Positions 1 to 25,878 are shown, numbered from the stretch's first letter. The stretch: 25,878 nucleotides of DNA from Macrostomum lignano (GCA_002269645.1 NIVC01005113.1:1-25878); one strand, 5' to 3'. The notes: generated by a model not told the origin, from the letters alone. Numbers and translations are program-made.

Positions 1-1237
1 CCAAGGGATCGATATCTATGTCGGAAGAGCAGAGAAATGTTGTATACCGCCTGTCACGTCCCTATAGGTTGAATCAAAAATCAAATTTAAATAAAAAACG
101 TTTTTGATACCGAACGAATGGATAAATATAGTATTCTGTGTACTGTGTATATGCTCGAATTTCATTGTCCATTTGCCATATATGGTTTCTAAAATAATTA
201 AGTAAACGGATTTCAAAGTCAGATCTCACTAATAAAGGTTCAAGGAGGAGTTCAATTGAGTTAGATGACTTCGGATCATCCTTAAAATTGAGCCAAAGGT
301 TTATGATTCTAGAAGAACTAGGGCCTAGTTAGTTTGTTGGAAAGTATTACTAATAAAAAATTCACTGTTGTTTTTAATCAATAGCCATAAAAATCAAAAA
401 GTTAAGCTCAATCCAACTATCTGACTTTCGAAGGACTCGCTACAAGGACGCTACACTTGTATTTCTTAGAAATGAGCTGAAAGCCGGTAATGAATTATCA
501 TATTTATCGTAGTGTCTTTAATATGCTTTAAAGAAATCGGATTTGGGATTCGGAAATGGGTTCGGAGTTGGGGACAGATGATAAAAATTTGCAGACATTT
601 TTTCTTTCTGTAACACTGGTACTGGATGCCCGCACACGTACTTTAGGCTCGACTTCAAGGTAATGTATATGCACTATTTTTAGATGGGGCTTTCTCGATT
701 TGCCAAGCGTGGAAGTTTTAAATTTTAAACTTTGGCACGGCGAACGGTTTTCCAGATGGTTTTCTTCTTTTACTTCAGTAAAGTACTTCTATCTGATAAC
801 TTTATGCAGCGACCAACAACTTGCAGCTAAAAAGTCTGGCTGTCGCGAAAGTGATCCACATCAAGTATCAGCACACGAGCCATAACTTTTGCAGCCTCGT
901 GACCCCTACAGTCGAGTGGGCAGTCTGCGTGAATGCAGATCTGATTTCAGGGTCGAGCTAGAGTCATGGAAGGAAACTGCAGAATAGCTAATAAAGATCT
1001 TAGGCCGGTACTTCTGGCACAGCTTAGCAAAATTGTAGATATTCTAGCTCAGATATTCGATCTCCGCTCTGTTTATACAGAAGAGGCTGATACAAGTAGT
1101 ATGTGCTGAAAATAACTGTGAATTAAGAGCGTTAAGGGAGATAATTATTCTATCATCCATCACAATCCCGTATGGTCTGTAGCCAGCCATGTAGAAGACT
1201 CCAAATGTCACCACAGACAGGGGCAATATTGCACACT

Positions 1238-1774
1238 CAGAGGCGCCGCAATGGATTTTAGGGTGGGGGACAAAGCCAAGAATTCTGCATATTTTACATG
1301 TACATGAGTAAATTCCTACATGTACATTAGTTTAAGAATGGTGCTGTCAGCGATTATTTTGGCGCCACAGACATGCACTCATTTTAGCGCCTCGGGCACT
1401 CATTTTAGCGCCCCAAGCACTCATTTTAGCGCCCCAGGCACTCATTTTAGCGCCACAGGCGTGCACTCATTTTAGCGCCACAGGCGTGCACTCATTTTAG
1501 CGCCACAGGCACTCATTTTAGCGCCACAGGCACTCATTTTAGCGCCACAGGCATGCACTTATTTTAGCGCCACAGGCACTCATTTTAGCGCCCCAGGCAC
1601 TCATTTTTGTGTCGCAGACACCATATATTTTGTCGCCCTGAAGCAAAATTATTGATTTCCATTACAGGTCAACAAAGGTGGGGTAGGGGGGACAAAGCAT
1701 TGGCATGTCCTCCCCCATAGCTCTTACTGCTGGGGGGACATGTCCCCCTGTCTCCCCTGGTGGCGACGCCCCTG
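1238..1774 (+). mobile_element. Non-autonomous MITE of the CAGGGGCG...CGCCCCTG type with an internal 21-bp minisatellite
   Basis: Imperfect terminal inverted repeats: CAGAGGCGCCGCAA at 1238 vs reverse complement of TGGCGACGCCCCTG ending 1774. Subterminal G/C palindrome GGGGGGACATGTCCCCC at about 1732-1748. No coding capacity. The left part is homologous to 19361-19487 (-) and the right part to 22596-22718 (+). No TSD identified. Confidence 0.7.
1352..1612. repeat. Minisatellite, unit GCACTCATTTTAGCGCCACAG (21 bp, some 25-bp variants), about 11-12 copies
   Basis: CACT(C/T)ATTTT recurs at 1376, 1397, 1418, 1439, 1464, 1489, 1510, 1531, 1556, 1577 and 1598. Confidence 0.95.
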
Positions 1775-2281
1775 GCGCACCTGGATCTCACTACCAGACC
1801 TCTCGAGGCTAGAGCCCCGCCTGGATTGGTTACCAGGGGATTTAGGCTAACAGGGGAGACGCATGCAGCCGAGTACAGGGACTGCTTGGAGCATATTCGG
1901 GAACTCTGGGCTCAATCTGGAGGATTTCTCAGCAGGGGACCCTTTGTTGGCTGTGAATGAGGCGGACTTGCGGCGTCAATTACTAAGAGTAGTGTGAGGC
2001 GAAAATGTACTAGCTATAGTTTAGATTGCTCAGGGCGAAGGGACACGTAAGCATGGGGTTGCAACCTTCCTGCTGCCATTCTGTGCCAAGACCGCTAATC
2101 CCCTCTACTGCACGCACAAGCAGATGAGCTCGCTTGGGGAGCTGAGGGAACTTGACGGTATCGGACCGCGGACCGGCAGAGATTTGTCCTATAGACGAAT
2201 GGGGGGTCAGATCAACGTCTGACGGCAAGTCCTAAGAGAGGACGAGAAGGACCGAAGTTGAAGCGTCAAGATGCAAACGTC

Positions 2282-2562
2282 TGAGGGTTTTCACGCCGAA
2301 AACCGCTTCCTTAAATAGCCCTCACGGCCACCGCTCCGAGGCCATTTCCATGACTCCCTCTCTCTGATTGGCTGCCGGAGAAATGACGTCAGAATGAGTC
2401 ATGATGAGAAGCATGAGAACGGCATAGCAAACATGAGAAATGAGAGAATTGCGCAATCCGGAGGAGGGGTGGGGGAAATGAGCACAGCGGGGTCGAAGAA
2501 GTGTTGCGCAAGAGGGGGTGATGAGTCATCGGGGTGAAGGAGGGGTCAGAGGCCTTGCGTCA
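2282..2562 (-). promoter_or_regulatory. Pol II promoter-like module (TATA + CCAAT + six bZIP sites), probably the U3 region of an LTR-like element
   Basis: Reading the minus strand: TGACGCAA (2555-2562), AP-1 TGACTCA (2522-2528 and 2395-2401), C/EBP TTGCGCAA (2504-2511) and ATTGCGCAAT (2448-2457), CRE TGACGTCA (2384-2391), CCAAT (2367-2371), TATTTAAG (2310-2317). Motif identities come from established consensus sequences; activity is inferred. Confidence 0.55.
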
Positions 2563-2879
2563 CCGTTTGGGATTTTAAAAGGGGATGGGGCGACGGTGAG
2601 CACAAGCAATACTGTAAGTAAGCACAGGATGAGGAGGGGACAGCGCAAGAAAAGCGGGCTAACATGGTGAGTAAGACGAGGAATGCGAGAAGTACATGAT
2701 AAAGGGGTGGGGCGCTTGAAAAATGGGGAGGTAGGCGAGGTGCATAATGAAAAAGGGGCTCCGGAAGGGCACGTGTGGCTGAGTGGGAGACAGAACCGAG
2801 ACAGCAGGGGGTCGCAGCAGAGCGGGAGTCAGCTGGCCTGGTCAGGGGAGCCACCCTAGCGGCGGGCATTATCACTGAA

Positions 2880-3850
2880 GACTTAATCGCTCGTGCGGTC
2901 AGAACCATCAAGCCCTTCAAATCTCCTGGACCTGATGGTATCTACCCTGTTCTTCTTCGTGAAGCAGCCAAGATACCCTCGTTCTTGAGACTTACCCGCA
3001 ATCTCATGCGGGCCTCTATCCAGATGGGATACGTTCCCAAGTGCTGGACCAAATCTCGGGTAGTCTTCATTCCCAAACCCGGGAGGGTGAACTACCAGAG
3101 CGTCAAGGCCTTTAGGCCAATTAGCTTAACGTCAGCAATGCTTAAGCTCACTGAGAGGCTTATTCTCTGGCGGCTGCTTTCTTGCGAGCTGACAGCAATG
3201 CCTCTTAGAAATCATCAGCACGCCTTCCGTACCGGGAGGTCGACTGACAGCGCCCTGCATGCGATTGTCGAGAAGATTGAACGGGCGGTACTGGGTGACG
3301 GTAACGCCCTGGCTCTTTTTCTCGACATTGTTGGCGCCTTCGACAACGTTATCTTTGAAGTGTTTCAGAGGGCCTTCAAAACCGCAAAGCTCACGCTACC
3401 CTCATGCGGTGGATCATGTACATGATCTCTAACCGTACGGTCACTGCCCAACTTCTTGGGCAAACTGCCTCCGCCAGAGTCTGTAAGGGTGGACCCCAAG
3501 GCGGAGTCCTCACCCCGACGCTCTGGAACCTGGTCATGGACGCTCTTCTGGGTGACTCCAGACCTGATCCCGTCTTCAAAGTCGGGTATGCAGACGACGT
3601 CACTGCCATTTTGTCTGGGCCGTTCCCCAGCACGGTCAGGGATCTGATGCAGAGCTTTATCCGCAAAACAGAATCCTGGGCCAATGACAACGGTCTGGAA
3701 CTCTCTGAGCCCAAAACTGTTGCCATTATGTTCACCAGCAGAATACGCTGGAACATACGACCTCTGCAGTTATACGGCAGAGATATTGCCTTCGCGCACC
3801 AGACCAGATGTCTTAGGGTCATACTTGACCACCGGCTCAACTGGTCCTTC
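2880..3850 (+). pseudogene. Reverse transcriptase domain of the non-LTR element (one frameshift near 3400)
   Basis: ORFs 2775-3425 and 3404-4210. The YADD catalytic motif is encoded at 3587-3598 and the PQGG motif lies upstream. Confidence 0.92.
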
Positions 3851-4402
3851 CACGTGAAAGCAAAAGCCAAGCGTGCCTCAGCCATCCTGGCCCAGCTCCG
3901 ACGAGCACTTGGCACTTCTTGGGGTCTATCCCCAAAGCGGCTTTGGTGGATCTACACTTCCGTAGTTAGACCCGCCATTACGTACGCCTCGGTTGTCTGG
4001 GTTAGCGCTACCCAGGTCAAAAGCCATGCAGATTTGCTCAACACGATCCAGGGCAGAGCGTGTAGGCTCATCTGCAACGCCACCAGGTCCACGCCCTTTG
4101 CCGGCATGGGGCCTTCCTTAATCTACCGCCTCTCGACCTCTTCGTCAGGGGTGAGGCGGCTAGAACGATGCGGCGCTTACTTGATGCCGGTGTCAAATTC
4201 CTTTACATGAGGGCAACTGCTAAGCGGAACCTCGTCCCGCATAGCGACCTGTGCCTCAACATCCTCAACGAGTGTCAGGCCAATCGCGTCTTCACCGATG
4301 GCATTGCCTCAACAACGCTCAACCTGAGAACAACGCTACTCCGTAGCTATCGACTCGCGCGATACCATCAATGACCACTGGAACCCCGGTGAGCTTCATT
4401 GC

Positions 4403-4777
4403 TACACCGACGGTTCTAAGCAGTCAGCCAACACCGGTTTTGGTGTTGGAATCTTCCTGAACGAGAGGGTCATCGCAACCCACGCTCAATACACTGGGGT
4501 CAACTCCAGTGTCTTCCAAAATGAAGTTCTCGCCATCAGCTCCTGCACTGCAGAGCTCCTCGCCACTGGCGTAACCGGTAAGAACATCATTTTCCATTCG
4601 GACAGCCAAGCTGCCTTGCACGCCATCAGTGGCTGTAGTACCAATTCTGCTACAGTCCTCAACTGTATCAAACTCCTCAACATGTTGGATTCCACCAACA
4701 AAATCACCCTTAAGTGGGTTCCGGGGCATGTGGGGATCCGAGGAAATGAGTTGGCTGACGCCCTTGCAAAAGTTGGC
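4403..4777 (+). pseudogene. RNase H domain of the non-LTR element
   Basis: In the frame of ORF 4616-5173, extended upstream: YTDGS (TAC at 4403), FQNEV, FHSDSQAAL, WVPGHVGIRGNELAD. All four D/E/D/D catalytic residues are present. Confidence 0.9.
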
Positions 4778-5914
4778 GTTTCTGGCTCCTCTCTCGGTCC
4801 CGAACCCCTTGTTCCGATTCCTGGCTGTGTCATCGACTCGCGCATCAAAGCGTGGATCAGGACCCAGCACCGCTCGACTTGGGCGAACTGCACTACATGC
4901 AGGCAATTCAAAGGCGCTGTCCCTCAGCCCTCTCACCAGCTCCGGAAGCTCCTCTTGCGCCTCTCGCGCAGAGACATCCGGGCTGCCACCATGACCCTCT
5001 CTGGTCACGGCTGCTTCTCCAGGCACCAGTACCTGCAGGGCAACGCCACCAACGCCATCTGCAGTTTCTGTAACTCAGGTGACGAAACCGCTGAGAATTT
5101 CGTCAGCATCTGTCCCGCCTTTACGCGAGCCAGACTCACTTACCTCGGGCCACACACGTACATCTATTACTGAAGCGTGCAAACCCGAAAACTTTAATCA
5201 GCTCATGCGCTGCCTCCGGGCCACCACCCGCAGGGCCGAACTCTCCTTTCTAGAGAGCACTATAGCTGCTGGCGACACTGGGGGACCTCCCTGGGGGGCG
5301 CCAACCCTTCGTCTATAGCGACGTGTCGGCCGTTCAGGGATTAGCGGAATAGGCGTTCGCGCCTTCCCGCTGTGTCCCCCCGGGACAGCCCTGCAGCTAA
5401 GTCAAGTAAGTCATGCACCGCTACGTCAACTACTATACGTCTAGTAGACAACTACTACGTCGCAAGTAACTATGTTGAAATATGGCTTAATGCATCAGCT
5501 ATTGTGAGTGACAATCCATGTGGTACTCAATACTTGAAAGCATTGGCTATAATGGACATGGAGGCAGCAGTAACCAAAGCCCAGAGTGAGAAATTAAGCC
5601 AAAAAAACTTTTAGATATCATTCTGATGCTACTACGACATTTCGTTCGTAAAAGCAATTATCATCATCAACGCCCTAAAAATGTCTAAAAACGCCCTAAA
5701 ATTCATGAATGATTAAGAAAATATTGTATTCACTGTCTATAATTATATGGGCTCCGTAGAAAAATACACAAAATACTACTCACACAAGAACACTCCAGCT
5801 ATATTGTTCCAGTCAATAAAAAAAAACTAACACAGAGGCTCTCATTTCATTTTTCATTGTGGGAGAAACCAGAGTTCATAGAGCATAGCACCGATTGGTT
5901 GAGTAGCAAACGGT

Positions 5915-6412
5915 TCAATAACTTCCGCCCTTGTTCCAACGCTGTCCGCTCTTGTTCCAGCGCTGTCCACCTTTGTTCCAACGTTGTCCGCCCTTGTTCC
6001 AGCGCTGCCCACCTTTGTTCCAACGTTGTCCGCCCTTGTTCCAGCGCTGCCCACCTTTGTTCCAACGTTGTCCGCCCTTGTTCCAGCGCTGCCCACCTTT
6101 GTTCCAACGTTGTCCGCCCTTGTTCCAGCGCTGTCCGCCCTTGTTCCACTGTCCGCCCTTGTTCCAGCGCTGTCCGCCCTTGTTCCAACGTTGTCCGCCC
6201 TTGTTCCAGCGCTGTCCGCCCTTGTTCCAACGTTGTCCGCCCTTGATCCAACGTTGTCCGCCCTTGTTCCAGCGCTGACCGCCCTTGTGCTTTCTGCTCC
6301 AGTCGATGGCTCTGACGCCGGAGCTATCAGGCAGATTGGCGGCCGCGATGGCGCACAAAAGCGCCGCAGTGGCCGCCAGAAGAAGAAGATGCCTCGAAGA
6401 CTTTGTCGGCAT
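5915..6412 (-). CDS. Secreted Gly/Trp/basic repeat protein: signal peptide, short spacer, 17 x GGQRWNK (165 aa)
   Basis: The ATG is followed by a typical signal peptide (MPTKSSRHLLLLAATAALLCAIAAA). Recurrent repeat variants are synonymous in this frame (GGC/GGT, GGA/GGG/GGT, CAA/CAG, CGT/CGC, AAG/AAA), and the only indel is an in-frame 3-bp loss. An AG acceptor-like site lies 1 nt upstream of the ATG. No family recognised. Confidence 0.8.
   Translation of the reverse strand: MPTKSSRHLLLLAATAALLCAIAAANLPDSSGVRAIDWSRKHKGGQRWNKGGQRWIKGGQRWNKGGQRWNKGGQRWNKGGQRWNKGGQWNKGGQRWNKGGQRWNKGGQRWNKGGQRWNKGGQRWNKGGQRWNKGGQRWNKGGQRWNKGGQRWNKSGQRWNKGGSY
5921..6285. repeat. Coding 21-bp tandem repeat (17 units, partly alternating as a 42-bp dimer)
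   Basis: Units TTGTTCCAACGTTGTCCGCCC and TTGTTCCAGCGCTGCCCACCT on the + strand. Confidence 0.97.
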
Positions 6413-6834
6413 TCTGTTTGCTTGAAGCAGATACCTTGGTCAGTTAGCAAAAATGTTTACCTGTGAGTTCTGAGTGCAATATACATCGGTTATTTATGCT
6501 GAATTTGAAGAAGCACACGATAGATTGATTACGCAAACGCACCTGCAACAGAGCGTTGATGCCAGGTGAGTATTCAGATGCGTTGAGACAGTCTCAAATT
6601 GACAGGAATTCAACAATTTGGCCAAATTAATAGTAAGCCTGGCTTGACTTTGCCAGGTGCAAACCGCTAATTAGCCAAATTTATTAATTTATTCCAGTCA
6701 AGAAGCAGCTCGTATTAATTAGCAGTGCGCGTCAAAAATATTTGATCTGCTACGGAAGGAAAGCGAGTTTGCGAGGAAATTCTTAGAGACCTCACAATTT
6801 TTCCGGCGATAAAAACTAAAAAAAACTCATTTTT

Positions 6835-7312
6835 AATGTGAGGGAGGTCAATGTGAGGGAGGTCAGTGTGAGGGAGGTCAGTGTGAGGGAGGTCAGTGTG
6901 AGGGAGGTCAGTGTGAGGGAGGTCAGCGTGAGAGAGGTCAGTGTGAGGGAGGTCAGTGTGAGGTAGGTCAGTGTGAGGGAGGTCAATGTGAGGGGGTCAG
7001 TGTGAGGGAGGTCAGTGTAAGGGAGGTCAGTGTGATGGAGGTCAGTGTGAGGGAGGTCAGTGTGAGGGAGGTCAATGTGAGGGGGTCAGTTTAAGGGAGG
7101 TCAGTGTGAGGGAGGTCAGTGTGAGGTAGGTCAGTGTAAGGGAGGTCAGTGTGAGGGAGGTCAATGTGAGGGGGTCAGTGTGAGGGAGGTCAGTGTAAGG
7201 GAGGTCAGTGTGAGGTAGGTCAATGTGAGGGTGGTCAATGTGATGGAGGTCAGCGTGATGGAGGTCAGTGTGAGGGTCAGAGTGAGGGAGGTGGGGGAGG
7301 TGAGTGAGGGAG
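6835..7312. repeat. 15-bp minisatellite TGTGAGGGAGGTCAG, about 30 copies, degenerating to the right
   Basis: Direct tandem repeat visible in the sequence. Confidence 0.97.
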
Positions 7313-7609
7313 TTTGGTATTGTTGAGCCACAGCATTTCAGCAATCCCCCCCATACGAGTCTTGATGTCTCCGCAATTCTTCATGAACCTCGAGCAGAGT
7401 TTCGGAAAACACCCCAGACCCTTGACTTCTTAGCAGTTGCCCCACGAGTCTTACATGGTTGACATGACGCTTCTTTTATTGTCGAAATAACGGTTCTTTT
7501 ATCTGTCTTCTTGACCTTCGCAAAACAGCATGTTCTTCGAATATTGAATCTCTTTAGTATTGAGCGATTTCCTAGCCACGACACGTACCGTCACTGGAAA
7601 ATTTCTGAT

Positions 7610-7712
7610 CGAACGGTGCAAGTTTGATGAAAATCGGTTGAACCGGTTTTTTTATTTCAAAAAATCAACCACACAAGACAGACAACTTATTTCTATAGTT
7701 AGTATAGGTGTA
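7610..7712 (+). mobile_element. Possible 3'-end remnant of a non-autonomous Helitron/HINE-like element
   Basis: GTGCAAGTTTGATGAAAATCGGTTGAACCGG...AGACAGACAA...CTATAGTTAGTATAG resembles, from memory, the AAATTTCA..AAAATCGG / GACAGAC / TAGTATAG end of Lep1/DINE-like elements. Similarity is not computed. Confidence 0.35.
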
Positions 7713-7922
7713 AGAAATGGGATTTGCCCGAATTATCACGGGCGATTTTATTTATGAACTTCAATCAAACATTTTAATGCCGCATAGAGCGTTTAGGAAT
7801 AGACATTGCTATATATAGTTTACGATGTACTTTAAAATGAAGTCAGTCTGGCTTAGAAGATGATGACTGCCCCATCTTAATGCCAATAAATGCAGACATG
7901 AAAAAATGACACCGTTAGAGCA

Positions 7923-8246
7923 TCACCGCTTTTTACCAGCCCGTCTATTATCAAGCCTTCTTTTATTTCCCGCAAATTTATTGTTAAACTTTGACTTCGA
8001 GTTAACGTGGCGAATCTTCTCAACCTTGCCGCTATTGTTGGCAGCCGATGATTGGGCCTTCTTATTTCTGGCAGCCTTCCTGCCCGCACCGCCGGAGCCT
8101 GTTATGCGCAGCCTGGCTCGCTCGGCGATTTTGTCGGCTCGTTCGCGAACTTTCGCTTCGGCCCGATCCGCTTGCAGCCGGGCGTAGCCGACTGGCCGCT
8201 TCTTGGCGACGCGGGCGCCCATAGCAACCAGGAGGCGAGCGCGAAC
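7923..8246 (-). CDS. FSAF1: FSAF1/C1orf131 (DUF4602, Faf1-like small-subunit processome factor) homolog, last exon
   Basis: Acceptor TTTTATAATCTCAG| at 8247, phase 0, in frame with ORF 7923-8222. Spliced to the upstream exon it reads DVLKSQCLMLEGKEKRK|VRARLLVAMGARVAKKRPVGYARLQ. This aligns without gaps to the recalled human core [42 protein letters not shown]. Confidence 0.62.
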   Translation of the reverse strand, partial: VRARLLVAMGARVAKKRPVGYARLQADRAEAKVRERADKIAERARLRITGSGGAGRKAARNKKAQSSAANNSGKVEKIRHVNSKSKFNNKFAGNKRRLDNRRAGKKR

Positions 8247-8351
8247 CTGAGATTATAAAAATATTGTGAGAAATTAGTTACATGGCTGGGTGTTCCATCA
8301 TTATTACACTAGCTAATCTCTTTCTAATAAATTATTAATAAAAGGCTTAAA

Positions 8352-9329
8352 ATCTCACTAATAAAGGACTAATAGAAAGCTACGTTTCTCACTAATGAGT
8401 GGCTAATAGAAAACTCAACCTCACTAATGAATGACTAATAGAAAACTCAAATCTCACTAGTGAATGGCTAATAGAAAACTCAACCTCACTAATGAATAGC
8501 TAATAGAAAACTCAAACCTCACTAATGAATGGCTAATAGAAAACTCAAACCTCACTAATGAGTGGCTAATAGAAAACTCAAACCTCACTAATGAGTGGCT
8601 AATAGAAAACTCAAACCTCACTAATGAGTGGCTAATAGAAAACTCAACCTCACTAATGAGTGGCTAATAGAAAACTCAAACCTCACTAATGAATGGCTAA
8701 TAGAAAACTCAAACCTCACTAATGAGTGGCTAATAGAAAACTCAAACCTCACTAATGAGTGGCTAATAGAAAACTCAACCTCACTAATGAATAGCTAATA
8801 GAAAACTCAAACCTCACTAATGAATGGCTAATAGAAAACTCAAACCTCACTAATGAGTGGCTAATAGAAAACTCAAATCTCACTAGTGAATGGCTAATAG
8901 AAAACTCAAATCTCACTAGTGAATGGCTAATAGAAAACTCAAACCTCACTAATGAGTGGCTAATAGAAAACTCAAACCTCACTAATGAGTGGCTAATAGA
9001 AAACTCAAACCTCACTAATGAGTGGCTAATAGAAAACTCAAACCTCACTAATGAGTGGCTAATAGAAAACTCAACCTCACTAATGAGTGGCTAATAGAAA
9101 ACTCAAACCTCACTAATGAGTGGCTAATAGAAAACTCAAACCTCACTAATGAGTGGCTAATAGAAAACTCAAACCTCACTAATGAGTGGCTAATAGAAAA
9201 CTCAACCTCACTAATGAATAGCTAATAGAAAACTCAAACCTCACTAATGAATGGCCAATAGAAAACTCAATCAAACCTCACTAATGAGTGGCTAATAGAA
9301 AACTCAAACCTCACTAATGAATGGCTAAT
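8352..9329. repeat. Intronic 33-bp minisatellite TAGAAAACTCAAACCTCACTAATGAGTGGCTAA, about 29 copies (32-bp variants)
   Basis: Direct tandem repeat lying inside the predicted intron 8247-9414. Confidence 0.97.
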
Positions 9330-9414
9330 GAAAGACTGCAAATCTTGGCTATGGCTGACTAAAGATATTGCAGAACAGCAGATTCAGACCACAGCTAGAT
9401 CAGAAATGCTTCAC

Positions 9415-9678
9415 CTTTCGTTTCTCTTTGCCCTCTAACATTAGGCATTGAGATTTGAGCACATCCACTCGAACAGATGCCAGTGGCGCCTGCAGCAGTT
9501 GGTTCAACTCAGCATCCAACGGCGCATCATCGCCATCAGTAGTCGCTTTTTTGGCAGTAGATTTTTCGCCAGACTGTTTTCTTCGAGATGACAAATCGAA
9601 GTGAGCAAAATCTGGGGCAAGGCGAGGCTGCTTGACACCCGCCGATGGGGGCTGCTTTTTTGCTGCTTTCTTTGCCAT
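9415..9678 (-). CDS. FSAF1: FSAF1/C1orf131-like gene, upstream coding exon (MAKKAAKK...LEGKEKRK)
   Basis: ATG at 9678 inside ORF 9400-9738, encoding a basic low-complexity N-terminus. The donor AAG|GTGAAG at 9414 is phase 0 and matches the acceptor phase at 8247. Predicted product is 195 aa; further upstream exons are possible. Confidence 0.58.
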
Positions 9679-10494
9679 GAGACAGTTAAAGTAAAAACTG
9701 TATATTACTGCTAGACCAATACAGGTACTTATTGACAAGAGATTGAATAATTTTTATATTTATGATACAGTGATTAGACCAGACCTCCCACTATTCCCAC
9801 TTCACGTAAATTGTTTATACTATATGTGTATTGATGTTATTTCCCTGCGTGGAAATCCTTATTTTGCCCCTTACTGTATTTTGGGTTTCCATCCTCTATA
9901 TTTTGTTTTACTGTTAATTTGAATAGGGTTACACAGAGTTTTTAGTCACTACCACCACCCAGAGTATCCAATTTTTCCATTGCATCAAATTCTCTTTCCA
10001 ACTGGGGTAACCCCTCTCCTTCCAGTGGCTCATGAGAGCAAGAGCCTGAGTCCCTTTTTTTATCAGCCAGACTTAAATGGAATACCCATATTCATGACTC
10101 CAATATTTGAGGACCCTAATTGTAAGCCCCTACTACCCTAACCCAACCAGGTCCTTTCCCAACAATACCCCTAATTGCGACTAACTAATTACCTAAGTGT
10201 TATTAAATAATAAATTAATCTCAATTGTGATAAAATTTCCAGATTTGCAACTAATAATTAAGGTACCAGTATAATAAATTTATCCTAAGCTGTTATTTGA
10301 GCCTTTATGACCTTAGGAAGCATTTATCAATTCTTGATAATCTAATTAAGTGGAGTTCTTAGGCAAATTTGAGCTAATTGTATTTCAGAATCTTCTTTGT
10401 GAATTACTAGTGGTAGAATCAAACTAACAACTTTTAGTATAATACTCAGTGAATTTAGCTTATTCTGGTTTTGTGGTAGACATAGCTAATATAC

Positions 10495-11370
10495 TGTGGT
10501 AGGCCGGTCTACCACTGGGGTGAGCGACGGCAGGCTTCCAGTGCCGACAACGGCGGGACGTTCGGCTCAATTCCATAGAATGACGGACTGACGTCATTTT
10601 TTAATTTTTGCTCCCTTGTTTGTTCCCCCGGTTGTCCCCGCCTTTGCTCCCTCGTCTGTTCCTTTTTCTGTTCCTTCCCTTGGCCCCTGTTGTTTTAGTG
10701 TTTCCAGTGGTCGGGTTTCTTCGTTTCCCATCATTGTCCCTTCCCTTGTCCCATCCTCTGCCCCACCCCTGGGACCCCCACGCTAATTTTATATATTTTA
10801 CGTTGACTTTGGAGTCTCTAATTCTCTCCTCCCCTGTTGGTTGTTTGTTAGTTTGTTCAGTTTTTTGTTTCCGGTCTTTGCTCATTTGTCTCGCGTAGCT
10901 CTAATAATTAACGGTAATAATAATAACGAAATAATAATAAGTTCGCAAATATCAATAATATTTATTCAGTTGTTCAGAATCGAAGCCTTTAGTTTTCTAT
11001 TGAGTCATTTGCCCGCGGGGCGTAAAATAACCAGTCAGTCTCAACTCAAAGAAAGCTCTGAGACCCTCAACGTTCTGTAAAACGACATTTACGGTGGTGG
11101 CAGCGCTACTTTACTACTGAAAGTAACACAACTAGCAATCTCGACGAATTACGAGTTTACGGTGTCTGAGGACCCATTCTGAACGACTCGGGCCGCTACT
11201 AGACCGCTCGACTGCGATTACAACTACCCTCCCCCCGGAATTGAGGACCCAGCAGACAGAGTAACCAAGGAAAAGAATCAGCGCATCAATTTGTGCATTT
11301 TCCGGCTTTATTTGTGCTTCTACAATGCCAGCGGCAAATCAAACGAGGAATCCGCCCCACCTCACTAGTG
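10495..11370 (+). mobile_element. Non-coding LTR-retroelement-like segment, copy A (pyrimidine tract, PBS-like motif, conserved leader)
   Basis: Homologous to 13635-14620 (-) with exact 18-20 bp blocks. TGGTGGCAGCG at 11095-11105 is complementary to the 3' end of tRNA-Leu(AAG/TAG). Outer boundaries are approximate. Confidence 0.5.
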
Positions 11371-11765
11371 TCAACAAATTTTCGAAACCAAGAGTTTCCA
11401 AGAAAAATTCTTCTCCACCCTACCTCAATACATTTAGGCATTTTGAAAGATATCATCAATTGGGCTACTTAGCCACAACAATAGCTAAAATAACAATAGT
11501 TTTATATTACTTAGCAACAACAAAAAGTATAAAAATTAAAGTAAGCTAAAAACTTTTTCTTTTTATATTAGACTTAGACAAAATATAAATAGGTCTTATT
11601 TATTAACTTAGTCTTAATAAATAATAGATAGGGCCTATATTTTATATGGCATACAATAGGATCCTACCAAAAACGAATTAAAATTAAGTAGATAAAAACA
11701 TAAGCAGATTAGGCCTAACCAATTGTCATTATCAATTGTCTTCTAGTTTCCTATGCATGAAAACA

Positions 11766-12419
11766 GGGTACCAGTCATTTTGGCAAGTCATTTTGGTGAA
11801 AGGCCTTTTTCCAAAACATATTAAAAAAGTCAATTTAGCAAAAAGCTTACTATTACATATAAAATGATGCAAGTAGGCCTAGGCCTAATTTGTTATTAAA
11901 CAAACATTTTCCTAGTGATAGATAAAACTTAAATGTTGTTAATTTAGGGAATTTTTTTGTAATATTGTGTACAAACTTTAAAGCAACATAAGTGACAATC
12001 AATTGCTTTGATGCATAATTGGTTAATATATACGCACGCATAGGGCCTATACACTGCACTTTTAAAACTTGCTGAATCTTTCAATCACTTGAACCATACT
12101 TGAAACATATGTATAATTTTCAAGGTTTTCTATTTTTTATTTTAATTTTGCCTATATTAAACCATTCATTTAATGTTACACTAAACATTTTTACAAATCA
12201 AAGTTAAGTTCCTTTGCCTGTAAATACACATATTTTACATATTCAAAATTCTATTCAAAAACCATAACAAACAACTGATAAACAAAGAAATAATACACTA
12301 TAACTATATAGCACCTTATAAACGTGGTGAAAACTTTTTGCCAAAATGAACTTTGCTAAAATGACTTTCACCAAAAAAACTTTTGCCAAAATGACTTTTT
12401 ACAAAAATGATTGTAAACC
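11766..12419. mobile_element. Mutator(MULE)-type MITE, 654 bp, 9-bp TSD ATGAAAACA
   Basis: TSD at 11757-11765 and 12420-12428. Termini are GG...CC: GGGTACCAGTCATTT vs reverse complement GGTTTACAATCATTT (11/15). Inverted subterminal repeats of AAGTCATTTTGGCAA have an exact 15-bp period at 12338-12412. Confidence 0.8.
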
Positions 12420-12504
12420 ATGAAAACATGCTAGTGGCTAGCTATGGTAGCAGTGACTATTTTAAGGATGAATTCAATTCAGGTATACACAAAGCTTAGG
12501 CTTT

Positions 12505-12679
12505 AGGAGCAGACTGAGGGGAGGCCAAGGGGGCCATGGCCCCCCCTCAGCTCTGCCAAAAAAATCCTCAAATGTATTGGTATCATGCTATATTAGTATC
12601 ATGGTACCCTAATTGCAGCTCTGGCCTGACCAGACATGAAGCTTGCCCCCCTCTCAATAAAATCCTAGGTCTGCCCCTG
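12505..12679. mobile_element. Short MITE of the (C)AGGGGC...GCCCCTG type
   Basis: AGGAGCAGAC at the left end vs GTCTGCCCCTG at the right end. Internal palindrome GGGGGCCATGGCCCCC. Same general architecture as 1238-1774. Confidence 0.55.
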
Positions 12680-13634
12680 ATAAAGCTGTCTTTTGCCTAG
12701 AGCTCAAAGGCATCATCACCAAGGGCATACACCATACGGCAGGCTATGCTAGGGCCTAGAGTTTGTGCACACTGGCTTGTTGGCTCTGTCAGTTGATTGG
12801 GCAGTGGGATAAGCCTAAGGATATTCTCAATCTCAATGACAATATGCCATATGATATTGCATCATTTGTAGGCCTACAATACTTTTTATATTGAATTCAA
12901 TTTTGCTCAACTATTCTTAAATTACAAGCTCATTTGCAAAATTTGAAGAATTTCTCAAAATGACCTACCTAAAAAGGCCAAGTCTCAAAATTTCAAGATT
13001 GAGATTGAGATCTTGGTTGGACTCTAGCCTAGGCTAGGGAGGGGCCTAGGCGGCAGGCCTAATGAGGCCCTATAATAATTATAGAATAGACCTAGTTACA
13101 TAGAATATAAAACAAAATTTCTGCTAAAAAGACAATTGATCTTTCAAAAATTTAGTCATTCCAAGAGAGGGTCGCATTATGCTTTTCAACTTTTGAACCA
13201 TAACATAACAGATAAGATAGAACAAAGCTGCAAAAAGCATAGGCCTAAAGCAACCCATGTCAAACTTCTAGTTCTATATTTTTCACATAGCTGCTTACGA
13301 ATTCTAAAACAACTGAACCCATAGCAGAGCATAAACTATGCTGATGGTCGTTCTTCATTACATTATGAAAGGTGGGGTGAGGTGTCATCACCATCTGTGC
13401 GCTCATTTTGTCTGCCGCCGTCTTTTCGTCTGCCGGGAGACGAAATCACTTTTCGGAAGTAAGAGTAGTAGAAGTAAAATTAGCTGCAAAAATTATTAAA
13501 CTAATTTTCCATAATGGAATATTTTGAGACATGCAGAGAGTTATAATGAGATATTATTTTATGTATGCGTAATTTTGTTTATCGCAATATAATATAATAT
13601 TTAAACATCGTTGATACTTGATAGATGTGAAGTG

Positions 13635-14620
13635 GGGGCGGAGAAAGAAACAAACAAAGAGTGCGAGTTGGGTTGGTTGGGCAAATTTGAATTGCCGCTG
13701 GCGTCGAGTTCGCACGAATTAAGCCGGAAAATCGCGCAGTCGAATCTCAACAAATTCCTCCGGTTACGATCCGTCTGCCGCGGTCCTCAATTCCGGGGGA
13801 GAGTAGTCATAATCGCAGTCGAGCGGTCGTTAGCAGGCACTGTCGTTCAAATTGGGTCCTCAGACACCGTAATTAATATACGTCGATTTGCGTTAAAGTA
13901 AGAGTAGCGTATGCTGCTGCCACCACCGTAATTGACGTTTTACGGAACGGTAACTTCACGGGCAAATTACTCGTATATACATGTAAGATAGAGTTATGGG
14001 CTTAATCGATCAAGGAATAACTGTTGCCTAAATAATGGTCACGTTTATTGGTATTAAATTTGGGAGCGAGTTCAGTGAGGACGTACGTCGACGGTGATCA
14101 GATTCGTCAGCCGCGGTGCGCGAGGCTAAAGTATAGTAAAAATGCTAGTTGTTTTGCACTAAGTGTGGGCTGAGCAAAATAATAAATTTGTGGTCAGAAG
14201 TCAAGTACAAAGCCGAGCAAAAGTTGAGTAAAAGTTAAGTAAAACAAAAACGGCGATTGGCATATAAATAAAGCATGCAAAACAGCACATGGACCGAGGG
14301 GTCCAAGAGATGGGAAGTGGGCGACCAGGATATATGAAGCGTTGGGCTCCAAGCGCTGGGCAACCAAAGGCCCGCTAATGGAAAGCGGCGAAAAATCCAC
14401 AGGTTTACGCAAAAAACAAAACAGAAAAAAGAAAACGGGAGCAGAGGGCCAGGGAAAGTAGCTGCGCCCAAACCACACATTAAGGGACAGAAAAGGGCCA
14501 AAGCCGGGAATGTGGGAATGACGACATTTCGTCATGGGGGTGGGCACCTCACGGTGGACAACTGGGACCAAACCCGGGAAGCAAAAAAAGTCGAAAATTC
14601 GAAAGTCGAAAGTAACGAAA
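13635..14620 (-). mobile_element. Non-coding LTR-retroelement-like segment, copy B (inverted relative to copy A)
   Basis: Exact shared blocks with copy A: 13853-13872 = 11157-11176, 13810-13828 = 11202-11220, 13782-13799 = 11232-11249. PBS-like TGGTGGCAGC at 13916-13925 (-), with a similar upstream pyrimidine tract. Confidence 0.5.
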
Positions 14621-15500
14621 GTTCCAAAAAAGCTCGTAATAAAGATAAAAATAAAGTGGTTGCCCCTCTACGACTACTACAATAGATCGCTTCGATTTCG
14701 GGAGTAAGTTGACATCCCCTTAGAAATTAGCACGTACGAGCTACTGCTAGAAAAAGTTGTTTGGTTAGGAACGGTCTATATTTCGTAGAAAAAAGGTCAA
14801 ATTGGATTACGAATTCATTCTGTAATTACAGGTAGCTTTCATTCTTTTCTACACAATCGATAGCCAAGCTATAGACAGCCATTGTTTCCGCTGGCAAACA
14901 ATGGCAACCAAATGGTGCTTGGTTTTCCTCAGTAGTCATTCTTACTGGAAGCTGCGGCGCTAGAAGCAGCGCGAAATCGAAGACAAAACTTTACAGGAAG
15001 TTGAGTTTCTTTCCGACTCTGGATGCAGCAGGCGAAACCCTACCAACAAGTTGATGTGCAGCAGTTAGGAAGCTGACTTAAGTAAGGCATCCAGGCCCTG
15101 CCTCGGTCCGGAAATCTTCGCAACTTGCAATTCCCTTGAGTTGATCAAAACTTCTCTGCTGCAGTAGCTGTTACTGTTTTTTTGTCTGTACATTTACTGT
15201 AATGGCTTTACGAGCAAGCTCTAGTTACTCAAATTATGTCATCAGAAACATAGAACGGAAGCAAAAAATACTAAAATTTTGTTGCTCGTCGTAAAGACAG
15301 CAAATATTTTCTTGAACTCTTCGTTTTATTAGCTCGTAATAACTGAAAAAAAATATTTAAGACAAGTTTTGGTTTTGGGAAAGTGTTAAAGTTACCATAA
15401 ATATTGAAAATTTTCAGAGTTTTAGTTTTCAATGTTACTTCAGACATGTCGTTTTAGTTAGATTTCGTGGATTTGAAAATTCTTTGGACTGTTATGAGGT

Positions 15501-16280
15501 TCACACGTGAATCCGTTTGTACTTCATCCATTGCAGCATCTCTTCGTTGTTGGCAGAAAAGCCGGAGTCACTCAGCGGCAGGCTGGCGTCAAAGTAAGGC
15601 AGCAGAACGCACTGCCTCCTCACCGGGTGCCAGTAGTATCCGATGCAGTCCTCAAACTCGAACACAAGACAGACCTGGGAGCAGTGGAAGTGAGTTTTAG
15701 CCCTTGGTTCCTTGATCCAGCAGCCCGGGTCGGGTTGATTGTACGCGACGATTTCCGTGCGAACGAATTTACTTGTGGTCGCTTTGTTAGCGATTCGGTT
15801 GGCCACAGCGGCATCCTCGTAGCAGAGAACGTTGTTTAGATCATTGCAAGTCTCGTCCCTCAGCTTTCTTTCTGAGTCACTTTTTATTGTCACACAGTCT
15901 TGGCTGCTGTCCTGATTATTTGGTTCCGTACTTAGGAAATATGACCCACTACCATCCGTGACCTGGCCATCCTTGATCCAAACCCAGCCGTCTTTCTGAG
16001 TGCCTCTCTCGTTCAGCGCATCGACCAGTCCGACCCACCATCTGTCACCAGAAAAGCTCGCAGCCGTCATGGCGTCGTGCACAGACTTGCTGATCATCTC
16101 CTGACCGTGGTCGTGACAAATCCTAATAGCATCGCAGAATGTCACCTGTTTATCGTAATTCTTGACACACCAAGACTTTCCAGAATTGTTGACCGCAATC
16201 AACCCGCCAGAACAAGTCGCGGCAACAGAGGCAGTCATTAACAGAAGGGCAGCTACCATTGGAAGGAGTAGAAATGCCAT
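15501..16280 (-). CDS. Secreted C-type lectin domain protein with C-terminal PAN/apple-like module (259 aa, single exon)
   Basis: Signal peptide MAFLLLPMVAALLLMTASVAA. CTLD cysteines, WWVGL, GWVW, EPN motif, DC, and LRD at the WND position. The C-terminal C-x3-C-x7-C-x2-Y-x-W-x6-C-x-L fits the PAN core. Confidence 0.9.
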   Translation of the reverse strand: MAFLLLPMVAALLLMTASVAATCSGGLIAVNNSGKSWCVKNYDKQVTFCDAIRICHDHGQEMISKSVHDAMTAASFSGDRWWVGLVDALNERGTQKDGWVWIKDGQVTDGSGSYFLSTEPNNQDSSQDCVTIKSDSERKLRDETCNDLNNVLCYEDAAVANRIANKATTSKFVRTEIVAYNQPDPGCWIKEPRAKTHFHCSQVCLVFEFEDCIGYYWHPVRRQCVLLPYFDASLPLSDSGFSANNEEMLQWMKYKRIHV

Positions 16281-16305
16281 GACCGAGCGGACCAGTTTTT
16301 TGTTG

Positions 16306-16419
16306 ATTGCGCAAAACCAAAATCTTTAATTAGCCGAAGAGATGATTGTAGATCCGGGGAATTTTCGCGGCGAGATCTTCTCTCCGTTGCATATGATGGA
16401 TGCTTTATAGAAAATTCCC
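16306..16419 (-). promoter_or_regulatory. Candidate lectin promoter: TATAAAG, two inverted GGGAATTTTC (kappaB-like) sites and a C/EBP-like site
   Basis: GGGAATTTTC at 16357-16366 (+) and 16410-16419 (-), TATAAAG at 16403-16409 (-), ATTGCGCAA at 16306-16314. Confidence 0.35.
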
Positions 16420-17230
16420 AACGTCATTTTGGTTGCAGGGATCAGCAGGTAGAAAGGCCTAGCGTTGCCATGGAGTGAAGCATCCAAGGAGCGTAAATTT
16501 TCGCGATTGTCCGCCAATAAGCTGTGGCTCCAAGATTGCGTGCGAGAGCTACAATTAAGATACATCCGTTAGGCCTAACTAACTCTCGGCAGTGTTTCCT
16601 TCAACCCCCCCCCCCAAATTATCGATCGTGAGGCCTCAACGCTCATGCCATGCAGTTGCTATCTGAGGAGACAGTATTTTTTAAATCAAAAACTTTTTGA
16701 TTTGCAGTCTCCTGAATGAAGGACGTTTCTAAAAATGATTCATGAGGGCGATTTTTCATCCTAGCCGGCTCATAGAAATGCTCTTTAACTCAACATACTA
16801 GCGGCTATCAGCTCTGTAGGAGTGATTGTCTACTGACAAATACATGTAGAAAGTGCAGAGTTTGGCGCAGAAAGCTTGCAAGACGGGTAAATAAGTGTTG
16901 CCTATATACTGGTACAATGACTACTTATCGTGCTGTTTACCGTTGATTTTGAGGCAGATTTAGCGCAGAAAGCGCAAATTATACTACGACATGAAAAGAA
17001 TATTGTTGGGTTTCGACCTTCGGGCTCCTTGTTAGGGAAGCCTTCGGGCCTCAGGCTCAGAAATAAATCAATTAGAGACCTGGCCCCCCACTCCTGTCAG
17101 ATGGTCAGCCCCATGGTAGCTTGATCGTGTGACGAGCAGTCTAGGTCCTATAGCTAAGAGAGGGACAGCGAGAGACGAGCAGGGAGAATTTTGAAAGTAG
17201 AAATTAGCTAATCCGCAGATCAACTAACTT

Positions 17231-18400
17231 GCTGCCACCAGCCCGTACGCCCTGGCTCACCACACCGGGACTCTCGAAATCGGGCTTCCGACTAGAAGGG
17301 GCTTTGCACTTACCTGCCAACTAGTGTCTTTTTGCTGTCAATCTCGAAGTCATAGCCGATGATAAGGGACACTGCTGGGACACTGCGGTGGCGAGTCTAT
17401 GGGGTAGCTACATGTACTATTACATTGCTAAATACGAAGATATGTACTTTTGGCCTTCAACGCGCCAACTAGCCTCTCATAGCGCTGATGATAGGCTAAC
17501 TCGAACTTCAGAGACCGCATGATTCATTTACCCGAGCCGCTTGGCTAACCTAGAGTGCAAAGGGTACATCTCTGGCGCCGATTCTGCACTCCTGGCAGTT
17601 TCGCTAACTGATTTGATAGATTGATCGACTGAGAACTGCCTTGCCATTGGTCCACTGTGACCGGCGCCTACTAGCTTAGCTACTCATCTGAGCCATCGCG
17701 AACAAAGAAATAAAACCGATAAAAATAACTGTTAGATTTAACCTTCTCCTTAGTTCACTTCACACCTCAGATTGAATTGGAGTCTCAGACTACTAGCAGT
17801 ATTATTAAGTGATTTCTGCCTCAGCAACAGCACTACTGAACAAAATGAGCAAAAGTGTGCGCCTAATTCAGCTACTGAAACAGGGGACAGATAGGGGATC
17901 ACCCAATCAAGCAAGCCTAGGTAGCCTCTCACCCAACCAATCAGAAACTCAACAGCCGGAGACCAGGTAGTCCACAGTGACCGAATCGGCTTGATGCTTC
18001 GCAGCTGTAGACTCGGGATGATGCTGTCACGATCTTCGCTGATAGCTAGCAGGTGATGATCTTTGCTTGATGTTCGCTGCTGTCGACCGGGGGACTCGTC
18101 CTTGATGATGATGGGGGAAGTCGCAATCCGGGGATCAAGAAACGACGGTCGTGCTCCGGGAACCAGAAGTTGCGCGCTGGGCCCGAGCCAAAGTTGAGTC
18201 CGAGCGGGCCAAAAACTCCGGTTTAAATAGCCGCCAACTGGACCGCAGTTTGTTATAATGGAACACGTCGATTCTGATTGGCTGAGCCGTTTTGTTAAAA
18301 TAAGCGCCGAATTTTCTGATTGGCTAAGCTTGTTGCTACCCAGAATCACGTGACCGAGAGATCCTATCAGTTCCCACAGGGTCGTAAAAAGATGACAGGT
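17231..18400 (-). mobile_element. Third LTR-like segment (different family): U3-like promoter, long non-coding tract, PBS-like motif
   Basis: TGGTGGCAGC at 17231-17240 (-) is preceded by TACGGGC (copies A and B have TTACGG), and a promoter module lies at 18222-18353. No gag/pol, and no AATAAA found on the minus strand. Boundaries are approximate. Confidence 0.4.
18222..18353 (-). promoter_or_regulatory. E-box + two CCAAT boxes + TATA
   Basis: TCACGTGA at 18346-18353; ATTGG at 18319-18323 and 18277-18281 in a duplicated TTCTGATTGGCT; TATTTAAA at 18222-18229 (-). Shares TTAAATAGCC and TCTGATTGGCTG with the 2310-2374 module at similar spacing. Confidence 0.55.
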
Positions 18401-19278
18401 GCGGCCATAAATCACTCAAAATCGCAACAAAATGATTTATGACTTTTCGCGTAGGATTGACGGAAATAAATGAAAAAATATACATTAGAAAGCTCTTATT
18501 AAATAGAAAGTGAAGATAATGAAGAGAAATCGCTAATCGCTAATCCCAAAGTACTTTTAGGGGTAAAACGCATAGCTGTCAAAGCTGTCACACGCTTGAG
18601 TGAACACGAACAATAGGCTCTGACCTCATAAATCTTGATGGCCTGTCAAAATGATGAGAAAAAAGCTACCGCCCGCATCCTCTCAGACCATCTGGCGCCC
18701 GCCTCAACACTGAGTGAGGCGCAGGTGGCTGTCAGACCAGCTTCGAAAGCGATGATTTATGACCCAAAAAGCTGCGCCTATGTTATTATGACTACTAGTA
18801 TGACCAGACATTATATCTAGTATAGATTTTATGAAAATTCGCAGAAAAAGGATAAAAATGCCCATTGCCCACTGTTAGTAGGCAAGTAAGTTAGAGCCCA
18901 TGTGCTAGCGCGGGATTTGGGAAAAAGTGCGTCCTCATCAATATGCAATTTTTGTAAAAAAAGAAGTATACAAAGATAATAAGACCAATTGCTCTTTTGG
19001 TACTCGGGTCCTAAAATGTTTTTAAAAATTTATCAATATAATAGTGCGGCAAGCAAAGTGGCCGCTACCATGTGGACCTGCTGTAATATTCTATACATAA
19101 TCAATAAAATATTCGCTCGTAGTCAGAAATAATCTTTCGCATCCTCTTCCTCAATTAGAATATAAAAACTGACGAAAAAACTCGCAAATCTGTTGAAATA
19201 CGTAGTGTAAGTTGAAAATGAAAGCAAAAATGCGTACTGTCGCGATTGTACATGTATAGGCAATCTTACTCAATAGAA

Positions 19279-19360
19279 GGGCGAAACGTCTGTGGGCTAA
19301 TTGGTCTGTGGTGACACTTTCCCGCGGGCAAATTTCCGGCGGGCTAATGTCATTACTGCC
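19279..19360 (-). mobile_element. One terminus of a MULE-like element with about 5 degenerate 15-bp subterminal units
   Basis: The minus strand begins GGCAGTAATGACATTAGCCC, matching the terminus at 22595 (GGGTCTATGACATTAGCCC). Units such as TTTGCCCGCGGGAAA match the 21930-22595 array. Confidence 0.7.
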
Positions 19361-19487
19361 GCCTGCAGCACCAAAATGAGTGCCTGCGGCGCCAAATGAG
19401 CGCTTGTACATATTAATTGTACATATTGTAGAATTGTAGAATTCTTCTGGCTTGCCCCCCACCATAAAATCCATGGCGACGCCCCTG
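19361..19487 (-). mobile_element. Left half of a CAGGGGCG-type MITE (relative of 1238-1774)
   Basis: The minus strand CAGGGGCGTCGCCATGGATTTTATGGTGGGGG..CAAGCCA aligns to 1238-1285 and is followed by about 2 copies of the 21-bp unit. Confidence 0.75.
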
Positions 19488-21929
19488 AACGCAGATTCAT
19501 GTATTCAATTGTATGATACATCGAAACTCGTGACTATGTACATGATCGGGGCCTGTCTCAGTGAGCTACTAAATCATGCAAATGCGACCCATTTGTCGCT
19601 TTGTCCATTAAATTTCTGCTTTAAGCTACTAAGCACATGGACAACTACTCTAGTACTCTACTCTACTCTAGTTGTCCATGACTAAGCATTGCGGGGGGGG
19701 GGCGATTCGATCGTGCTCGTCAATTTCAACAATTTCATAGAAAATGTTTGTTTTAGACAATGAAGAGAAAATATAGATGCAGATTCTCATGTTTGGCCGA
19801 ACAGGCTGTCTAAAGCAACAATTGCCACATTACTTATACTACTACTTTTGCTACTACTACTATGATGTTTTTCGAAGGCTTGGCAATACTTATTAATTTG
19901 TAATAATCTGTTTATTCCCGTTGTGAATCATACTTTTTCGCTTCAAATTTCTTTACTATTCGTTTTTTTGTTTTTATTATTTCGTTTATATATGTTTATA
20001 TGTTTTTCTAAAGCTGAGTGGATCGATCGACCGGCCGTTTAACGCGTATCTTATATTTATATGTGTTATATTGGAAATATGTTTCTGGGATCGAAGCGTC
20101 AGGAAGGTGATGGCCGCCATTTTTTCTTCTGCTGCGGCATCCTGCGGCCAGTGTTGCTCGAGCACGGCGTGCTGCAGTGACTGCTGTTGGGTGGCTTAGG
20201 GATGATATAGCCCCGTCTGATGGTATATCACTGTCAGGTGCTGCAGTCACTACATGTATATAGATCAAGAGCATATCAGAGCATGCCATCTGCAGGTAGA
20301 GAATCACAGTGTATACTCAAGGCTGCAATTCACAAGTTTTATTTTCCTGCACTTCTGCTTTTCTATTATGGAATTTAAAGAGCATGGAAACAACTTTAGG
20401 TAGTGAGTTCATGATTTATGGACCAAAGAAGGCAAAGTAGCAAATAGTAGGCAAATTACAATTAGATGGGGATAGGTAGACAGGCAGATAAGGAAATTAA
20501 TGTACATATATAAATAGAGATATAGCAGTAGATACAGGGACTACTCAATAGTTATTAAGTAGTCCCTGAGTAGATATTGAAATTCAGCACTCTTACGAGT
20601 AGAATAGCATTTTCATATGCTACTAACTTATATGTACTTCTTATGCTTCATAAATAAGTATTGCAAGATTTTTATTAAAATTGGATGTAAAAGTTACGTA
20701 ACATAAAATTTGGATTTGATTTCACAGACGAATGCGCACAGAGCTTCGTGAGCAGATTTCTTAAGCCACGACATGATTTGAAAGCATCAAGCACTGTAAC
20801 AACAACAGTTACAGTTATGTTGTTACAGTTGCAATGTTTCACTTATGTTTGCGGAAAATAAGTGAGAGAGACTTGAGTTGAGTTGAGGGAAGTTTCAAAT
20901 TCCCGCCTTCACTATGGAAACGTAAATTTTAGAAAAACTTTGTTTGAACGTGTCTTGCCCCCACCCCAATTTTCCTATAAATACAAGCGAATTTTGCGCC
21001 CAGAGAGGCTAACCGAAGTTTAGATCTTTTGGTTCATAGGTGAATTGCCTATAAAAATTGAAGAAGTGTTCCAAACCTTCCTTCATTTGCTAAAAACTAA
21101 GAGCGAATGCTCATTGGACTAGAGGTAGAAATTACCAAGAGCAAGAGACGAATTGTCGAAGAGCCAATAGCGTACTAGCAAAGAGCAGAGGCGTAATCAG
21201 CCAATAGAAAGAGGAGAAATATCCAAATAAACTGTTCGAACTGAACAACCAATGGAAAGTCGTATATGACAAAAGCAAATCCATAAGAGGAAATTGAAAT
21301 TCACCGGGCAAACTCGATCCATTGGAGGACGCTGCTAGAGGACTTAGTCACCCCCCCCCTTTTCCTAGCTAAACAGTGTCTTGCCGCTCGGGCACTGCGT
21401 GCTACCAGGGCAATCCGTGTTTACGTGAAAGCCCATAATCTTTACTCCGTGACCCAGTATTTTTGCAGTTCATAACGAATCTAATAGCTAATTTTATGAA
21501 ATTCTAGAATTATAGCAAATTTCACCCCAGTACAACTTGGTAACAGCAGTGGAATTGTGAATAGACATTAGAAGCCCCTCCGACAACTTGGTGACATCGG
21601 TGGGATAGTTTATAATAATTAAAAACCCCTACGACATAAGTTTTAATTCTCTCAATCCTACTGCAGATACTATAGTGAATATTTATTTTGTCGGCATTTG
21701 TCTCGAATTAACCAGACAGATAAGTGCAATCTTTAGCAGCAAGCATAATAAAAGACCTACCACCTAGATTCTAGAAATGTACACTCATACAATTAATAAA
21801 AAACTTCATGTCCGACTCCAAAGATAGTTTAACAATGTGACTGGTAACGATTGTGTTTGGGACTTGAATATTTTTCTGAGAGATCTGGCAACATGCTTGA
21901 GCCAACTTGACTGTTTCGTACTTTAAATG

Positions 21930-22595
21930 GCCTGCGGCAAGCATCTGAGCCCAAACTTCCTGCGGGCAAACTTCCTGCGGGCAAACTTCCTGCGGGCTAA
22001 TTTCCTGCGGGCAAACTTCCTGCGGGCAAACTTCCTGCGGGCAAACTTCCCTCGGGCAAACTTCCCTCGGGCAAACTTCCTGCGGGCTAATTTCCTGCGG
22101 GCAAACTTCCTGCGGGCAAACTTCTTGCGGGCAAACTTCTTGCGGGCAAACTTCTTGCGGGCAAACTTCCTGCGGGCAAACTTCCTGCGGGCAAACTTCC
22201 TGCGGGCAAACTTCTTGCGGGCAAACTTCCTGCGGGCAAACTTCCTGCGGGCAAACTTCTTGCGGGCAAACTTCCTGCGGGCAAACTTCCTGCGGGCAAA
22301 CTTCTTGCGGGCAAACTTCCTGCGGGCAAACTTCCTGCGGGCAAACTTCCTGCGGGCAAACGTCTGCGGGCAAACTTCCTGCGGCCAAACTTCCTGCGGC
22401 CAAACTTCCTGCGGCCAAACTTCCTGCGGGCAAACTTCCTGCGGGCAAACTTCCTGCGGGCAAACGGCCTGTGGGCAAACTTCCTGCGGGCAAACTTCCT
22501 GCGGGCAAACGTCTGCGGGCAAACGGCCTGCGGGCAAACGTCTGCGGGCAAACTTCCCTTTGGGCTAATTTCCTGTGGGCTAATGTCATAGACCC
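21930..22595. repeat. 15-bp minisatellite TTCCTGCGGGCAAAC, about 42 copies, ending in a MULE-like terminus
   Basis: Direct tandem repeat terminating in GGGCTAATGTCATAGACCC (22577-22595). Confidence 0.97.
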
Positions 22596-22718
22596 GCTGC
22601 AGGTGCTATCTATTTTGTCGTCCTGAAGCAAAATTATTGTATTCCATAACGGGTCACAAGGTTGGTGGAGGGGGTAATTAGCATTGGCAAGTCCCCCCAA
22701 TAGCTTCTACGCCCTTTG
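22596..22718 (+). mobile_element. Right half of the CAGGGGCG-type MITE
   Basis: TATTTTGTCGTCCTGAAGCAAAATTATTG...AGCATTGGCA..TCCCCC..ATAGCT aligns to about 1626-1724 and ends in CTACGCCC. Confidence 0.75.
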
Positions 22719-23176
22719 TCCGCGTTTATACCCATTCAATGCACAGAGTAGTCTTGATTTAAAACAAAATCATGATTACGAATTCGACCAAAACTGCAAT
22801 AAATTTTTGATAAGAAACTTTTCAAAAGCAGATTACCATCCAAAAAGCACCGTTTCAACGCAGAAAGCTTTCAAATTGTTCAAAATTTTCAGTCTGCATG
22901 ATTGACGTTCAAAATTACGACAAGAGAGACACTGGATTGCTTTTAGCTGTCAGGATGTGAAAGTCCCAGCTAATGCGTGTCAAGAAAAATGAGAAGGTTC
23001 CGGATATGCTGTAGTCGTAGATAATGGGCCCAAAAGTGAGTCACTTATGCCTAAACCAGCAGCCATCTGTCATTTACGGAAACAGCAGAAATCGATATTT
23101 CCGTTTAAAAGCAGCTGCATCAGAAAGAAAGCGTCAAAACCATATCTGAGTTTTCTGGTTGCAAGACAGCAGGAAA

Positions 23177-24094
23177 ATGCACTGCAACTCTAACATTATC
23201 ACGCTTTGTGCTCTGTCGCTGGCACAGCTGGCGCTCTCGGCCGAGTACGAAACCTCGACAGGCGGCTGCGTGGTGCCGCAGACTCCGCAGCACTCGCTGA
23301 CGTCCTCGAGCGCCCGCATGTGCGCCTTCCTGTGCTCTCAGCTCCGTCGTCCCTGCATCGCCTGGAGCCACCGCGCAGGCGTCTGCAACATGTCGGACAG
23401 CCTCCAGACCGCCAGTCTGACGAACGACACCGACTGCCAGTCGTGGAGCGCCCTGCTCCAGCTCGGCCTCGTCGCCTTCTGGCCCATGAGCAACGCCACT
23501 CGGACTCGCAATGCGGTCTCGAACAGCGGCCATCTCGACCTGCAGGAGAACATCCCGATGCAGTACACGGACAGCGCCGTCAACTTCACTGGTCAGTCGG
23601 GTGTGTCAGAGAGGTTCAACATTGACCAGCTGACTTCGGTGTGTCTCACCAGCCTCACCATGTCAGTGTGGGTCAAGGTCACCAATGCGTCAAGGGGTTC
23701 GATGCCTCTGCTGGAGGGCCTCACCATGCCTTCTTCAGCTCACACTCGATTATTTCTTTATCCAACAACTACCGACATCGAGTTCACCGTTTCGTCGTCG
23801 ACGGTCTCAGTGTCTGGACCCACCGACACGGCCAGCGGTTGGACCCACATCGCCGCGGTGTACGACAAGCAGACTCCAGAAATCAGGATCCTCGTCAACG
23901 GAACTCGACAGGCCACCAGCGGCTCGGCCACCGCTTTGACCTCGTGCGCGGACTTCGGCAGCAGCGTGCAGATCGGAGCCGTCAGCCGCATTATCAGCCA
24001 CAACCGCGTGTTCCAAGGCTACATGAGATGCTTCGGAGTGTCGGAGAGAGCTCTGAGCGACTCCGAAGTTGCTCTGCTGCAGGGACTGTGTTGA
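23177..24094 (+). CDS. Secreted PAN/apple + LamG/concanavalin A-like (pentraxin-like fold) protein (305 aa, single exon)
   Basis: ATG at 23177 within ORF 23159-24094, then signal peptide MHCNSNIITLCALSLAQLALS. Six-Cys PAN-like module (C-x3-C-x6-C-x2-W-x6-C). LamG-like motifs LVAFWPM, LTMSVWVK, WTHIAAVYD, LVNG, QIG, FQGYM, RALS. Confidence 0.88.
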   Translation: MHCNSNIITLCALSLAQLALSAEYETSTGGCVVPQTPQHSLTSSSARMCAFLCSQLRRPCIAWSHRAGVCNMSDSLQTASLTNDTDCQSWSALLQLGLVAFWPMSNATRTRNAVSNSGHLDLQENIPMQYTDSAVNFTGQSGVSERFNIDQLTSVCLTSLTMSVWVKVTNASRGSMPLLEGLTMPSSAHTRLFLYPTTTDIEFTVSSSTVSVSGPTDTASGWTHIAAVYDKQTPEIRILVNGTRQATSGSATALTSCADFGSSVQIGAVSRIISHNRVFQGYMRCFGVSERALSDSEVALLQGLC

Positions 24095-24547
24095 GAACAT
24101 TTGTATGGATCGAAGCTTAACTTCTAACGAAAGTTATTTGTACTTTAATCAGCCATACTTTTTTCTGTAGTCTTGAAAGTTGTCCAGTACAATTAGTTGT
24201 CTGTTAGCCGTCTGCCCCTATCTATTTTATCATATATATTTAATTGTTCATGTATAATAATTGTAAATTTACTATAGCTAGAATCTGGGTCAAGGTCTAA
24301 CACTGTCGCTCTATTCCTTTTGTTCCTAACTACTTTGTAGGGCATGTTACCTGGGTGTTTGTGCAAATTTTACTGATACTTTTTACTCTACTCTCATTAT
24401 TTACTTTTACCAGCTTGCATACCTCTGCAATGCGGACCAATGTGACAATATAATGAGCAAATATATCCTGCAAACGTCAATATGAAATAGATGGTAAACC
24501 ATCGATCGAACTATAACAGAATTGTTCTTAGCTTTAACTGCACCGAT

Positions 24548-24959
24548 TCCCCAACCATACATTCCCCACACAACCATTCCCCACACACCCATTCCCCACA
24601 CACCCATTCCCCACAAACCCATTCCCCACACACCAATTCCCCACACACCAATTCCCCACACACCAATTCCCCACACACCCAGATCCCCACACACCCATTT
24701 TCCACACACCCATTCCCCACACACCCATTCCCCACACAACCATTCCCCACACACCAATTCCCCACACACCAATTCCCCACACACCAATTCCCCACATACC
24801 CATTTCCCACACACCAATTCCCCACACACCCATTCCCCACACACCCATTCTCCACACACCCATTCCCCACACACCAATTCCCCACACACCAATTCCCCAC
24901 ATACCCATTCCCGACACACCCATTCCACACACCTATTCCCCACACCCCGATTCCTACCC
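24548..24959. repeat. 15-bp minisatellite ATTCCCCACACACC(A/C), about 27 copies
   Basis: Direct tandem repeat; the right end reads GGGTAGGAATCGGGG on the minus strand. Confidence 0.96.
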
Positions 24960-25280
24960 AGGTTTACAAACTGTCCGAGGAAAAACGAAAGAAACTGAAG
25001 CTTTTGGCAGTAATATAGATTTCGAAATTCTAGTAGTATACAAGAGGGCCTTTAATTATTTTATTTACACTGTTGCTTAAATCTCACGAAATCCATACCT
25101 CGAATCGTCAGTGCCTTGTAGATTCGCCCCCCCCGTTGTCACATGTAGTTCTTCCTTACTGTAAAAAGCACAGATACATAATACTCGAGCTAATTAATTG
25201 AGCTCACGAAAATGGAGTATAGCTACTTTCTGCCAAAATTTTTACAATTTCCTGTTGGCAAACTAGTTCTCACTAGTTAT

Positions 25281-25499
<219 letters not shown>

Positions 25500-25538
25500 A
25501 TACTCGTATATAATCAGTTAGTTCATTATGGTAATTAT

Positions 25539-25878
25539 GAGGGAAAGATAAGAGAGGAGAGAGAAGAGTAGAGAGAGAGGGAGAGAGGAGAGAAGGAGAG
25601 AGGAGAGGAGGAGAGAGTAGGGAGGAGAGAAGAGAGAAGAGAGAAGAGGGAAGAGATGCGAGAGTAGAAAGTAGAGAGAGGAGGAAGAGAGAAGAGAGCA
25701 AAAATGAGAGAGGAGAGAGGAGAGAGAAGACAGGAGAGAGAAGGAAGGAGAGAGAAGAAAGGAGAGAAAAAAGAGGAAAGAGAGTGAGAAGAGATCAGCA
25801 GGAGAGAGGAGAGAGAATTAAGAGAGGAGAAAAGAAACAGAGATGATGAGATGATGAGATAATATATGAGATGAGAAA
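25539..25878. repeat. GA-rich polypurine low-complexity tract running to the window end
   Basis: Irregular AG/GAG/AGAGG repeats with almost no pyrimidines on the + strand. Confidence 0.95.

What the first reader, a model, noticed from the sequence alone, without database searches (positions are those of the whole stretch)
5915..6412. Minisatellite that is really a secreted (GGQRWNK)17 protein under purifying selection
Seen: ATG, a hydrophobic signal peptide, an 18-aa spacer ending in RKHK, then 17 units and a stop. Five of the seven codons vary recurrently between units, always at the wobble position. There are only two one-off amino-acid changes (N>I, G>S), and the single indel removes exactly one codon. 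The window's non-coding arrays show no such pattern. The polymer carries +2 charge and one Trp per 7 residues. Inference: it could be a cationic antimicrobial, a cation-pi adhesive or coacervating secretion, a gland/seminal product, or a multi-copy peptide precursor. R-W-N-K is an RxxK-type site that would release GGQRWN; there is no Gly-Lys/Arg amidation signal, so it is not a classical amidated neuropeptide. I do not recognise the family, and repeat masking could easily hide such a gene.
Basis: partly seen in the sequence, partly recalled or inferred. Interest (0 to 1): 0.82.

Follow-up and report, generated by a model that had tools for sequence, protein, structure and literature searches.

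The report
Hidden secreted heptad-repeat protein gene
A 21-base minisatellite in what is probably the flatworm Macrostomum lignano very likely encodes a small, secreted, strongly positively charged, tryptophan-rich repeat protein with no known relatives, but nothing yet shows that it is expressed or what it does.

Summary
Window 5915-6412 (minus strand) holds an ATG, a signal-peptide-like N-terminus, an 18-residue spacer ending in RKHK, 17 GGQRWNK units, a GGSY tail and a stop.

The coding reading holds up.
- Of six frames, GGQRWNK fits the unit variants best: 6 synonymous, 2 replacement, no stop.
- The only indel removes exactly one codon.
- The N-terminus is the only one of 128 ATG-ORFs in the window to pass a strict signal-peptide test.
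- The five other arrays with 3n periods all carry frameshifting indels and show no codon-phase bias.

The array is a 42-bp higher-order repeat, so there are only 8 independent variants.

No homologue, Pfam family, solved structure or literature mention was found. AlphaFold predicts the repeats to be disordered. A neighbouring retrotransposon fragment is 92% identical to a Macrostomum lignano sequence. That species has many orphan gland-secreted proteins, and its adhesive protein uses Lys/Arg-rich repeats.

Best reading: a lineage-restricted secreted polycation (about 16 kDa, pI 12, charge about +35) that binds polyanions. I put the gene being real at about 0.8. Tissue and function are inferred only. 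It is a new member of a known kind, of moderate interest.

The parts
5915..6412 (-). Complete 165-codon ORF (ATG at 6410-6412, TGA at 5915-5917) encoding the predicted secreted repeat protein
   Evidence: An in-frame stop lies 10 codons upstream of the ATG.
6338..6412 (-). Predicted signal peptide, residues 1-25 (MPTKSSRH / LLLLAATAALLCAIAAA). It has 2 positive charges in the n-region, a 17-residue h-region, and an A-x-A cleavage motif.
   Evidence: Crude von Heijne-type test: the only pass among 128 ATG-ORFs in the window, against 1.9% of shuffled ORFs. AlphaFold puts a helix at 5-25. SignalP itself was not available.
6284..6337 (-). 18-residue spacer or possible propiece, NLPDSSGVRAIDWSRKHK. 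It holds the only dibasic pair (RK, residues 40-41).
   Evidence: Together with the signal peptide, GC3 is 0.70 against GC1/GC2 of 0.53/0.56, as in the window's two domain-bearing ORFs.
5930..6283 (-). 17 tandem 21-nt units encoding GGQRWNK. Unit 2 has N>I, unit 7 lacks the Arg codon, and unit 17 has G>S.
5951..6118 (-). Units 9-16: four near-identical copies of a 42-bp dimer (GGC GGA CAA CGT TGG AAC AAA / GGT GGG CAG CGC TGG AAC AAG), which indicates recent amplification
   Evidence: TRF gives 93% matches at period 42 against 82% at period 21. Unit table.
5915..5929 (-). C-terminal tail GGSY plus the stop codon (a truncated 18th unit)
6491..6498 (-). TATA-like CATAAATA, about 80 nt upstream of the ATG (read by eye; weak evidence)
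   Evidence: Sequence.
6470..6473 (-). Initiator-like TCAG, 25 nt downstream of the T of the TATA-like element. No ATG lies between it and the start codon, and there is an A at -3 of the ATG (read by eye; weak evidence).
   Evidence: Sequence.
5846..5858 (-). Two AATGAA variant poly(A)-signal candidates, 57-70 nt after the stop and followed by a T9 run (5818-5826). There is no canonical AATAAA on this strand.
   Evidence: Sequence. Inference only.

Best explanation
The 21-bp minisatellite is the body of a real, lineage-restricted, single-exon protein-coding gene on the minus strand. The host genome is most likely that of the free-living flatworm Macrostomum lignano or a close relative.

Predicted product:
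- A cleavable signal peptide (residues 1-25) sends it into the secretory pathway.
- The mature protein has about 140 residues and about 16 kDa, with pI about 12 and net charge about +35. Its composition is about 26% Gly and about 13% each of Trp, Arg and Lys.
- It is an intrinsically disordered polymer of GGQRWNK heptads.

Inferred mechanism: it works outside the cell as a multivalent polycation. Arg and Lys bind polyanions such as sulfated or carboxylated glycans, charged surfaces and microbial envelopes. The regularly spaced Arg-Trp pairs add cation-pi and pi-pi cohesion. The protein would condense or glue a gland secretion, in the way the Lys/Arg-rich repeat regions of the species' own adhesive protein Mlig-ap1 are proposed to act.

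Origin and evolution: the gene grows and shrinks by unequal exchange of 21- and 42-bp units, and selection keeps the peptide unit and the reading frame.

Shown here: the ORF anatomy, the frame-specific synonymous bias, the in-frame indel, the signal-peptide-like N-terminus, the predicted disorder and the lack of homologues.

Inferred: transcription, secretion, tissue and mechanism.

My probabilities: genuine coding gene about 0.8; secreted about 0.75; polyanion-binding cohesive or adhesive-type gland material about 0.4.
For: (1) The ORF has an ATG, an upstream in-frame stop, and its own stop just after the array.

(2) Of the 8 distinct unit variants, 6 are synonymous, 2 are replacements and none makes a stop in the GGQRWNK frame. 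This is the best of the six frames. P(>=6/8 synonymous) is 0.001-0.003.

(3) The independent signal-peptide test picks the same frame. It is the only pass among 128 ATG-ORFs in the window, with a 1.9% shuffled background. A relaxed hydrophobic-N-terminus scan finds only this ORF, the C-type lectin ORF and one doubtful ORF.

(4) The only indel is a codon-exact 3-nt deletion. All five other 3n-period arrays have frameshifting indels and no phase bias.

(5) TGG, the one codon in the unit with no synonymous alternative, never varies.

(6) GC3 of the unique N-terminal part is 0.70, above GC1/GC2, as in the window's lectin and LamG ORFs.

(7) AlphaFold predicts helix 5-25 and gives the repeats pLDDT 45-50, meaning disorder.

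(8) Species context:
- A neighbouring reverse-transcriptase ORF is 92% identical to a M. lignano UniRef entry.
- M. lignano Mlig-ap1 has Gly/Arg/Lys-rich repeats that bind negatively charged sugars (PMC6410801; PMC8621496).
- 31 of 76 prostate-limited transcripts in that species have no BLAST hit, and 38 of 65 carry signal peptides (PMC5977470).
Against: - There is no transcript, protein or orthologue evidence of any kind. No hit came from 5.8 billion clustered or 1.84 billion representative proteins, apart from unrelated heptad repeats. Nothing was found in metagenome, prokaryote or viral contigs.
- The selection signal rests on only 8 variants, two of which (columns 9 and 12) are almost always linked.
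- About half of the array is a very recent amplification that carries no information on constraint.
- All six frames are open across the array.
- About 15% of the M. lignano genome is simple or tandem repeats (PMC5730564), so some chance look-alikes are expected genome-wide.
- There is no canonical AATAAA downstream. The promoter elements were read by eye.
- Known M. lignano adhesive proteins are giant multidomain proteins, unlike this small domain-free one.
- At one hydrophobic residue in seven, the polymer is very hydrophilic.
Confidence: 0.5

Rival explanations
1. The gene is real and its product secreted, but the product is a host-defence molecule. It would be a cationic Gly/Trp/Arg-rich antimicrobial protein, possibly released from a short acidic propiece at the RK site. 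It would bind and disrupt anionic microbial membranes, as Gly/aromatic-rich invertebrate peptides are thought to do.
For: Arg plus Trp is the classic membrane-active pairing (own knowledge). The layout of signal peptide, short Asp-containing spacer, dibasic RK and then a cationic body resembles a prepropeptide. Nematode NLP/caenacin peptides are secreted, lineage-restricted, Gly/aromatic-rich, and carry YGGWG/YGGYG motifs (PMC6780910).
Against: The mature part is about 140 residues, much longer than typical antimicrobial peptides. GRAVY is about -2.2 with only 1 hydrophobic residue in 7. It has no YGGWG/YGGYG motif, and there is no evidence of inducibility. The cited review itself notes that direct antimicrobial tests of NLP/CNC peptides were lacking.
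Confidence: 0.2
2. It is a non-coding minisatellite. The ORF, the signal-peptide-like N-terminus and the third-position bias are coincidences in a genome that is about 15% tandem repeats.
For: All six frames are open across the array. The window alone holds at least seven other arrays. M. lignano is very rich in tandem repeats (PMC5730564). There are only 8 informative variants. The protein is absent from every protein collection searched, one of which holds at least one M. lignano UniRef entry. There is no canonical poly(A) signal.
Against: Three independent features point to the same one of six frames: synonymous bias at P about 0.001-0.003, signal-peptide-likeness at about 2% background, and a codon-exact indel. 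Every other 3n-period array in the window has frameshifts and no phase bias. The unique N-terminal part has a coding-like GC3 excess.
Confidence: 0.17
3. It is a multi-copy peptide precursor. The polymer would be cut into many identical short peptides, such as GGQRWN(K), that act as signalling or bioactive peptides.
For: A signal peptide followed by many identical units is the architecture of multi-copy peptide precursors. There is a basic residue at every unit boundary.
Against: There are no dibasic KR/RR/KK pairs and no RxxR sites between units, and no Gly-basic amidation donors. The only dibasic pair is RK at 40-41. A P1 Lys in R-x-x-K is not a canonical convertase site (own knowledge). Units follow each other with no spacer residues between them.
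Confidence: 0.06
4. The constrained frame is the + strand frame (PPLFQRC/LFQRCPP). It shares the same wobble positions and would be an exon of a + strand gene.
For: 5 of the 8 variants are synonymous in this frame too. The frame is open across the array.
Against: The ORF (5931-6278) has no ATG and is confined to the array. The unit-1 variant makes a TGA in this frame. The position that is TTC/TTT-degenerate in this frame never varies, as expected only if TGG (Trp) on the other strand is what is constrained. It has no signal peptide or other flanking coding feature.
Confidence: 0.03

Closest known systems
Lys/Arg-rich ('GRK') repeat regions of the Macrostomum lignano adhesive protein Mlig-ap1
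   Same: Probably the same species. Both are secreted and are extremely cationic low-complexity repeats rich in Gly, Arg and Lys. The proposed mechanism is the same: binding negatively charged carbohydrates for cohesion (PMC6410801; PMC8621496).
   Different: Mlig-ap1 is over 5,000 aa with a C-type lectin/vWD/TIL/EGF core. Its KR regions have pI above 14, and no Trp is reported. The protein here is 165 aa, has no domain and has a strict Trp-containing heptad.
Mussel foot protein 1 of Perna viridis (Pvfp-1), a tandem-decapeptide adhesive with Trp and Lys
   Same: A secreted tandem short-repeat protein in which Trp (hydroxylated and mannosylated) together with Lys replaces the usual DOPA/Lys chemistry of marine adhesives (PMC4275877).
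   Different: It is not homologous. Pvfp-1 repeats are Pro/Thr-rich decapeptides with two Trp residues (own recollection of Zhao et al. 2009). The protein here has a Gly/Gln/Asn-rich heptad with one Trp and no WxxW motif. Any modifications are unknown.
Nematode NLP-29-type and caenacin Gly/aromatic-rich antimicrobial peptides (also armadillidin of woodlice, from own knowledge)
   Same: All have a signal peptide, are lineage-restricted, and are Gly-rich with regularly spaced aromatic and basic residues (PMC6780910).
   Different: Those are short peptides with YGGWG/YGGYG (or GGGFHR) motifs. Here there are 17 uninterrupted heptads, no such motif, and a much higher charge.
Orphan prostate-gland (putative seminal-fluid) proteins of M. 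lignano
   Same: They are small, often carry signal peptides and often lack any BLAST hit (31 of 76 transcripts; PMC5977470).
   Different: No sequence link was found. The heptad strings are absent from that paper's held supplements. The tissue of expression of this gene is unknown.

Membership tests
Any curated protein family (Pfam-A) | Match to a family profile at or above the gathering score | tested here: not met
   0 families at E<=0.01.
Any sequence-homologous protein family in public data | A significant, non-compositional match to another protein | tested here: not met
   There were no hits in the word-indexed search. The exhaustive phmmer search returned only unrelated heptad repeats (DISGQRV, GGRRWVR, GGRSWDR, LGNQRWT...), and the eight of these I looked up are singleton or two-member clusters from unrelated sources. 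In the PDB only engineered TPR proteins matched, at E>0.007. Degenerate DNA patterns found nothing in three contig collections.
Multi-copy (neuro)peptide precursor | N-terminal signal peptide | tested here: met
   Passes the heuristic signal-peptide test. SignalP was not available.
Multi-copy (neuro)peptide precursor | Peptide copies flanked by dibasic (KR/RR/KK/RK) or RxxR convertase sites | tested here: not met
   The only dibasic pair is RK at 40-41, there is no RxxR, and units abut directly.
Multi-copy (neuro)peptide precursor | C-terminal Gly followed by basic residues as amidation donor (for amidated peptides) | tested here: not met
   No G[KR] anywhere.
Mlig-ap1-type flatworm adhesive protein | Large Lys/Arg-rich repeat regions | tested here: inconclusive
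   K+R is about 26% and pI is 12, so it is cationic, but with a different, Trp-containing unit and on a far smaller scale than the more than 3,600 aa of KR regions.
Mlig-ap1-type flatworm adhesive protein | Core of C-type lectin, vWD/C8/TIL and EGF domains | tested here: not met
   No Pfam domain in the 165-aa protein.
Mlig-ap1-type flatworm adhesive protein | Expression in adhesive gland cells, and loss of adhesion on RNAi | not testable with these tools
   Needs in situ hybridisation and RNAi.
NLP-29 / caenacin Gly-aromatic antimicrobial peptides | YGGWG or YGGYG motifs in a short secreted peptide | tested here: not met
   No such motif in the sequence. The mature part is about 140 aa. The motif definition comes from PMC6780910.
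Pvfp-1-type Trp-based mussel adhesive | WxxW-type context for C-mannosylated or hydroxylated Trp in Pro/Thr-rich decapeptides | tested here: not met
   There is no WxxW, Trp residues are 7 apart, and the repeats contain no Pro or Thr.
Non-coding minisatellite | Unit variants and indels that ignore codon phase | tested here: not met
   All 5 recurrent variants fall at one codon phase, and the single indel is -3 and codon-exact. The other five 3n-period arrays in the window do behave as non-coding.

The most novel reading that the evidence does not exclude
A gene whose coding body is a minisatellite, possibly born from one, makes a previously undescribed type of extracellular material. This would be a domain-free, Trp-studded polycationic heptad polymer that self-associates or coacervates with polyanionic glycans through Arg/Lys-Trp cation-pi contacts. 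It would serve as a flatworm glue, egg-cement, mucus or seminal component. Three standard practices would miss it: repeat masking, short-read assembly, and tryptic proteomics, because trypsin would cut it to GGQR and WNK.
Probability: 0.2. Interest if true: 0.6.

Novelty: new member of a known kind. Interest (0 to 1): 0.4.

Why it matters
If the gene is expressed, it is a clean example of a protein-coding gene hidden inside a minisatellite. Several routine methods would tend to overlook such genes:
- Annotation pipelines that mask tandem repeats would skip it.
- Short-read transcriptome assemblies collapse such repeats.
- Trypsin-based proteomics cannot see it, because its tryptic peptides would be 3-4 residues long.

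About 15% of the M. lignano genome is simple or tandem repeats. The same frame-aware test could be run genome-wide to find more such genes. That test combines the codon phase of unit variants, in-frame indels, and an upstream ATG with a signal peptide.

The product itself is a regular Arg-Trp/Lys polycation. It would be a simple natural model for cation-pi driven adhesion or coacervation, or for Trp/Arg antimicrobial action, in an animal where RNAi, in situ hybridisation and transgenesis are routine.

Lineage-restricted, repetitive, secreted gland proteins are already a well-known category, so the conceptual surprise is modest.

Tried and rejected
Searches that found nothing relevant:
- Homologue search with the word-indexed 5.8-billion-cluster collection gave no hits.
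- The exact sequence, and those of three neighbouring ORFs, are not in the collection.
- The exhaustive phmmer search of 1.84 billion representatives gave 436 hits. Every hit I inspected (22 of the top 150) is another heptad or low-complexity repeat, not a relative.
- A degenerate DNA pattern for (GGQRWNK)2 had no hits in metagenome, prokaryotic-genome or viral contigs. The search for related loci on metagenomes matched 93 patterns, none confirmed.
- Pfam gave nothing. The PDB sequence search gave only irrelevant engineered repeat proteins.
- Rfam and tRNA scans of the window were empty.
- A full-text search for all six rotations of the heptad returned one chance string in an unrelated GPCR paper.
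- The heptad strings are absent from the held supplements of the M. lignano seminal-fluid and adhesion papers.
- A homologue search with the neighbouring C-type lectin ORF, run to identify the organism, gave nothing. The reverse-transcriptase ORF did identify it.

Ideas considered and dropped:
- A 47-nt intron just upstream of the ATG (GTAAAC...AAACAG), or a trans-splice acceptor there. The donor is GTAAA rather than the species' GT[G/A]AG, and the acceptor does not fit [T/C]TNCAG (PMC8629364).
- The 16-nt direct repeat flanking the gene as a target-site duplication of a retrocopy. The A/T run lies on the wrong side for either orientation.
- Fold search with the AlphaFold model was not run, because the model's confidence is too low (pLDDT 51) for matches to mean anything.

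Full report
**1. What is there**

On the minus strand, 6412-5915 reads as a 165-codon ORF. It consists of:
- ATG, then MPTKSSRH-LLLLAATAALLCAIAAA;
- NLPDSSGVRAIDWSRKHK;
- 17 tandem 21-nt units;
- GGSY and TGA.

Fourteen units encode GGQRWNK. Unit 2 is GGQRWIK, unit 17 is SGQRWNK, and unit 7 lacks exactly the CGC (Arg) codon. An in-frame stop lies 10 codons upstream of the ATG. TRF reports the array at 5924-6288 with period 21 (82% matches) and, scoring better, period 42 (93% matches).

**2. Is it more than chance?**

All six frames are open across the array, so an ORF by itself means nothing. Three further tests matter.

(a) Codon phase.
- The variable columns of the unit are 1, 3, 6, 9, 12, 17 and 21. 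The five that vary in more than one unit are all third codon positions of the GGQRWNK frame.
- There are 8 distinct variants. In the GGQRWNK frame, 6 are synonymous, 2 are replacements and none makes a stop. The other five frames give 0-5 synonymous.
- P(>=6 of 8 synonymous) is 0.001-0.003, depending on transition bias. After allowing for six frames it is roughly 0.01-0.02.
- TGG, the only codon in the unit with no synonymous alternative, never varies.

(b) Signal peptide.
- In a strict heuristic test (charged n-region, uncharged h-region of at least 10 residues with mean hydropathy of at least 2, small residues at -3/-1), this is the only pass among the window's 128 ATG-ORFs.
- 1.9% of ORFs from shuffled sequence pass.
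- A relaxed test finds only this ORF, the C-type lectin ORF and one doubtful ORF.
- This test selects the same frame as test (a).

(c) Contrast with the other arrays.
- The five other arrays with periods of 15, 21 or 33 all contain indels of +-1, 2 or 4 nt.
- Their recurrent variants are spread over all codon phases.

Minor supporting points:
- GC3 of the unique N-terminal 43 codons is 0.70, against 0.53/0.56 for GC1/GC2. This resembles the window's two domain-bearing ORFs.
- There is an A at -3 of the ATG.
- There is no upstream ATG after an initiator-like TCAG at 6470-6473. That element sits 25 nt below the T of a TATA-like CATAAATA at 6491-6498 (read by eye).

**3.

The array is a higher-order repeat.
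- Units 3-8 alternate or mix two types: CAA CGT ... AAG and CAG CGC ... AAG.
- Units 9-16 are four almost perfect copies of a 42-bp dimer that carries three further synonymous differences (AAA, GGT, GGG).
- Most of the 'recurrent' wobble variation is therefore a handful of old differences copied by recent amplification.
- About half of the array is too young to say anything about constraint.
- The evidence for purifying selection is real but rests on 8 events. Two of them (columns 9 and 12) are nearly always linked.

The proposed R-W-N-K processing site is not a canonical convertase site. The only dibasic pair is RK at residues 40-41, and there is no RxxR and no Gly-basic amidation donor.

It is nevertheless a weaker candidate:
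- it has no ATG and is confined to the array;
- it acquires a TGA from the unit-1 variant;
- its TTC/TTT-degenerate position, opposite the Trp codon, never varies.

**4. The organism and the neighbourhood**

The window is eukaryotic and rich in minisatellites.
- It holds a frameshifted non-LTR retrotransposon fragment with reverse transcriptase and RNase H at 2775-5173 (+).
- It holds a C-type lectin ORF with a signal peptide at 15501-16280 (-).
- It holds a Laminin_G_3 ORF at 23159-24094 (+).

The reverse-transcriptase ORF at 3404-4210 is 92% identical, over 44% of its length, to the transposon-derived part of UniRef A0A1I8H162 of Macrostomum lignano. The window therefore most likely comes from that free-living flatworm or a close relative. 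This is an inference from a mobile element, not proof.

In M. lignano, simple and tandem repeats make up 15% of the genome (PMC5730564). This lowers the prior that any single array is coding, and it raises the number of chance look-alikes expected genome-wide.

**5. Relatives**

None were found.
- The word-indexed search gave no hit, and the exact sequence is not in the 15-billion-protein collection.
- The exhaustive phmmer search returned 436 hits. I read 22 of the listed top 150, chosen among the best-scoring hits and those reaching the query's N-terminus. All 22 are other 7-residue or low-complexity repeats (DISGQRV, GGRRWVR, GGRSWDR, LGNQRWT, PQAWKQD...). The eight I looked up are singleton or two-member clusters from unrelated sources.
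- Degenerate DNA patterns for two units found nothing in metagenome, prokaryotic or viral contigs.
- Pfam, the PDB, Rfam and the literature gave nothing.

The protein collection contains at least one M. lignano UniRef protein, but I did not check how much of that species' gene set it holds. I could not test repeat masking as the cause, and I could not query the newer M. lignano transcriptome.

**6. The product**

- After removal of a 25-residue signal peptide, the protein would be about 140 residues and 16.4 kDa.
- It would have pI about 12 and net charge about +35.
- Its composition is about 26% Gly and 12-14% each of Trp, Arg, Lys, Gln and Asn.
- It has one N-K-S sequon and no Cys.
- AlphaFold (single sequence) predicts a helix at 5-25 and gives the repeats pLDDT 45-50, which means disorder.
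- Trypsin would reduce the repeats to GGQR and WNK, so standard proteomics could not detect it (direct inference from the sequence).

**7. How it most likely works**

I commit to the following reading. This is a genuine, lineage-restricted, single-exon gene (about 0.8). Its secreted product (about 0.75) is a disordered multivalent polycation. It binds polyanions through Arg and Lys, and gains cohesion from the regularly spaced Arg-Trp pairs through cation-pi and pi-pi contacts. It would be a component of a gland secretion of the adhesive, cohesive, cement, mucus or seminal type (about 0.4 for this class of mechanism).

The best within-species precedent is the adhesive protein Mlig-ap1.
- Its Gly/Arg/Lys-rich repeats make up two-thirds of the protein.
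- They are proposed to act by binding negatively charged sugars.
- Heparin-like sugars block attachment, and cationic peptides block release (PMC6410801; PMC8621496).

A precedent for Trp-plus-Lys repeats in a marine adhesive is Pvfp-1 of the green mussel (PMC4275877). Orphan secreted proteins are also common in the M. lignano prostate gland: 31 of 76 transcripts lack a BLAST hit (PMC5977470).

The main functional rival is a host-defence polycation (about 0.2). Analogues are the Gly/aromatic-rich nematode NLP/caenacin peptides (PMC6780910) and armadillidin (own knowledge). Against it stand the polymer's length and its extreme hydrophilicity.

The other rivals are a purely non-coding array (about 0.17), a peptide precursor (about 0.06), and + strand coding (about 0.03).

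**8. Membership and novelty**

It belongs to no known family. Every defining feature I could test was not met, for peptide precursors (processing and amidation sites), Mlig-ap1-type proteins (domain core), NLP/caenacins (motifs) and Pvfp-1 (WxxW, Pro/Thr decapeptides). The one exception is the signal peptide.

It works like a known kind of molecule: a taxon-restricted, secreted, tandem-repeat, low-complexity protein. I therefore rate it a new member of a known kind. The GGQRWNK unit itself appears to be undescribed.

**9. Verdict**

- The coding interpretation is well supported in silico, but no expression or orthologue data confirm it.
- The strength of selection was overstated.
- The function is open.
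- Interest is moderate (0.4). This is a tidy, testable hidden gene and a useful recipe for finding others, but not a conceptual surprise.

Noticed in passing
window 2775-5173 (+): A degraded non-LTR (LINE-type) retrotransposon. Its reverse transcriptase is split over two frames (2775-3425 and 3404-4210), with an RNase H part at 4616-5173. The 3404-4210 ORF is 92% identical to the transposon-derived part of a chimeric Macrostomum lignano gene model (UniRef A0A1I8H162, annotated as a WSC-domain protein). This is the only clue to the organism.
   Followed up: partly
window 5815-5826 (+): AATAAA followed by an A-run on the + strand, about 650 nt after the retrotransposon's last ORF. It may be the poly(A) end of that element. 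On the minus strand the same run is the T9 tract just after the candidate poly(A) signals of the repeat-protein gene, so the transposon may abut or define the gene's 3' end.
   Followed up: no
window 5804-5819 and 6689-6704: A 16-nt direct repeat (TTGTTCCAGTCAATAA / TTATTCCAGTCAAGAA, 88% identical) brackets the whole gene at 885-bp spacing. It also resembles part of the repeat unit (TTGTTCCAG). It is probably chance, and the orientation of the A/T run does not fit a retrocopy target-site duplication.
   Followed up: partly
window 15501-16280 (-): An intact single-exon 259-aa ORF with a hydrophobic N-terminus and a C-type lectin domain (Pfam E=4e-10), followed by a Cys-patterned C-terminal part that looks PAN/apple-like by eye. 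No homologue was retrieved by the word-indexed search.
   Followed up: partly
window 23159-24094 (+): A 311-aa ORF with a Laminin_G_3 (concanavalin A-like lectin) domain (E=5e-19) and very high GC3 (0.78). It begins at a TTG in the ORF listing, so its true start or an upstream exon was not defined.
   Followed up: no
window 1371-1607, 6837-7292, 8388-9342, 21952-22580, 24541-24954, 25274-25499, 25551-25816: Seven further tandem arrays, with periods of 21/46, 15, 33, 15, 15, 4 and 7/2. The five with 3n periods have open frames but carry frameshifting indels and no codon-phase bias, so they behave as non-coding minisatellites.
   Followed up: yes
window 7923-8222 (-) and 9400-9738 (-): Two ORFs of 99 and 112 aa encoding very basic Lys/Arg/Ala-rich sequences, in locally GC-rich DNA on either side of the 33-bp array. 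Neither has a Pfam match or an exact match in the protein collection. They could be exons of an unannotated gene or could be chance.
   Followed up: partly
P0057 (Exaiptasia diaphana KXJ07981.1), found: A sea-anemone protein built the same way at its N-terminus: signal peptide, a spacer ending in basic residues, then about 15 Trp/Lys-containing heptads (PQAWKQD). These are followed by what look by eye like SRCR and lectin-like domains. It is an unrelated example of a secreted Trp/Lys heptad repeat.
   Followed up: no
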